A DNA stretch of 63,620 nucleotides, the filler included, from Atractiella rhizophila (lineage: Eukaryota): assembly GCA_021432655.1 (NCBI GenBank). It is 5 parts of 5 records of this genome, joined end to end, with 100 filler letters (N's around TTAATTAATTAA, not from the genome) between each part and the next. Parts side by side here need not be neighbours in the genome. Positions count along the whole stretch, not along the records: positions 1 to 15,280 come from MU271938.1; 4 more parts are not named here. One strand, 5' to 3'. How positions within the stretch are numbered: position 1 is the first letter of the stretch; every line of letters begins with the position of its first letter. Positions 1-63,620 of this stretch are shown here, in pieces. A program made the translations under genes and the position numbers. Below the pieces are notes generated by a model. That model worked only from the letters and a program-made list of their open reading frames with translations. It did no database searches and had not been told where the DNA came from.

Positions 1-42
1 TATTCAACCTTGTTCCGCAATCCAAAATCTTGTTTCGCTGAC

Positions 43-3000
43 ATGACTACAAATCCCGTCAATGTATTCAAAGTTCTTGAAAACGTGAAGAGAGCGAATC
101 CGCTGGGACTACGAATCCTCTGCATCGACAATGGAGGCGTCGGCACTTTTTCAGCTCCCTACATGCTCGAACCCATCATGCGTCAAGCCGCACATCTTCT
201 CGACGTTCCAGAGGACGAAGAGCTTCGACCTTGCGACGTCTTTGATCTCATTTGTGGGACTTCTACCGGCGGATGGATCGCACTTCTGCTGGGGAGGCTG
301 GGAATGACCGTTCGTCAGTGCATTGCAGCATATGAAGAGATTGTGAGCAAGGTCTTTCGAGACGAGGATTCAGACCCTAGCGGCGCGTTCATGTTCTCGG
401 CGGAGAAGCTCGAAGAGACTCTGATTACCATCATCCAGCGACACACGCAATCTGCCGAAGATTCTGCCAAGTCACTTCCAATGAAGGACCCTTCTCTAGA
501 GCACAGATGCAGAACCCTCGTTCTATCCGCCTATCAGGCTACTGTTGTCGTTTCTACGGAGATGCGCACTTACGATATTGGTGGATCTGGCCCTCGCATC
601 GCTTGTCCATATTCCGTGTGGGAAGCCGCAAGAGCCACCTCGGCTCATCCTCCCTTCTTTGCTCCTATGAGCAAGGACTCTACCGGCTACGTCCAGCTAT
701 GTGACAACAACCCTGCAGCAGTAGCTTTGGACGAGGCCATGCGAATTTGGGGACGCAGCAATGAGATTGCTTGTCTTTTGTCTCTTGGTCCAGGCGTTAC
801 ACGCGCCGTCAAGCCGGGCCACACTCGGGATGATGTTGAACATGCGTTGAAGGCGATACTCGCAGATTGCTCAAAGGTTTCGAAGGACGTGAAGGAGAAG
901 ATGCAAGTTGGTGGGATGGGCCATTGCTATCATCGATTCTCGGTTGATACATTCGGAGGCTTCAAATGGGAGGACTGGGAGCGAAAGGAGGATGTTGTAG
1001 GCTGCACAAAGGCTTACATGGAAGCAATGAATCATGAAGTGTTCGCCGTGGCTAAGTCGCTCGTCCAAGGTATTCTCCATGACTGCATATTGCTGCATGC
1101 TGACGTCCCCTTATTCAGAATTTAAGGAACGCATTGCAGTACGCAGGAAACTCCCGTTACCTCCTCCAGGGGCTTGTTACGGAAGAGGTGACGAAGTTAC
1201 GGACGCGCTCAACTGCATCCTCACTGACCGCAAGCATCTTGCAATCATCGGTGGGGCTGGGAATGGGAAGTCTACTGTGGCTCTACAAGTTCTGCATGCC
1301 AAGGAAGTCAAAGATGCTTTCACAAGCACAGCGAAAGGTACCAGGCAAGATCTTCGGTTCTGGGCAAGTTGCGACGCTTTGACTACATTTTCATCCCTCT
1401 CCACGAGCCTTTGCAGACAGGTCTTCGGGATAGCTCCTCTACCTACCGAAAGCGAACTTGCTGCTGTCGCAAGATATTTCAGCAGTCACAGATGTCTCCT
1501 TGTCTTAGACAATTTTGAGACCCCTGCGGAATGCGACAAGGAAAACCTGCAGCCATTCTTTCAAGCTCTTCTTTCTGGCAACAATGAGATCGGTTCCATC
1601 CTCATTGTGGCACACCGAGGTTATCAGGCCTATCGGGTGAACGTCACAGGAGGGAAGTTTCAAAGTGTGGTGATCAGCGGCCTCAGCGACCACGGTGCAC
1701 TGGAATTCTTCACGGAGGCGTACACGGGAGAAGAGGATTGTACAGAAGAGCTACTCAAGACTGTTTTCACCGCACTGGATCATCACACCTTGTCCATCAA
1801 GCTATTTGTTCTTCGTGCCAACGCAGAATCTCCTAGGAGAGTGTCGGCCCTGTTGAAGGAGTGGGAAGCGGTGAAGATAGGTGTATTGTGGGACAAAGAT
1901 AGTGACGAAACCCCAACTCTTAAGAAGTCGATATATTTTTCACTTAGTTCGCATCGTCTTAAAATGCATGAGGATATGAGCATGTTTATTCTTGCTCTCT
2001 TATCCTGGACCCCTCAAGGCCTTCTGGACAGTGACATTCGGGCTATTGTGAACAAGGCCTCTCTTCCTTCTCTGGAGCAACCTTATGTGATCATTAATGC
2101 GATTTTGTGTGTCGGACTTGCTGAGAATGCATACGATACCCTGGCAGACTCAACACGATTTCGCATGCTGGCACCTATTCGTGAACACATTAATCACTTG
2201 GTCCTGCACTCTCTTCCTCCTTTCAACAATGCTGTTGCTTCATCCCTCCAGCCCGTAACGGACGTTCTTATCGATGTAGCTCGGGAAAATGTTCGGCAGT
2301 ATAAATATGAAGGTGAACGGATAGGGTTGCTGACATTCCGCAGCGATTATCCAAACATTGAATATGTTCTTCTGGCTGCTTTGGAACATCTCCAAAACAA
2401 GACAGTTACAGTCCATTTTCTAGTGGAAATGTGGCAATTTCTCTACCAGCAGAGCCTCCTCTCAATCAAATTACTCCAGCAGGCTCTGTCCATCGCGAAA
2501 TCTATAAGTTCTCCCCTGGAATTTAAAGCTGTTTTGACCATGGCTCTGGGGCTTGCATTCAGACATCAGGGGAGTAAAAAACAGGCCATGACACAATTTG
2601 AGGAGGCGAAGAAGCTGTATCTGAAGGTGGAAGACAAGCAGGGGCAAGCTTACTGCATTCACAGCATGGGGCAGATTGAGGAGCATCACGGGCAGATAGA
2701 GGAAGCGCTGAAACGATTCGAGGAGGCAAAGGAGCTGTATCTGAAGGTGGAAGACAAGCAGGGGCAAGCCCACTGCATTCAGAGCATGGGGAAGATCGAG
2801 CAGCATCACGGGAGGATGGAGGAAGCGCTGAAACGATTTGAGGAGGCAAAGGAGCTGTATCTGAAGGTGGATGATCAGCTGGGGCAAGCCCACTGCATTT
2901 ACAGCATGGGGGAGATCGAGCAGCATCACGGGCGGATGGAGGAAGCACTGAAACGATTTGAGGAGGCGAAGGAGCTGTATCTGAAGGTGGATGATCAGCA

Positions 3001-3901
3001 GGGGCAAGCCCACTGCATTTACAGCATGGGGGAGATCGAGCAGCATCACGGGCGGATGGAGGAAGCGCTGAAACGATTCGAGGAGGCGAAGGAGCTGTAT
3101 CTGAAGGTGGAAGATCAGCTGGGGCAAGCCCACTGCATTCGGAGCATGGGGGAGATTGAGCAGCGTCATGGGCGGATGGAGGAAGCGCTGAAACGATTCG
3201 AGGAGGCGAAGGAGCTGTATCTGAAGGTGGAAGATCAGCAGGGGCAAGCCCACTGCATTCGGAGCATGGGGAAGATCGAGCAGCGTCACGGGCGGATGGA
3301 GGAAGCGCTGAAACGATTTGAGGAGGCAAAGGAGCTGTATCTGAAGGTGGAAGATCAGCTGGGGCAAGCCCACTGCATTCGGAGCATGGGGGAGATTGAG
3401 CAGCATCACGGGCGGATGGAGGAAGCGCTGAAACGATTTGAGGAGGCAAAGGAGCTGTATCTGAAGGTGGAAGATCAGCTGGGGCAAGCCCACTGCATTC
3501 AGAGCATGGGGGAGATTGAGCAGCATCGTGGGCGAATGGAGGAAGCGCTGAAACGATTCGAGGAGGCAAAGGAGCTGTATCTGAAGGTGGATGATCGGCA
3601 GGGGCAAGCCCACTGCATTCGGAGCATGGGGGAGATCGAGCAGCATCACGGGCGGATGGAGGAAGCGCTGAAACAATTCGAGAAGGCGAAGGAGCTGTAT
3701 CTAAAGGTGGAAGACCAGCAGGGGCAAGCCCACTGCATTCGGAACATGGGGAAGATCGAGCAGCGTCACGGGCGGATGGAGGAAGCGCTGAAACGATTCG
3801 AGGAGGCGAAGGAGCTGTACCTGAAGGTGGAAGACAAGCAGGGGCAACCCAACTGCTTACAGAGCATGAGGAACATTGAGCATCAAGACAGCAGGGGATG
3901 A
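43..3901 (+). CDS. Patatin-like domain - NB-ARC (STAND NTPase) - TPR NLR-type protein (PLP-1-like architecture); join(43..1069,1119..3901), ~1269 aa
   Basis: Patatin motifs LCIDNGG, FDLICGTSTGG (GxSxG) and WEAARATSA. The 49-nt GT..AG intron 1070-1118 (branch GCTGAC) joins ORF 10..1125 in frame to ORF 1034..3901. P-loop GGAGNGKS, Walker B LLVLDNFE, and C-terminal 40-aa TPR repeats. The 3' end is frameshifted. Confidence 0.92.
2639..3901 (+). repeat. Intragenic array of ten near-identical 120-bp (40-aa) TPR units plus a partial eleventh
   Basis: GGGGCAAGC recurs at exact 120-nt spacing from 2641 to 3721 (variant GGGGCAACC at 3841). Consensus QGQAHCIxSMGEIEQHHGRMEEALKRFEEAKELYLKVEDQ. Confidence 0.97.
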
Positions 3902-4352
3902 ACGAAGCGCTGAAACGATTCGACGAGGCAAAGCAGCTCAATTTGAAGTGGGACCGTCGGTGGCTACCTACGAAGCTGTCAGCAGAAAGAACCTGGCCGA
4001 ACTCCTCTTCCAATCGTCCCAGTTCCTCCGTGCGACGCAGGAAAACCAATCTCGCCCGTCAGATTTACGCAGATTGCTCTGCCAGCTCCGATGTTGATGG
4101 TTGTGACACTCTGCTGCGGACAATTCAGCTCATTGAGAGTTTTCCTGGTTAAGACGTGTCATCCAAATAGTTTTGGTACTTTCCTTTCCCTTCACCTTGT
4201 GCAAGCAGACCTCCTGGTGCAGGATGTAACATTCTGCCTGAGCAACGCTGTCATCGTTATAAAATCGATGTTTCATTATGACCTGAAATGTAGACACAAT
4301 CCTCCTGATACTCGGAAGGTTACATGCCTTTACGCGAAGTTGTGGTGGTTGC
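3860..4352 (+). pseudogene. Frameshifted C-terminal cap and 3' flank of the NLR (cap copy 1)
   Basis: Homologous to 6800-7287: YEAVSRKNLAELLFQSSQF and LARQIYADCSASSDVDGCDTLL lie in different frames here but in one frame in the second copy. Confidence 0.8.
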
Positions 4353-4384
4353 GCGCAAATAAGATTATGTTCTCATCTATCCAA

Positions 4385-4419
4385 CTACTAACAGTACTTT
4401 AGGGTTCAACCCTGCCTCT
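4385..4419. repeat. 35-bp direct repeat, left copy (contains AGGGTT-C-AACCCT palindrome)
   Basis: CTACTAACAGTACTTTAGGGTTCAACCCTGCCTCT is identical at 6465-6499. Confidence 0.9.
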
Positions 4420-4809
4420 ACTACTATTCCTTCATGACGGAACTACTATTCCTTCGCGACGGAACTGTTCCGTCAGTCAAATTTGGCTGGGGAACGGAGT
4501 TAGGGTCAGGGCCATGGTGAGTCCCGTCAGCCCAGTCGCGAGGCTCTCACTAACGGAACTAACCTGACGGGACGGAACGCACCGTTGAGTCCCGTCAGCT
4601 CGGACGCGACGGCCAAATTGTCTCGCGAGGTTGGGATCAGCCCCGACATGAACTCGCTCAACATGCGAGGTTCATCGCGAGGGCGCCAAGTTCACTACCA
4701 GTCGCGAAGTGGGCACTTCGGGTCACTGGCTGGCTGTGACGTGTGAAGTGCCTTCTAGTTGAAAGGTCAAGTTTGGTTCAGCGATGGGTTCAACCTGCGA
4801 AAGGCTGCT

Positions 4810-5290
4810 GTAGTTGAGAGGGAGCAGGCTCGCAAGAAAGCAGATGCGCGAGAGAGTAAACTCGTGAGACTGCAAACGTGAGAGAGCACACTCGCGAGAC
4901 AGCAAGCTAGCGAGACAGTAAACCAGTGAGAATGCCAACTTGTGAGACAGCAAACTAGCAAGAATGCAAACTAGCGAGACAACAAACGCGAAAGAGCAAA
5001 CTAGCGAGACAGCAAACATGCGAGACGGCCAACGCGCGAGACAGCAAAAACCTGCGAGACGGCCAACTAGCCAGAATGTGAGCTCGCGAGAATACAAACT
5101 CTGTGAGAGAGCAAACTGGCGAGATGGCCAACTAGCGAGAATGCCAACTTGCAAGCATGCCAACTCGCCAGCATGCAAACTCGCGAGACTGCAAACGTGA
5201 GAGAGCAAACTAGCGAGACTGCAAATTTGTGAGACTGCAAACTCGTGCAACTCCAAACTCGTGAGAGACCAAACGCGTGACGTGAATCCA
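4810..5290. repeat. Degenerate CpG-rich minisatellite (GCAAACTMGCGAGAC-like units, ~16-17 bp)
   Basis: Repeated gcaaactagcgagac / gcaaactcgcgagac variants; only low-complexity spurious ORFs. Confidence 0.85.
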
Positions 5291-5339
5291 AATGCAAGTT
5301 TGCAGCAGTCCTGGTTTCACAAATGCCAACAGGACTTTG

Positions 5340-6464
5340 GCAGAGCGGGACCGTCTTCGCTTCAGCACTTATGGTTTTGCTGAAGTAAGCACGAGCTTGT
5401 GAGAGTGAGACTGGCTTTGCATCTGCGCTGCCAGTTTTGCTGCAGTGAACAGGAGTTTACCAGAGCGAGCCAGGCTTTGCAGGAGCGAAGTGACTTCGTC
5501 CAAGCAAGTCTGGCTGCACCCCAGCGAACTGCACTTCTCTTGAGCAAGCCAAGGTGCACTGGAGCGAGCCAGGCTTCGCAGGAGCAAACTGCACTTCGCC
5601 GGAGCGAGCCAGACTTCGCTGAAGCGAACTGGTTTCGCCGAAGCAAGCCTGACTTTGCTGCAGCGAACTGCACTTCACCCGAGTGAGTCTGCCTTCGAAG
5701 GAGCGAGCCTGGGCTTGCTGGAGCGAACTGACTTCGTCCTAGCGAGCCTGCCTTCGCTGGAGCGAGCCAGACTTCGCAGGAGCGAACTGACTTCGTCCTA
5801 GTGAGCCTGCCTTCGCTGGAGCGAGTCAGACTTCGCAGGAGCGAACTGTGCTTCGCTGGAGCGAGTCAGGCTTCGCAGGAGCGAACTTACTTCATCCTAG
5901 CGAGCCTGCCTTCGCTGGAGCGAACTTACTTCATCCTAGTGAGCCTGCCTTCGCTGGAGCGAACAGCACTTCGCTGGAGCGAACTTACTTCATCCTAGCG
6001 AGCCTGGCTTCGCTAGAGCGAACAGCACTTCGCTGGAGCGAGTCAGACTTCGCAGGAGCGAACTGTGCTTCGCTGCTGAAGCGAGTCAGGCTTCACAGGA
6101 ACGAACTTACTTCATCCTAGCGAGCCTGCCTTCGCTGGAGCGAGCCAGACTTTGCTGAAGCGAACTGGCTTCGCCCAAGCAAGTTTGACTTTGCTCCAGC
6201 GAACTGCACTTCGCTCGAGCGAGCCAGGCTTCGCTGGAGCGAACTTACTTCATCCTAGCGAGCCTGCCTTTGCTGGAGCGAACAGCACTTCGCTGGAGCG
6301 AGCCAGACTTTGCAGGAGTGAACGGACTTCGTCCTAGCGAGCCTGACTTCGCTAGAGCGAACAGCACTTCGCTGGAGTGAGCCAGACTTCGCAGGAGCGA
6401 ACTGACTTCGTCCTAGCGAGCCAGACTTCGTTAGAGCGAACTGACTTCATCCTAGCGAGCCTGC
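5340..6464. repeat. Degenerate CpG-rich minisatellite (GAGCGARC...CTTCGC units, ~20 bp, with higher-order blocks)
   Basis: Dozens of gagcgagccagacttcgc / gagcgaactgacttcgtcctagcgagcctgccttcgctg variants. Confidence 0.9.
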
Positions 6465-6480
6465 CTACTAACAGTACTTT

Positions 6481-6645
6481 AGGGTTCAACCCTGCCTCTT
6501 TCAGGAATGAAATCCAGGCTGAATCCTTGCCTCCTGGGCACCTAGGGTACAACCCTGCCTCTGTCAGGAACAGGATCCTGGCTGGATCCTTGCCTCCTGG
6601 CTGCCTAGGGTACAACTCTACCTCTATCAAGAACAAGATCCTGGC
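6481..6645. repeat. 63-bp tandem repeat (about 2.6 units, runs into a gap)
   Basis: Units start AGGGT(T/A)CAAC at 6481, 6544 and 6607. Confidence 0.85.
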
Positions 6646-6670
6646 NNNNNNNNNNNNNNNNNNNNNNNNN

Positions 6671-7143
6671 AGCAGGGGCAAGCCCACTGCATTCGGAGCA
6701 TGGGGGAGATCGAGCAGCATCACGGGCGGATGGAGGAAGCACTGAAACGATTCGAGGAGGCAAAGGAGCTGTATCTGAAGGTGGAAGATGTCGGAGGTCA
6801 ACTCATCTGTCTTACCGGCATGAGTTCCGTTTATGCTCAAGACCGGCAGGGCATGTCGGAGGCGATCAAGCTTTGCGAGCAAGCAGTCAATTTGAGTAAG
6901 ACAGTCAGTGGCTACTACGAAGCTGTCAGCAGAAAAGCCCTGGCTAAATGCCTCTTCCAATCGTCCCAGTTCCGCCGTGCGTCAGAGGAAACCACTCTCG
7001 CCCATCAGATTTATGCAGATTGTTCTGCCAGCTCCGAAGTTGATGATTGTGACACTCTACTGCAGGTAATTCAGCTCATTGAGAGTTTGCAAAAGTTGTC
7101 GAAATCGTTTTGTACTTTCCCTTCTCTCCTCTTTGTAAGCTGA
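6671..7143 (+). CDS. 3' part of a second NLR copy: one TPR unit plus an intact C-terminal cap (5' end lost in gap 6646-6670)
   Basis: TPR unit essentially identical to those of the first gene, followed in frame by EDVGGQLICLTG...YEAVSRKALAKCLFQSSQF...CDTLLQVIQLIESL. Confidence 0.75.
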
Positions 7144-7300
7144 CCTCCCAGTGCAGGATGTAATACTTGCCTAAGCAACACTTTTATCCATCATAAAATC
7201 GATGCTTTGATTACAATCTGAAATGTAAACACGATCCTCCTGATCTAGAAGGTTATATGCCTTTTACAAAAGGTTGTAGTGGTCGTGCTTTCATGAGACG

Positions 7301-9015
7301 CGATCCCTAGGGTTAGCGTTCAAGCTACAGGGGGATCTCCAACAGGCACTAAAGCATCTTGAGGATGCTAAGGAGCTCTATCACCAGGTGGAAGATCAGC
7401 GGGGTGAAGCCCATTCCATTTGTGGCATAGGGGAGATTGAGCAATATCAGAGGAGAAATAAGGAAGCACTCATGCAGTTCGAGAAAGTGAAGCAGCTGTA
7501 CGTGAAGATAGGAGATAGGCTAGGGGAGGCACACTGCTTCCGCAGCGTGGCAGAGATCAGCAACCATTGTATACAGAAGGAGGAAGCTTCGAAACAGTTT
7601 GAGGTAGCAAAACAGATGTATCTGAATGTGAAAGATCGACTAGGCCTGGCCCACTGCACCTTCAGCATTGGGGTGATTGAATGGTTTCGTGGGCAGATTA
7701 GTGAAGCGCTGGAACATTTTAAGGAGGCAAAAGAGCTGTATCTGAAGGTAGAGAACAGACATGGGCAAGCCACTTGCAATCACAAATTGGGGGAGATTAA
7801 GCGGCTGCATGGGTGGAATAAGGAAGTACTGAAACTTTGGGAGGAGGCAAGGCAGCTGTATGAGGAGGCGAAGGAGCAGGATGGCCAAGCACACTGCATT
7901 CACAGCATAGGGAATGTAAAGTTTCAGCGTGGAGGGAATGAGGAAGCGCTGAAACATTTCAAAGCAGCAAACTCTCTCTATGTGTGGCTGGGAGATTGGC
8001 AAGGACAAGCCCACTGTACTTATGGCATCGTGGAGATCGAGGCATTGCATGGGCAGAGTAAGGAAGCACGGAAACACCTTGGGCAGGCCAAGGAGCTTTA
8101 TTTATTGGCAGATGATTAACTTGGTGTTTCTCATTCAATTCATCGCGTGGCGATGGTGAATCTGCTTTGTGGGCAGAATGAGAAAGCGCAGAAATGGTTC
8201 GAGGAGGCAAAGGATCACTATGTAAAATTGGAAGATCAACAGCGCCAAGCCCACTGTATTCGTGATATAGAGAGGATCAAGCTGCTTTATGAGCAGAATG
8301 AGGAAGCTTTGTTACAGTTTGAGGAGGCAAAGCGACTGTATCTGTGTGAGGAAGATAAGCAAGGTCTACCCAGCTGCCTTCAGTTCATAGAGGAGATTGA
8401 GCTGATTTACCGGTGTAACGAGGATGCGCTACAACATTTCGAGGAAGCAAATGTCAGGATGGCTATAGACCAACAGCTAACCAACTGAACTAAAAGAGCT
8501 AATGATGGGTGTTTACACCCATCTTGGTCTGTACTTAAGGTATATCAGGGGCTCGAACCCTGACAGCAAAGGGGTTCCATCTTCAGACAGAAGATCCGCG
8601 TGGTCAAGCCACTTGCATTCAAGGTATAGGGAAGATCAAGCAGCTTTATGCACAGACTGAGGAAGTACTGAAAAACTTTCAGGAGGCAAGGGAGCTTTTT
8701 GTAGTGGCTGAAGATCTGGGAGGTCAACTCAGCTACCTTATGAACATAGGTCAAGTTTATGCTCAAGACTGCCAGATTTCCAAGGTGATTGAGGTTTGTG
8801 AGGTAGCCGTGATTTTGAGCCGTGCAGTAGGTGGCCACAATGAAGCTCGTAGCAGGAAGTCTCTTGTCCTAGCTCTCTTCCTATCATCTCAGCACTCTGG
8901 TGCTAGAGAGGAGTTTATTCTTGCGCATCAATGCTTCGCTGATTGTTTGATATATTCCAAAGTACATGATTGTGATGATTGGCTTCACAGGATTGATCAG
9001 GTGGGCTTCCAATAG
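7301..9015 (+). pseudogene. Headless, diverged TPR array plus cap (third module), pseudogenised
   Basis: Starts SLGLAFKLQGDLQQALKHLEDAKELY, homologous to the NLR's first TPR ALGLAFRHQGSKKQAMTQFEEAKKLY. It has 40-aa TPR units, an in-frame TAA at 8117-8119 and a solo-LTR insertion, and ends in cap EDLGGQLSYL...HDCDDWLHRID. Confidence 0.85.
8452..8565. mobile_element. 114-bp solo LTR-like insertion with 5-bp TSD
   Basis: Ends TGTCAGG...CCTGACA, flanked by GCAAA at 8447-8451 and 8566-8570. Removing 119 bp restores the TPR frame (EEAKGFHLQTEDPRGQATCIQGIG). Confidence 0.85.
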
Positions 9016-9493
9016 TTTAGTATATGTCCTTTCACACCACCTTATGCTCGCTAACATCGTTTAGGAGAATGTAAGCAATGCTGTCATCTGGACTGGATGT
9101 CTGGTTCATCTTGCCTTTTGAGGATCTGTTACCTGCTCCTCGGCACTTTGCCATTTCAAGGAGTTTTTGACAAAATATATGTTTGTATGCTCGGCATTGC
9201 TAAAACAACAAATACCTTGCACCAAACAATTCTGAAATCATTTTATAGCCTCTACTATTATTCCTCTGTAATGGCACTGTTCTATCAGTCCAGCACTGCA
9301 ACCAGTACAGTATATGGGTATGGCCGTAAAAATACTGGCAGTATCCACCATTTCCAATGCGGTAGGCATATGGACAACCTTATAGCGTCAGCTCAGTCTC
9401 TTAATACTGGTGGCGTATATGTGGTAATGGAATATCATATTTCAAGCTTCCGAGAACCCACCCAAATTACCATTTCTTTGGCTTTCTTGCACC

Positions 9494-9613
9494 TTACATC
9501 AGCCATGCCTTTGACATCATGGTTTCAGCAAGGATGGATGCAGACATTGAGCCCCTCTGATGGGTATTGATGTTTTTGGCCCATGAAAAAAGATGTTCAA
9601 CATCAGCTGTTGA
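9494..9613 (-). pseudogene. hAT transposase C-terminal dimerisation-domain relic
   Basis: Minus strand reads STADVEHLFSWAKNINTHQRGSMSASILAETMMSKAW, resembling the hAT S..VERLFS...R..L...W motif. It abuts the Harbinger left TIR. Confidence 0.6.
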
Positions 9614-9617
9614 ATTA

Positions 9618-12477
9618 GGGTGTCAGGTTTGCAACTTACACAAACTGGCGCCCGTTCGCTGGATTGCGTCTCTTATCGCCCATTTGCGTTCTCTGCAAAT
9701 CGGTGTCGTTCACATTCTATGCGAATCGACGCCCCGTTGCCACTCTGCGCCCCGTTGCCTGTTCGCCCATTTGTACTCACATCAATACTTAGCCCAATTG
9801 TGTCTATTCTCCTCTTATTAACCTGCGTAATCCCTCTGTCACTTTCCCCTTTTAGTTCTCTTACATGTTTCACCTGCTCTTCTCTACACTCTGTGGCAGT
9901 GTTATTCCGCTTGTATATAGATTGAAGAGTAGTGGAGGCGACCTTTGAGTATTCTCTTAGGTTTATCTACACTACAGATGCATCATCCATCGGTGACCAT
10001 ACATAGTGTCAGCCCTAACGTACGGATAGCAAGAAGATCATGGGCGATGAGTCTTAAAATCGGATAAGTGCCTTTGTGGCAAAGGGCTTTATAAGAATCT
10101 GAGGGAAGTCAATTGAGGACACACCTTCCACCATTGAACGGGATCGTGGGTTGTGAGATATTTGATACATCTAACAATCACTGCTCTGACAAGCATGAAC
10201 CGATGTGAATCGTGGTGATTGCAGCGGAAGATGATATGAAGACATGGGAGTGGGCCTATTTAAAAACTCACTTTTTCTTGGATTCCACTTTTTTTTGGAT
10301 CACATTTTTAAGTTCCGATCAGATCTGAGCGGCTGAAAATACAGTTAGAAAAAGATTAACTCGAGTTCACAAGCTCGAAACCAAAAAAGTGAAAAGTGAT
10401 GGTGGAATGAAGGACCTCAGGTTTGGGGGTCAGATTGATCACTTTTCAAGTTGTCATTCGGGAAAACCACAGTGCTCCGATCCTGTTATATGGTGGTCGG
10501 TGGTACAGACCACCGTCGCTTGCATAACCATTTTTGCACTTTTTGAAGGATCCTCTCCAATGCACCCTGTTTATGCAGTTATGTCATAGGCCTTGCTGAT
10601 TCTGTCAACTATATGTCTGGAGGAGGCTGACGACCTTGAAGACAATTTTGACACTGCTTACACATCAATAGCCATTTCCTCCAATTTCCGCATTTTACAA
10701 TGGCAAGCGATTGATTTTGGGGCTCAATATGGTCCCAGAGGGCCGTATGATGTCCCAAAATCAATTGACATTTATCCCATACACCTGAATCATGCCAGAG
10801 AAAGGTATCTTCAAAGTTTTTATTGGTAGGCTTCTCTCAATTTTTTCTTCTCTTCAATTTATGGAAAGGGGCATAGAATGGGGAAGCCCACTTTCCATTT
10901 TATCTGTCACCTACTAGCCCTCACCACACCTTTCCAGCCAAAGGGGACTGGCCAACCACAAGCTGCTGTTGATGTTCAGTTTGCAACATACCTTTGGTTC
11001 TTTGGTAGCTCATCACATAACTGTCATTTTGATGCTGCTAGAGACACATCTATTGCTGTAGAGTCTGTCCACAATCATATACTTCGGGTCATCTCTGGTT
11101 TGCAAGAAATGGAACTTCGATTTCTTAAATGGCCATCAGCTGCTCACCACGAAGTTATTATGAAGGGATTTGGTCTTTCCGGTTACATTGGAGCTGTTGA
11201 TGGGTCTCTCATTCCACTCTCATTTGTTCCTAAGGAGCGAGCCTTCTGGTATTGGTGCGAGAAGAAACATTACGGAGTATGTACTACTTCTTCGTTGTAT
11301 CGTAGTACTCATTTCATCCAGATTGTTCTTCAAGCAGTTTGTGACCATGACATGTGATATATCAGTTATGAGACTGGGTGGGGGCATCACAGAACGATGT
11401 GTTTGTATGGAACAACTTGGATGTTTGGCTAACCAGCAAAAGTGCTTCAGACTGAGTGAATTCCTTCTAGGAGATAAAGGTATGCCCATTGTTTACTTTA
11501 TTATATTACTATGGCTTCATTCCGTCTTGACTCAGGATATCCTTTATCTCCTTATTGTATCCGGCCATTTTCAGCACCCGAGTTTTCGCCACTGCCAGCC
11601 CAAAAAGCATCCCAGGTGGACATAAGGCTCATTCCTCAGCTCGTGTTATTATTGAAAATGCATTTGGTGTATTGAAAGGTTAGCTTTTCTTCTTCCTTGC
11701 AACTTTGATACTCTAATGTTAGCAACAAGGTCGTTTTCCTGCTCTTTATGGAATGACCAGGGATTACATGCATGACATATATGCCAGTGTTGTTTCAATG
11801 ATGATTGTGTACAACATCTGTTTGGATATGGGGGACAAGGTAGAAGATCTAGCAGAATATTACTTGCTATCATCCAAAGCACAGGGGGAGCTAGATGTGA
11901 GGTGAAGGGAACTGGCTGAATCAAGGGCTGCTGAATGTTGTGATGAGGATGGAGCTGACAACCAAGAGGATGCATGGAATGGGATTGCTGATGATGTGAG
12001 TATACGAATGCTCCAAAATGGGAAGAGGAGACGAGATACAGTGCTGAAGGACCTCTTTACTCGGGGTTAACATGATAATCTATTATTTTAGCTCCATTGC
12101 AGAAGAGAATACTTTCAGTTGTCACCCATTTCCAAGTCAAGATCCGATCTATATATACAAGCGGAATAACACTGCCACAGAGTGTAGAGGAGAGCAGATA
12201 TATAAGAGAACTAAAAAGGGGAAGTGACAGTGGGATTACACAGAGTTAACAAATGGGCTAAGTGGTGATGCAGGTGCAAATGGGCTAACGGGCGACTGGG
12301 CGCTGATTTGCACTGCATGCTAATAGGCAATGGGAGACACAGAGTGGCAACGGTTCGCAGATTTGTATAGAACGCAAACGGGCGAACAGGCGCTGATTCG
12401 TGGGGAACGCAAATGGGCGATAGGAGACGCAATCCGGCGAACGGGCGCCGATTTGCATAAGATGCAAACCTGACACC
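9618..12477. mobile_element. PIF/Harbinger-like DNA transposon with long imperfect TIRs (9618-9922 / 12147-12477)
   Basis: GGTGTCAGGTTTGCA... versus ...TGCAAACCTGACACC; the inverted homology continues about 300 bp. TTA precedes the left end; the right TSD is not clean. Confidence 0.85.
10560..12070 (+). pseudogene. HARBI1/DDE_Tnp_4-type transposase pseudogene
   Basis: GYIGAVDGSLIP, KKHYG, LQAVCDH, LLGDKG and HSSARVIIENAFGVLK motifs, with introns and in-frame stops. Confidence 0.85.
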
Positions 12478-13431
12478 ACCCATAATTTCTCCTCTGAGTT
12501 CATGCAAGAGAAGCTACATAAGCGACATGACATTCCCAAAACCAAGCGGCAATATGTGAGAAAACAAATGGCACATCTAGCAATAAACCCCTCTGGGAAG
12601 CCGAGTGGATGAGCTCTTGGGGAGGTACTGTGGCTGCGTTGGCTAAGAGGTAGGGAAGCTTCGCTGTGACTCAATGTAAGTGTGTTTGACGCAGCCAAAA
12701 AACAGAGGCCGGAAAATGAGAGTTTTTGGATGCTTGTACGTTGGCTGAGTGCAGTTTTCACTTGTTTGGCATGGTACAGAGCCTCGTGGCTGACCATGAG
12801 GCAACTTTAAAAAGTGAAAGTGCCATCCAGAAAAGTGACGGAGTTTTTGAACAGTCCTACTAGGTGGGAGTGTGGTGAGAATTAGCAAATTAAGGTGAAC
12901 AAGGGAGTTGTACGTAGGGCCTGGGCCTGAGATGGCATCGTAGAAGCTAAGAATGTGTTTGCAAGACTTCTTGAGCTCATAGAATGTCTGGAATGCTTGG
13001 GATGGAAAGCGGACCACTCACTGACCATCCAGCCCTGCCTGCTTCCAGCCTATTCCAGCCATTTTACCTGTCAGAACCGTCTTCAGAAGGATGTTGGCAG
13101 CAGACAGATGGGATTCTGCCATCCATTTTCCCCGTCCATCTCAGGAGTTGAAAGTCTGCAACGGTGATGGGACAGTTGGCTACAAAAGCTGTCTGCCCTG
13201 GACCCATCAGCCGTCTTGACAGTGACGGTGCAAAGCCTTATATAGCTTGCAGCAGTGGCAACTAGAAAGCAGTAGAACATTCCAGAAAACTAAGGAACTT
13301 TGCCGCGAGTGGCACGAAACTAGACTGCAAAATCTGACAGTTTCATTGGCCAATGCGCTTACTTCTTCGTGGACGCCGTTCAAACGTGTTTTTACCGTCG
13401 CAATCTCACTCTCAGACGTACACTGTGAGCT

Positions 13432-13532
13432 GGATCCCAGCGAAGTGTGAGATGGTGGAAAAACTGCTCATGGAATGCAATGGAAAAACGTTCTTGGATC
13501 CCAGTGAAGTGTGAGATGGTGGAAAAACACTG
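13432..13532. repeat. ~35-bp imperfect direct repeat, two copies
   Basis: GGATCCCAGYGAAGTGTGAGATGGTGGAAAAAC at about 13432 and 13496. Confidence 0.7.
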
Positions 13533-14133
13533 GTCACATGCTAGTCACGTGACTGTGGCTCAGGATGTGCGACGTGGGCTGAGAGACAACGAGCATCCAG
13601 CTCTCACACACACATGATGAGGAAGTTCATGAAAAGATAACGGTGGTGCAATTGTTCCTCTCAACAGATACCCCTTGCAACACTGGCCAAGGATACTGCA
13701 GTTCTTGCATGCCCTCCTTTGGAGCACTTTACAGACATACGGTTTGTCTATCTTATTCTGTCGCTGCTATGAGCAGAGATTGATTTAAGATTGCGAGGAC
13801 GCAGGCTTCCTCGTAACCATCGTCTACTGGGTCATACTCTCTGACAACTCTTGGTTTCAGTCATAGAGAAAGAGTGCAAAGTACCCTCGATGTCTCGATG
13901 TGACTACATTTTCAATCCACCATTTCGAGTGAATTCGGTACCCTACAAAGGGACGAATCGTTTCTCAGTTCGTGACTTCAAGGTGGCCGGTACATACCCT
14001 CGATTGTATACATGATGGTGGTGATGGATCATTCTCCGTTCCACAGCTGGTCGTGGACGTTTAGTGAGTACTGGGAACAACCGTCAACGGACTGTCGATA
14101 GTCGCGAATGAAATGAAATAGGAAGACTGACCA

Positions 14134-15174
14134 CTACTCTTTGATCTCGTTGAGCACACGGATGACCTTTTCTCCCATCTCTCTCACCATCTTCCTCTCT
14201 TCCTCTATCCTCTCCTCCTCTATCCTCCTCCTCTCCCCGTCCTCCTTTCCCTCAGCTCCGTCCATCTCCTCATCGACGTCTTCATCCTCCTGTCTCCCAT
14301 CTCCCTCTTCCTTCCTTTGATGCTCCTCCATGACTACGACAGAGTGACTCGCATGCGTGCTGGAGAGAGAGGGAGCGCCGATGCGAGCTACGATGCGTGC
14401 AAATCGATCAGGATGATAAGTCCTCCTGGCCTCTCTCAAGACACGCTTCCTCTCCTCCTTCTCCAGTCCATGAAACAGAAAGTGGGACATGTTGACTCGT
14501 GTGAGCGAGGAGAGGGTGGGGGGAAGAGAGAAGGTGATAGGCCACGGCACGTCTTCCGGAAGTAAGGGCTTTGGTGAAGTCGAAGTCGAAGGCACCAGTA
14601 GAGAAGCCCAAGATGCGGCATAGGAAGCTCTCTCCTTCTTCAAATCGTCAAACATCTCCTCCATCTCCTCCCTCCTCCTCTCCTCCTCTCTCTTCCTCTT
14701 CCTCTCCTCCCTCGCCCCCCTCTCCTTCCTCTCCCTCTCCTCCCTCTCCTCCTCCAAAACCCTCCTCCTCCTCGCCTCCTCCTCCCTAACCCTCCACCGC
14801 TCCTCCATCCTCCTCCTCCTCTCCCTCTCCCCCTTCCCTCCCCTCCCTCCCAACTCAACCTCCAAAAGCCCCTCGACAAACCGCCTCCTCTCACTCTCCT
14901 CGTAAAACATCTCCTCCAACATACCCTCCTCCGCCTCTCCTTCCACCATCTCCTCTTCTCTCTCCCGTTGGTTCACCTCGAATGATGCAGGGAGGGACAA
15001 ATCGTGCCCTCGTGCAGCGGAGAACGCGTGCGGGCCGCGGGGGACGAAGGTGTAGGAGTGGGTGTTGGAGTGGTTTGCACGTGCACGGCGATGTGAGGAT
15101 GAGGACGAGGATGAGGCGGCGGGAGCTTTCTTCATTCGAAGACGCCCGGGACGAGGGAGGGAGTCAGCGTCCAT
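14134..15174 (-). CDS. Charged coiled-coil protein with NFKBIL1-like C-terminal domain
   Basis: 346-aa ORF; E/R-rich region followed by W...VPWP...FL...LREARRTYHPDRF. Confidence 0.65.
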   Translation of the reverse strand: MDADSLPRPGRLRMKKAPAASSSSSSSHRRARANHSNTHSYTFVPRGPHAFSAARGHDLSLPASFEVNQREREEEMVEGEAEEGMLEEMFYEESERRRFVEGLLEVELGGRGGKGERERRRRMEERWRVREEEARRRRVLEEEREERERKERGAREERKRKREEERRREEMEEMFDDLKKERASYAASWASLLVPSTSTSPKPLLPEDVPWPITFSLPPTLSSLTRVNMSHFLFHGLEKEERKRVLREARRTYHPDRFARIVARIGAPSLSSTHASHSVVVMEEHQRKEEGDGRQEDEDVDEEMDGAEGKEDGERRRIEEERIEEERKMVREMGEKVIRVLNEIKE

Positions 15175-15280
15175 TATTGTTGTTTCCGGTTCCGTTCTAG
15201 TGGCCCGTTGCTGGTAAGTAACTGGTGGCTGAAGCGTAGATGAAGCACGTGAAGCGGTGGCGAGTGCGGCTAGATCGGGA

Positions 15281-15380
15281 NNNNNNNNNNNNNNNNNNNN
15301 NNNNNNNNNNNNNNNNNNNNNNNNTTAATTAATTAANNNNNNNNNNNNNNNNNNNNNNNNNNNNNNNNNNNNNNNNNNNN
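15281..15380. other. Artificial scaffold linker
   Basis: N run + TTAATTAATTAA (stops in all six frames) + N run, 100 nt. Confidence 0.97.
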
Positions 15381-16040
15381 AAATGCGTCAAGGGCAACTG
15401 TCCCAAAACGCAGGCATACGCTACTCCTACGGATTATACAGCGGATAGGAACAGCAATCGTGGTACCCACATGACAGTCACCTTCTGTCCGTGAAAGGAG
15501 CAACTTTGCGTCTACATATGTTATACAATTATCAATATCACTCTCTTTTCATTTAGTAACAGGTCAGAATTGTCAGCAGATCTGAGTACTAAGTGTAACA
15601 AACTTTGATTGAGAATTGCGTAAAATTGCTTGAGAAAAGAAAGTGTTACAAATTTGCGTCGTGAGAGTGTCAGCCTTTGTGCACCATCGATATGTCAGTG
15701 AAGCATTTGCATTATGGCATGATATCTACTTAGAATACAAGAATTCCAAGGTCAAAACAATTGCCCAAATTGGCATAGGTAGCTCTCTGATTGAAATTCG
15801 AACACGAAGATCAGGATTATTCCGTTGATTATACAAAGTCAAGGTAAAGCTGAAATAAGAGTGAGGGCATGAATGAGTAGGGAAACATGGGACGGAAATG
15901 GAAGTGGGATGGTACATGGGATGTAGGGTGTGGGATGGAAACGTTTTGGGTACAGACAAGACGAGGACTGAAAGAGAAACGGTCTAGCCAAATTAATTGA
16001 AGATATCAAATCCTAACCAAGCAAACGTTGCCGTTCCAAA

Positions 16041-16914
16041 CTAATACCAAGAAAATCTCTTCCACGAGGTGAGTAGACTATCGGTGACGTCGAAGGACCT
16101 CCAGTTCCTCCCGTTCCTGTTCCTCGCTATCCCTTCGCCTTCCACCACCACCACCCCACCAACGCCCACCGATTGGAAGACCCTTTTCGCTCCAAGGACT
16201 TCCGCCGTGACTCGCATATCCATAGATAGAATAATCGCTCTCACTAACCTCGCTCGCCGTGTCCTCATCTTCTCGCTCCAAGAGCGAAAACGAGTCATCC
16301 TCCTCTTCTTCGTGGACGCTGCTTCCTCTCCGCCTCCTGAGGGTGGGAGTCAAGCTTCTCGGAAGCTCAGGGTTCGAATTATGGAATCCCGCCTTCTCCT
16401 TCCTCCCCAAATCTCGGGTCACGACAGTCGGTCTCTTCTGTGGAGGAGTGAGCTGTATGCCCAACCCGACCCCTTCGTACTCGTCCATTCCGGTCGGGAA
16501 GTGATTGAAATTATTCTTCCTCGAGGGAATGGTCCTATCGAATTCGTCCTCTTCTACAGTCCCACTAGAGTTAAGAGACCCAATCGAAGCCTTCTTCCCA
16601 AATTCCACCTCTTCCATTCCCCCAATCCCGCTATCAGAAGCCTTCAGCCGGATCCCTCCTCTGCTTTCCTCTCCGACGTCTTTTCCACGTCGTTTTCCTT
16701 CAGCCTGTGCCTCCCGTCTCTGATTGATAGTGATAGAAATGTCTCGCCACTTATCCGTTCTACCCAAGAACATGTCAGTGATTTGCAGGTCAGAAAGAAA
16801 AGAGAGTGAGGGGGAAAAACGTACGTAATCACCGTTCTGTCCTTCTCCCTCTCCTCCCTCGACCAACCAGGTCTAACGCCGATCCTTTCCCCTGTCCTCT
16901 TCCTCCTCGGCGGC
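16041..16914 (-). CDS. 3' fragment of a Ser/Glu-rich hypothetical protein, cut off by the LTR element
   Basis: Long minus ORF 16078..16866 with low-complexity composition; no domain recognised. Confidence 0.4.
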
Positions 16915-19565
16915 GTGGTTTGTCGGAATTTAGGGGCATAACATGGGTGCGGGCCACTAGGCTGAGGCGGCGGAAACTTGCTAAATCACGTTCACGCTAC
17001 GCTATCTCATGAAGGTAGATTAGTCAAAGTAGTGGTAGGACTAGGGGTCGAGTCGCAGGGGCGGAGGGTAGCTGATAGTATGCCGTCGCTCGCTATGGTA
17101 TCTAAGAAGTGTCCAAGAAGCAAGTAGAAGCACCAACAACAAGAGTTGCACTTTTAGCGCAAAGCGTAGCCGGCTGGCCCAACCGACTCAAAAGTTTAGG
17201 AAGGGTTGAGTTGGGTCGGGGGAGGACGTTTTGTGCTGGCTGAAGAGAGCGGACGTATGCGAGTATAAATCTAATAACGACGATACAAGCGATCCGACAT
17301 CCGACCAACCTACCGTTCTATAGACACGTCACAGTCGACGACTCCAGTATATGTTCGTCGTAGAGTCCAGGCAGATAGAGAAAAGGCGTACCGCCCCACC
17401 TTCCCACTGCTGATGCGTACGCATAGATAGTTTCTGTCCTCTGTCCTCTCGTATTACAGCGGGGGTGGCGAGAGAGGGAAAGTTAGAGGCAGGGTTGAAG
17501 GGGGTAGTGCGCTTAGGAGTGCAAGCTGGCGGTGAAGGAGAAGGTAGTTTCTTGCTGCGTCCGAGAGAGGAGAGGGATAGCTGGCAGAAGTCGGGTGTGA
17601 GTGCAGGTCCTAGGCAGAGGTCGAGACACCTTCCGCCGTTTTCTGCCGCTCTCCTTCAAGTTGTGGCAAAGAAGGTATAGGTGGTTGTCGAGACCTAGAC
17701 CCAGACCAGAACCTCTTCAACACCCTCAGCGCTCTCCCGCTTCCTGCCACAACCCCTACCCTTCTCCCCTCTCCTCGTACTCGCTGGGGACCCCGACCCT
17801 CTAGCTCGTGTCGGTTGAGTTTGGCTTGTGAGTTGGGGTTGGCAGATTGCAACAGTTGCTGTTGAACTTGCAGTCGCGGCTCCGCCGAAGTTTGCCGTAT
17901 CGGTTGCCGCTTTGTTCCCTACTGCTCTTTCTTCGTCCAAGGGTTGACCCAGACTACCCTTCCTACGCTCGATTTCAGCCTCCGTTTGGTGGCTCGAGGA
18001 TGTTCCACGGCATAGAGCATGAGAGGTAGCTGCGGCCCTTATCTTCATCCCTGGAGGTGTTGGAAACCGAAGTAACAGCCCGAGGTCTAGTTTATGGGGG
18101 TGGTACGAGTGCTTCTCTAGGAGTTATGTCTGGCAGGGAAGGGGAGACTGGTCAAGACGAAGGAGTAGTCAGCTGTAGTTTGCAAAGAGGAGAAGAGGGA
18201 GCGGAGGAAAGCGGGGGGAGTGCGAGAGAGGAGGAGGAAGTGAATACAGGTCTAGCTGGAGAGGTTGTAAGGTTGGAAGAGGGTAGTGGAGTAGGCGAGG
18301 TCCAGCTTAAGGGAGAGGTGACGGGAGGGGAGAGGTGGACAGAGGGGGTTCAGTGGTGAGAAGGGACAGTTGGGGGCGACGGAGAGGGCGGGAGAGTTTG
18401 GCTCATAGGTACGAGAGAAGATGGAGACCGGAAAGTCCAAGTAGAAGGGAGGAGCGTCTAGGTGGTCGTCTTCGTCAGTAGTGCTGTCGGGCGTGCTGCA
18501 AGCAGGCGTCCCGCTGTCGTGGCTGTAGACAAGGATGACAGTTAGATCCCTTACCCTGACCTTCACCTCAACCTCCGCCTTCTAGCTGAAGCCTCGTCCA
18601 CTTCCCTTTCTTCCTAAACCTCTTCCTCCCGCTCCTAACCGAGGGAGTTGCCAATGCCTTACAAGGGTAGGGAGGTGATTCGCGGTTGTGGAATTCAGGC
18701 TGGTGTAGGAGTGTGTTAATATGGAGCTAAAGGCGACGCTTAAGAGGGCAGTTAGTCAGGAAGGGACGGGTGTGGAGAGTAGGGTTGAGATTCCCTTTCC
18801 TCTTCCTCTTCCTCTTCCTCTTCCTCTTTCTTTTTCCCTTTCTTTTCCTAGTCTTTTTCGGTGGTTGGAGCAAACCCGAAAGTGCTGGCTTACCTTTGCC
18901 TTTACCTTACGGCTAGCAACCCTTCCCTGCCTGCTGCGCCTCACCTTCGCGACTACGACCCTGCTCTCCTTGCCCCCTCCTCTTCTTCCCTAAAACCTTT
19001 GCTTGCTCCCCTCCTAGATAACCTGTTGATCGAAAAGAACCTATGAGAAGGAGCTTTTGAAGTCGAAGATGTAGGAGTTTACGATCGCCCTTACGCTTAC
19101 GCTTACGCTTACACGATGGCAAGCCTTTATTCGGTTTCAGCAGTTAGAGGAGAAGCCACCTTCCCTTCCACTCCCCTGTCTCGTTGTTAAGAAGCAAATG
19201 AAGCGAGGTACGATCATATCTCTTTCTCCATCCTCCCTCTCCCTTCTACTTCGCTGAAAAACCTCCCCCTCCGTCCCTTCCTCCCTATAAGTTTGCAGCC
19301 AGAGGACGTCAGCCACGCTTACTCTTACCCTACCCATACCCCCTCTGCAGCTGCTTGCCTCTACTACTGCTCTACCTTTAGTACCTGAGAATAGGGCTAG
19401 AACGTCGGCTCAGACAAGTCAGCGTAAGCGTAAGCGTAAGGTAGAGGGAAAGGTAGAGGGTCAGTAGGCTGCCGGTAGGAGCGATGTCAATACTGTACCT
19501 CGGGCTAAGTGGAGTAGGAAGGGAGCTACCTCAACAACACCCTCCTCCTCCTTTTCAAGAGCGTG
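16915..19565. repeat. ~2.65-kb repeat copy 1 (LTR plus non-coding internal region)
   Basis: Near-identical to 19848-22486; differs mainly in homopolymer lengths plus scattered substitutions. Confidence 0.92.
16921..17299. mobile_element. LTR-like terminal repeat (379 bp), copy 1
   Basis: Ends TGTCGGA...TCCGACA (TG..CA with 7-bp inverted termini); repeated at 19854-20224. Confidence 0.65.
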
Positions 19566-19847
19566 TCCTTGGGTAGCAGAGACAGCTGCAGGAGGCGAGA
19601 GAGCTAAACCTATAACTCGTCCTTGTTCCCCTCCCGCTTTACCCTCGTCCCCACTTCGCGTGAAACAGGTGGGTTTCGGTTCCGGACCTCTTACCGGAGA
19701 GGCNNNNNNNNNNNNNNNNNNNNNNNNNCTCAACGTCTTCTGCTTAAGACCTTGGTACGAAGGAGGAGAGCGGTAACGAAGCCGAAGAGCTCTTGTAATT
19801 GACTTGTTTTCTGAGTGAAAGCTTGCGATGTAAGTGACTCAAGTTTG

Positions 19848-22486
19848 GTGGTTTGTCGGAATTTAGGGGCATAACATGGGTGCGGGCCACTAGGCTGAGG
19901 CGGCGGAAACTTGCTAAATCACGTTCACGCTACGCTATCTCATGAAGGTAGATTAGTCAAAGTAGTGGTAGGACTAGGGTCGAGTCGCAGGGGCGGAGGG
20001 TAGCTGATAGTATGCCGTCGCTCGCTATGGTATCTAAGAAGTGTCCAAGAAGCAAGTAGAAGCACCAACAACAAGAGTTGCACTTTAGCGCAAGCGTAGC
20101 CGGCTGGCCAACCGACTCAAAAGTTTAGGAAGGGTTGAGTTGGGTCGGAGGACGTTTTGTGCTGGCTGAAGAGAGCGGACGTATGCGGTATAAATCTAAT
20201 AACGACGATACAAGCGATCCGACATCCGACCAACCTACCGTTCTATAGACACGTCACAGTCGACGACTCCAGTATATGTTCGTCGTAGAGTCCAGGCAGA
20301 CAGAGAAAAGGCGAAACGCCCACCTTCCACTGCTGATGCGTACGCATAGATAGTTTCTGTCCTCTGTCCTCTCGTATTACAGCGGGGGTGGCGAGAGAGG
20401 GAAAGTTAGAGGCAGGGTTGAAGGGGGTAGTGCGCTTAGAAGTGCAAGCTGGCGGTGAAGGAGAAGGTAGTTTCTTGCTGCGTCCGAGAGGGAGAGGGAT
20501 AGCTGGCAGAAGTCGGGTGTGAGAGCAGGTCCTAGGCACAGGTCGAGACACTTCCGCGTTTCCTGCCGCTCTCCTTCAAGTTGTGGCAAAGAAGGTATAG
20601 GTGGTTGTCGAGACCTAGACCAAGACCAGAACCTCTTCAACACCCACACCGCTCTCCCGCTTCCTGCCACAACCCCTACCCTTCTCCCCTCTCCTCGTAC
20701 TCACTGGGGACCCCGACCCTCTAGCTCGTGTCGGTTGAGTTTGGCTCGTGAGTTGGGGTTGGCAGATTGCAACAGTTGCTGTTGAACTTGCAGTCGCGGC
20801 TCCGCCGAAGTTTGCCGTATCGGTTGCCGCTTTGTTCCCTACTGCTCTTTCTTCGTCCAAGGGTTGACCCAGACTACCCTTCCTACGCTCGATTTCAGCC
20901 TCCGTTTGGTGGCTCGAGGATGTTCCACGGCATAGAGCATGAGAGGTAGCTGCGGCCCTTATCTTCATCCTGATGGAGGTGTTGGAAACGAAGTAACAGC
21001 CCGAGGTCTAGTTTATGGGGGTGGTACGAGTGCTTCTCTAGGAGTTATGTCTGGCAGGGAAGGGGAGACTGGTCAAGACGAAGGAGTAGTCAGCTGTAGT
21101 TTGCAAAGAGGAGAAGAGGGAGCGGAGGAAAGCGGGGGGAGTGCGAGAGAGGAGGAGGAAGTGAATACAGGTCTAGCTGGAGAGGTTGTAAGGTTGGAAG
21201 AGGGTAGTGGAGTAGGCGAGGTCCAGCTTAAGGGAGAGGTGACGGGAGGGGAGAGGTGGACAGAGGGGGTTCAGTGGTGAGAAGGGACAGTTGGGGGCGA
21301 CGGAGAGGGCGGGAGAGTTTGGCTCAGAGGTACGAGAGAAGATGGAGACCGGAAAGTCCAAGTAGAAGGGAGGAGCGTCTAGGTGGTCGTCTTCGTCAGT
21401 AGTGTTGACGGGCGTGCTGCAAGCAGGCGTCCCGCTGTCGTGGCTGTAGACAAGGATGACAGTTAGATCCCTGACCCTGACCTTCACCTCAACCTCCGCC
21501 TTCTAGCTGAAGCCTCGTCCACTTCCCTTTCTTCCTAAACCTCTTCCTCCCGCTCCTAACCGAGGGAGTTGCCAATGCCTTACAAGGGTAGGGAGGTGAT
21601 TCGCGGTTGTGGAATTCAGGCTGGTGTAGGAGTGTGTTAATATGGAGCTAAAGGCGACGCTTAAGAGGGCAGTTAGTCAGGAAGGGACGGGTGTGGAGAG
21701 TAGGGTTGAGATTCCCTTTCCTCTTCCTCTTCCTCTTCCTCTTCCTCTTTCTTTTTCCCTTTCTTTTCCTAGTCTTTTTCGGTGGTTGGAGCAAACCCGA
21801 AAGTGCTGGCTTACCTTTGCCTTTACCTTACGGCTAGCAACCCTTCCCTGCCTGCTGCGCCTCACCTTCGCGACTACGACCCTGCTCTCCTTGCCCCCTC
21901 CTCTTCTTCCCTAAAACCTTTGCTTGCTCCCCTCCTAGATAACCTGTTGATCGAAAAGAACCTATGAGAAGGAGCTTTTGAAGTCGAAGATGTAGGAGTT
22001 TACGATCGCCCTTACGCTTACGCTTACGCTTACACGATGGCAAGCCTTTATTCGGTTTCAGCAGTTAGAGGAGAAGCCACCTTCCCTTCCACTCCCCTGT
22101 CTCGTTGTTAAGAAGCAAATGAAGCGAGGTACGATCATATCTCTTTCTCCATCCTCCCTCTCCCTTCTACTTCGCTGAAAAACCTCCCCCTCCGTCCCTT
22201 CCTCCCTATAAGTTTGCAGCCAGAGGACGTCAGCCACGCTTACTCTTACCCTACCCATACCCCCTCTGCAGCTGCTTGCCTCTACTACTGCTCTACCTTT
22301 AGTACCTGAGAATAGGGCTAGAACGTCGGCTCAGACAAGTCAGCGTAAGCGTAAGCGTAAGGTAGAGGGAAAGGTAGAGGGTCAGTAGGCTGCCGGTAGG
22401 AGCGATGTCAATACTGTACCTCGGGCTAAGTGGAGTAGGAAGGGAGCTACCTCAACAACACCCTCCTCCTCCTTTTCAAGAGCGTG
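19848..22486. repeat. ~2.65-kb repeat copy 2
   Basis: Direct copy of 16915-19565, placed after a 25-N gap. Confidence 0.92.
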
Positions 22487-23833
22487 CTCACGTTCAGATG
22501 GATCCCTTCATTAATATTTGAGTTAAGTTAGTGGATTGTTTATCTTCAGCAATCCTTCTGGTTCGCTGGACTGTGTGTCTGCTCAAGAGCGAGGCGACTT
22601 TTTATTGCCGTTCCAACTGATTTTACTTGCTGCAAGTGCCATTCGGCTCGCTTAAGAGTTAGAACAGGAGCTATGGAGACCATGGCGAGATGGACACCCG
22701 TCCTTCTACATACTCGGTCTGCTCTCGTCACACGTCTCTTTAATCGATGCGATGGCACCTGATCACAATGAGAGTCATCCACAAAAACCAAATCTCATCG
22801 TCGTCTTCATACTTCTTTTCGTCTTAAATTCCATCTTGCCACGCTCGTGAAGCGAGCCCCAATTGGCGCCAATCGCTCTCATCGACCCGTGAAAGAGCCC
22901 TCTCTCTATCTGGCCTGGGATTGATCACGGGGTGCTTACGTTTGTTAATACCTTGAATACGACGTATGGATCAAAGTTGATGAACCCTGAAAGCTCGAGG
23001 AGCGGTGAAATGTGCCCTAGTCGGGACTATTGGTAGCTCTTCCAGCGTAGCATTGCCCTCAAAACACTAGCTGACGATCCACGTCGCTCCACAACCTTAC
23101 TCCCGACCTTGTCGCCTTGACGGACAAAATAAGTGCATCGGCGACGGGTCAACGATTGCGAATGCTTGAGCGCTTGAGCTCTTTTGGCGGAAGCCTGTTC
23201 TGAATGCGGAGGAGCGGTATATGCAGGAGAGGATTTCTCTCTCTCCCTCTCCCTAGATAGACTGAAGGTCTTGTTTCTGCATTATGCCTGTGCGTCTCGC
23301 CTTTCAAAAGTCTTCAATTGTCTGCGGTGATGTTTTTTTAAAATCCTTTAGTGGTCAAACCACCTTGTTGTGTGGCTTGGCAAAACACCGACTCAAGGAT
23401 AGGATGAGAGAGCAAGTATTTACAACTGATGGATACCGTGTATCCCCCCTAGCTTGGGCGGTCGAAATACTGTTGCCCTGCCACGTACTGATGGCGGACC
23501 TCTCGTTCTCTTTTCCTCACATGATTGTCTAAAATGTCAAGCAAATGAATGTGAAGCGGCAACCTGAAACGGGTGATAGGCAATACATAAAAAAAAAAGG
23601 TCGCATCACCACGGCAAGCTTACACCTTAGACAGCTGCAGTCAGTGCAGCAAGTTAAAAATTGAGCCGTCATTCTGTATTTTCAGCTTCTCATCTTATCT
23701 ACTTGCTATCTTTGTTTCAATTCTGCCCGATGAGACTATCGAATAATCAGAGCAAAGTATGTACAGTTAGTCACCTTCACCCACTGTCCAGTGGTACATA
23801 TTCGTAACAAGTGAGTTAATTTGGAGTACACGA

Positions 23834-25835
23834 TCAAGATTTAACTTTTCTGTACTTGATATGGCATTTCGCCCTTTCCTGTGCGTTAGGCGGCCTCGTC
23901 CCCTGCACTCGAACGTCAGGACGAGGCACGAAGTCGCTGGGTTCGCCAGTCTTGGTCACCACTTCGAGGTCGAAGTTGGCGATGAAGAAAGCGGTGACGA
24001 GTTTCTCGAGCAACTTCGCAAGCCTCATCCCTGACCGTATAACTCTTAGCTACTCTTCAGATGAGATGAAACGCAACAGAAATCTCTCACCCAGACATGG
24101 ATGTCGTCCCATTCCCCATCCCAAATAGCCGTAAGGGATGGACGATCCTTCGCCACGTGAATATCGCGATATGTCGAAATCCATTGGGTTGGGATAGATG
24201 TTCGGGTTCATGTGAACGTCCGCAAGTGGGTATGCCTGGGTCATGCCGTATTAGATCTTTGTTCTATCTCACAGAAACGGAAGGAACCGCATACGAGGAT
24301 GGCTTTGTGCGGTAAAGTGTACAGTTTGTCCTCGACTTGAAGAGGACAGTCTGATCCGATATTTTGACGATATGCGTGACCGGTCAAGAACAGACGGATG
24401 CCTTCTTTCAGTGCCTGGACCATTTTGACTTTGTTATCTTGACGTGGCAAAATGACGCACTAAATCGATTGTCTCCAGACCATCTTCCCATTCCCTCAAT
24501 GGTACACATTTTAAGGCGTCAACAGTTGAGTTCGATGCATCCCTGTAGGGTAGACTCAAATCGATGACCTCCTTACGAGCTTGAGCCAAGACAGATGGGT
24601 TTTGAAGCATCAGGACTGTCGTGTAGCCAATAAGGATGCCTACACTCGCATTACTTTGATTTATCATCCAGAAGTGAATTCATACCTGAATTGGTTTGAC
24701 CTGCAAACAACGTCCCCAGAACCGTCTTCACAATGGTCATTTCGTCGTCTCCACAACTAAGGAGATATTGTAAAGGATCTACTTCTTGATTAAATCTTGC
24801 TGAAGATATATGCGTTCACGAACCGTCTTCTACCACACCGGTCTTACGCCGGTTACTAATGATGCCCTTAAAAATGAAGTAGAGTCGAGCTCCAGCTATC
24901 GTCCTCATAATCTTTGCTGGCGAAGGGATCCAAGGAAAAAGAATACCCGACGCACTGCAAGATGACGGTTACTATTTCTCTGATAAACTTAAAAGGGATA
25001 CCCTTACCCAACTGGAGATTCCAGCTGAAGGAAGAGGCGCGCGACTTTCCGTAGTCGTGGTTCGTTTTCTGATATTTCTCTGCAGCCGATGATACGAACT
25101 ATCAGTTTGAAGATGATAAAATATAGAGTATCGAAGCTGTTGGCAGTGATTTTAGACCTTGAACCATGTATTGGTAAATGGGCGTACGGATCCATAATGC
25201 CCTCATCTGGCAATGCTTGGAAGTACTTGTCGATGTCTTCCAGAAATTGTGGAAGGGCAGCCTCAAGCTTATCTGGCCTATCTCAGCTTTGAAGTCAGAG
25301 ACTTCTATCTATTTAGTAGAATGTCAACCTAATCATTGCCACGAGTCTCTTGATTGGTATTTTTGCTTCTGCATTGTCTAGAGTTTCGTTCGCTATTCCT
25401 TTATCAGGATCGGGTATTCCTACCAACGCTCTGTGACCTGTCACAAACTAGTTACCGAGGGAGCGAGTCTCAACAGAAACTCGTACCCGCTTCGAGGTCA
25501 AACTGTTTTCCTGCTTCGAACATCCACTTTCTGAGGTTTTCTCCTACCATCGTGATGAACAGTCGATCTGTCAGGTTGAAGGAGAAGATCGTCGAGTCCA
25601 AGCTTTTCACAGAATCTTGTGCGAAGTGCCATGGGCTTATTAGGAATTGAAGGGATCCTATGAGCGGCCAACGATGAGGGGAGACAGGAGGAATATTCTG
25701 CTTCTTGCTTGGAGGATGCAAGCGTGATGTTGCAAACGCGTAGATGAGGTTGGCAAAGACCCACGACATGCCAACCGAAGTGAGCACGACGAGAGGATCA
25801 AATTGAAGAAGAAAGGCGTGGATTTCGGTAGCCAT
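23834..25835 (-). CDS. Cytochrome P450 (multi-exon)
   Basis: N-terminal TM helix and proline hinge, I-helix LFAGQTNS, EGIR (ExxR), heme motif GWGMGRHPCLG. Confidence 0.93.
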
Positions 25836-26811
25836 TTCCGAGTTCAAGGTGAACAGTGGGAAGGCTGCCTACAGTATCTTAGGCTTTTATCTCTCTCTCA
25901 TGCTATCTCCTCTGCCTATGAATAGTCGATCTACCTCGCAGAATTTCATATCCTCTCTAATCCTTGGCTGTAGATGCAGGGAGAGGAGGGGTTGCGGAGC
26001 TTGACCAAACTTCCTCCTTCCGCCATCCCCTGGATGAATGTCGGCTGTTTACCCCCTCGTCACAGTGGCTGATGGTGGAAATTTGCTGCTTCAAATGTAG
26101 GTACGAAGTTCGTTTATCAAGCATGGGATCTCACTTTACTTGGGGGAGTATCAGTCCGTCCTCAAATCCGTCATCACCAATATTGCAATTCCTCCTCGGA
26201 ATGCCTTTGGCAAGTACTTCGACTAGCCCCCACTGCCGCGACAAGTGATCAATCACGGTTTAATCACGTTCAATCTCGAACAGTGGAAGGCGGACGGGTC
26301 GGAACGTGCATATCTCGAAATTCATTGTTCCGATTTCAAAGCCAACATGGATACAAGAGGAGTAGACTCAGGGCTGGACAAACCGGCCTATTATCGCGAC
26401 ACGGATGCTGAACATGGGTCATCAAGCTTCAGGACCCATATTGAAGAGGGTTCAAAAGACGGTTCATGTCCACCCTCGATCGCGAGGAAGATCCGATTAC
26501 CATAGACGCTCGAGTGAAAAGAGTCATTTGCTTCATCGCCTACCGTAACTCTGTAGTGTCTCTCGTACGTGGCTGAGCTCCGCAAATAATGTCTTCAAGC
26601 ATGCAGTAAATTCTCAGCTTGCAGCTTGTCCCTTGCTGTAGGTAGAGATTGAGTTCAACTCAAGAGAGAAAGCAATGGTAGAAAAAGTACTGTTGCTAGT
26701 GCCCAATTATTATTCCAAATTACTCACTAGTACGCAAGGCAAAAATCTTTGGGACATTTCATGCGTCTTTTCTGAACGTCATAAAGCTTTCATTCCACCA
26801 GTTATAATTCT

Positions 26812-28712
26812 TTATGCACCCACCTCTGCCACCTGGCCTTCCTTTCCACTCTGCAGGGACTTCTCCACCCTTCCTATGCCNNNNNNNNNNNNNNNNNNNN
26901 NNNNNNNNNNNNNNNNNNNNNNNNNNNNNNNNNNNNNNNNNNNNNNNNNNNNNNNNNNNNNNNNNNNNNNNNNNNNNNNNNNNNNNNNNNNNNNNNNNNN
27001 NNNNNNNNNNNNNNNNNNNNNNNNNNNNNNNNNNNNNNNNNNNNNNNNNNNNNNNNNNNNNNNNNNNNNNNNNNNNNNNNNNNNNNNNNNNNNNNNNNNN
27101 NNNNNNNNNNNNNNNNNNNNNNNNNNNNNNNNNNNNAGTAGGCTTACGACAAGGATTTCATGACTAAGTGCTCTAACTTCATCCCCTGGCAGCCCAGTCT
27201 CGCTCGCAATGTCCATGAAACTCATGTTGGACCGTTGAGAAGAGGAGCGGTTGAAAACTGACTCAAGGAGGGACATGAGGCAGATTTTTTGTCGAAGGAA
27301 GGAATACGATTCTTGGAGGATCGGCTGTTCATGACAACAAATCGATCAGCGACGAGGTTTGCGAAAAATCGGAGTAAGGAAGGGCGACAGAGAATATTGG
27401 CGAAAGACCCAGTCGAATGAAAAGTGGGAGCGGAGGTAAAGAGCCAAAACATACCTCTCTCTCCAAATACGGGGCCAACGTCTCGAATTTCCCAATGCTC
27501 CCCTCATTGAACGCAAACAATAACTGTCGTAGCCAGTCATGATTTGTGCCCTCCAGATAACTCAGTATAGGATGAAGCAACTATTACATTCCAAAGATGA
27601 TTTCAGTGCTTCATAAAGCGAAGCAAGAGGGGAAGAAAGAAGGGAGGACATACGAGTTCTCCGAAATTATAGACACTCTCCCCAAGTAAGGCGGAGATGC
27701 TTAAATCGTGAGCCCGTCCGACGAGTTCTTCACGAGGAATAGGAGAAGATGAGAGGGGTTTGGGGAGACAGGAGAGGAAGAGGAGGGAGGTGCGATAGTA
27801 GAGGACATAGTCGGATTTGGCCTATTGCCCAATCAGGAGTGTTCAGTATCTCCCTATCTGTCACAGAAGGGACAAGGACGCGGTGGGGATGGACGCAACA
27901 AAGCGGGAAGCGGGAGGCGCAAGAGAGAGAAAGCACCTTGTAATAGTCTCCAGCGACTCTGTAAACCGCTCCTCTAACACCCACATCCGCACCTTCTTTC
28001 CCGCCACTCAAACCATCCAATATGGTCATACACTCGTCGATCTGCTTTTTTGTCGCATCCAAGTCACCTATCGACCCACGCATCAGCACTGTATATCCTA
28101 TTCCTCGTAGCAACTGGGCGAGGGAGATGAGCGAATGAAGATGTACCGAGAAGTAAAGAATAGTGAGCTCCTGAGATGGTCAAGAGGACATAAGCCTCAG
28201 GTGCCTTCTCTTGAGGCGGAGTAGGGAGGAGCGGAACGAGTGTCTGTAAGAAAGGGAGAGATGTTGAAGGGTCTGTATTCATCAATATCATCAGTTCAAT
28301 CTCACTCTCTGGATTAGATGGGGTGAACAATGACAAAGAAGGAAAGGGGACGCAAGAAAGGGAGAGGACAGACCTGCAAACTCCCTTGCCGTTGCCACAC
28401 CTAGTTCTACCAGTTTGAGACTGTTCAAGTTCTTGGCGAAATGAAGGATGAAATGCTCGAAGAGGGGGATGAGGATCGGAGAGGACTCTTTCTGGGCTTG
28501 AAATTGGAGGAGGGAAAGTGTCAGAGGGTACCATAATCTATTCAGCCACACAACAGGTATCAGTATGTGCAAAATCTATACAGTACAGGAAAGAAGATAT
28601 GTCACTTTTTGGAGTACAAAGTCCCGAATTGTCCAATGAAAGTCTGGAGTGATGGTGGGAAGTCGGGAGAAGAAGACAGCGTCTCGAGGAAGGAGATGGG
28701 GTCTTGAGACAT
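26812..28712 (-). CDS. RPN9: 26S proteasome lid subunit Rpn9/PSMD13 (spans an N gap)
   Basis: LYSKKLW, RAHDLSISALLGESVYNFGELLLHPIL, WLRQLLFAFNEG, KICLMSLLESVF PCI-domain motifs. Confidence 0.9.
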
Positions 28713-29136
28713 CGCTGTAATACGCCTTAGAGCTCTATAAATGCTGGGTAGGAGAGACGACTAGAAGAGAGGCTGGAACTGTCGACTTTGTCGTTTTTGG
28801 CGGACGCGTAAGATTTGTTGGCTGGAAGGCTACAAACATCCGGACGGCCGTTGAAAACCACACACGCAGTCTACTTGCCGTAACCTGACTTCCATCTAAC
28901 ATTGACTGCAGCTGGATTTGCTATTCCTGAACTTGTTACTTGCTTGGTCCTGTCCTGTTATGTACTCTGTCATTGATTAAAAGTCTTGGACTTTTTGCAT
29001 TGTTCTCTGTGCGACCAGCCCAAATATATCTCGAAACGAATAATAACATTAACATCAACGCTTCCAACCTCAAACAGCGACAGCGACAGCATTTCAAGCT
29101 CATCCAAACCAAAAAGAAAGCCAACCGAAATGTCAA

Positions 29137-30601
29137 TTAAATAGCCACGATAGCGGCTCCAACAGCGACGAAAGCAGCCGCGAGCGATCCCAACATCATA
29201 GGACCGAAAGCCTGAGCAGACGAATGGTCAGCAGCAGCTGAGTTGCTTCCGCTCTTCGCCGCGCTTTGAGCTCCAGTCGTCTTCGAGGAGGAGGAGGAGG
29301 ACGAGCTGCTGGACGACGTCTGCTGTGGGGACGAGGCGGCTCCGGTGGCAGCTCCCGAGTCGGGAGTGTAGAGCGCGTTCGTGATCGGATTGGAGTTGCC
29401 TGCTGAGAGGGGCAGGTCGAGCTTGGCGACTGGGGTCTCGGTTACACCTGGAAGGCTGAGTTGCGTTGTTCCAGCAACTGCACCCAAAAATCAATTGGTC
29501 AGAGAGATGGAATGAAGAGGAGGGGAGGAACGAACCGTAGGCTTTGAAGTCGGGGTACTCGTACTCGTCCTCCATGTAGGGGTGCGTCACGTTGTGACAG
29601 ACACCGACAGGCACGACGGCCTTGAAGGCGGACTGGACCTTGGGCAACCAGGTGATCGCCTTCTCCATCGTCTCTCCATCAATCTCGTGGGTCAGGACGA
29701 TGGGTCTACCAAAGTCTTCAATAAACGATACTCCTCTCATAGAGGATGGGAAGCATACCCGTAAGTGCTGAATGTTCCATTCGCAGCTGCGTCAATGAGG
29801 CCTTGGTAGTTGGCATCAATCTGTTTGAGTCCGAGGACGGGCCAGTTCCAATCGCTGTGGCACGGTATCAACGCTGGGCACTTGACAAATGATGGAAAGA
29901 AAGGCTTACAAGATGTCCCTGACCCAAGTGATAGTTTGCAGTCCGAGAGACTGAGCAATGAACCTGATCCTGTCATCAACGTCTCCGAAGGCTGGTCGCC
30001 AGCACTTGGGAGTGACGCCGATGACTTCCTTGATGATCTTCTGGGTGTAATAGAGCTCAGCAAAGGCTTGCTCGTTCGTCAATCCTGTCATGTATCTGCC
30101 GCACATAGTCAATTCGTCTCAACTATTGCAGCCAGGAATGCGAGGCATACCGGTGCGACCAGCTATGCTCCAAAGTCAGCATTCTGCAATTTTTTAAAAG
30201 AAAAGTGCGACTTACGTGTGCACACAGATTTCGTGACCATCAACCAAGGCTCGCTGAGCCTGATAAGGCCAGTTCATGACATTAGACCTTGACCAACGTC
30301 AGCTCTCAAGCAGCAGGACATATTGTCTCCTCACCCGATGAAGAACTGTATCAAGGTCAGAATGAAAACAATGTCTTTAAAAGAAAAGAAGTCAACGAAC
30401 CATAGTCGCCTTCTGGTTTTGTTCCCGCAAGTAGTCGTAGAAAGCATTGTGGGAGCAGTTTGGTCCATCGTCATAGGTCAATCCCCAAGTGTTCGGCTAC
30501 ATCCATCACTTTTCTCAGCTGTCGTCCTTCGAGCACAGAGACGAAAGATTCACCTCGTTACAAGTGGTAAGATCACCAATGACGCCCTTGGTCTTTCCAG
30601 A
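29137..30601 (-). CDS. Chitin deacetylase (CE4), GPI-anchored; 5' truncated at scaffold end
   Basis: YDDGP, HEICVHT, WRPAFGDVDDRIR and IVLTHE motifs; Ser-rich stalk and hydrophobic C-terminus. Confidence 0.9.
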
Positions 30602-30701
30602 NNNNNNNNNNNNNNNNNNNNNNNNNNNNNNNNNNNNNNNNNNNNTTAATTAATTAANNNNNNNNNNNNNNNNNNNNNNNNNNNNNNNNNNNNNNNNNNN
30701 N
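30602..30701. other. Artificial scaffold linker
   Basis: N-TTAATTAATTAA-N, 100 nt. Confidence 0.97.
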
Positions 30702-31360
30702 CTGGAAAGACGTACCCTTTACGCAACAATTTCCTTTAGCTTTCACAAACTCGCTCCAGCTGCTCTGTCCAAAGAACATGCTCTTCACATTTCTCTTCTG
30801 CGCGTCCCCCACTACTTCCATCACGGCTTCTGTCCCATCCGAGCGCTTTCCGGAGAAGTTGAGAGAGAAAAGAGAGGAACAAAATGCTGGGCTGCCTGTC
30901 TTGCAGAATTTACAGGCCCCGCAGTGCGCGAAGGAGAGAATCACTGAATCTCCTGGGGCTACATGGGTGACGGAGGAACCGATTTGCTGCACTTCACATC
31001 GCAGGGGATGGAATCAAATTTGGATATAAAAGAATCTGTGAAAGATACCTATTCCTGCTCCTTCCTAAGAAAATTGTTATCGATGAGGAAAACTCAAAAG
31101 CTAACGCTTACATGCCCGGGAATGACGGGAGGCGTCAAATAAAAAGAGCCCTTGACTACTTTCGAGTCGGTGTAGCAGATGCCAGTAGCAACTAGCTGGA
31201 CCAAAACTAAATTCAAGGATGCGAATCAGAATTTTGGATGAGGCTCCGTAACAAAAAGGCAGGTATCACCTTCATCGTCTTGCAGACCTTCTGGTAGCTC
31301 CAGCTCGACTCTTGTCACTTTCTCTCCAGCTTCCAGGGCAACCAACGCTCGAGTTCTCAT
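30702..31360 (-). CDS. Zinc-dependent alcohol dehydrogenase (MDR, aryl-alcohol type); 3' truncated
   Basis: GICYTD, GH|EGAG, CGACKFCKTGSPAFC structural Zn site, FFGQSSWS. Confidence 0.88.
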
Positions 31361-32461
31361 CCTAAATTATTTCGAAGATCTTCAACTGGACCCAAGAAAG
31401 CAATGAATGAAAGGTCTAATAGGCTTGACAATCTCTTGTAATTAACCGGCTGACAGATTCTCCGGATTAGAAGCGGGTCTCTTGAAGCTTTCAAGCAGCA
31501 GTTGAGATGGACCTCCCATATGAACAATGCATTCCACCACTGCAGAATGAGGTTGAGGTCAAAGAAGACTCTAAACCCTACGGGAACTTTCCATCAGAGT
31601 AGGTTTTGAGCGGACTGCAATAACGCGACAGGCAACCCGTACAATAGTGCATACCAGTCTGAGAGGGAGTGCTATACTCAGACTTCGACGATATGAGATA
31701 CGACGGAATGACTGGGACTCTGTTCTTTCGCATTGAATTTAAGATGAAAGGAAGCGTAACAAGAACATTGAATGCAGAACAAGCATGACTGTATGAACGT
31801 TACTAGATGCTTTCCTGGAAGTGGCTCGTCAAGCAGACCTTGACAGGACAGTTACAAATTCTAAAACGACTGACAGAGCAGAAGCTCAACCCTGGCTCGA
31901 TAGGAAGCATGCTCTTCGATACTCGCCGTCTCTCAATATTCTGGAGCTTGCCTGAGCAAAGTGACCGCGGCCCTCATAGCCCAGACCTGTTCCAGTCGAA
32001 CGCACCAGGTTCTGACACTGGGATAAGGCCTTTTCTAGGCCAAACCAAACGGTGTGAGCGAGCTCCAAGAGAACTCATCACATCCGGATGAGTCGGGACG
32101 AAGCTTGTGTCCAACCTTAAACCTCGTTGTTGTTTTCGACCATCCCTTCATCAACTGCTTCACAACACCCAACAACACGCCCACATTCTCCCCCTTCTCG
32201 CTCAGTCTCTCGTCTTATTAGTCTCACGCAAGTGAAGACGCGTTTTTTGTACGTTTCTCCGTGAGAACACGTCCGTTGGGGAGCATCAACAAGAAGGAGT
32301 TCTTTCGAGTTTGGGATGGAGAAGTCAAATACGATGAATGCCAAACAGGCTGGCGAAGGTATGTCCTCCCAATTGTTAACTAGATGGGATGGGATTTATG
32401 AACATTCTCTGGGTTAGCATACCGACCTCCTTCTCCCACTTCGCCGGCTAAGCCAAGAACC

Positions 32462-33777
32462 ATGACCCGTCGTTTCCCGAGCTCAATCCAGACTCCCAAA
32501 CAGCAGATTCAACTTCCTTCGACTCCCAAAGCCCCAAAACACTTCTCTAACCTGTATTCCACATCCTATACGCCGCAGCCACCACCCACCCCTATCTATC
32601 GCAACTTCAAAGCACCAGTATGTGCGAGGAAGAACCTCCGCTCCAATGTTGCGCCTTCCTCGGAAGATGAAAGCGATCCGTTCTCAGAGAACTATGTTCC
32701 TGTCGCGCTAAGGAATCGACGTTTGGATAGAACATCAGATGGGTGGAGTGATTCTTCGGATGAGGAGGATGAGGCGGTGACGTTGAAGAGGAAGGAGGCA
32801 AGGGATAGATGGCGCCGCTTACCGGGAGAGAAGGGTAGCGATTTAGTCCTCACTTTGTCCGTATCCTCACTTTACACCGTCTTGCTGATCTGATATGCTG
32901 AAACCGGAATAGCCGTAATCAAACCGTCGACCCTTTCAATCCTCCAGCAGAAGCTTTGGCGGCCATCAAGACTCGCAGGCTTGTAAGCAGGTTCGGGGGT
33001 AGCGATGATGAGGACGATTGGGCCCTTCCCTGCGAAGACTGGGCGGCTTCTCGCAAACTTCTTTGGGCTCCTGATCACGTCGCAACTGCCCGAGCGACCG
33101 GGAAGACGGTAGATGATGTGGTGACGAAGATGATGGATCCCGAAGATCTGAGCGATGCGGAGGAGAGAAAGGAGCTCGAAGCCGAAGTCGATGGAATGTA
33201 TGGACCGAGTCACTCGAGGAGGATTGAAAGAGCTCTCGACTTTTCAAAGGTCAGAATCTCCGAGGAACAGAGCGACGAATACGAAGAGACAGAGTCTGAG
33301 GAGCAAACTGAGCTCGAAGATTTCGCAACGACTACCGAAGAGGAGGTGGATTACGACGTCGATGAGATCATGGAGGAGCAAGAGGAGAGGGAAGACTCTC
33401 CGGAAGTCGAAGCGGATCTCACCCTCGTCTCCCAAACCGCCCCGGAATCCACTGCCCTCTGTGCTTCCGACTCCGAACTCGAAGGCGAGACCACTCTCGT
33501 TTCCACCCCTCCCCGTCGCAGCTCCTCCCACAAGTTGATTGGTTCGCCCACATCAGTGAGGAAGAATCCCTTCAAGTTTGCTGGATCGAATGAAGCGGTG
33601 TCGATGTCGATTGGAATGAAGGGTCTAGACCTAACCAAAGGTCCTGAAGGTAAAGCGAATGGGTTCGCACTCATGCCTACGCCACAGAGCTTGCCGAGAA
33701 AGAAAACCAGAGATCTGGTGACAGGAGACGATTTTGCTGGGTTGGGAAAGAGGAAGAGAGACAACTTGTTCGCCTGA
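32462..33777 (+). CDS. Hypothetical acidic, disordered protein (probably two exons)
   Basis: Two long ORFs (32462..32893, 32956..33777) joinable by a short GT-AG intron near 32834-32912; no domain recognised. Confidence 0.6.
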
Positions 33778-34703
33778 TCGAATGCAGGCAAGGAAGAGGC
33801 GACCCAGCAGCCGAACCGAAGCCAAATCACACCATTACCTACTTATTGCGACTGAACGGACGGTCGTATCAATCCTGCAAAGATTGAACCAGTCTCATTT
33901 CCACTTGTTTTTGATTATCGTTCTTCAGTTCTACCACTTCAAAGTTGAATTATTGACCATTGACTTTCTTTCCGGTACTGATTCTCTCATCCATCATAGT
34001 CCCTCTCTGTCTCCGTGCTCCTCTCCTACAACATATGCTAAGAACGTCACGCTCGTTTACTTTTAATCTCTGCATATTTTGTTCGAACCTTCCATGGGCA
34101 CAGGACAGCCTCGACATGTCTTATCTTACTCCTTGATTTCTTCCCATCTCTGAATCCATTTCTGCTTCTTCATCTCCATGGTCCCGTCGCAACCGCAACT
34201 GGACTCACTCGCTCCTTCTCTCAGTCTCATCGCCTTAATCATCCAAAGATAAATATTGATTATTTGTTCCTTGTTCCTTGTCCCTTTCTGTTTCGGTTTG
34301 TTTATTACCACATCCATCTATCCATCTATCCATCTATCCACTATCTTATTACCGCTGACTTCTAAGTCGCCTACTTGGCTTGTCTTGTTCTGTTTGAGAT
34401 CGAGACTTGGATTCGGGTTTTCGTCGACATTTGTTGATAGCGTGGTTTGATCGTAATGGGGACTCATGTTTGTAACTTAGCAAGTGAGGACGGTCAGACT
34501 CATTACTTTATAGGTTTACATGCAACTTCATGTTCCACTCCTAGTCATAGCGATCCAAGTAGGGTCAAAAGAACCGACCTTTTATTTTGAGAATAAGTAA
34601 ACATTGCATTTCGACGGTTAAGTTCATTGACTCGTGATGGGTATTTTGACATCTTTCATCCGTTACTTTATTCCTTTGCGATCTGCTAGCAAAATTCGCC
34701 TGT

Positions 34704-36893
34704 TCATTGACCAACAATGTACGGCTCGCTAGAGTTGAAAATGAGATATGGCTTGCGCTCGGCGAGGTCCAGGATCATCTCTGCAAATCAATGATCAACG
34801 AAAACAGAAGAATGATCGAGTTATTGATGAATACTTGCCTGCCCAGTACGAGTTTGCCCAAGCAAACCACGGTCTTGTGTACTTGGTTGTGTTGTAGATG
34901 TTCTGGGACTCGTGGATCAAGCCCAATCCAACGTGTTCTATTTACGAGGCCAAATGAGCTTTGAAAGGAAGAATAGAAAGTTCGTACGTTGGCAATCGTG
35001 TAAAGGTAAGTCATGATTTCAGAATCGTCGCTAGTTCCGTAAATGGAGCTGACTGTTTCAGCGTTTGGTTACAATTTGCAAACGGGACTCAAAGACGTAC
35101 TCAAGCTCATAGGCCACGGGTTTTGCGTTCCTACGAGGCACAGTGAGCGAGTTTTCTCGTGCAAATGAAAATGACAACAGACCAGGGCTGGCGTGTGGTC
35201 CGCCGACGCCGAAGAAATTCTTTCCCTTAGCAAAGTAGCCATTGCCCCTACTCAACAGTCTATCCTTTGTCTTCTTATATCTCCAATCGTTGCGATCTAA
35301 GAAACCAAGATACGGAAGTGAGAGGAGGGAAGGAACGTTAGCATCGTCCTGTCTATTGTGGGATCCAAATCCATCGACCTCGAACGAGAAGGAACCATCG
35401 AGGACACCATAGTCATAAATAGCCTTCTTGATCTGACTAGACCACTTCCTAGCTCCGGAAACGAAGGTGGAGGAGCCGTTTCCGACGCCTTCAATCGTGT
35501 CTGCCAGGTGCAACAGTTCGACGGACAGCATGGCGTTCGCGGGGACGAGGTAGGCGTAGATTCCTTTGTCATCTGAAGGACGGTGGTGGGTTCCCACCAT
35601 GCCAGTGTATGCCTGAAAGAACACAATGTGCGATGTGAGATTGGAGACACGAAACGTACCTTCGGCTCTCCGTTTCCAGAGTTGAAAATCCTGGGAGATA
35701 GTGCGCCAGTAGTACCAGTCCACTACGCACTCCTCATCAATACCGTACGAAAGTTGGAGAGTTCTCAGCTGCGCACATTGTAATAGGAGATATACTACAG
35801 CGTAGTGGTCCAATCAGCTCCATCAATCAAGAAGAGAAACTCGCCTACATTCCAGTTTTCATCGAAGGTCGGCTGACTTTGCTCATCCATGACCCTGAAG
35901 ATCTGTCCGATAGCTTCATACCAATTATCATTTGCGAACGACTTGTCACCAGTCGCAGAAAAGTAGGAGCGAGAGAGCTTGAGGAAACCACAGAGGGAGT
36001 CGATTTCGTATTTGCACTCGAAGACGGTCGTGTTGTCCACCTGCACCGTTTACCATCATTAAATTTGGGTTGGTAGGTGCAGATGTGGACAGAAGACTAA
36101 CGGGAGGGTTCACGGTCACGTTGTAAGCCCATTCATTGTAGGTTGGAGGGAGGCCGGATTCTGGAGGAGGTTGGAACGCTGTTTCATTCCGCATTCATTC
36201 AACGCCAATTCGACAGCCAGAGACGAAGAAGCAAGAACTGAGCGTACCTCCACAATAAGGAAACTGCTTGATGTAGCGTGCCTCGTTATTGATAATAGCC
36301 TTCACGAGCGTTGAGAGCTCAGTGTCATTCTTGAGGAGCTTGGAATAGTGAGCGAACTGGTTTGCTGTGTCGCGGAGCCATTGAGCACTACAGTAACTAT
36401 CAGCATGGGAAGATGGAATGATGGAGGAAAACATACTTGATATCCCCCGTGATGATAAAGGCGATGTTCTCAGTCTTTTCACCACGTTCCATCAGCCTTT
36501 CTTCAAGACAAGACGGAGAGAAAAGGGAAACTGACATCGTTGTAATAGCTAACAGTAGTATCTAGCGTATTAGGAAAGGTGTTCTCGAATAACCTAGCGA
36601 TATCTGGATCCTTCAGACGGGCTTTCATATCCGTGATGACTTTCTATTCAGTAACGTCTCTCTTCATGAGAATTGAACCGGCAGCTTCAGAAGAAACGGC
36701 ACACCTCGACAGAGGAGCTGTTGAAAGTTCTGCACTGCGGATCAGGACGCATGTAAGGGAGGGCGAGAGGTCCAGCAGAAGGGTTGCCTTGAGGCGTCTG
36801 GGAGTACTCGACATAGTCAGGACATCCTTCTGGCAGCCTCGGGCCGGCAAGGACGACTGGGAGGATGGGTAAGAGGGCTGTAAGCAACTGCAT
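34704..36893 (-). CDS. Glycoside hydrolase family 125 (exo-alpha-1,6-mannosidase-like), secreted
   Basis: Signal peptide; FENTFPNTLDTT, ITGDI/AQWLRD, FECKYEIDSL, RPSDD, DDANVPSLLSLPYLGF. Confidence 0.9.
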
Positions 36894-37685
36894 TCTCGCG
36901 CGTCAAAGGAAACAGAGCTAAAGCAGGGATGTCTCAAAGGAGGCATTGCTGTTTTATTGGCCATTTCGGTGGAGGATGGAGGACTTCCCCACGATCATCA
37001 AATGCCGGTGCCATATGTACTGTACGCTAGAGCTGGGTGCGTGACGTTTGCTCTTCCTCCTCTAATCGTTCGGCAAAGCAAGAATCCCCCACTGAGCACA
37101 GACGTGACAGGTTATCGCGGTTCCTCGACACGGCCGATTTCAAAATCTCGCCTGCTTCTTTCCACAGGTTTTTCGCGATGCAGTTGATACGGCCCATACC
37201 GTCCCCGTTCTGGTGGGATTCAAGCTAAGGAAGCAAGCTTCATCGAACACGATGACGCCGGAGATTGAAATTGGATATTTATGAAACTCACTTTGTTCAC
37301 CCCTGCATTGTACATTCAGGCTAAGCCCAATCATTGACAGCAGCATCCATGACGATGACGATGAAAGCAGCATCCACAGGCAGGTTCTTCAGAGTTTGTT
37401 TACGTTTCAGAGCAAAATGACAGGCAGAAATAGTTGAGATGCCGCTCATCAAGCTGCATCAACCCGCATTACGTGCTGAGTCCCCATGTTTTGAGTTTTG
37501 ACATGCAGGCAAGCTTAATTCCGCACGATGGAGAGTACTGAAGTGAGAGCTACCTAAAGGAGTATTAGAGCGAGCAATGTTCAAATGTCAAATGTGTCAA
37601 ATGTTTGCAAGGAGCAGAGATGACCGAACTGTGACAAGGTCACGCCTTTGCAACTTGAAAGGTGCTGAACATGAACGGTTGCAGT

Positions 37686-38860
37686 CTAGAAAGAAGCTCG
37701 CCATGTTATTAGACCAAAACTTGAACCCATGACATGTATACAACTTGAATAGGGGTCGTCCCAGTCGTCGACGTGACAGGTACCACGAGTTCCGAGAAGA
37801 TGATACGCAAGAGATATTGAGAGCTGACGGAGTAGAGGAACCTGACCGTCTTCAATCGTCTGCCAGATAGTTAGCAATGCTGCGTCTTGTGGGTCAAGGA
37901 GCCCCCCTTACTAAACACAGATGTCGTATCGTGCGAGGTAGAGCCGCATAGAAATGTTTATCCGGAAAGGCAGACGCGACATCCAAACGCTTGAGTTGAC
38001 CAAAACGTGAAATACGAGAGGTAAGATGATCATTGAAGAGTTGTGACCATGCGTCAATATGTCGTGAGGCACGAGCGCCGCCGACAATGAATAAATGCTC
38101 CAAGGTGACTGGAATAGTATCCAATATCGCGAGGTCTGACTTTTGAGGTGAGGGACCCGTTCTGATACCATCAAAGTTCAAGTCGACGTGTTGCAGAGAA
38201 GAAATTGAGAGCAGATTAGCCAGCAGGTTCTCCGAGGCCCAAGAGTCTAGCGAGTACAAGAGACGAAGCTCTGGCAGATCGTGCGATGAAATCGATGGTG
38301 TTTCAAAATAGACGCAACGAAAGAGGAGCTTTTACAAGTGTCGCAGCTTTCTGAGCTGAGAATGAGCTGAGAAAGGCAAAGATCTCCAGCGAACGTATTG
38401 GTTGTTCCTGACGTGTTCTCAAGGGAGAGCTCTTCAAGGTTCATTAGAGTGCCAACACCGTCCCAAAGATCGGCTTCCTCGCCAAATCCATTATAGTAAT
38501 CGAGCAACCGAAGGATTTTTAAGGCCATGAGGCTTTGTAAAATTGGGATAACACTGGTTTGAATCGTTCCTTCACCAGTATCCTGAGCGACGACAGCAAT
38601 GTGCAGTTCGCGAAGGTAACGTGAGGACTTTGACAACATTGGGGATGACAGTGGCATAGAAAAAAACAGGTCCTTCTAGAAAAATTCGTCGATATAGGAC
38701 AGGTTGTGCCAACTGATTCCAACGTCTGTTTACAAGACAGGTGGGGGACAACGTCGAGCCCCAGAGCAGAGAGTCGGTTTCATCTTCAGCGATGAGCTCA
38801 AATATTCGCGTCAAGAGCTCATCATGACGCTCCGCCCGGACATTCGACACAAATCTGTCA
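37686..38860 (-). CDS. F-box-like protein with leucine-rich repeats (frames interrupted)
   Basis: DELLTRIF...CLVNRRWNQLAQPVLYRRI followed by LRELHI, LKILRL, LEELSL and LQHVDL segments. Confidence 0.6.
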
Positions 38861-40043
38861 TCCCCGGCCGCTGAAAATGTTGGAAATGGTTGACGAATGG
38901 GATAATCACAATCTGAGCGGTCTCATCGTGCACACCCATCCGTTGGCAATTGGCTTCAAGGAAAATCGTAACAAAGAAGGGAATGACTTTATTGACATAT
39001 GGCAAGCTGAGGGAGCAGAAGTACTCCAACAGTATCAGCTTCTTGAAAAGGACAAAGCTGTCAATTGATCTAGCTTGCTTTGTAATAGCAGAGAAAGCTT
39101 CCCGCTAATGCCATACGTTATTGATTCTGGAAATCATATAAGCGCGATGTAATAAATTTATTTTGATCTGATTTACCAAGTGCAAATTTGATGTGAACCA
39201 ACCAGCGTCCTAATGTACAGCTTTCGTTTTACCATCTTTTCAAAGCTTTGTGACATTCTGAGAAATGGGGAACATAATATCCAAATCAATATCCGAGCAA
39301 GGCTTTGTGTTCCCTGTGACATCCTCAAGTGGGGCCTTGGATCGGGGGAACTTCCGATGCTACAAATCGTTGTATGTTGAAAAAGGTAGCATTCCTCAAC
39401 GTAACCGAGTATGAGCTCATACCTTCAAATCGCTTATCATTCCCTGTATGACACTGTCATGTCTCTTCTACATTTCCCTTCCCGATTCAATCTCAGCCTA
39501 ATTCACCTTGAAACCGCTAGCTATTGTCATGATTCAGTTCGACACGGCACTTTTTTCTGGAGAGAGAAGTTGGTAGAAGTGAATGCAGCTGCGCGAGCCT
39601 TCGCCATAAACATCATTCACGTCTTGGCTTTAGCTGCCCAAACCAAAATGTCTCAAAGTCTAACATCTCCTTCCTTTGACCAATGACCGTGCTTTGACTC
39701 AATTGGACCTAGAACGCGGCCGCAGTGCTGAAGGATTGGCGTTTTGTCCACCAGCATTTGTGAAATTCTATAGCACAATTCCTCTGCAAACGCGTTCTCA
39801 CAGAACAGACTCTAGTGGATTGGCGAGACTGTTTCAGACAAGGCGTATTGACTGATATGCGTGTGGTAAAAGAGAGGGTGTTGTCCGAACACTTTCAGTG
39901 CGTCTTGTGTAGCGCTTTGCAGCTTGCTCAGCCTTTTTGTAATTCCTTGACTCATATTCCATGGGCGTCTCCTTCTGCGGGAGGATATAAAGGTTACGTA
40001 GGTCTAGTTTCAAGTCCTGCGCTGGCCACATTGCACGAATGCC

Positions 40044-42792
40044 ATGACTTCTGCGTCTCTCGCTCTACATTCAACAGAAGGGAAAGGAACCAAAAGCAGG
40101 AGGATGAAATGCAGCCCGCGACGACTAATACAGAACATTCTGGTCTCTCAGCTTCTCCTAATCGGGGTATATTCTCAGCAACCTGAGCACGTCATTTCAT
40201 GTTGATTATCTGTGACAGCCTGCACAAGGACGCTCTGTCGCTCAGTCTCATGGATTGCACGGAGGCATTGCTTGGTCGGCTTGTCCTGACGCTACGACGC
40301 TGGATTGCGCGTACATCACCGCCCCTATGAATGTGCATGCCATTTTTGTTTTCATTTGAACCAGACTGATGGATGGGGACGAGGGCAGCATCTCAATCCC
40401 CAACCGAACCTCACCGTTTCCATCGCCCTCCGCAGGTTACCAGCGACGGTTGGACCAAGGGAGAGGTTGGGAACTCTCTTTATCAACCCCGGTGCGCACA
40501 GTACCGCCACCGAGTCCCTGAATTCGAAGAGTTCTACTTATTGCAGGGACTAGGAGGGCCAGGAGGCAGCGGGACCCTAACCGTCACGTTAATAGGACAG
40601 TTACTTAGCCAGGTCGTCCAAGGTAAGCTCTCATTTCCAAATCTTTTAAGCTTCTAGTTCGTTTCTAGGTGTTGAATAATGGGACATAGGCAAATACGAT
40701 ATTCTTGGTTTTGATCCTCGTGGCGTGAACTTGACTAGTCCTGGACTGGACTGTTATGCAGATGAAGCATACGCAAGGCTGCATGATTACAACGCAAAGT
40801 ACCTTGGATTCCCTTACGAAGTATGCATCCCTTCTCTCTCAATTCAACAGAAAAGAGGCGTAACATTACATTTCTCGATTTCTTCAGGCTCGTCTCTTTC
40901 CTGGTGCATCCCCATACCTCCACGATTCTTCCTATGCTTTGACGGAAGAGGAGCACGCGGCAGCAGATAGCTCAGAGTTGGCATGGATTACGAAACACAT
41001 GGCTCATCGGCAAGCGCAAGTCGAGGTTTGCATGAAGCACGGAAACGAGAACATGTTGAAGAGCACCTCGACGTCCTTTGTAGCTCGAGACATGAAATGG
41101 ATCCTCGAGGCTCTGGGAGAAGAGGATGGTGGATTGAATTACTGGGGTGCTTGTTCTCTCTTGCTTTAAGCCGAAGAATCTGATTAGAGGGACGGCGTGC
41201 AGGCTTCTCCTACGGTTTCCTTCCCTATTCTCACAGCACCGAATAATGCTAAGTCGAATCCCAAAGGTACCATTCTGGGAGCAACATTTGCAGCAATGTT
41301 CCCAGAAAGCGTTGGGCGTGTTGTATTGGATGGAGTCGCAGATAGCGTAACATACACGCGCAACAACCTAGACTGGGGTATTTCAGGTATGAACCCATTT
41401 ATATGCTCCCGTTTGTAACCTGAAGCCATGGCTGTTCCAAGGTATGGATGACAACGAAGACGTCCGTCGAGCTTTCTATCCTGCTTTCTTACACGCTGAA
41501 GAAGCACACTTCCCAGACCTATTACAGCTTTCTTTCGTCATGTATCGAAGCAGGAGCCAGTAGATGTGCTCTTGTTAAGGATAACAGTACAAAGTCGTCG
41601 ATTCACGAACGTATAGCCGCCGTTTCTGCTTCATTACTGGAATCACCGTTGCCTGTCGCATCAATGGATAGAGTGGACATTTTAACGGCATCGCAGCTAC
41701 ACAAGGCTATCTTCTTGTCTCTATACAACCCCGACACATGGCAGCAACTTGCGCAAGCATTGAGTGAAGCTGAGAATGGAGAAGGATACATGATTTGGAG
41801 AATGAATCAGCCGGGCAGCAAGGACACTTTTATGCACAAAGTAAGTGTCCTGCTCGGAACCACAATAAAAGTAAATATACTCAATAGAAATGGGACGACA
41901 ACATCTTGCGCAGACCCATGAACGTAGAGGCTGCCGTACAAAGCAGAGTATATTATTTCTTGTTCCATTGTGCTGAAACTGGGACCTCACGGTGACCAAC
42001 AGCACATCATGTGCGCAGACACCAATCCGAAGATATTCAAGAACTTCAAACCCAAAGATTTGCAGGTGTACCTTCGTCGAGTAGGTACCGTTATTTCCAC
42101 TTGTACTCTGATAAATACCATCGAGGCGTAGCTCAACAAACTCTCCACCTTCGTAGGTGAATATTGGGCTTTATGGGTCACTTCTTGCGCAGGTTGGGAC
42201 TTTGAACCTTTTGAGGCTTACCGTGGACCGTGGACAGTGGAGGAAGGAACGCGGAAAACAAGGCTAGTACTCATGTCTAACATAGCCCATGATGTCACCC
42301 TGAAGGCGCTCAAAGCTTCCCTATCCTTTTCATTGGCAACACGTATGATCCTGTTACCCCATTGTCAGGTTGGCTCTCTCTCTTGCTCTGGCTACTGTTA
42401 AAGGTGATACAGCGGCGAAGTCGATGTCCAAAGGATTCGGCAATGATTCTGCTTCTCTTTTGATTCAAAACGGCTATGGTCACTGTTCTGTTGCTCAACC
42501 TTCTATTTGCACAGCGAGAGCTGTGAGGAACTACTTTGTGAACAGCAGTGAGTTATTCATGCCGCGGAATGAGCTTTGTTGATCTATTCCACTACGATAT
42601 ACAGCTGTGCCTGAATATGGCACCGTCTGTGAAGTTGACCCCGGCTTTTTATTTCCCGAAGCGAAACGAGAGGATCAAGCTGACAGCCTGAGTTTTGGTT
42701 CGGGAAAGAAGCTTCAAGGTGATCTGGAGCTCCTCGAAAGTATTAACGGTATCGGGAAGGAGCTTGCAAGGTTGCGACTCACACATATTTAA
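40044..42792 (+). CDS. Alpha/beta hydrolase, TAP-like (peptidase S33) family
   Basis: INPG|GPGGSG, GFDPRGV, GFSYG|T, VLDGV, GNTYDPVTP, QNGYGHCS; start approximate. Confidence 0.88.
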
Positions 42793-42952
42793 TTTTTCTT
42801 ATAACTGAATAATGCGAGGAAGCATTGCCAGGATTGTGTCGCTCGTCGCAAAGTAAACGCAAGGGTTCTTCAGCTTCCGCCTCCATTCTATTTGCGAAAA
42901 TCGAAATGCATTGCCTCAAGAAGCTATAAATATAAATACTACAAAAAACGCT

Positions 42953-44320
42953 CTAGAAAAAGAGCAGGGCTAAAGTGAAAAGCATCGCAGGCAACGTAGT
43001 AAAGACAGAAAAGATAGATGAAGCAGCCGAGTCATCGTTGTTGCTCCTAGCGTTGGACCCGCTTGAAGAGCTCGAGTTACTTCCACCTGCTGTGCTGGTC
43101 TTCGCAAGGCAGGATTCTTGAGCGGCGGTGACTGGGGACGAGATGGAAGCGACTGCTGTAGCGTTGCCGGAAAAGTCGCAGGCATCTGCAGCTCTTTTCT
43201 GCCCTTCATAGTATTGGGTGAAGAGGTAGGAGAGTTTATCTTGAGGTGACAGCCAGGACACTGCCAAACTCTTCTTAGTCGGGGACTGAAGTGATGAGGG
43301 ATGTGAAGCTTACCTTTGCCATATACTCCCGTCGTCGCATTACCTGCGATGTCTGCACAAGTGACACCTTGCTGCTGGCAGACATAGTCGATAAGCTCCC
43401 CGACAATGATCGGGTTAGTTGAAGGTCTGACGACGCAGCTAAAACAATCAAGTCAATAAGGAATAGCCTGCAAATAAAAACCCTGACGAGAAGGTATTCT
43501 CAACCAAGCATGCACTAATAGAGAGGTCGGGGCTCGGAGGAATCTCGTTGGAGGCAATCCAGTTCTCATTCATGGTTGGGCAGGCCTGAAGGGGAAGGTC
43601 GGTCGCGCTTGACTCCGCCACAGATGGTGGATTAGCCACTGTCCCAGTTGCGATCTGAGTTGCGAGCCTGTCAAAATCGTCGGTTGTCGTGATGGCCCCA
43701 TCTGGATTGGTAAGTGCCTTCGTCATACCTACAACACCGTATCAATACGGCCTGCCATACATGGGTGCAGAAATCTTGACCTTCGTCCACATCGTCTGCG
43801 AAGTACTCGAAGGCGACGAAACCTGAGAAAATTTCAGCCATAGGGTTGCTGGTCACGGCCTGGGTTTCTGTCCACAGCCGTGGTGGATCCGTGGCACATC
43901 CAATTTCTGGAAAGCTTTTGTTCAGCAGTCCTTCTCTTGCAAAGCATGCTTAAAACTTGCCTGAAAGGTATGCTGGAACGGGCAGGTTCAGGTGTTCTTC
44001 CCTAAGAAAAGGGGACATCCATCAATATCGGTGAGGGTTGCAGCAAAAACGTACGTGATACTATCATAGCCACTATTGTTGTATGTCTTATCTCCACACC
44101 ACCTATAAGTGTTTAGACCTAATAGATAATGAGGACAATTGGCTCCAAGAGGAGGTCGCTGAACCGACCGTAGATGTCAAGCGACGTCTCTTCGGTATCG
44201 CAAGTCAAGAGAGAAGACAGGCGATCTCTGAATCCATTCGCTCCAGCGTTCTTATCAACTACAAAGCGAACATCAGCTGGCGGAGGCTAGGTGGATTAAA
44301 GACGCACCAGCAGCGTATCC
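42953..44320 (-). CDS. GH72 beta-1,3-glucanosyltransferase (Gas/Gel type) with X8 domain and GPI signal; 5' part missing
   Basis: SEIGC, FSGFVAFEYF, X8 segment QDKLSYLFTQYY...ACDFSGNA, hydrophobic C-terminus. Confidence 0.85.
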
Positions 44321-44321
44321 A

Positions 44322-45904
44322 TCGATGTCCAAAGGATTCGGCAATGATTCTGCTTCTCTTTTGATTCAAAACGGCTATGGTCACTGTTCTGTTGCTCAAC
44401 CTTCTATTTGCACAGCGAGAGCTGTGAGGAACTACTTTGTGAACAGCAGTGAGTTATTCATGCCGCGGAATGAGCTTTGTTGATCTATTCCACTACGATA
44501 TACAGCTGTGCCTGAATATGGCACCGTCTGTGAAGTTGACCCCGGCTTTTTATTTCCCGAAGCGAAACGAGAGGATCAAGCTGACAGCCTGAGTTTTGGT
44601 TCGGGAAAGAAGCTTCAAGGTGATCTGGAGCTCCTCGAAAGTATTAACGGTATCGGGAAGGAGCTTGCAAGGTTGCGACTCACACATATTTAATTTTTCT
44701 TATAACTGAATAATGCGAGGAAGCATTGCCAGGATTGTGTCGCTCGTCGCAAAGTAAACGCAAGGGTTCTTCAGCTTCCGCCTCCATTCTATTTGCGAAA
44801 ATCGAAATGCATTGCCTCAAGAAGCTATAAATATAAATACTACAAAAAACGCTCTAGAAAAAGAGCAGGGCTAAAGTGAAAAGCATCGCAGGCAACGTAG
44901 TAAAGACAGAAAAGATAGATGAAGCAGCCGAGTCATCGTTGTTGCTCCTAGCGTTGGACCCGCTTGAAGAGCTCGAGTTACTTCCACCTGCTGTGCTGGT
45001 CTTCGCAAGGCAGGATTCTTGAGCGGCGGTGACTGGGGACGAGATGGAAGCGACTGCTGTAGCGTTGCCGGAAAAGTCGCAGGCATCTGCAGCTCTTTTC
45101 TGCCCTTCATAGTATTGGGTGAAGAGGTAGGAGAGTTTATCTTGAGGTGACAGCCAGGACACTGCCAAACTCTTCTTAGTCGGGGACTGAAGTGATGAGG
45201 GATGTGAAGCTTACCTTTGCCATATACTCCCGTCGTCGCATTACCTGCGATGTCTGCACAAGTGACACCTTGCTGCTGGCAGACATAGTCGATAAGCTCC
45301 CCGACAATGATCGGGTTAGTTGAAGGTCTGACGACGCAGCTAAAACAATCAAGTCAATAAGGAATAGCCTGCAAATAAAAACCCTGACGAGAAGGTATTC
45401 TCAACCAAGCATGCACTAATAGAGAGGTCGGGGCTCGGAGGAATCTCGTTGGAGGCAATCCAGTTCTCATTCATGGTTGGGCAGGCCTGAAGGGGAAGGT
45501 CGGTCGCGCTTGACTCCGCCACAGATGGTGGATTAGCCACTGTCCCAGTTGCGATCTGAGTTGCGAGCCTGTCAAAATCGTCGGTTGTCGTGATGGCCCC
45601 ATCTGGATTGGTAAGTGCCTTCGTCATACCTACAACACCGTATCAATACGGCCTGCCATACATGGGTGCAGAAATCTTGACCTTCGTCCACATCGTCTGC
45701 GAAGTACTCGAAGGCGACGAAACCTGAGAAAATTTCAGCCATAGGGTTGCTGGTCACGGCCTGGGTTTCTGTCCACAGCCGTGGTGGATCCGTGGCACAT
45801 CCAATTTCTGGAAAGCTTTTGCTCAGCAGTCCTTCTCTTGCAAAGCATGCTTAAAACTTGCCTGAAAGGTATGCTGGAACGGGCAGGTTCAGGTGTTCTT
45901 CCCT
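44322..45904. repeat. 1.58-kb direct duplicate of 42421-44003 (3' ends of the hydrolase and GH72 genes)
   Basis: Offset 1901 nt; only one substitution seen (TTTTGTTCAG versus TTTTGCTCAG); lies at the scaffold end. Confidence 0.93.
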
Positions 45905-45906
45905 GG

Positions 45907-46006
45907 NNNNNNNNNNNNNNNNNNNNNNNNNNNNNNNNNNNNNNNNNNNNTTAATTAATTAANNNNNNNNNNNNNNNNNNNNNNNNNNNNNNNNNNNNNN
46001 NNNNNN
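45907..46006. other. Artificial scaffold linker
   Basis: N-TTAATTAATTAA-N, 100 nt. Confidence 0.97.
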
Positions 46007-46358
46007 AGATTTGGATGGCACACAACAACAAAACAACGAAAACGAAAGATCGGATGCTCACCCATTCGAGCCTTCCAAATCCGCCTTCCGAATAACTCGT
46101 CCAAACAACTTGATTCCCGTTCCCCGCCGGAACCTCTTAACCTCTTTTCACCTCTGTCAGTTGGCAGAATGACTTGTGGAGATGGAGTTCTATAAGGAGG
46201 AAGAGTGCCGTGAAAGGGGGAAAGATAGCTAGATAATAATGTGGCGAAAGTGGGTTCCGACAAACAAGGAGCTTCCTTTCTTGGATGGAATCTTCACGTG
46301 CACCTGTGACACGAAATCGATACTCAACATTGCGAATGTAAAGTTGTAAACCGACCAC

Positions 46359-47065
46359 ATGCGTCCCCAAGCCGTTCTCACCACTTCCCTAATCGCAGCC
46401 GCCATGTCTGCGCCTTCAGTGCCGCAATACCTAGCGACATTTACGAAGACGATGTCACAGCAATCTAAGGACTCCGTGATCTCAGCCATCGAGGCTTCCG
46501 GAGGGAGGATCGTCACGATATTCGATGGGATAGTGTACAAAGGCGTTTTGTTTGCTCAGAGCGAACAGGGAGTCGGAATTCAAAGCACAGATGCCTGGAA
46601 GTCACACCTTATGAGTGTAGACTCAGGAGTGGTGGATGTCGAGATGGATCAGGTGGTGCGTTTTGTTCTTTCTCTTGCTCCTTTGGCCCTTGCCTTGCGC
46701 TTGGTTATGAGATGTCCCTTCCCTTTCTTTGTCTTTGCCTTCCCTTTCGGCGCCAAATCTCCTTGCCCTTCCCCTTTCTTAACTCATCCTTCGAACATGC
46801 TTTCATGCCCCTCTGACGAGGAATAGACCAGTATCTAGTATGCATTATGTTAGCACCGTCTGGTGGGAACCCAGACTACGCATGCTTTACTGTTGTGCTC
46901 TCTTGGATGCTTGCTTCTGCACTCACATGATTCGACGTTGTTTCCTACATTTCAAAATCCTCCCCCATAACGAAGTACAGTTTGCTCACTATGTGTTGGA
47001 AACAGGTATCGATCCGTGAGCCTTCGACTACTTCCGCCAAGTCGGGTCCTACGCTCTTTTACTGA
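46359..47065 (+). CDS. Small secreted peptidase-inhibitor I9-like protein
   Basis: Signal peptide; YLATF...IEASGGRIVTIFD...KG...VVDVEMDQV pattern of the subtilisin-propeptide/I9 fold; last exon ambiguous. Confidence 0.65.
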
Positions 47066-47547
47066 TCGAGATGAGAGCGCAGAACCAATCAGCAACAATA
47101 ATTAAAGGACTAGAGCTCTGGCCTTCCTTCCTTCATGCTTCTGTTGGTGAAAGTATGACGAAGTCTTCTTGGTCATTGTTGGACGGTAGATATTCATGTT
47201 ACTTTATGTACTATTCAAGTTATCAATGTAATTTCCTTGTTCTGTGAAACCTGCACTCCGGCCCGCCATCCAAATCACAGGCAAGTTGCGACTTGAATCT
47301 CTGCATGGAACCAGATGGGACAGTACGGACTAAATGGAATATCTGCTAAGTCGGCTGCTTAGGCTGTTGGGACATGACGTGCACGCGGGCGAGTGGGGTG
47401 GTGCGGGGTACATTGGCGTCCCTTCGTCCTCAAATAGACCATCAACACCGCCAACACACCGTCGTCTTCTTCAAGCCTTACTGTTGCTTACTGACAGTTG
47501 TGCCCACCCAGACTGACAGTTCTGAAGACTGAAGTGGACCTTGAACG

Positions 47548-49401
47548 ATGCGTTGGACTCCTCTCCTCGTCCTGCCACTCGCGCTGGCTCAAGCTCAAGA
47601 ACTCCCCGCCACCCTCCTCTCCCCACTCATCGCTCAAAAAGTTCTCCAAGTGGCGACAGAGTATGCGCCCAGGGATCACAGCTCGTTTCCAACTGTACTT
47701 CTTTTCATTCTCATCCCATCCTTTGAGCAGCAGGCTGATACAGCAATGGGATGGGATGACAGACTTTCCCACAATACACGTCTCGAGACAATGGCGCCTG
47801 GTTCTACTTCAAACCCGATACTTGGACTTCCTCCTTCTTCCCCTCCCTCCTTCACCTCCTCGACCAGAGGGATACCATCTGTCCGAATGCTACCGGTGCG
47901 CCACAAGGGACAGATTGGAGGGACCTGGAGAACAGTACGTGGATCTGAGTTTCAACGCGGTGTCTGACGCGTGACGGTACAGGATGGAGTACTTTCATGA
48001 TAACTAACACCCAACTGACGACGACACACGATGTGGGCTTCTTGTCCTGGGTTTTTCAAGATCAGTATTCACTTCACAACGACACGGCGAAACAATACGT
48101 GTTGGACATGGCCAATAACCTGGCGGCGAGATTCAACCCGGTGGTAGGGTGTACGAAGAGTTGGGATAAAGGGGCAGGGGATTTTCAGGTCATCATCGAT
48201 AACATGATGAATTTGGAGGTTCGATACCATTCACGAGACGAGGGAGCGACTGACTGATGCGGCGTAGCTCCTTCTTTTAGCTAGTGACATTACTGGAAAC
48301 CAAACTTATTACGATATGGCCATCTCACATGCAAACAAGACGATGGCAAATCACATCCGAGAGGACGGGGTGTGTCTCTTCCTACATCCGTCTCCTTCCT
48401 TTCATAACCTGTCCCCAATGGCCAGAGCACGTTTCATGTTGTGGACTATGATCCCACCAATGGAAAAGTTGTGTGGCGAGGAACGGCACAGGGGTTCAGT
48501 AACGATTCGTGAGTCTTTCTTTTCCATTTCCGCTCCGTAATACGGGATTGCTGATGAATTGGATTGCGAAGGACATGGTCTCGAGGACAAGCATGGGGAA
48601 TCTACGGTTACACTTCCAGTGCGCATCTCCCCACTCTAATCCATGTAATCTCTAACTGGATTTTTAAATGCAGTGTACGACTGGACCTCCTTCTTCCCCT
48701 ACCTAGCCACTGCTCGTTCCCTCGGCCTCTGGTACCTGAGCCACCTCCCCGAAGATGGCGTACCCTACTGGGACTTCAGCCAAACCACAAACAAGGACTC
48801 CTCGAGCGCAACCATCGCGGCATCTGCCTTTTTGCTTCTCTCCAGTATGGAGTTGAGGAACGACCCCCAGAACATTACTGGAGCCAGCTTTTGGAGACAG
48901 GCTGCTGTGGACCTCATCACAGCCACATCTCAGCTCGCCTGGAACGAGGGCTGGAGCTCTTTGTTGGCGAATGGGACGGTAAACAACAGAGGTATGCCAT
49001 TCTTCCCTGCAGATTACGTAGGAATTGATTAGACTTGGCCGCGTTAATGAATAGCCAACCCCCCGAATAACAACACAGGAACGATATATGGCGACTATTA
49101 TTTTATCGAAGCTGGCAACCGGTTCCTCCAGCTAGGAATGCTGAATTGCACCGACGGCTCCATCGCTGATGGAGCGGACGCCAATCGCACTTCTCTCCCC
49201 AGCACGCAGAGCAAGACGAACCCACCACCGGCGAATTCGAGCCTCTTGGAGCCGGGAAATGGCGCACCAGCGACTAATGGTACGAGTGAGCCTAGTGGAA
49301 GCAATGGAGGCGGTGGATCGGATGCGAGCGCTCTGAAGGCCAACCTTGGTTCAATCGCCTTTGTTCTGATGCTGGGCACGGGAGTGCTATTTTGGCCATG
49401 A
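47548..49401 (+). CDS. GH88 unsaturated glucuronyl hydrolase, secreted, with GPI-like tail
   Basis: HDVGF, VIIDNMMNLE, WSRGQAWGIYG, VPYWDF, DSSSATIAAS, YGDYYFIEA. Confidence 0.9.
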
Positions 49402-49937
49402 GGATTTTATCCTTGCCGCTCAAGTGAAGTGAACACTTCACTTGGAAGGGTCAAGAAAAGGAGACGACGGACAGGTTTTGCATGTGTGGATATTTTGAGC
49501 TCTGTTGTTCTTCAATACCCAAATACCAATGGGGTCAAAAAAACAAAATCCAAGCAACCCAAAGCAAGGAAGAACCAATAAAGAAAAAAGAATCCACAAA
49601 ACGGTCCGTAAGAAAAAAAAAAAGGGAGTGGTAATGTGTAACCAGTCTTGCATCACAATTACAGCCAGCCCCCGCTTCAAAGACAACTTTCTCGCCATTT
49701 GTAGTACGTCAGCAGCAGTCAGAAAGCAACTTAGGAAGCTTAGGTAACCATCGATACATTGTGAGCCACAATTTGTCCGGGGCAAGTTGGGGAAGCATTC
49801 TGATTGGCTCCATCTTTATCCGAGATATTTGAAAATGCGTGGCGTGCTCAAGAAGAATTTTTGATCAACAAAAAGCAACCACCTTCTCGTTCCACGTTCC
49901 AGCCCTCCATCAGTTCTCCTCTTCTAGACTTTCAGCC

Positions 49938-51452
49938 ATGGTCGCCAACGGTACCGCTTCTCGCAAAATCGCGAAATTACCCAACAATCACTTCCTCTTC
50001 ACTTCCGAAAGTGCGTATTCTTCCCCAGATTTTTCTTTTCTAAGATTCCGAGCTGACTTTGTGGCGAAAACAGGTGTGGGAGAAGGGCACCCCGACAAGA
50101 TCGCAGATCAGATCTCAGACTCCATTCTTGATGCATGTCTCGCCCAAGATAAATGGTCAAAGGTCGCCTGCGAGACTGCCACCAAGACCGGAATGGTCCT
50201 TGTCTTTGGAGAGATTACGACCGCCGCTCAACTCGATTATCAGAAGATCGTCCGTGATTGTGTCAAGAAGATTGGCTACGACGATTCTGTCAAGGGATTC
50301 GATTACAAAACCCTCAATCTTCTTGTCGCCATCGAGCAGCAGAGCCCCGACATTGCTCAAGGTTTAGACAGGGGAAATTTGGAGAACCATGGCGCGGGTG
50401 ACCAGGGAATCATGTTTGGTAAGCTCTCTACCCTTTACCTTCGAAAGTTTGGGCAAGGAGGAGATGTACATTGCGCCACCTACTGGCAAATCATGAAAGG
50501 GAGATGGCGCAATTGCATCAGTTGACATAAATTGATACTGATGAACTGTAGTTCATTGTGTCGGTCAACTTGGAGACTCGGGGTACTCATTACTGATGAC
50601 ACTTCACTGCAGGATATGCAACGGATGAAACTGATTCATACATGCCTCTCACCCTCACCCTCGCTCACGGCCTCAACCGTCGTATGGCGGACCTTCGACG
50701 TGTTCCTGCTTCTGATCCCGATGCTCTCCCTTACCTCCTCCCCGATTCCAAGTCTCAAGTTACGATCGAATACGAGAAACTTGAATCAGGCGCTGTACGA
50801 CCCATCCGCGTTGACACTGTCGTCATTTCAGTCCAACATAAAGAGGATGTGGAAGTTGAGACACTAAGGAAGGACGTACTTGAGAAGGTCGTGAAGAATA
50901 TTATTCCTAAGAACATGCTCGATGAGAGGACGATCTATCACATTCAACCCACTGGTCGTTTCGTCATAGGAGGCCCGCAAGGAGACGCTGGTCTGACCGG
51001 AAGGAAGATCATCGTGGACTCTTACGGCGGATGGGGAGCGCACGGTGGCGGAGCTTTCTCTGGAAAGGATTGGTCCAAGGTCGATCGTTCCGGCGCATAT
51101 GCCGCTCGTTGGGTCGCGAAGTCTCTCGTTGCCGCTGGACTCGCCAAACGTGTCCTCGTCCAATTCTCGTACGCCATCGGCGTCGCTGAACCCCTCAGCG
51201 TCTTTGTCGACTCTTACGGAACTGGATCCAAGACGGATGAGGAGCTCAGTGAGATCATCGCGAAGAACTTCGACCTTCGACCTGGTGTGATTGTGAAGGA
51301 GTTGGACCTCCAACGTCCTATTTATGCCCAGACTGCCAGCTAGTGCGTTTTTCTCTCCTCTCCCACATGAACACATTCTGAATGCCTTGGATAGTGGTCA
51401 CTTTGGAAACCCCAATTACCCATGGGAGAAGCCTAAACAGCTTAAATTCTAG
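49938..51452 (+). CDS. SAM1: S-adenosylmethionine synthetase
   Basis: [53 protein letters not shown]. Confidence 0.97.
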
Positions 51453-52048
51453 GTCAATCCCTAATGGTGCCCTAGATTCTTCGAGTCAAACATAGCAGTT
51501 CTCGGATTTTCTCGTCGTCTCCTCTCAACACTCCTTTTGAGCGTTCGAGATCTTTAGACGGATTCAACTTCGTCTTTCGTCAGTATAATCATTATAAAAA
51601 GCCCATTTTGTCCCTTCAGCTTCACATTTAGAAGTACACTCCATTTCCTTTAGAGGATTCCCATTGCATCGTTCTTTTGTCGCAGTCGTTCAATCACGTT
51701 CGAGGTAGAGCAAAGAGTAGTAGTACCATACACAAAAAAATACTAAATGTAATAAAATCACGTCAACCGTGTTTCCTTGCTGGCGAACCCACTGCAAACA
51801 AAGCTCTCCACTATAGCACTAGTGCTTTTTGGGAGGCAATGCCTCCTTTTACAATTTTCATTTCCAATGTCTTGACTGTCCAATTGTGATATAACCAAAA
51901 CCATTATTTGCACGTAAGAATCGTTACGGTACATGCAGAGAATGAATAGAAACTAGACATTGAATCAACAGAATCGATGAAACAGAACGACAGAGACCAC
52001 ACAAAAGATGAAGGACATGGAAGGAAAGAGGTCAATATATCGACATAC

Positions 52049-53370
52049 TTATGCATCGCCGTCCATTTTCCCTCCTCCCATAGTACCATCTAACACCTGC
52101 GCCTTCAATCTGAGACCTCCTACCACTCCTTCTTCCCTCTCTCCAGCAACGAGATGCTCAGGGCTTTCAAAGTAATCAATCTTCCGCCCCTGCACTTTCT
52201 TTGCCCTCAAGGGACTGACGTTCCCTCCCACATCTCCAAGCACGAATGCGGAACTCCTCCGGACGACAGGAGACGGACTGGGGGAACTGTTCCTAGGGCT
52301 TCCATGAGAAGAAGGGGTTGAAGCATGGGAAGGAAAGGTGAACATGTTGGGAGATTTGCCAGGAGACTTGAACGGAGATCCAAACCCGACATGTCCGTTC
52401 ATCGTTAGCGATTTGTGATTACCGAATGGAGAAGAAAGCATCTGGGCGTCGCAAGAGGACGAGCTGGCCTTGGTGGGAGAACTTTCAGTGGAACTTTGAC
52501 CCGTTTCGTCGCTCGCGTTCCAACGCCTTCTTTCAGTTCCTCGTAATTCATCGCTAACGCTACCTCCCTTCTCGAAAGGGCTGAGGACACCTTTCTCGAA
52601 CAGCCCGCTCGTCTCTCCCTCAGTGCCGAAACTTTCGTCTCCATTATCACTGTCTTGAGCCCATCTAGCCTTAATAGGAGAGATTAACCCGAAATCTCCG
52701 AATTGGGTGATGGCGTTGAGAGTTGGTGCCGCGCATTTGCCAGGAGTGGGATTGGGACCAAGAGGAGATGGAGGAGGGAAGATGTGAGGGGTGGGGGACA
52801 GCTTCCCAGCATACAGCCACCAGGGAGAGGAAGGTGTGGAGGTGGTGAGAGTGCTCCTTGGGGGAGTAGCTGATGTAGGGATAGTATCCGCATTCGCATT
52901 CGTATTCCGCACTCCCAACACGTCGTGGAAGAGAACTGTCGGCGTAAGGTCCGAATCGGAGGAGAAGGAGGACGAAGGGGGTTTCGGCTCTTCTTCCAAC
53001 GTCAAGTTAGAGCAGAGGGAAAGATCGATCGACGGAATCTTCGAGCCTTGGGCCGCACGACGAGATGATAAGGAGCCAGACCTTCCCAGCGCGGGTACGT
53101 GGCTTCGAAGATGGCGACGCCGCTAACGTGCTCGGATTTGGCGATGGAGGCAACGGGACGTTGGCAGCAAGGTCTTGGAAACTGTAGATGGAGTGCACTG
53201 AAGTCGTATGGTTTCCAGCGATAGACAAGCTCGAAAAGGAAGTGAGGTTTACGTCCACACCTATCTCCCCAATTACATTAATTTATAGCCTAAAAGGGCA
53301 TACATAGGAAGAACGCACGTCCAGAAGGGACCTCAAACTGAGGAACTCCAACTGTGATTGAGCTTGACAT
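52049..53370 (-). CDS. Hypothetical Ser/Pro-rich protein
   Basis: 318-aa ORF plus upstream exons; disordered with many SP sites; no domain recognised. Confidence 0.55.
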
Positions 53371-53955
53371 TACGAAGTCTAGACTGAAGCTACGGCGAAC
53401 TGACTGGTGACAATTAGCAGAGAGATATTTTATCCAAGAAATGATGTGGAGGATTGCAAGGAAGAACACCAGTTCAAGTTTAATATATAGTCGGAGGCAG
53501 CTTGTGCGGGAAGAGGGAAGTGAAATCCAAAAAGGGGCTGATAAACATCGACCGCGTCGAATAAGTTACGGGACCATCACATTAACCGCCATCTGACAGA
53601 GATACCCGCCCATCATGTTCCCACGATCAAATTACGCGCTGTGACGCGTCGAATAAACATCCCAAGTCTTTGGGTCGTTCGCACAGTTCATTGAAGGCGA
53701 GTGGAGGCAATCGGATAGAGAACAAAAAATGGATCATGAAGGAAACCATCTGTGGCAGCCTGTGCGGAAAACAGATTCGATTCGAAAGTCAGGGCAGCAC
53801 AAATTACAGATGACAGTGAATCTGAGTGAGTATCACAGCACAATGAGGAGTAGGGATATCACTTGATTCGATTTTGACTGAAGAACATAAGCACTACTTG
53901 CCATGCAAGAACCACAAACTGCGCAAATAATGCGAAAATAGATGACGAAGAACAC

Positions 53956-56472
53956 TTAAGGCTCGTCCTCAGGCCAGTAAATCCAAGGACCAACGGGTGA
54001 AGGAGACTCATTCTCGTCGTCTTCAGGATCAAAGGCAGAGCTCCAATTTCCCACAATCCCAGTCCGCGCACCGATGCCTCCAGGCTGCACACCTTCCGAC
54101 CTCCATCTGTCCAATCCACCGTATCCCGAAACGAGCGTCCAATGCGGGATCTCCACTGGAGACTCGTCGCTGGGCTTCGCTAGCCGGACGCAACCGTGAA
54201 CGCTCATCCCAGCGGTAGGCGCGACAAACGACTTTCGATATCCTTCGAAATAGAGCGTTGGGTACTTCGAAGAGGTGGAGCCGCCGTACCCGTACCTGCT
54301 ATTCGAGTGCTGGCGCGAGGTAGGAATAGTCGTCTTCGAAGGCGGTGGAACGAGATGGAGCTCCATAAACCTAGCACAATGTTAAACAGTTTCAGTGCAA
54401 GAAAAGTTAACGCAAACATGAGATGTCCAACAGCCTCTGAACAATGCGCCAAGGAGCGACTTGAGTTCGGCGAGAAGTTGAAGGCATGAAACATTCGATA
54501 GTCGACAAACGCATAAGATCCCAACCAGATCCCTTCTACCCCAGCCCAATCCCACGCATACCACTCCGCTCGCTCCCTCATCTTTCCCTTCGCATCCGTC
54601 TTCAGAGCAGAGAGGAATCGCCTGTCAGGATCAATCGACACCGTCCCCCTCCTCCGATCTGACCAGTTTTGAAGCAAGCGAAGCTGCCATTCAGGATCCG
54701 ACACTTCCTCCTCCTCCTCAGTAGTCGTCTGCCCTCTGAACTTTCTCAAAGATTTCTTGAACCCTCCCAGCTCCGCCACTTCGCGTTCCCAGTCCTCCTT
54801 CGAATCAAGTGCATTCTTCACCATGGTAGTGTGCAGTCCTTCGACCAAGGTCCAATTGACCGTTCCATCAGCATGTAGAGGGGTATACCGATGGTGTCTC
54901 CAGGGTAACACGCTCCCTTCCTCCTCCGGTGGATCCGGTTCGACATAATACCTCAAATTGTATGCCACCTCTCGAAACCTTCCACGATATGGCAACAAAT
55001 TCCTCGAGAAAACCATCGTCGATCCATTAGTCAACATGAGCGTGAACGTCGGGGCTGCCATTCCAGTTTCTCGAAAACTAGGCAGATAAGGTCCGAGGAG
55101 GACGTGAACTTGGCTCCGGAGGCTGCTCGAAGGGATGGGTATGTGTGATGGAAAGAAGATGGGAGAGGCGGCAGGAGTGGTTGAAGGTGAGAAGAAAGGG
55201 CTCAAAGCAGGCAGCATAAATTGGTCCATCGGTCCTTCGTCGATTTCTGGCGTTTCATCTTCTTGTTCTTCGACGCGCTCTCGTGAATTTGATGGGCCTC
55301 CGTCATCCTCAGAGCTAGATTCTGGTTCTTGTTCTCGTTTTGGTTTTTGGGATATCGCGCGGAGGAAATAGAATTGGTGGCGCGGGATAGGAGATGAAGC
55401 GAACAATGATTCGAGATAAAGGACGTTCTTTGACGGTAGAGGATGTGGAGTAGCGGTTCGTACAAGCTCCAGTAGCGTGCGCAGGACCGTATCAAAATGT
55501 ACTAGCTAGAGTCGCTTATCAGCATCGCTCCGTCTATAATTCAATATAAACGCTCTAGCTTGTGATAAACGCTCTCCGGTACTTGTCGCAAAAAGGCAGT
55601 GCGACAACAGCTGTTGTTTCAACCATAGCTGCACAGAGGAAGCACAGAGGAGGCCTAGGCGGTTGCAAGATTTGCTTTTACATCACTATCGCATGGTTGC
55701 AATGGAACACTCGTGAGATTGAAGGCAAGGGGACAATGATGAGAATCCGGGCATGCCACAGAAGTCCAAGGACGAGCTCATACACCATGAGATGAGATGT
55801 GACAAGGGATTGGTCATATCACTACATCCTCCATATGTTTTCACAATGACTGCTTTCGTGTAGTAGAGCAGCAATGGACATGGTCAATAAATCCACGGAA
55901 TAAATCGGTTGAACAAGTCGAACTCGCTGACTAGAAAAGAGGAGAACGGAGCATGTTCAGAGTATCAACGCCATTCGATCAAATAACTTCATCAAGGGTC
56001 TACGCGTCTGCAAAGCTGCTCCACCTCGAACGCGCAATGTAAACGGAGGGCGACAGCCATTCCTTAAATTATAAGCTGCTTTCAGACGCAGGCATTTCCT
56101 TTCTTGGCAACGCCAGATTGCGACAAGTCAAGCAAAGCTAACGAAGGACACTCCCGATTATACCACCCAGAAATGAAAACAAAATACAATGTACCTTTTC
56201 CTCATCTCCCTCTTCCAAATTGAGCCACCTCTTCACACCCCAGAACCTCTTCACGACCTCCTTCCATCCCTCCTCCTCGTGCCTCGACTCGCATCCATCG
56301 AAATCCCACAACCCCAAAGCGACGTCCCTTCCACAGCACACCTTCCGGTTCAATGAGCGCTTGTGCATACTTGGATGTGAGGGAGAAGGCGAGGAGGTCG
56401 GGTGGACGAAGGGGAGGAGAGGCATGAGAGGATGTGGGTGAGGATTTCGGGGGGAAGCGAGAGGAGAGGCAT
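53956..56472 (-). CDS. F-box protein with conserved fungal C-terminal domain (apparent frameshifts)
   Basis: MPLLSLPPEILTHILS F-box start; C-terminal WDWAGVEGIWLGSYAFVDYR and RWRSEGVQPGG...GNWS...PVGPWIYW. Confidence 0.75.
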
Positions 56473-57729
56473 TGTGCATGTCTCGGTGCGCTGGGCCGTT
56501 TGGAGACTGAAATGGACTGCTGAGTAACGATTGGATCGCGCGACACCGATGGTATGTGGTGACAGGCTACACTGAGGGAAGATACTGCACAATATATTGC
56601 GGTGGGAGGCAAAAGGACGCCTGCAGAGAGGAGAACCTCCTTTGAGATGGAGATGCTGAGGACCTCAAACGAAGTAACGTCGATGATCGAGCTCGCTTGC
56701 CTTTGTTTGTCTTCCCCTCCAACGAAATGCGCTGCGTCACATGTTAACAAAGTGGTGAGTCATTACTTCCTTTCAGAGTGAGAACGACGGACGCGTCTTG
56801 CACGCCACCCTTTTGTTTGAGCATTCGCAGATCGTAGAGTGAGATTGAGGCGCTACTGGGTGGAACGGAGAGTGAAGATAAGGCGGTGAAGAAACTTACA
56901 AGGCAGAGCTGTATCAAAGACCAAACAAAGGTGCGTTGCTCTCGGTGTTGTGATTGAGGCTAGAATGGAATGGGAGCGGGATTTCAGTCCATACCGCTGA
57001 ACAATCGATTGGTTATTCTCCTCTGTATCACTTTCAATGGGACCGTGTTATGGCTCGTGCATGCTTTTGTGGCTTGTTGCAAATCTGCCGTGGTGGCTAC
57101 AAGCAAGACTCCACTAGATTCGAATGGAAAGGCGCTACATCAACATTAGCCGTCTGCTTACACGTGTTCTTTCGAATCAAATAGCACGAGTGTCTGTTGG
57201 ACGTTGTATGTATCTTTGAAAGCTCACAGTCCGCCTTAACGAAGTCGCAAAGGGTGGACATTAGCATTGCAACGTTATTTTCTGTCTGAGACCATTAGCG
57301 GAGTTGTTTCCCACTGATGTACTTCCAATGCTGAGTATCGCAATTTAATCTGACTTTACGTTGATGGAAATGGAAAGAATCGTCACCGTAACTTTGGTTG
57401 ATGCAAAGGAGATGTTTGTGGCATTAATTCTTGCGTTGTCTTTGACATTAGAGACCTCCATTTATGCCATGAGGCGAGTCATGACAGAGTAATGCTGTAC
57501 AAGACTCAGGGAGTAGTAGCAAGAAGCACTCGCTAACCTTGTCCTGTAGAATCATGTTTGTTGGCTCTGTTCTCTAAACTGCTGTGACACTCCCACTCAC
57601 TACTCCAACCGAGCAAATCCGACTGACTTTTGTTCAGGCTTTCCTTATTCATCTTGAACATTCTCGTAGTCCAACCTCGAAGACATCGACTACTTCTGGC
57701 CCAGCCTCCAAGCTCCACACTACCTCAGA

Positions 57730-59992
57730 ATGTCTAATCGAGGAGGCGTCGATCTAACACCCGACTACCTCCAACCAGGCTTTGACCCGTCCAAGCTCAA
57801 AGTCGCCGAACTTCGTGCTGCACTTTCAAGGGAAGATGTGGAGTTCAACCCATCGGCAAAGAAGGGGGAACTGTTGGAAGTTTTCAAGAAGGAAATAGAG
57901 GCAAAGGCTCCCGTCCGTCCTTCCCTTCATGCTTTCTGTGAATAAAAGAGTGGCCAGCTGATCCGTCGTGCCGGGATAGAAATTGAGAAAGCAGTATCAG
58001 AATGTCAAGCCTTCGAATAGGGGAGTATACGAGATCTCAGCTAGTGAGACCGAGAGTGTAGACCTTGATGTGAATGGGGACGCAGATGGAGAGGTTTGTA
58101 TCTTCCTCTTTCCAAGTCGCTTTATGGGCTCACACATAGAACCGATAGCTCTCACCCGCAAAACCGAAGAAGAAAGGGAAAAAGAAGAAGACTTTATATG
58201 CTCCTCCTCCTCCTCCTCCTATCCCTATCCCCGTCGAAGACGAACTCGGCGACGGAGACAGTACGCTCGAAGTCATAAATGCTACGAAGCCCAAGAAACG
58301 AAAATCGAGAGTCTCCGCCGCTGCTTTCGACCTCGATCTTGCGGACGATGGGGCCGCTGGAAATTCATCGTTTTCGGATTACAACCCCTTCCAAGGCGGT
58401 GGAAGTGCACCGAGCACGCCTGGGCTTGACGAAGCGAGAAAACGGCCGAGGAGCAGTTCCCCAACCAAGAGGGGGAGAGAATCGATCGGAACGGGGAGTC
58501 CAGTCACTGGTTCGTTGATCCCAGCAGCTTTTCATCCGAAGGCGAAGGAGACACGGGGAAGGGAAGAGGGAAGTGTCGGTTTGGGATTGGAGAATGAGAA
58601 CGAGGTTTTTGAGAGCGTTAAGAAGAGAAGGGCAAGGATGAGCTCTCCATTCAAGAAACCGAGGAGCAGTGAGGTCGAGAGGGAACGACTGCAGCGACAA
58701 GTGGAGGACGATGTACGAGATATGGAGGGAGAGATTGAGGATGCGGTCCAGATTCATTCACCGAAGTTGGATGGAGGCGTAAAACGGAAAGGGAATTCTT
58801 TCGTCGGTTCTTTGATCTCAGCCCTCTGGATCACGTCGAAGACGATCGTCGTCCTTTTGATCCTAGTATGGGGCGGGATTTGGGGATTGGAGAAACAGGC
58901 TGTCGGGTTCTGCGATCAATCCTTTCATACCAACTCCCTCCTCATCCAGCGGATTCAATCTCCTCACCCCTTCATCTCCCCCAAGCTCACTTTCGTCCCT
59001 CCAATCAAAGACGAATGGAAACCATTTCTCGATCCTTTAGTCCCTCAGCCAACGTGCACTTTGTGCCCTCCTCACGCCGATTGCTCTGATGGATTCATCA
59101 GAAGCTGCAACGCCTCTTCCCCCGACTATGTGCTGACCCCCCATCCTCTCCAATTCGGCGAAACCCTCCCTCCTCTCCCAGCGTTGGGCATCTTTCCTTC
59201 TTGCGAGCCCGACACGGAACGACTGCAGAAAATCGTAGACACTACAAATCTTGTAAAGTCGCGCTTGAGGAAGAAAAGAGGAGAGGTCATGTGCAGCTCG
59301 TTGAGCTGGGGAACGAGGGAACCGAGTAATTTCGCGGTGAAGCTGGACGAACTTATGGCTGAAGTGGACGAGGACGTGAAGAATGTAGTGAAGGGGGAAT
59401 TGGAGTTGGATGGCGATATCATCGTTGTGGACCTTGATGGATCGAAGGCGTTGGCCAGTGCGAAGGAGGAGCTCCCCTGGAGCTGTTGGATCAGGCAACG
59501 GACCTTGGCTTGGACTTGGGAAAATAAGTTTTGGTTGATCGGTTCGTTTCTCTCTGCAGACTTGGGATACTTGGCTGAATGTTCATGAAGGCATGATTTT
59601 TTTGCTGTATCAATTTAACAGCTTGCGGAACTGGATAAATCGACGGCAGTCTGATCCACCGCTCGTTCAGCGTTTATACAAGGAATCGCTTCAACATATC
59701 AAAGAGAATGTCAGTCATTCCTCCTTTATTCTTGATTATTTCTAATCAAAAGAACCAGTCATTCAACAATAGGAAGGACCCATTGCACTACCCATACCCC
59801 TACATCGTCCCCATCAACATGCGTGACTCGCTCCTTGACGACTATAGTATTCACGAGCGGCAAAGGATATGGAAACAAGTCGAGGCGAAAGTCAGCGGAA
59901 ATTCTAACGTACGATCAGTTCCTCGAGCACATAGAGGTGAAACGGTCAAGATATGGGAATGGGTTGGAGACGACAGCCCACAGTTGAAATAG
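57730..59992 (+). CDS. SRC1: Inner nuclear membrane LEM/HeH-MSC protein (Src1/Heh1/Man1)
   Basis: HeH domain DYLQPGFDPSKLKVAELR, FSDYNPFQ, TM helix + GFCD, CTLCPPHADC, IWKQVEAKVSGNSNVR...WEWVG. Confidence 0.9.
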
Positions 59993-60282
59993 GATGCTGT
60001 CTCTTTCGGTACTTTTTGGATTTGCTCAGTTTTTTCTTTCGGAATGAAAGTAATGTTTATATGCTTTCTGCAATGGCCAATCAGCTTACAACAATCGCTG
60101 TGCATGGCCGCGGCGCTCAGGACGGTTCGTCCTGTTCATTAAAAGAAGCGATCAGTGGGCAGCTCTTGCTCTCTTTCCCCGAAGAGTTTCAAGGCATCAG
60201 CTGCGTGTGAGCACCATTTAAAGTGCGGAACAAGTGTTCTCATAGACAGTCGATCTAATAACTGGCGTCCTCAAGGTGATTC

Positions 60283-61148
60283 CTATTTCACTATACAGGA
60301 GTGGTGGTCTCAGACCTTAGTATTTCCCTCGGTAATACATGCTAGGTATACCTCTCTTTCTGGTTGCTGCTACGCCATTCAGTTCAATAACCTAATCCAG
60401 GCGTGTCAATAAGGCTTCATCAAAGAACGTAAGGGCAAACGAACCTCTCCTGTTGCGTCTGAGGTGACGAAAAGTCTCCCTCTCTTGTCGAAGACCAGCC
60501 CTACAGGTCTAGCACACTTCGAGGGGCAGACAGATGTGTTTGGTGCCCAGATCATGTCGTTGTACCCATTTCCGGCGTCAGGAGCGGCTTCTGGTTCTCT
60601 TTCTCCCCAAGGGATGCTGTTCACATGTCAGCATCATCTCTTCATGCTCAAAGGGAAAGTTTACCGGACAACCTTGTATCCGGTAGGCGGCTGACGATTC
60701 CAAGATCCATGGAAGGAAACAAATGCATCGTCTCTCCAAAGGCAGGACAAACCAGGCGAATTGCACGTCAAGTCGCGTTGTCCAGCGAGGCGTTGACGAC
60801 CTAAGAATTTAATGTCCAGCGGAGCTGAGTGTGCTTGCATGCTCAGTCTGGGTGGGACATATTTGGAGGTGTCTTGACATTCTTCGTCGGACACAGCAGT
60901 GGTGTTGATTGAGAAAACGCTGCCAATCGCGGGTGGTGAAGGTACAGGTCGGGTAGTGCTCGAAGTCACATTCCATACTGTGAGACACCAAGGATATCCA
61001 TGGTTGGGTACGGCTCCTTCGAAAGGAGGCAGAGCTATCAGATTAAGCTCTTCGGCCTGTTACTCCTTGAGACCCGTCGGTCAAATGGTGCATCTCGAAT
61101 ACTTACAGGATTATCGAAATGAATGTCTCCATAAGCGTCTGTCGCAAC
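60283..61148 (-). CDS. Soluble quinoprotein glucose/sorbosone dehydrogenase-like protein (AA12-type beta-propeller); 5' truncated
   Basis: AEELN, GYPWC, AHSAPLDIKF, SFHGSWNR, RPVGLVFDKRGRLFVTSD. Confidence 0.85.
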
Positions 61149-61248
61149 NNNNNNNNNNNNNNNNNNNNNNNNNNNNNNNNNNNNNNNNNNNNTTAATTAA
61201 TTAANNNNNNNNNNNNNNNNNNNNNNNNNNNNNNNNNNNNNNNNNNNN
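61149..61248. other. Artificial scaffold linker
   Basis: N-TTAATTAATTAA-N, 100 nt. Confidence 0.97.
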
Positions 61249-61788
61249 GCGTGTCTAGGGCTGAGCATGAAGTAAAACGCTGCGACCATTTGCCATTTGT
61301 TACTTAAATTGCAATGTTGACGCAAAAGCATGATCAAGATGTCTAATAACTAAACATAAGAGTGCTGTCTCGACTTCTGAAGCGGCAATTCACAGGAAGC
61401 TTGTTGGACATCTAACGATAAAAGTCGTTCTATTGCAGTATTCAAAAAATGAGCCTTTTAAATACCGCTTATAACAAACACACTACGTTTCCCACACACA
61501 ATTCCTACTTCCCCTTAAATTAAAGACTCACCGTAATGCCCTCAGCAGATCGCTCCTAATCAATTCCTGCACATCTTTGACATAATAATAGCTTGTACTC
61601 GGGGTCGCTTTGCTGTTCTTCTCCCTCAACTTTTTCATGCTATTAGGCTGATGAGGGTGGATACCCTTGATGATACAGAGCCGACGAAAGTCTGCAAGAG
61701 AGCATTGCAGTCGTTTCAGCGCCTGTGTTCGAGTTATGTAGTTCGTGACCGCTCCTGAGGTCCCCGCCTTCTTTGGACGACTCCCCAT
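61249..61788 (-). CDS. NOP7: Pescadillo/Nop7, first exon; 3' truncated
   Basis: NYITRTQALKRLQCSLADFRRLCIIKGIHP...YYYVKD; GTGAGT donor at 61531. Confidence 0.92.
61363..61480 (-). ncRNA. Candidate intronic H/ACA snoRNA
   Basis: Hairpin - ATAGAA (ANANNA) - hairpin - ACA arrangement inside a 277-nt NOP7 intron; assessed by eye only. Confidence 0.35.
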
Positions 61789-62106
61789 CTTGCGTTACTG
61801 AGAAATAAAGGATAAGAAACAGTGATGAACTGGTGGTTGAAGGAAGGCGAAAAGAAAATTTTCTGGCGTACGGTAGCCGTACAGTATGTTTAGAGGGACG
61901 TACACCTGGTATCAGATGGTCAATGGCACTCCATGACTAACGTTCCTGTTTTGTGTTTTGTATAGTTAACAAACAAAAATTGAGTCAAGCAAATACAATA
62001 CAACATCGTAGATATCACCAAATCCTCCAAATGCAGTACGTCGCAGCTCATCAACATACCACAACATCCCATCGCGTGCCAATGTGTATCCACTGGACAA
62101 TCCTCT

Positions 62107-63620
62107 CTACTTCAGCCTCGCCCTCTTCGCGGCCGGGCCTGCTTTCCCAACTACAACAACCCCAGCGCTCCCGGTTCCCGTACCGGTCATAGTTCCAGTG
62201 AATCCGCTCCTCCCAGCAGGCGGAGGAGCTCCAGGAGGCATCGTTGTTGCTGGTGCAAGTTTGGGGTCCGACTCGTCGTGCGTTATTCGCCGGACAGGGT
62301 AGATTGAAGATGGCGAGAGGGCGCTGACCAAATAATCGAATTTAGAATATCGCGTCCATTATTGATGGGGAGGAAGAGGAGGCTATGTGGGGAAACGGAT
62401 ACTCACTTCATCAATGGTTTTGGCTCCTCCGACCACCACTTGTGGTACAGAGCCTCTTTCGCCGTGAGTCGTTTCGTCGGATCGTAAGCGAGTAGGTTGG
62501 ATAGAAAGTCGAAGGATGCTTGGGAGGGACGGGGTTGTCGGGAATTGTACCAACCGTAGAGTTGATTGGTATATTTTCTGATCGCCATCAACGGCAGCCA
62601 CATCGGTTGTCAGCGCACGACGAGGAAAGAGGAGAGGGAGCCGAACGAAGAGTCGAAGGTTTTGAGCATCGTGTCGTACTCTGGGAGGTTTACAATGGAA
62701 GGCCATCGCGATTCTGTCCGACACGTCACCAATGAGTTCTAGATCTGAAGGGGACAGGATGGAGAAGAAAACGCACTGCTCGGCACTCCCAAAATCTCGA
62801 AAATCTTGGTCAATTGATCCTTTTGAAACGGAAGAGTAGAATGATGCTTGTTATGTTTTCCGTGGTGGACAGGTTCGAGCTTCGCTTCTTCTCCCTTTCC
62901 ACACCCCACAAAGCGTCAGCATTATTCACATTGAAAAGTCATCCAAGTGTACCTTGAACATCGGCCGCAGTCCAACCAGCTCTCCCATAATACAGCCCAT
63001 CGACCACATATCTATTGAATTGGTGTAATGCTTTGCTCCTGTCCACCCAACTATTGGATCAGCCTCGACAGCTCGATCAAAGCAATAGCAGAATGCTCAC
63101 CTAGCAACAGATCTGGACTACGATACCAAATAGTGACTACGAGCTTATCGGAATTATACAACGACTGTAAAGGTGCCTGATGCATCCTAGCAAGTCCCAA
63201 GTCGCCAATCTTTACAACTCCTGAAGCGTTCACAAGGATGTTTGCGGGTTTCAAATCCCTGTTACCCACTTGTCCGTCAGCGCCTTTGAATTTGAACAGA
63301 TGGATAAATAGAAGGCACAGCATAGTGGGGACAGGCATACGCACCGATGCATAACCCAATTGTCATGCAAATAAGCGATACCGTTCGCCAATTGCCACAA
63401 CAGGCTCTTGAGAGTTCCGAGGGGCAGATGCGTGCGTTGGGTGGAGTGGTGGTGGATTATTTGCTTTTCAACAGAAATGATTGGGTTAGAGACGGAATGA
63501 AATGAAGGGATGGATGGCAGGGATCAGGGGAGGGACACACACAAGAAAGTCGTGTTCTGCATAGTCGAACACCATGTATATCGACTTGTCTTCCAGCAGC
63601 ACCTCACGCAGTGTCGTGAC
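62107..63620 (-). CDS. SSN3: Mediator kinase CDK8/Ssn3; 5' part outside window
   Basis: [60 protein letters not shown]. Confidence 0.93.

What the first reader, a model, noticed from the sequence alone, without database searches (positions are those of the whole stretch)
2540..9015. One NLR head followed by a tandem series of headless 'TPR array + cap' modules: possible receptor-domain cassette reservoir
Seen: only one patatin-NB-ARC head is present, but three homologous C-terminal caps occur in the same orientation (about 3860-4150, 6790-7143, 8715-9015), each preceded by 40-aa TPR units. Module 3 starts exactly at the first TPR (SLGLAFKLQG matches ALGLAFRHQG at 2540). That point is only a few bases after the 3'-flank homology between modules 1 and 2 ends (~7287), so the break coincides with the sensor-domain boundary. 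Known: fungal NLR repeat domains diversify by repeat shuffling and concerted evolution (Podospora HNWD het-d/het-e family). Inference: these may be silent donor cassettes that supply new TPR units or whole sensor domains to the expressed gene by gene conversion or unequal crossover. The alternatives are an NLR graveyard or partial mis-scaffolding; module 2 follows a 25-N gap, so its head could be hidden.
Basis: partly seen in the sequence, partly recalled or inferred. Interest (0 to 1): 0.8.

Follow-up and report, generated by a model that had tools for sequence, protein, structure and literature searches.

The report
Fungal NLR gene with leftover sensor-domain copies
A fungal immune-receptor-type (NLR) gene is followed by two partial copies of its repeat "sensor" end; one is cut by an assembly gap and the other is a recently disabled relic, so this looks like ordinary NLR gene turnover rather than a proven store of spare parts.

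Summary
The window has one patatin-NOD head, three same-strand C-terminal "caps", a 25-N gap before module 2, and a module 3 that starts at the first TPR unit about 20 nt after the shared 3' flank ends.

- The window is a chain of small scaffolds. This locus sits on a 15.3-kb repeat-rich piece.
- Gene 1's own cap is broken by at least three frame changes, while cap 2 is intact.
- Module 3 carries an in-frame TAA and a 119-nt insertion that a contig from public runs lacks.

Module 2's single TPR unit is 114/118 identical to gene 1 units, against 78-81% for cap and flank. That is repeat homogenisation between two paralogous arrays, as in the Podospora NWD family. Its head status cannot be decided because the contig starts inside the array.

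Module 3 is truly headless. It belongs to an older paralog with units only 46-69% alike. It shares no exact tract longer than 17 nt with gene 1, and it kept its reading frame until recently (1 stop against about 21 expected).

Verdict: an NLR birth-and-death cluster, a new member of a known kind. The donor-cassette idea is not supported for module 3 and untestable here for module 2.

The parts
43..1069 (+). Gene 1 exon 1: putative ATG and patatin-like phospholipase domain (GTSTG serine motif).
   Evidence: Pfam Patatin 6e-14. Spliced model has 1269 aa and no internal stop. The window starts only 42 nt upstream, probably at the scaffold edge.
1070..1118 (+). 49-nt GT..AG intron joining the patatin frame to the NOD frame.
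   Evidence: Frames overlap. The spliced product reads ...SLVQEFKERIAVRRKLPLPPP, matching P0004 and P0005. Inferred, no RNA.
1119..2542 (+). NOD (STAND NTPase with Walker A GGAGNGKS and Walker B-like LLVLDNFE) plus the linker to the repeats.
   Evidence: Pfam NACHT 27.0 bits (cut-off 26.7); NB-ARC 16.2 bits (below 23.5). 38-42% identity to three Atractiella rhizophila proteins. Motifs located.
2543..3862 (+). Gene 1 TPR array: 11 units of 120 nt. Units 2-10 are 89-97% identical in nt (high internal conservation); GC3 of units 2-11 is 0.74.
   Evidence: TRF period 120, 11.2 copies, 92% matches. Unit list, identity matrix, GC3.
3863..4152 (+). Cap 1: a degenerate copy of the C-terminal cap. Gene 1's frame ends at TGA 3899-3901. 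At least 3 frame changes are needed to read it like cap 2. 3896-3948 looks like a regular TPR unit (81-89% nt to array units).
   Evidence: Alignment to module 2, frame scan, blastn. A contig in run X1 lacks the extra base at 4042.
4153..4349 (+). 3' flank of module 1, homologous to 7144-7283.
   Evidence: blastn 77.8-80.6%. 137 aligned nt, 26 mismatches, 6 gap events.
4385..6645 (.). Repeat block between modules 1 and 2. It holds a 35-nt exact direct repeat (4385-4419 = 6465-6499), a high-copy element at about 4420-4760, satellites at 4847-6461 (periods 16-181 nt), and a 63-nt tandem repeat at 6480-6645 that runs into the gap.
   Evidence: TRF, blastn. Many contigs with unlike flanks and loose ends at 4442, 6465 and 6645.
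6646..6670 (.). 25-N scaffold gap. The left contig ends in the satellite; the right contig starts inside a TPR unit.
   Evidence: The loose end at 6645 continues the satellite.
6671..6816 (+). Module 2 TPR part: the end of one unit plus the last unit. 6671-6788 is 114/118 identical to gene 1 units, with a 69-nt exact tract.
   Evidence: alignment; GC3 0.725.
6789..7143 (+). Cap 2: intact open frame to the stop at 7141-7143. Predicted all-helical, TPR-like.
   Evidence: ORF. AF2 pLDDT 80.3. Best PDB matches are TPR domains but weak, E 0.02 or worse. Short tree branch of 0.14 against 0.56 for cap 1.
7144..7283 (+). 3' flank of module 2. Homology to module 1's flank ends here.
   Evidence: No significant similarity beyond it (P = 0.09).
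7304..8742 (+). Module 3 TPR array: 11 units of 120 nt, 46-69% identical to each other. In-frame TAA at 8117-8119. No in-frame ATG before about 7472. No head upstream, on contiguous sequence.
   Evidence: 1 stop against 20.9 +/- 4.4 expected under neutral drift.
8446..8570 (.). 119-nt frame-breaking insertion in unit 10 of module 3: a 113-nt element (8452-8564) between 6-nt direct repeats AGCAAA. Absent from one contig in each of runs X1 and X2.
   Evidence: Joint 8445->8565 skipping 119 nt, side 136, ambiguity 6. Sequence. No other copy in the window.
8743..9015 (+). Cap 3, open to the stop at 9013-9015. 52.7% aa identity to cap 2.

Best explanation
This is a birth-and-death cluster of a lineage-restricted fungal NLR family. 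The family architecture is patatin, a NACHT/NB-ARC-type NOD, a TPR_12 array and a TPR-like C-terminal cap. The cluster lies on a small, repeat-rich, gapped scaffold of an Atractiella-like basidiomycete.

Gene 1 (43-3901) is a complete head with a highly internally conserved 11-unit TPR array. In this assembly its own cap is frameshifted.

Module 2 is the last TPR unit, intact cap and 3' flank of gene 1's sister paralog. Its contig starts inside the array just after a scaffold gap. Its head may lie in the gap, may lie on another contig (false join), or may be missing.

Gene 1's array and module 2's array belong to one homogenised pool of units. This is shown by the sequence. The mechanism (unequal crossover or ectopic conversion, as in the Podospora NWD family) is inferred.

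Module 3 is a truly headless, full-length sensor domain (11 units plus cap) of an older paralog that is no longer homogenised. It stayed open for most of its history, so it was probably part of a working NLR until recently. It is now disabled by loss of the head, a stop codon and a polymorphic small insertion. It shows no sign of feeding sequence to gene 1.
For: - Domains.
- Single head, three caps.
- Window built from concatenated scaffolds, with this piece spanning 1-15280 and carrying a 25-N gap.
- Cap 1 frameshifts against an intact cap 2.
- In the cap tree, cap1 and cap2 are sisters (96/93). Cap 2's branch is short (0.14) and cap 1's is long (0.56). Cap 3 falls with A. rhizophila caps (87/86, weak).
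- Module 2's unit is 114/118 identical to gene 1 units with a 69-nt exact tract. Cap and flank are 78-81% identical with a 23-nt longest tract.
- Module 3 units are 46-69% alike, and the longest exact tract shared with gene 1 is 17 nt.
- Module 3 has 1 stop against 20.9 +/- 4.4 simulated (0 of 5000 runs with 1 or fewer). It has no indel in 1590 nt apart from the insertion. The non-coding flank shows 6 gap events in 137 nt.
- One contig in each of runs X1 and X2 lacks the 119-nt insertion.
- In A. rhizophila, 0 of 8 cap-bearing protein models have a NOD or patatin. Six of the 8 start at the conserved M inside a TPR unit. One NOD-bearing model (P0006) is labelled partial and ends inside its array. 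This is the pattern expected when such arrays break assemblies.
- Literature, passages read: short-read assemblies of highly conserved NLR repeats are unreliable (PMC12222747). Podospora pseudogene and headless NWD members and inter-locus repeat exchange are described (PMC1805685, PMC13449251, PMC4986451).
Against: - No long reads, no whole genome and no RNA were available. The content of the gap and the join between the two contigs are therefore untested.
- Module 3's 5' end falls within about 7 codons of the NOD/TPR boundary and about 20 nt from the end of the shared flank. A random deletion does not predict that. A tandem duplication of the sensor segment would.
- Module 3's long open frame could reflect present function rather than recent death.
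- Zero of 8 heads among A. rhizophila cap-bearing models could be biology rather than an assembly or annotation artefact.
- One contig in run X1 joins a module-2-like stretch (6742-6914, 22 differences) to a cap-1-like stretch (3968-4067, 2 differences). It could be a mosaic rather than a further paralog or allele.
- The neutral simulation uses gene 1's consensus unit as a stand-in ancestor.
Confidence: 0.55

Rival explanations
1. Modules 2 and 3 are silent, headless donor cassettes kept because they supply TPR units or whole sensor domains to the single expressed head by gene conversion or unequal crossover.
For: - One head and three same-strand sensor ends.
- Module 2's unit is 97% identical to gene 1 units with a 69-nt exact tract, which is enough for homologous exchange. 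A crossover between the two direct arrays would fuse the head to the intact cap 2.
- Module 3 begins at the first TPR unit and has kept an almost open frame.
- A mosaic-looking contig exists in run X1.
Against: - Module 3 is 47-74% identical to gene 1 units, with a longest exact tract of 17 nt (not above what that identity gives) and background GC3. It also has a stop and an insertion.
- Module 2's headlessness is unproven because of the gap.
- Gene 1 itself has a broken cap.
- Exchange between paralog arrays occurs in Podospora without any cassette function being needed (PMC1805685).
Confidence: 0.12
2. Tandem duplication of the sensor segment. A unit running from the first TPR to the end of the 3' flank was duplicated head-to-tail behind one head, first giving module 3, then modules 1 and 2 by unequal crossover between units. 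All downstream modules are truly headless by-products with no selected role.
For: - The junction of flank end (7283) to first TPR (7304) is exactly what a tandem duplication of such a unit creates.
- The module 1/2 flank homology stops at that same point.
- Gene 1 and module 3 both have 11 units.
Against: - After flank 1 (4349) there is no trace of a first TPR unit, only repeats (P = 0.09).
- Cap 3 does not group with caps 1 and 2 but, weakly, with A. rhizophila caps.
- No flank homology was found after cap 3.
- Module 3's open frame would need explaining if it has been headless since an old duplication.
Confidence: 0.15
3. Assembly chimera. Module 2 (intact cap) is the true 3' end of gene 1's array, or contig 6671-15280 belongs elsewhere. 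It was joined to contig 1-6645 only because read pairs from gene 1's array map onto the near-identical unit at its start.
For: - The contig starts inside a unit that is 97% identical to gene 1 units.
- A 25-N gap occurs twice in the window beside a 256-N one, so it looks like a minimal value.
- The left contig ends in high-copy satellite.
- Cap 2 is conserved while cap 1 is degenerate.
- Short-read assemblies create or omit such repeats (PMC12222747).
Against: - The module 2 unit is not identical to any gene 1 unit (best 114/118).
- Contig 1-6645 reads without N from the array into cap 1. A contig in each run matches 4043-4410 exactly.
Confidence: 0.1
4. Stand-alone TPR-plus-cap proteins. Headless modules such as module 3 are, in some haplotypes, expressed genes encoding sensor-only proteins, for example modulators or decoys of the full NLRs.
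For: - 1 stop against about 21 expected, and no indels in 1590 nt.
- A copy without the 119-nt insertion exists.
- Eight A. rhizophila gene models consist of TPR units plus cap without a head.
Against: - There is no in-frame ATG before the second unit. The TAA at 8117 lies in a contig that matches the assembly exactly (X2, 8019-8339).
- The A. rhizophila models mostly start at the first M inside a unit, which is typical of truncated predictions.
- No expression data.
Confidence: 0.06

Closest known systems
Podospora anserina NWD/HNWD family (het-d, het-e, het-r, nwd genes and pseudogenes NWDp1-3)
   Same: - STAND/NLR genes whose repeat units are highly alike within a gene.
- Units are more alike between paralogs than the rest of the genes are, explained by concerted evolution within and between loci.
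- The family includes pseudogenes and one member without a start codon or head (NWDp-3).
- Pseudogene arrays can stay open.
Source: PMC1805685, PMC13449251 and PMC4986451, passages read.
   Different: - TPR (120-nt) units rather than WD40 units.
- Patatin rather than HET effector.
- A basidiomycete related to Atractiella rather than a sordariomycete.
- The pieces lie in tandem on one strand.
- The headless module here is not homogenised with the active array, unlike NWDp1 and NWDp2.
- RIP was not tested here.
Patatin-NB-ARC-TPR fungal NLR architecture (Dyrka et al. 2014)
   Same: Patatin effector, NOD and TPR repeats in that order. 21.2% of TPR-type fungal NLR repeat domains show high internal conservation (PMC4986451, passages read).
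   Different: - The NOD here scores just above the Pfam NACHT cut-off and below the NB-ARC cut-off.
- The family ends in a cap found only in Atractiella rhizophila proteins among the named hits. It gave 7 hits at E <= 1e-3 in 1.84 billion representatives, 2 of them generic TPR proteins.
Silent-cassette antigenic variation systems (pilE/pilS, vlsE, VSG); recalled from general knowledge, no call
   Same: One complete gene with truncated, promoterless partial copies nearby that could recombine into it.
   Different: - No evidence of directed or frequent conversion.
- The only proven headless copy is too diverged and is itself broken.
- The complete gene has a damaged 3' end.
Plant NLR clusters with truncated and pseudogene paralogs; recalled from general knowledge, no call
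   Same: Tandem clusters evolving by birth and death, with unequal crossover and fragments left beside intact genes.
   Different: Different kingdom, different repeat type and different effector. No plant-like paired or integrated-decoy arrangement is seen.

Membership tests
Fungal NLR (STAND NTPase with effector, NOD and repeats) | N-terminal effector domain | tested here: met
   Pfam Patatin 6e-14, 53.1 bits, cut-off 27.7.
Fungal NLR (STAND NTPase with effector, NOD and repeats) | Central NACHT or NB-ARC P-loop NTPase | tested here: met
   NACHT 27.0 bits against a cut-off of 26.7, so marginal. NB-ARC 16.2 bits against 23.5, not met. GGAGNGKS and LLVLDNFE motifs are present. Relatives carry NACHT or NB-ARC Pfam hits.
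Fungal NLR (STAND NTPase with effector, NOD and repeats) | C-terminal superstructure-forming repeats (TPR, WD40 or ANK) | tested here: met
   TPR_12 7.1e-76, 10 stretches.
NLR with highly internally conserved repeats (Dyrka 2014: over 85% identity over at least 100 aa) | Units of one gene over 85% identical | tested here: met
   Gene 1 units 2-10 are 89-97% identical in nt. The units listed vary at 15 of 40 aa columns. Not met for module 3 (46-69% nt).
Concerted evolution between paralog arrays (Podospora NWD type) | Repeat units of two paralogs much more alike than their non-repeat parts | tested here: met
   Gene 1 and module 2: 114/118 (96.6%) in the unit against 77.8-80.6% in cap and flank. 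Only one unit of module 2 is assembled. Not met for module 3.
Silent donor-cassette system | Cassettes lack the expression or head part | tested here: inconclusive
   Module 3: met, on contiguous sequence from cap 2's flank. Module 2: unknown, because it starts at a gap.
Silent donor-cassette system | Cassettes share tracts identical enough with the expressed copy to recombine | tested here: inconclusive
   Module 2: yes, a 69-nt exact tract. Module 3: no, 17 nt at most and 47-74% identity.
Silent donor-cassette system | Mosaic expressed variants with tracts traceable to cassettes | not testable with these tools
   Only short contigs of one sample were available. One mosaic-looking contig cannot be told from a further paralog or allele.
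Silent donor-cassette system | The expressed copy is intact | tested here: not met
   Gene 1's frame ends at 3899-3901 and cap 1 needs at least 3 frame changes. A contig lacking one of the extra bases exists, so the state may differ between copies or haplotypes.

The most novel reading that the evidence does not exclude
Behind one NLR head lies a same-strand stack of sensor-domain modules. Because gene 1's array and module 2's array share near-identical units, a single unequal crossover would delete cap 1 and the repeats and fuse the head to a hybrid array with the intact cap 2. The locus could then switch or repair its sensor end by recombination. Headless TPR-plus-cap modules, also seen as 8 gene models in Atractiella rhizophila, would be a real, recurrent source of sensor variation in this lineage.
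Probability: 0.12. Interest if true: 0.7.

Novelty: new member of a known kind. Interest (0 to 1): 0.3.

Why it matters
If the plain reading is right, this is a further example of known fungal NLR dynamics: highly conserved repeats, exchange between paralog arrays, and pseudogene fragments. It appears in a little-studied basidiomycete lineage (Atractiella-like) and with TPR rather than WD40 repeats.

It is also a warning. "Headless" repeat-plus-cap models in short-read fungal genomes mostly mark places where the assembly broke inside the array.

If the bold reading were right, it would give a testable case of whole sensor-domain swapping at an immune-receptor-like locus in fungi.

Tried and rejected
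- Whole genome of the window: not held. Copies of cap, unit and head could therefore not be counted genome-wide.
- Cluster-member look-up: switched off.
- RNA: no RNA holder listed for 6671-9300. Nothing can be said about expression.
- Read laying: only short contigs from two runs of one sample, which may be the source sample.
  - Depth was not used as copy number.
  - No listed piece spans the gap.
  - Many short-sided joints (25-30 nt) inside the arrays and satellites were ignored as paralog or repeat noise. They include one in X2 linking 3532 to 8314 with 20 letters between, in unit phase.
- Neighbouring ORFs between 9055 and 15279: 0 of 8 have a Pfam family at E <= 0.01. At E <= 10 there was only noise. 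My recalled guess of a Harbinger-type transposase at 10830-11625 is not supported.
- tRNA or SINE origin of the 119-nt insertion: ARAGORN found 0 genes in the window. Rfam gave only mir-48 at E 0.14, far below its gathering score.
- Reading the 119-nt insertion or the cap 1 shifts as introns: no GT..AG choice restores the frame (by eye).
- A remnant of a first TPR unit after flank 1: local alignment is not above shuffles (P = 0.09).
The single-protein query matched 171 patterns, none confirmed.
- Fold search of unit plus cap 2: no match at E <= 0.001. The best matches are TPR domains at E 0.02-0.05, so this is only a weak statement that the cap is TPR-like.
- Literature search for 'Atractiella' plus 'NLR': 1 paper, unrelated (listing only).

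Full report
WHAT THE WINDOW IS

N runs of 44 + TTAATTAATTAA + 44 occur at 15281, 30602, 45907 and 61149. These are spacers between separate scaffolds of about 15.3, 15.2, 15.2 and 15.1 kb. The finding therefore lies on one small scaffold (1-15280), which has a 25-N gap at 6646-6670. A second 25-N gap and a 256-N gap occur on other pieces. No whole genome is held.

- ORF listing and Pfam show a patatin domain (6e-14), a NOD (NACHT 27.0 bits against cut-off 26.7; NB-ARC below cut-off) and TPR_12 (7e-76).
- A 49-nt GT..AG intron (1070-1118) joins the two frames into a 1269-aa product from ATG 43 to TGA 3899-3901 (inferred, no RNA).
- The array is 11 units of exactly 120 nt at 2543-3862.
- tblastn of patatin, NOD, array and caps against the whole window finds one head and three caps, all on the + strand.
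- Cap 2 plus flank aligns to cap 1 plus flank at 77.8-80.6% nt, up to 4349/7283.
- Cap 3 is 52.7% aa identical to cap 2.
- Module 3 starts at 7304 with the counterpart of gene 1's first unit. That pairing is 65% nt, against 55-62% to gene 1's other ten units.

1. Cap 1 is broken. Relative to cap 2 it has a 1-nt loss near 3888, a 6-nt gain and three 1-nt gains. Gene 1's frame stops 12 codons into the cap, and three frame changes are needed to read the rest. 3896-3948 resembles a regular TPR unit (81-89% nt).
2. Cap 2 is an intact frame. In a tree of 10 caps, cap 1 and cap 2 are sisters (96/93). Cap 2 has a branch of 0.14 and cap 1 a branch of 0.56. Cap 2 therefore looks like the constrained copy.
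3. Module 3 has an in-frame TAA (8117-8119) and a 119-nt frame-breaking insertion. The insertion is a 113-nt element at 8452-8564 between AGCAAA repeats. There is no in-frame ATG before the second unit.

RELATEDNESS OF THE REPEAT UNITS

- Gene 1 units 2-10 are 89-97% identical in nt.
- Module 2's 118 nt of TPR sequence is 114/118 identical to gene 1 units, with a 69-nt exact tract. Cap and flank share at most 23 nt exactly.
- GC3 is 0.74 in gene 1's conserved units and 0.725 in module 2's unit. It is 0.49 in the NOD, 0.53 in cap 2 and 0.54 in module 3's units.
- The sharp jump in identity at the unit/cap border, together with the shared GC3 rise, fits ongoing homogenisation of the two arrays. 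GC-biased conversion is my inference.
- Module 3's units are 46-69% identical to each other and 47-74% to gene 1's units. The longest exact tract shared with gene 1 is 17 nt, which is not remarkable at that identity.
- I see no exchange between module 3 and gene 1.

MODULE 3 DIED RECENTLY, OR STILL WORKS IN SOME COPIES

- With the insertion removed, its 1590 nt have 1 stop and no indel.
- A simulation mutated a stand-in ancestor (gene 1's first unit plus consensus units) to the observed 32.5% divergence with the observed substitution spectrum. It gave 20.9 +/- 4.4 stops, and 0 of 5000 runs had 1 or fewer.
- The non-coding flanks of modules 1 and 2 show 6 gap events in 137 aligned nt.
- Most of module 3's divergence therefore arose under selection for an open frame.

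PUBLIC READS

- Two runs of one sample hold 67-68% of the sampled words. No RNA holder is listed.
- Their contigs are short.
- In each run one contig skips 8446-8564 (side 136 nt, 5-6 other letters). A copy or haplotype of module 3 without the insertion therefore exists.
- Several contigs with unlike flanks end in the element, which suggests it is repeated in the genome.
- One X1 contig joins a module-2-like stretch (6742-6914, 22 differences) to a cap-1-like stretch (3968-4067, 2 differences, lacking the extra base at 4042). This is a further cap copy or allele without at least that frameshift.
- Contigs matching 4043-4410 and 8019-8339 exactly support the assembly at those places.
- The loose end at 6645 continues the 63-nt satellite.
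- The sample may be the assembly's own source, so this is not independent confirmation.

RELATIVES

- The NOD's best matches are three Atractiella rhizophila proteins (38-42% identity). After them come Mycena NLR-like proteins at 23-29%.
- The cap is very rare. Seven proteins reach E <= 1e-3 among 1.84 billion representatives, and two of them are generic TPR proteins.
- With the word-index searches, eight cap-bearing proteins are known. The seven that carry a source name are all A. rhizophila.
- None of the 8 has a NOD or patatin Pfam hit at E <= 1e-5.
- Six of the 8 start at the conserved M inside a TPR unit. Three have the same 58 residues before the cap.
- One NOD-bearing relative is labelled partial and ends inside its array.
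- I read this as assemblies and gene calls breaking inside such arrays, the same situation as module 2. Real headless genes are not excluded. I could not fetch the DNA of those loci.

THE CAP ITSELF

An AlphaFold2 model of one unit plus cap 2 is all-helical (pLDDT 80.3). The nearest solved folds are TPR domains, but weakly (E 0.02 or worse). It is probably a degenerate terminal TPR pair with capping helices.

SURROUNDINGS

- 4385-6645 holds high-copy elements and satellites.
- A 35-nt exact repeat brackets 4420-6464.
- 9619-9919 and 12152-12477 are inverted repeats (74% identical) around ORFs without Pfam matches.
- No tRNA and no Rfam family was found.

INTERPRETATION

- Shown: the anatomy, the broken cap 1, the intact cap 2, homogenised units in gene 1 and module 2, a diverged and disabled but long-open module 3, and a polymorphic insertion.
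- Inferred: an NLR birth-and-death cluster, with module 2's head unknown because of the gap, and module 3 a recent relic.
- The literature describes the same features in Podospora: highly conserved repeats exchanged within and between loci, pseudogene arrays kept open, and a member lacking its head (PMC1805685, PMC4986451, PMC13449251; passages read).
- It also warns that short-read assemblies of such arrays omit or create repeats (PMC12222747; passages read).
- The cassette-reservoir idea remains possible for module 2, since a crossover between the two arrays would give the head an intact cap. It is not supported for module 3.
- The position of module 3's 5' end at the domain border, next to the end of the shared flank, is the one feature my reading leaves to chance. 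A tandem duplication of the sensor segment would explain it, but I found no trace of it after flank 1.
- No supplements were consulted.

Noticed in passing
window 15281-15380, 30602-30701, 45907-46006, 61149-61248: N44 + TTAATTAATTAA + N44 spacers. The window is a chain of separate scaffolds of about 15.3 to 15.1 kb in falling size order, so neighbours across these points are not linked in the genome.
   Followed up: partly
window 8446-8570: A 113-nt element with short terminal inverted ends (GTCAGG / CCTGAC) and a 6-nt target duplication AGCAAA, inserted in module 3. It is absent from one contig in each of two runs. Several contigs with different flanks end in it, so it is probably a small mobile element (MITE- or SINE-like). 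No tRNA or Rfam match.
   Followed up: partly
window 4385-6645: About 2.2 kb of nested satellites (periods 16, 20, 39, 59, 79, 99, 181 nt, and a 63-nt unit at 6480-6645) plus a very high-copy element at about 4420-4760. The block 4420-6464 is bracketed by a 35-nt exact direct repeat (4385-4419 = 6465-6499).
   Followed up: partly
window 9619-9919 and 12152-12477: Inverted repeat of about 300 nt at 74% identity around ORFs without Pfam matches. The left arm lies in the most heavily covered part of the laid stretch. Possibly a DNA transposon with long terminal inverted repeats.
   Followed up: no
window 2663-3862 and 6673-6792: [quoted passage not shown] This fits GC-biased gene conversion in homogenised repeat arrays.
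   Followed up: partly
Atractiella rhizophila proteins P0001, P0002, P0003, P0028, P0029, P0030, P0033, P0034: All eight cap-bearing protein models found lack a NOD head. P0002 and P0033 come from contigs of the same length (81,016), possibly one contig with two caps. P0001 and P0002 are fused to unrelated C-terminal parts (Methyltransf_32 in P0002), which suggests gene-model problems at these loci.
   Followed up: partly

Follow-up and report, generated by a model that had tools for sequence, protein, structure and literature searches.

The ten near-identical 120-bp units at positions 2639-3838 of the window (the whole 63,620-nt stretch of Atractiella rhizophila DNA that was analysed) form a genuine TPR sensor array whose class is already known; the gene that holds them is locally misassembled. 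The gene probably encodes a fungal NLR with a homogenised TPR sensor, in which groove variants arise through CpG mutation together with selection, and whose 3' end is chimeric.

Gene architecture and the patatin head

The gene displays a patatin/STAND-NTPase/TPR architecture, that of a tripartite fungal NLR with the array as its C-terminal TPR sensor. The features of the gene and its downstream neighbourhood are as follows.

43..1069, + strand: patatin-like (PNPLA) head, exon 1 (Pfam PF01734, E=6e-14; alignments with solved patatins and with homologs); nucleophile GTSTG present, glycine loop DNGG, catalytic Asp-Gly-Gly missing (YVQLCDNNP)
1070..1118, + strand: predicted 49-nt GT..AG intron, linking the patatin frame with the NTPase frame
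1119..2518, + strand: STAND NTPase and helical region (NACHT PF05729 and NB-ARC PF00931 profiles; 93 tblastn-type matches in the assembly), with Walker A (GGAGNGKS, 1250-1273) and Walker B (LLVLDNFE) both intact
2519..2638, + strand: degenerate first TPR unit
2639..3838, + strand: ten TPR units of 40 aa, each a helix pair, on average 92.3% identical in DNA; residues 1, 8, 12, 16, 38 and 40 vary
3839..3949, + strand: indel-rich junction with an apparent stop (3899-3901), an assembly artefact
3950..6645, + strand: spurious second copy of sequence from paralog G000:C295 (99.8% identity), namely its C-terminal cap and 3' flank, also containing an interspersed repeat and a satellite
6646..6670, no strand: assembly gap of 25 N, inside which further units may be hidden
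6671..7143, + strand: final TPR unit and intact C-terminal cap up to the stop codon, the probable true gene end
7280..9015, + strand: second, divergent TPR array, likewise of the 40-aa type (Pfam TPR_12), interrupted by a stop in frame and by breaks of the frame

In silico excision of the predicted intron yields an open 849-aa frame up to base 2638. The NACHT profile matched at 29.1 bits (E=1e-6), above its Pfam cut-off of 26.7, and the NB-ARC match (E=0.002) was weak and below its cut-off. The gene is structurally a HIC-TPR NLR, combining a central STAND NTPase bearing a Walker A GxxxxGK[ST] and a Walker B Asp, an N-terminal effector-type domain (patatin PF01734, joined via the predicted 49-nt intron), repeats above the level of 85% identity over at least 100 aa (here a mean of 92.3% at the DNA level across 400 aa) and concave-face variable sites, the last assigned from TPR numbering and PMC1261162 and not from atomic contacts. 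The second array at 7280..9015 has counterparts on C98 and C1158. Pfam returned no match for two ORFs at 10830-11625, nor for 6 of the 15 ORFs in the main profile search.

In an alignment with a solved patatin, YVQ--LCDNNP in the window stands opposite YVDGGLFANDP in the enzyme. A survey of the window and 80 loci gave 61 near-full-length patatin domains, 53 of which precede the NTPase of this family; the NTPase-linked copies retain the Ser in 52 of 53 and the Asp of the DG motif in none. Intact DGG was found in four of the remaining eight patatins of the genome, and the Asp is present in all eight outside homologs in the same alignment. The dN/dS of the head against paralogs has a median of 0.205 (range 0.10-0.38; 44 of 48 pairs, four being saturated), and the Asp-less head is still conserved. 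An Asp located five residues upstream of the lost motif is common in the family; as it is present in enzymes too, it is unlikely to stand in for the catalytic residue. Given a head without the catalytic Asp, scaffolding or lipid binding would be a more likely output than ordinary lipase activity. Among the matches listed, no paper was found that describes patatin NLRs greatly expanded in number while keeping a conserved head without the Asp, subscription journals being mostly uncovered.

The gene belongs to a large NLR family in a basidiomycete host, the assembly giving 93 matches for the NTPase and 115 for the patatin domain. The assembly probably holds two haplotypes, because two out of two ordinary genes at other places in the window recur as second copies at 95-97% identity on one other contig, and the locus numbers may therefore be about half of the match counts. 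Colinearity and these second copies, on one contig pair, suggest that C98 is the probable second haplotype of the window gene. In the database search with the head, the best 6 of 31 matches are labelled Atractiella rhizophila (39-57% identity), which may be same-genome paralogs and are thus not independent. The best ascomycete patatin-NLR matches reached 27-35% identity in the head, and PLP-1 itself was not among the 31 matches.

Misassembly of the 3' end

The initial annotation had the array run to 3901, a boundary that does not survive comparison with the paralogs. Bases 30-2638 are ~98% identical to the C98 gene and 84-92% (one bin 74%) identical to the C295 gene. The segment 3950-6645 matches C295 over 2696 aligned bases with no mismatches and six gap positions, the preceding bases 3839-3949 differ from C295 by many indels, and C295 itself continues through the corresponding point without a gap. 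Beyond the N gap, a further unit followed by a complete cap occupies 6671-7143, with 94-97% identity to the terminal part of the C98 gene.

Read-derived contigs from runs X1 and X2 jump over the bases between 3834 and 3947 and are without the extra bases that the window carries at 3967 and 4042, and read-contig depth drops at 3871-3908. The C295-type tail has depths of 140.9 and 105.9 in X1 and X2, while the contig in which the C98 and post-gap tails share letters (4092, 4100) has 288.6 and 197.3. This internal comparison, in which depth itself is no copy number, indicates that the sample has one copy of the C295-type tail where the assembly has two. The letters of the post-gap tail at the places equivalent to 4035-4100 are present in the read contigs. 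The check used contigs that fall short of spanning the stretch and covered 3719-4840, units 1-9 lying outside it; run X3, with 9 of 30 bins covered, was excluded from the junction evidence, and X1 and X2 represent one sample that may be the assembly's own source, so that they test the assembly and not the biology.

The misassembled stretch, bases 3839-6645, takes in the stop at 3901, and the gene as printed is a chimera. Because the tail 3' of the junction is a false C295 copy with one-copy depth, the stop at 3901 is unreal; its interpretation as a truncated or pseudogene allele was rejected in favour of an assembly artefact. The true gene end probably lies past the N gap, at 6671-7143. Units 8, 9 and 10 carry alleles otherwise found only in units 8, 9 and 10 of C295, an in-register sharing with P=0.006. 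Such sharing fits a mixed consensus, and these three units are probably part-chimeric with C295, though true gene conversion with C295 may be an alternative source of their private alleles. The possibility raised at the outset, that the array is a collapsed consensus of reads from different loci, thus holds for the 3' end and probably for units 8-10. Variants are present in read contigs, with K/E at residue 12 and R/H at residue 16 found in all three runs (places 3752 and 3765). At least 11 units were counted around the gap in the window, compared with 17 in the C98 array, none of them identical to any window unit; unit order and number in the assembly are not trustworthy.

Repeat variation, groove geometry and selection

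Tandem Repeats Finder (TRF) reported a period of 120 with 11.2 copies at 2589-3938 and 92% matches, and the ten full units at 2639-3838 differ from one another at 4-15 of 120 nt. The sequence bears out the near-identity of the units as annotated, the codon 8 series (CAC, CAG, TAC, TAC, CGG, CGG, CGG, CAG, CGG, CGG) and the alternatives at residues 1 (Q/L), 12 (Q/K/E), 16 (H/R), 38 (E/D) and 40 (K/Q/R). The claim that variation concentrates at a few sites holds in part: codon 8 is the most diverse and exceeds random placement of the array's diversity (P=0.029; 100,000 permutations), but the synonymous codons 13, 27, 30 and 39 vary equally. TAC and CGG do differ at all three bases, as had been pointed out, yet a single-step path leads through CAC and CAG, both of which occur in the array, and the need for a triple change was rejected. 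Reassortment among units was also borne out, 46 of 78 informative site pairs failing the four-gamete test. These failures and the identical units inside C98 show that units exchange sequence. At the synonymous codons reassortment is no less extensive than at the residues listed; reassortment alone is therefore no evidence of selection, and its use as proof was rejected.

The Pfam TPR_1 register places residue 10 of the unit at position 7 of the profile, so residues 8, 12 and 16 correspond to TPR positions 5, 9 and 13. According to PMC1261162, positions 2, 5, 9, 12, 13, 33 and 34 are the most variable and concave, and positions 2, 5, 6, 9, 12 and 13 make peptide contacts on the concave side. 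A four-unit AF2 model, built from an 80-row alignment of natural segments, reached a pLDDT of 97.2, with helix A spanning residues 40-16 and helix B residues 20-36; a single-sequence model of all 11 units (pLDDT 47) was discarded. The best PDB matches of the four-unit model are the groove-binding TPRs LGN, KLC and RapF (TM 0.8-0.94). Residues 8, 12 and 16 lie on helix A, and by TPR numbering and PMC1261162 they face the binding groove; the geometry initially predicted from their spacing is right. Residues 40, 1, 8, 12 and 16 are modelled on helix A, with 40 at its start; 38 falls in a loop.

From the window and 38 of 40 loci, 46 arrays (324 units) were extracted, and ratios were computed on the 12 arrays that had five or more clean units and whose internal identity was at least 85%, a set that includes allelic pairs and shared units. 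The ratios are rough pairwise counts from recombining, non-independent and partly misassembled arrays, over 40 codons with no multiple-testing correction. Array-wide pN/pS in the window is 0.38, and the TPR scaffold is under purifying selection. Uncorrected pooled per-codon ratios were 2.42 (residue 8), 2.27 (40), 1.66 (12), 1.55 (16) and 1.25 (1); these, including 3.9 in the window and 2.4 pooled at residue 8, were superseded by CpG-aware ratios with separate baselines for CpG and non-CpG changes. Across the 12 arrays, the CpG-aware pooled ratios are 2.08 (interval 1.59-2.71) at residue 12, 1.43 (1.13-1.89) at residue 40, 1.42 (0.96-2.09) at residue 1, 1.34 (1.00-1.75, touching 1) at residue 8 and 1.00 (0.69-1.51) at residue 16; non-CpG changes alone give 2.0 (1.4-2.7) at residue 12 and 2.85 (2.0-4.2) at residue 40.

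CpG sites are mutation hotspots. CpG transitions account for 47% of the window's pairwise differences versus 6% of possible changes and for four of its five non-singleton synonymous sites; at equal ascertainment over the 12 arrays, synonymous diversity is 0.22 at CpG versus 0.03-0.09 at CpA, CpC and CpT, with a peak of 0.27 at TpCpG. At residues 8 and 16, the Arg, His, Tyr and Cys codons are connected by CpG transitions, which explain much of the variation there. Because the CpG-aware ratios fall from 2.4 to 1.3 at residue 8 and from 1.55 to 1.0 at residue 16, much of the excess at both is CpG mutability, and residue 8, the most eye-catching site, owes much to mutation bias. Per-codon dN/dS across units and paralogs, the check proposed in the initial annotation, thus leaves a clear amino-acid excess at residue 12 and, more weakly, at residue 40, but not at residues 8 and 16. 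The six groove positions average 1.03 versus 0.61 at eight exposed helix-B positions, higher than random six-codon sets (P=0.014), and unit groove positions 5, 9 and 15 show no elevation (0.27, 0.67 and 0.81). Of 15 further arrays three passed the filter, all from a distant subclade, and in these the highest-ranking residues are 39, 40 and 12, with 12 and 40 recurring with other amino acids (n=3). The groove is read as freed from constraint, with residue 12 probably diversified by selection.

It is possible, if unlikely, that CpG hypermutation and gene conversion make the variation on their own, the groove residues being merely tolerant and no code being selected. The CpG share of differences, the raised synonymous diversity at CpG and TpCpG and the interlinked codons of residues 8 and 16 all agree with such a neutral origin, as does the TpCpG hypermutation of repeats that PMC3318451 reports for Pucciniomycotina. 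However, residues 1, 12 and 38 vary by changes other than CpG ones, as does 40 between K and Q, 12 and 40 keep their excess on non-CpG changes alone, and both recur in the distant subclade.

That the whole combinatorial pattern arose in assembly, by merging the reads of several near-identical loci into one consensus, is improbable. The false C295 tail and the in-register C295 alleles of units 8-10 speak for it, together with Tyr at residue 8 being present in C295 and absent from C98, the runs of identical units shared across contigs by other arrays of the assembly, and the unreliability of short-read assemblies of such repeats, reported in PMC12222747, which shows that these arrays need long reads. 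Against it, no window unit is identical to one elsewhere (minimum one difference to C98 and five to C295), the variants exist in read contigs, and the same positions vary in 10-12 of the 12 paralogous arrays; since codon 27 TTC is shared by the post-gap unit and six window units and is absent from C98, the window haplotype has its own alleles. Still less credible is the view that the gene, instead of working as a sensor, is a decoy or is decaying within a family that has over-expanded: the catalytic Asp is lost, many paralogs contain stops or frame breaks and the downstream array is broken, but the apparent stop is an artefact, the C98 and C295 genes have open frames of 1332 and 1026 codons that reach the cap, neither Walker motif is damaged and the patatin dN/dS is low.

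For the preferred homogenised sensor, unequal crossing-over and gene conversion would keep the units alike and alter their number, and mutation, much of it C-to-T at CpG, would supply variants, of which purifying selection would clear those in the scaffold, tolerate those in the groove and favour those at residue 12 (perhaps 40). By analogy with Neurospora PLP-1, a groove-bound peptide or protein would release the NTPase, leading to oligomerisation and activation of the head. The initial annotation's diversifying non-self sensor with a specificity code fares unevenly: the NLR TPR sensor and the excess at residue 12 (weaker at 40) stand, but much of the variation at 8 and 16 is CpG and pN/pS is 0.38. 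A non-self role is plausible by analogy; a specificity code would likewise follow by analogy, and was overstated. A more far-reaching proposal, which must be considered doubtful, is a basidiomycete repertoire of tens of NLRs with conserved Asp-less (pseudo-lipase) patatin heads, in which CpG-containing Arg codons at TPR positions 5 and 13 would let a RIP-like or methylation-driven CpG mutator generate diversity (Arg to His, Gln, Cys and Tyr) and repeat shuffling would spread the variants.

Comparison with known systems

The single gene adds little, as homogenised TPR arrays with groove-facing variable sites have been known since 2014 and were extended in 2026. It also carries a caution: in such arrays, CpG mutability and misassembly across paralogs, both present in this case, can make an apparent hypervariable code look larger than it is. 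Interest in the family is moderate; if the expansion of Asp-less heads holds, its receptors would signal without the lipase step of PLP-1.

The units share with LGN/GPSM2, kinesin light chain and Rap-type TPRs the ~40-residue helix pair and the peptide-binding groove (TM 0.8-0.94). Those proteins differ in having 14-20% sequence identity to the units, in not being NLRs and in not being internally homogenised.

PLP-1 of Neurospora crassa and HET-Z1 of Podospora anserina have the identical patatin-NB-ARC-TPR domain order (PMC12881547). Allorecognition NLRs of this type recognise the SNARE SEC-9 and set off cell death when cells fuse. According to the review, cell death by PLP-1 depends on patatin activity, whereas the catalytic Asp is missing in 53 of 53 NTPase-linked copies here. 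The Ser-Asp dyad of a catalytically competent patatin is therefore lacking (Ser 52/53, Asp 0/53), and the gene is not to be filed as PLP-1. The abundance of patatin NLRs differs too, this two-haplotype assembly having 93 matches to the NTPase and 115 to the patatin domain, against ~1.7 per species reported in PMC4986451.

A close likeness is to Podospora Pa_2_10340, PaPnt1 and Pa_7_3550 (PMC4986451, PMC13449251), which likewise join a STAND NTPase to near-identical TPR units. For fungal NLRs, PMC4986451 finds high internal conservation in 21% of TPR regions, along with polymorphic repeat numbers and selection at concave-face sites, and PMC13449251 describes exchange between TPR paralogs, C-to-T enrichment in Podospora HIC NLRs and a mostly unknown function of NLRs with such repeats. 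Paralog exchange and C-to-T change as a source of diversity are shared with the present gene, as are variable sites on the concave helix face, which in Podospora are positively selected; repeat-number polymorphism may be shared too. Differences lie in the basidiomycete host, the patatin head and the mutation context, CpG here versus CpA/T in Podospora. The repeat pattern matches that of fungal NLR repeats of known type, as the initial annotation had stated, with precedents in PMC4986451, PMC13449251 and PMC12881547.

A second TPR array and a possible tandem arrangement

A second, divergent TPR array, adjoined by no NTPase, is located 3' of the gene on contigs C759, C98 (which carries the probable second haplotype of the window gene) and C1158:

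Window 7280-9015, second TPR array
L021:7528-9020 (locus on C98), second TPR array
L023 (locus on C1158), second TPR array

Five units are identical between the C98 and C1158 second arrays, and this identity may reflect redundant assembly. Downstream of the gene, window 13856-14418 matches L021:561-1114, which is situated upstream of the C98 gene, and this recurrence suggests that a unit some 13-15 kb long is repeated in tandem.

Repeats, duplications and shared units

The window's copy of the flank of C295, the contig bearing a paralog, contains two kinds of repeats:

Window 4385-4840, interspersed repeat (~50 assembly matches)
Window 4847-6645, satellite-like arrays (periods 16, ~20 and 63 bp)

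Read depth in the read-derived contigs was very high over the interspersed repeat, and one contig from sequencing run X2 extends from window 4626 into TTAGGG telomere repeats; the interspersed repeat is possibly a telomere-associated element.

Short direct duplications were found where the C98 gene begins (L021:1896-2273) and in the C1158 cap region (L023); they look like gap-filling artefacts of the kind seen in the window gene, and similar overlaps occur in C178. In addition, runs of 3-11 identical TPR units are common to different arrays, namely L030/L031 (C189), L037/L038 (C79/C300) and L025/L026 (C222/C352); they reflect either units exchanged recently or additional misassembly.

Patatins that keep the DGG motif, and other genes

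Four patatins retaining an intact DGG motif, L085 (C70), L086 (C68), L087 (C414) and L089 (C258), have none of the window-gene family's NTPases within 400 nt, and may include an active partner, or the ancestor from which the Asp-less head arose.

The window from 15281 onward consists of several joined contigs with paired 44-N runs, and Pfam identified the following:

Window 35058-35813, GH125 fragment
Window 49833-51343, SAM synthetase
Window 58149-59588, Man1/Src1 domain gene

Pfam searches with two fragments of a broken ORF at window 10830-12070 returned zero matches. Its counterpart is missing from the corresponding C98 site and partial on C1158, and the ORF (IGAVDGSLIP ... ARVIIENAFGVL) resembles a PIF/Harbinger-type DDE transposase.
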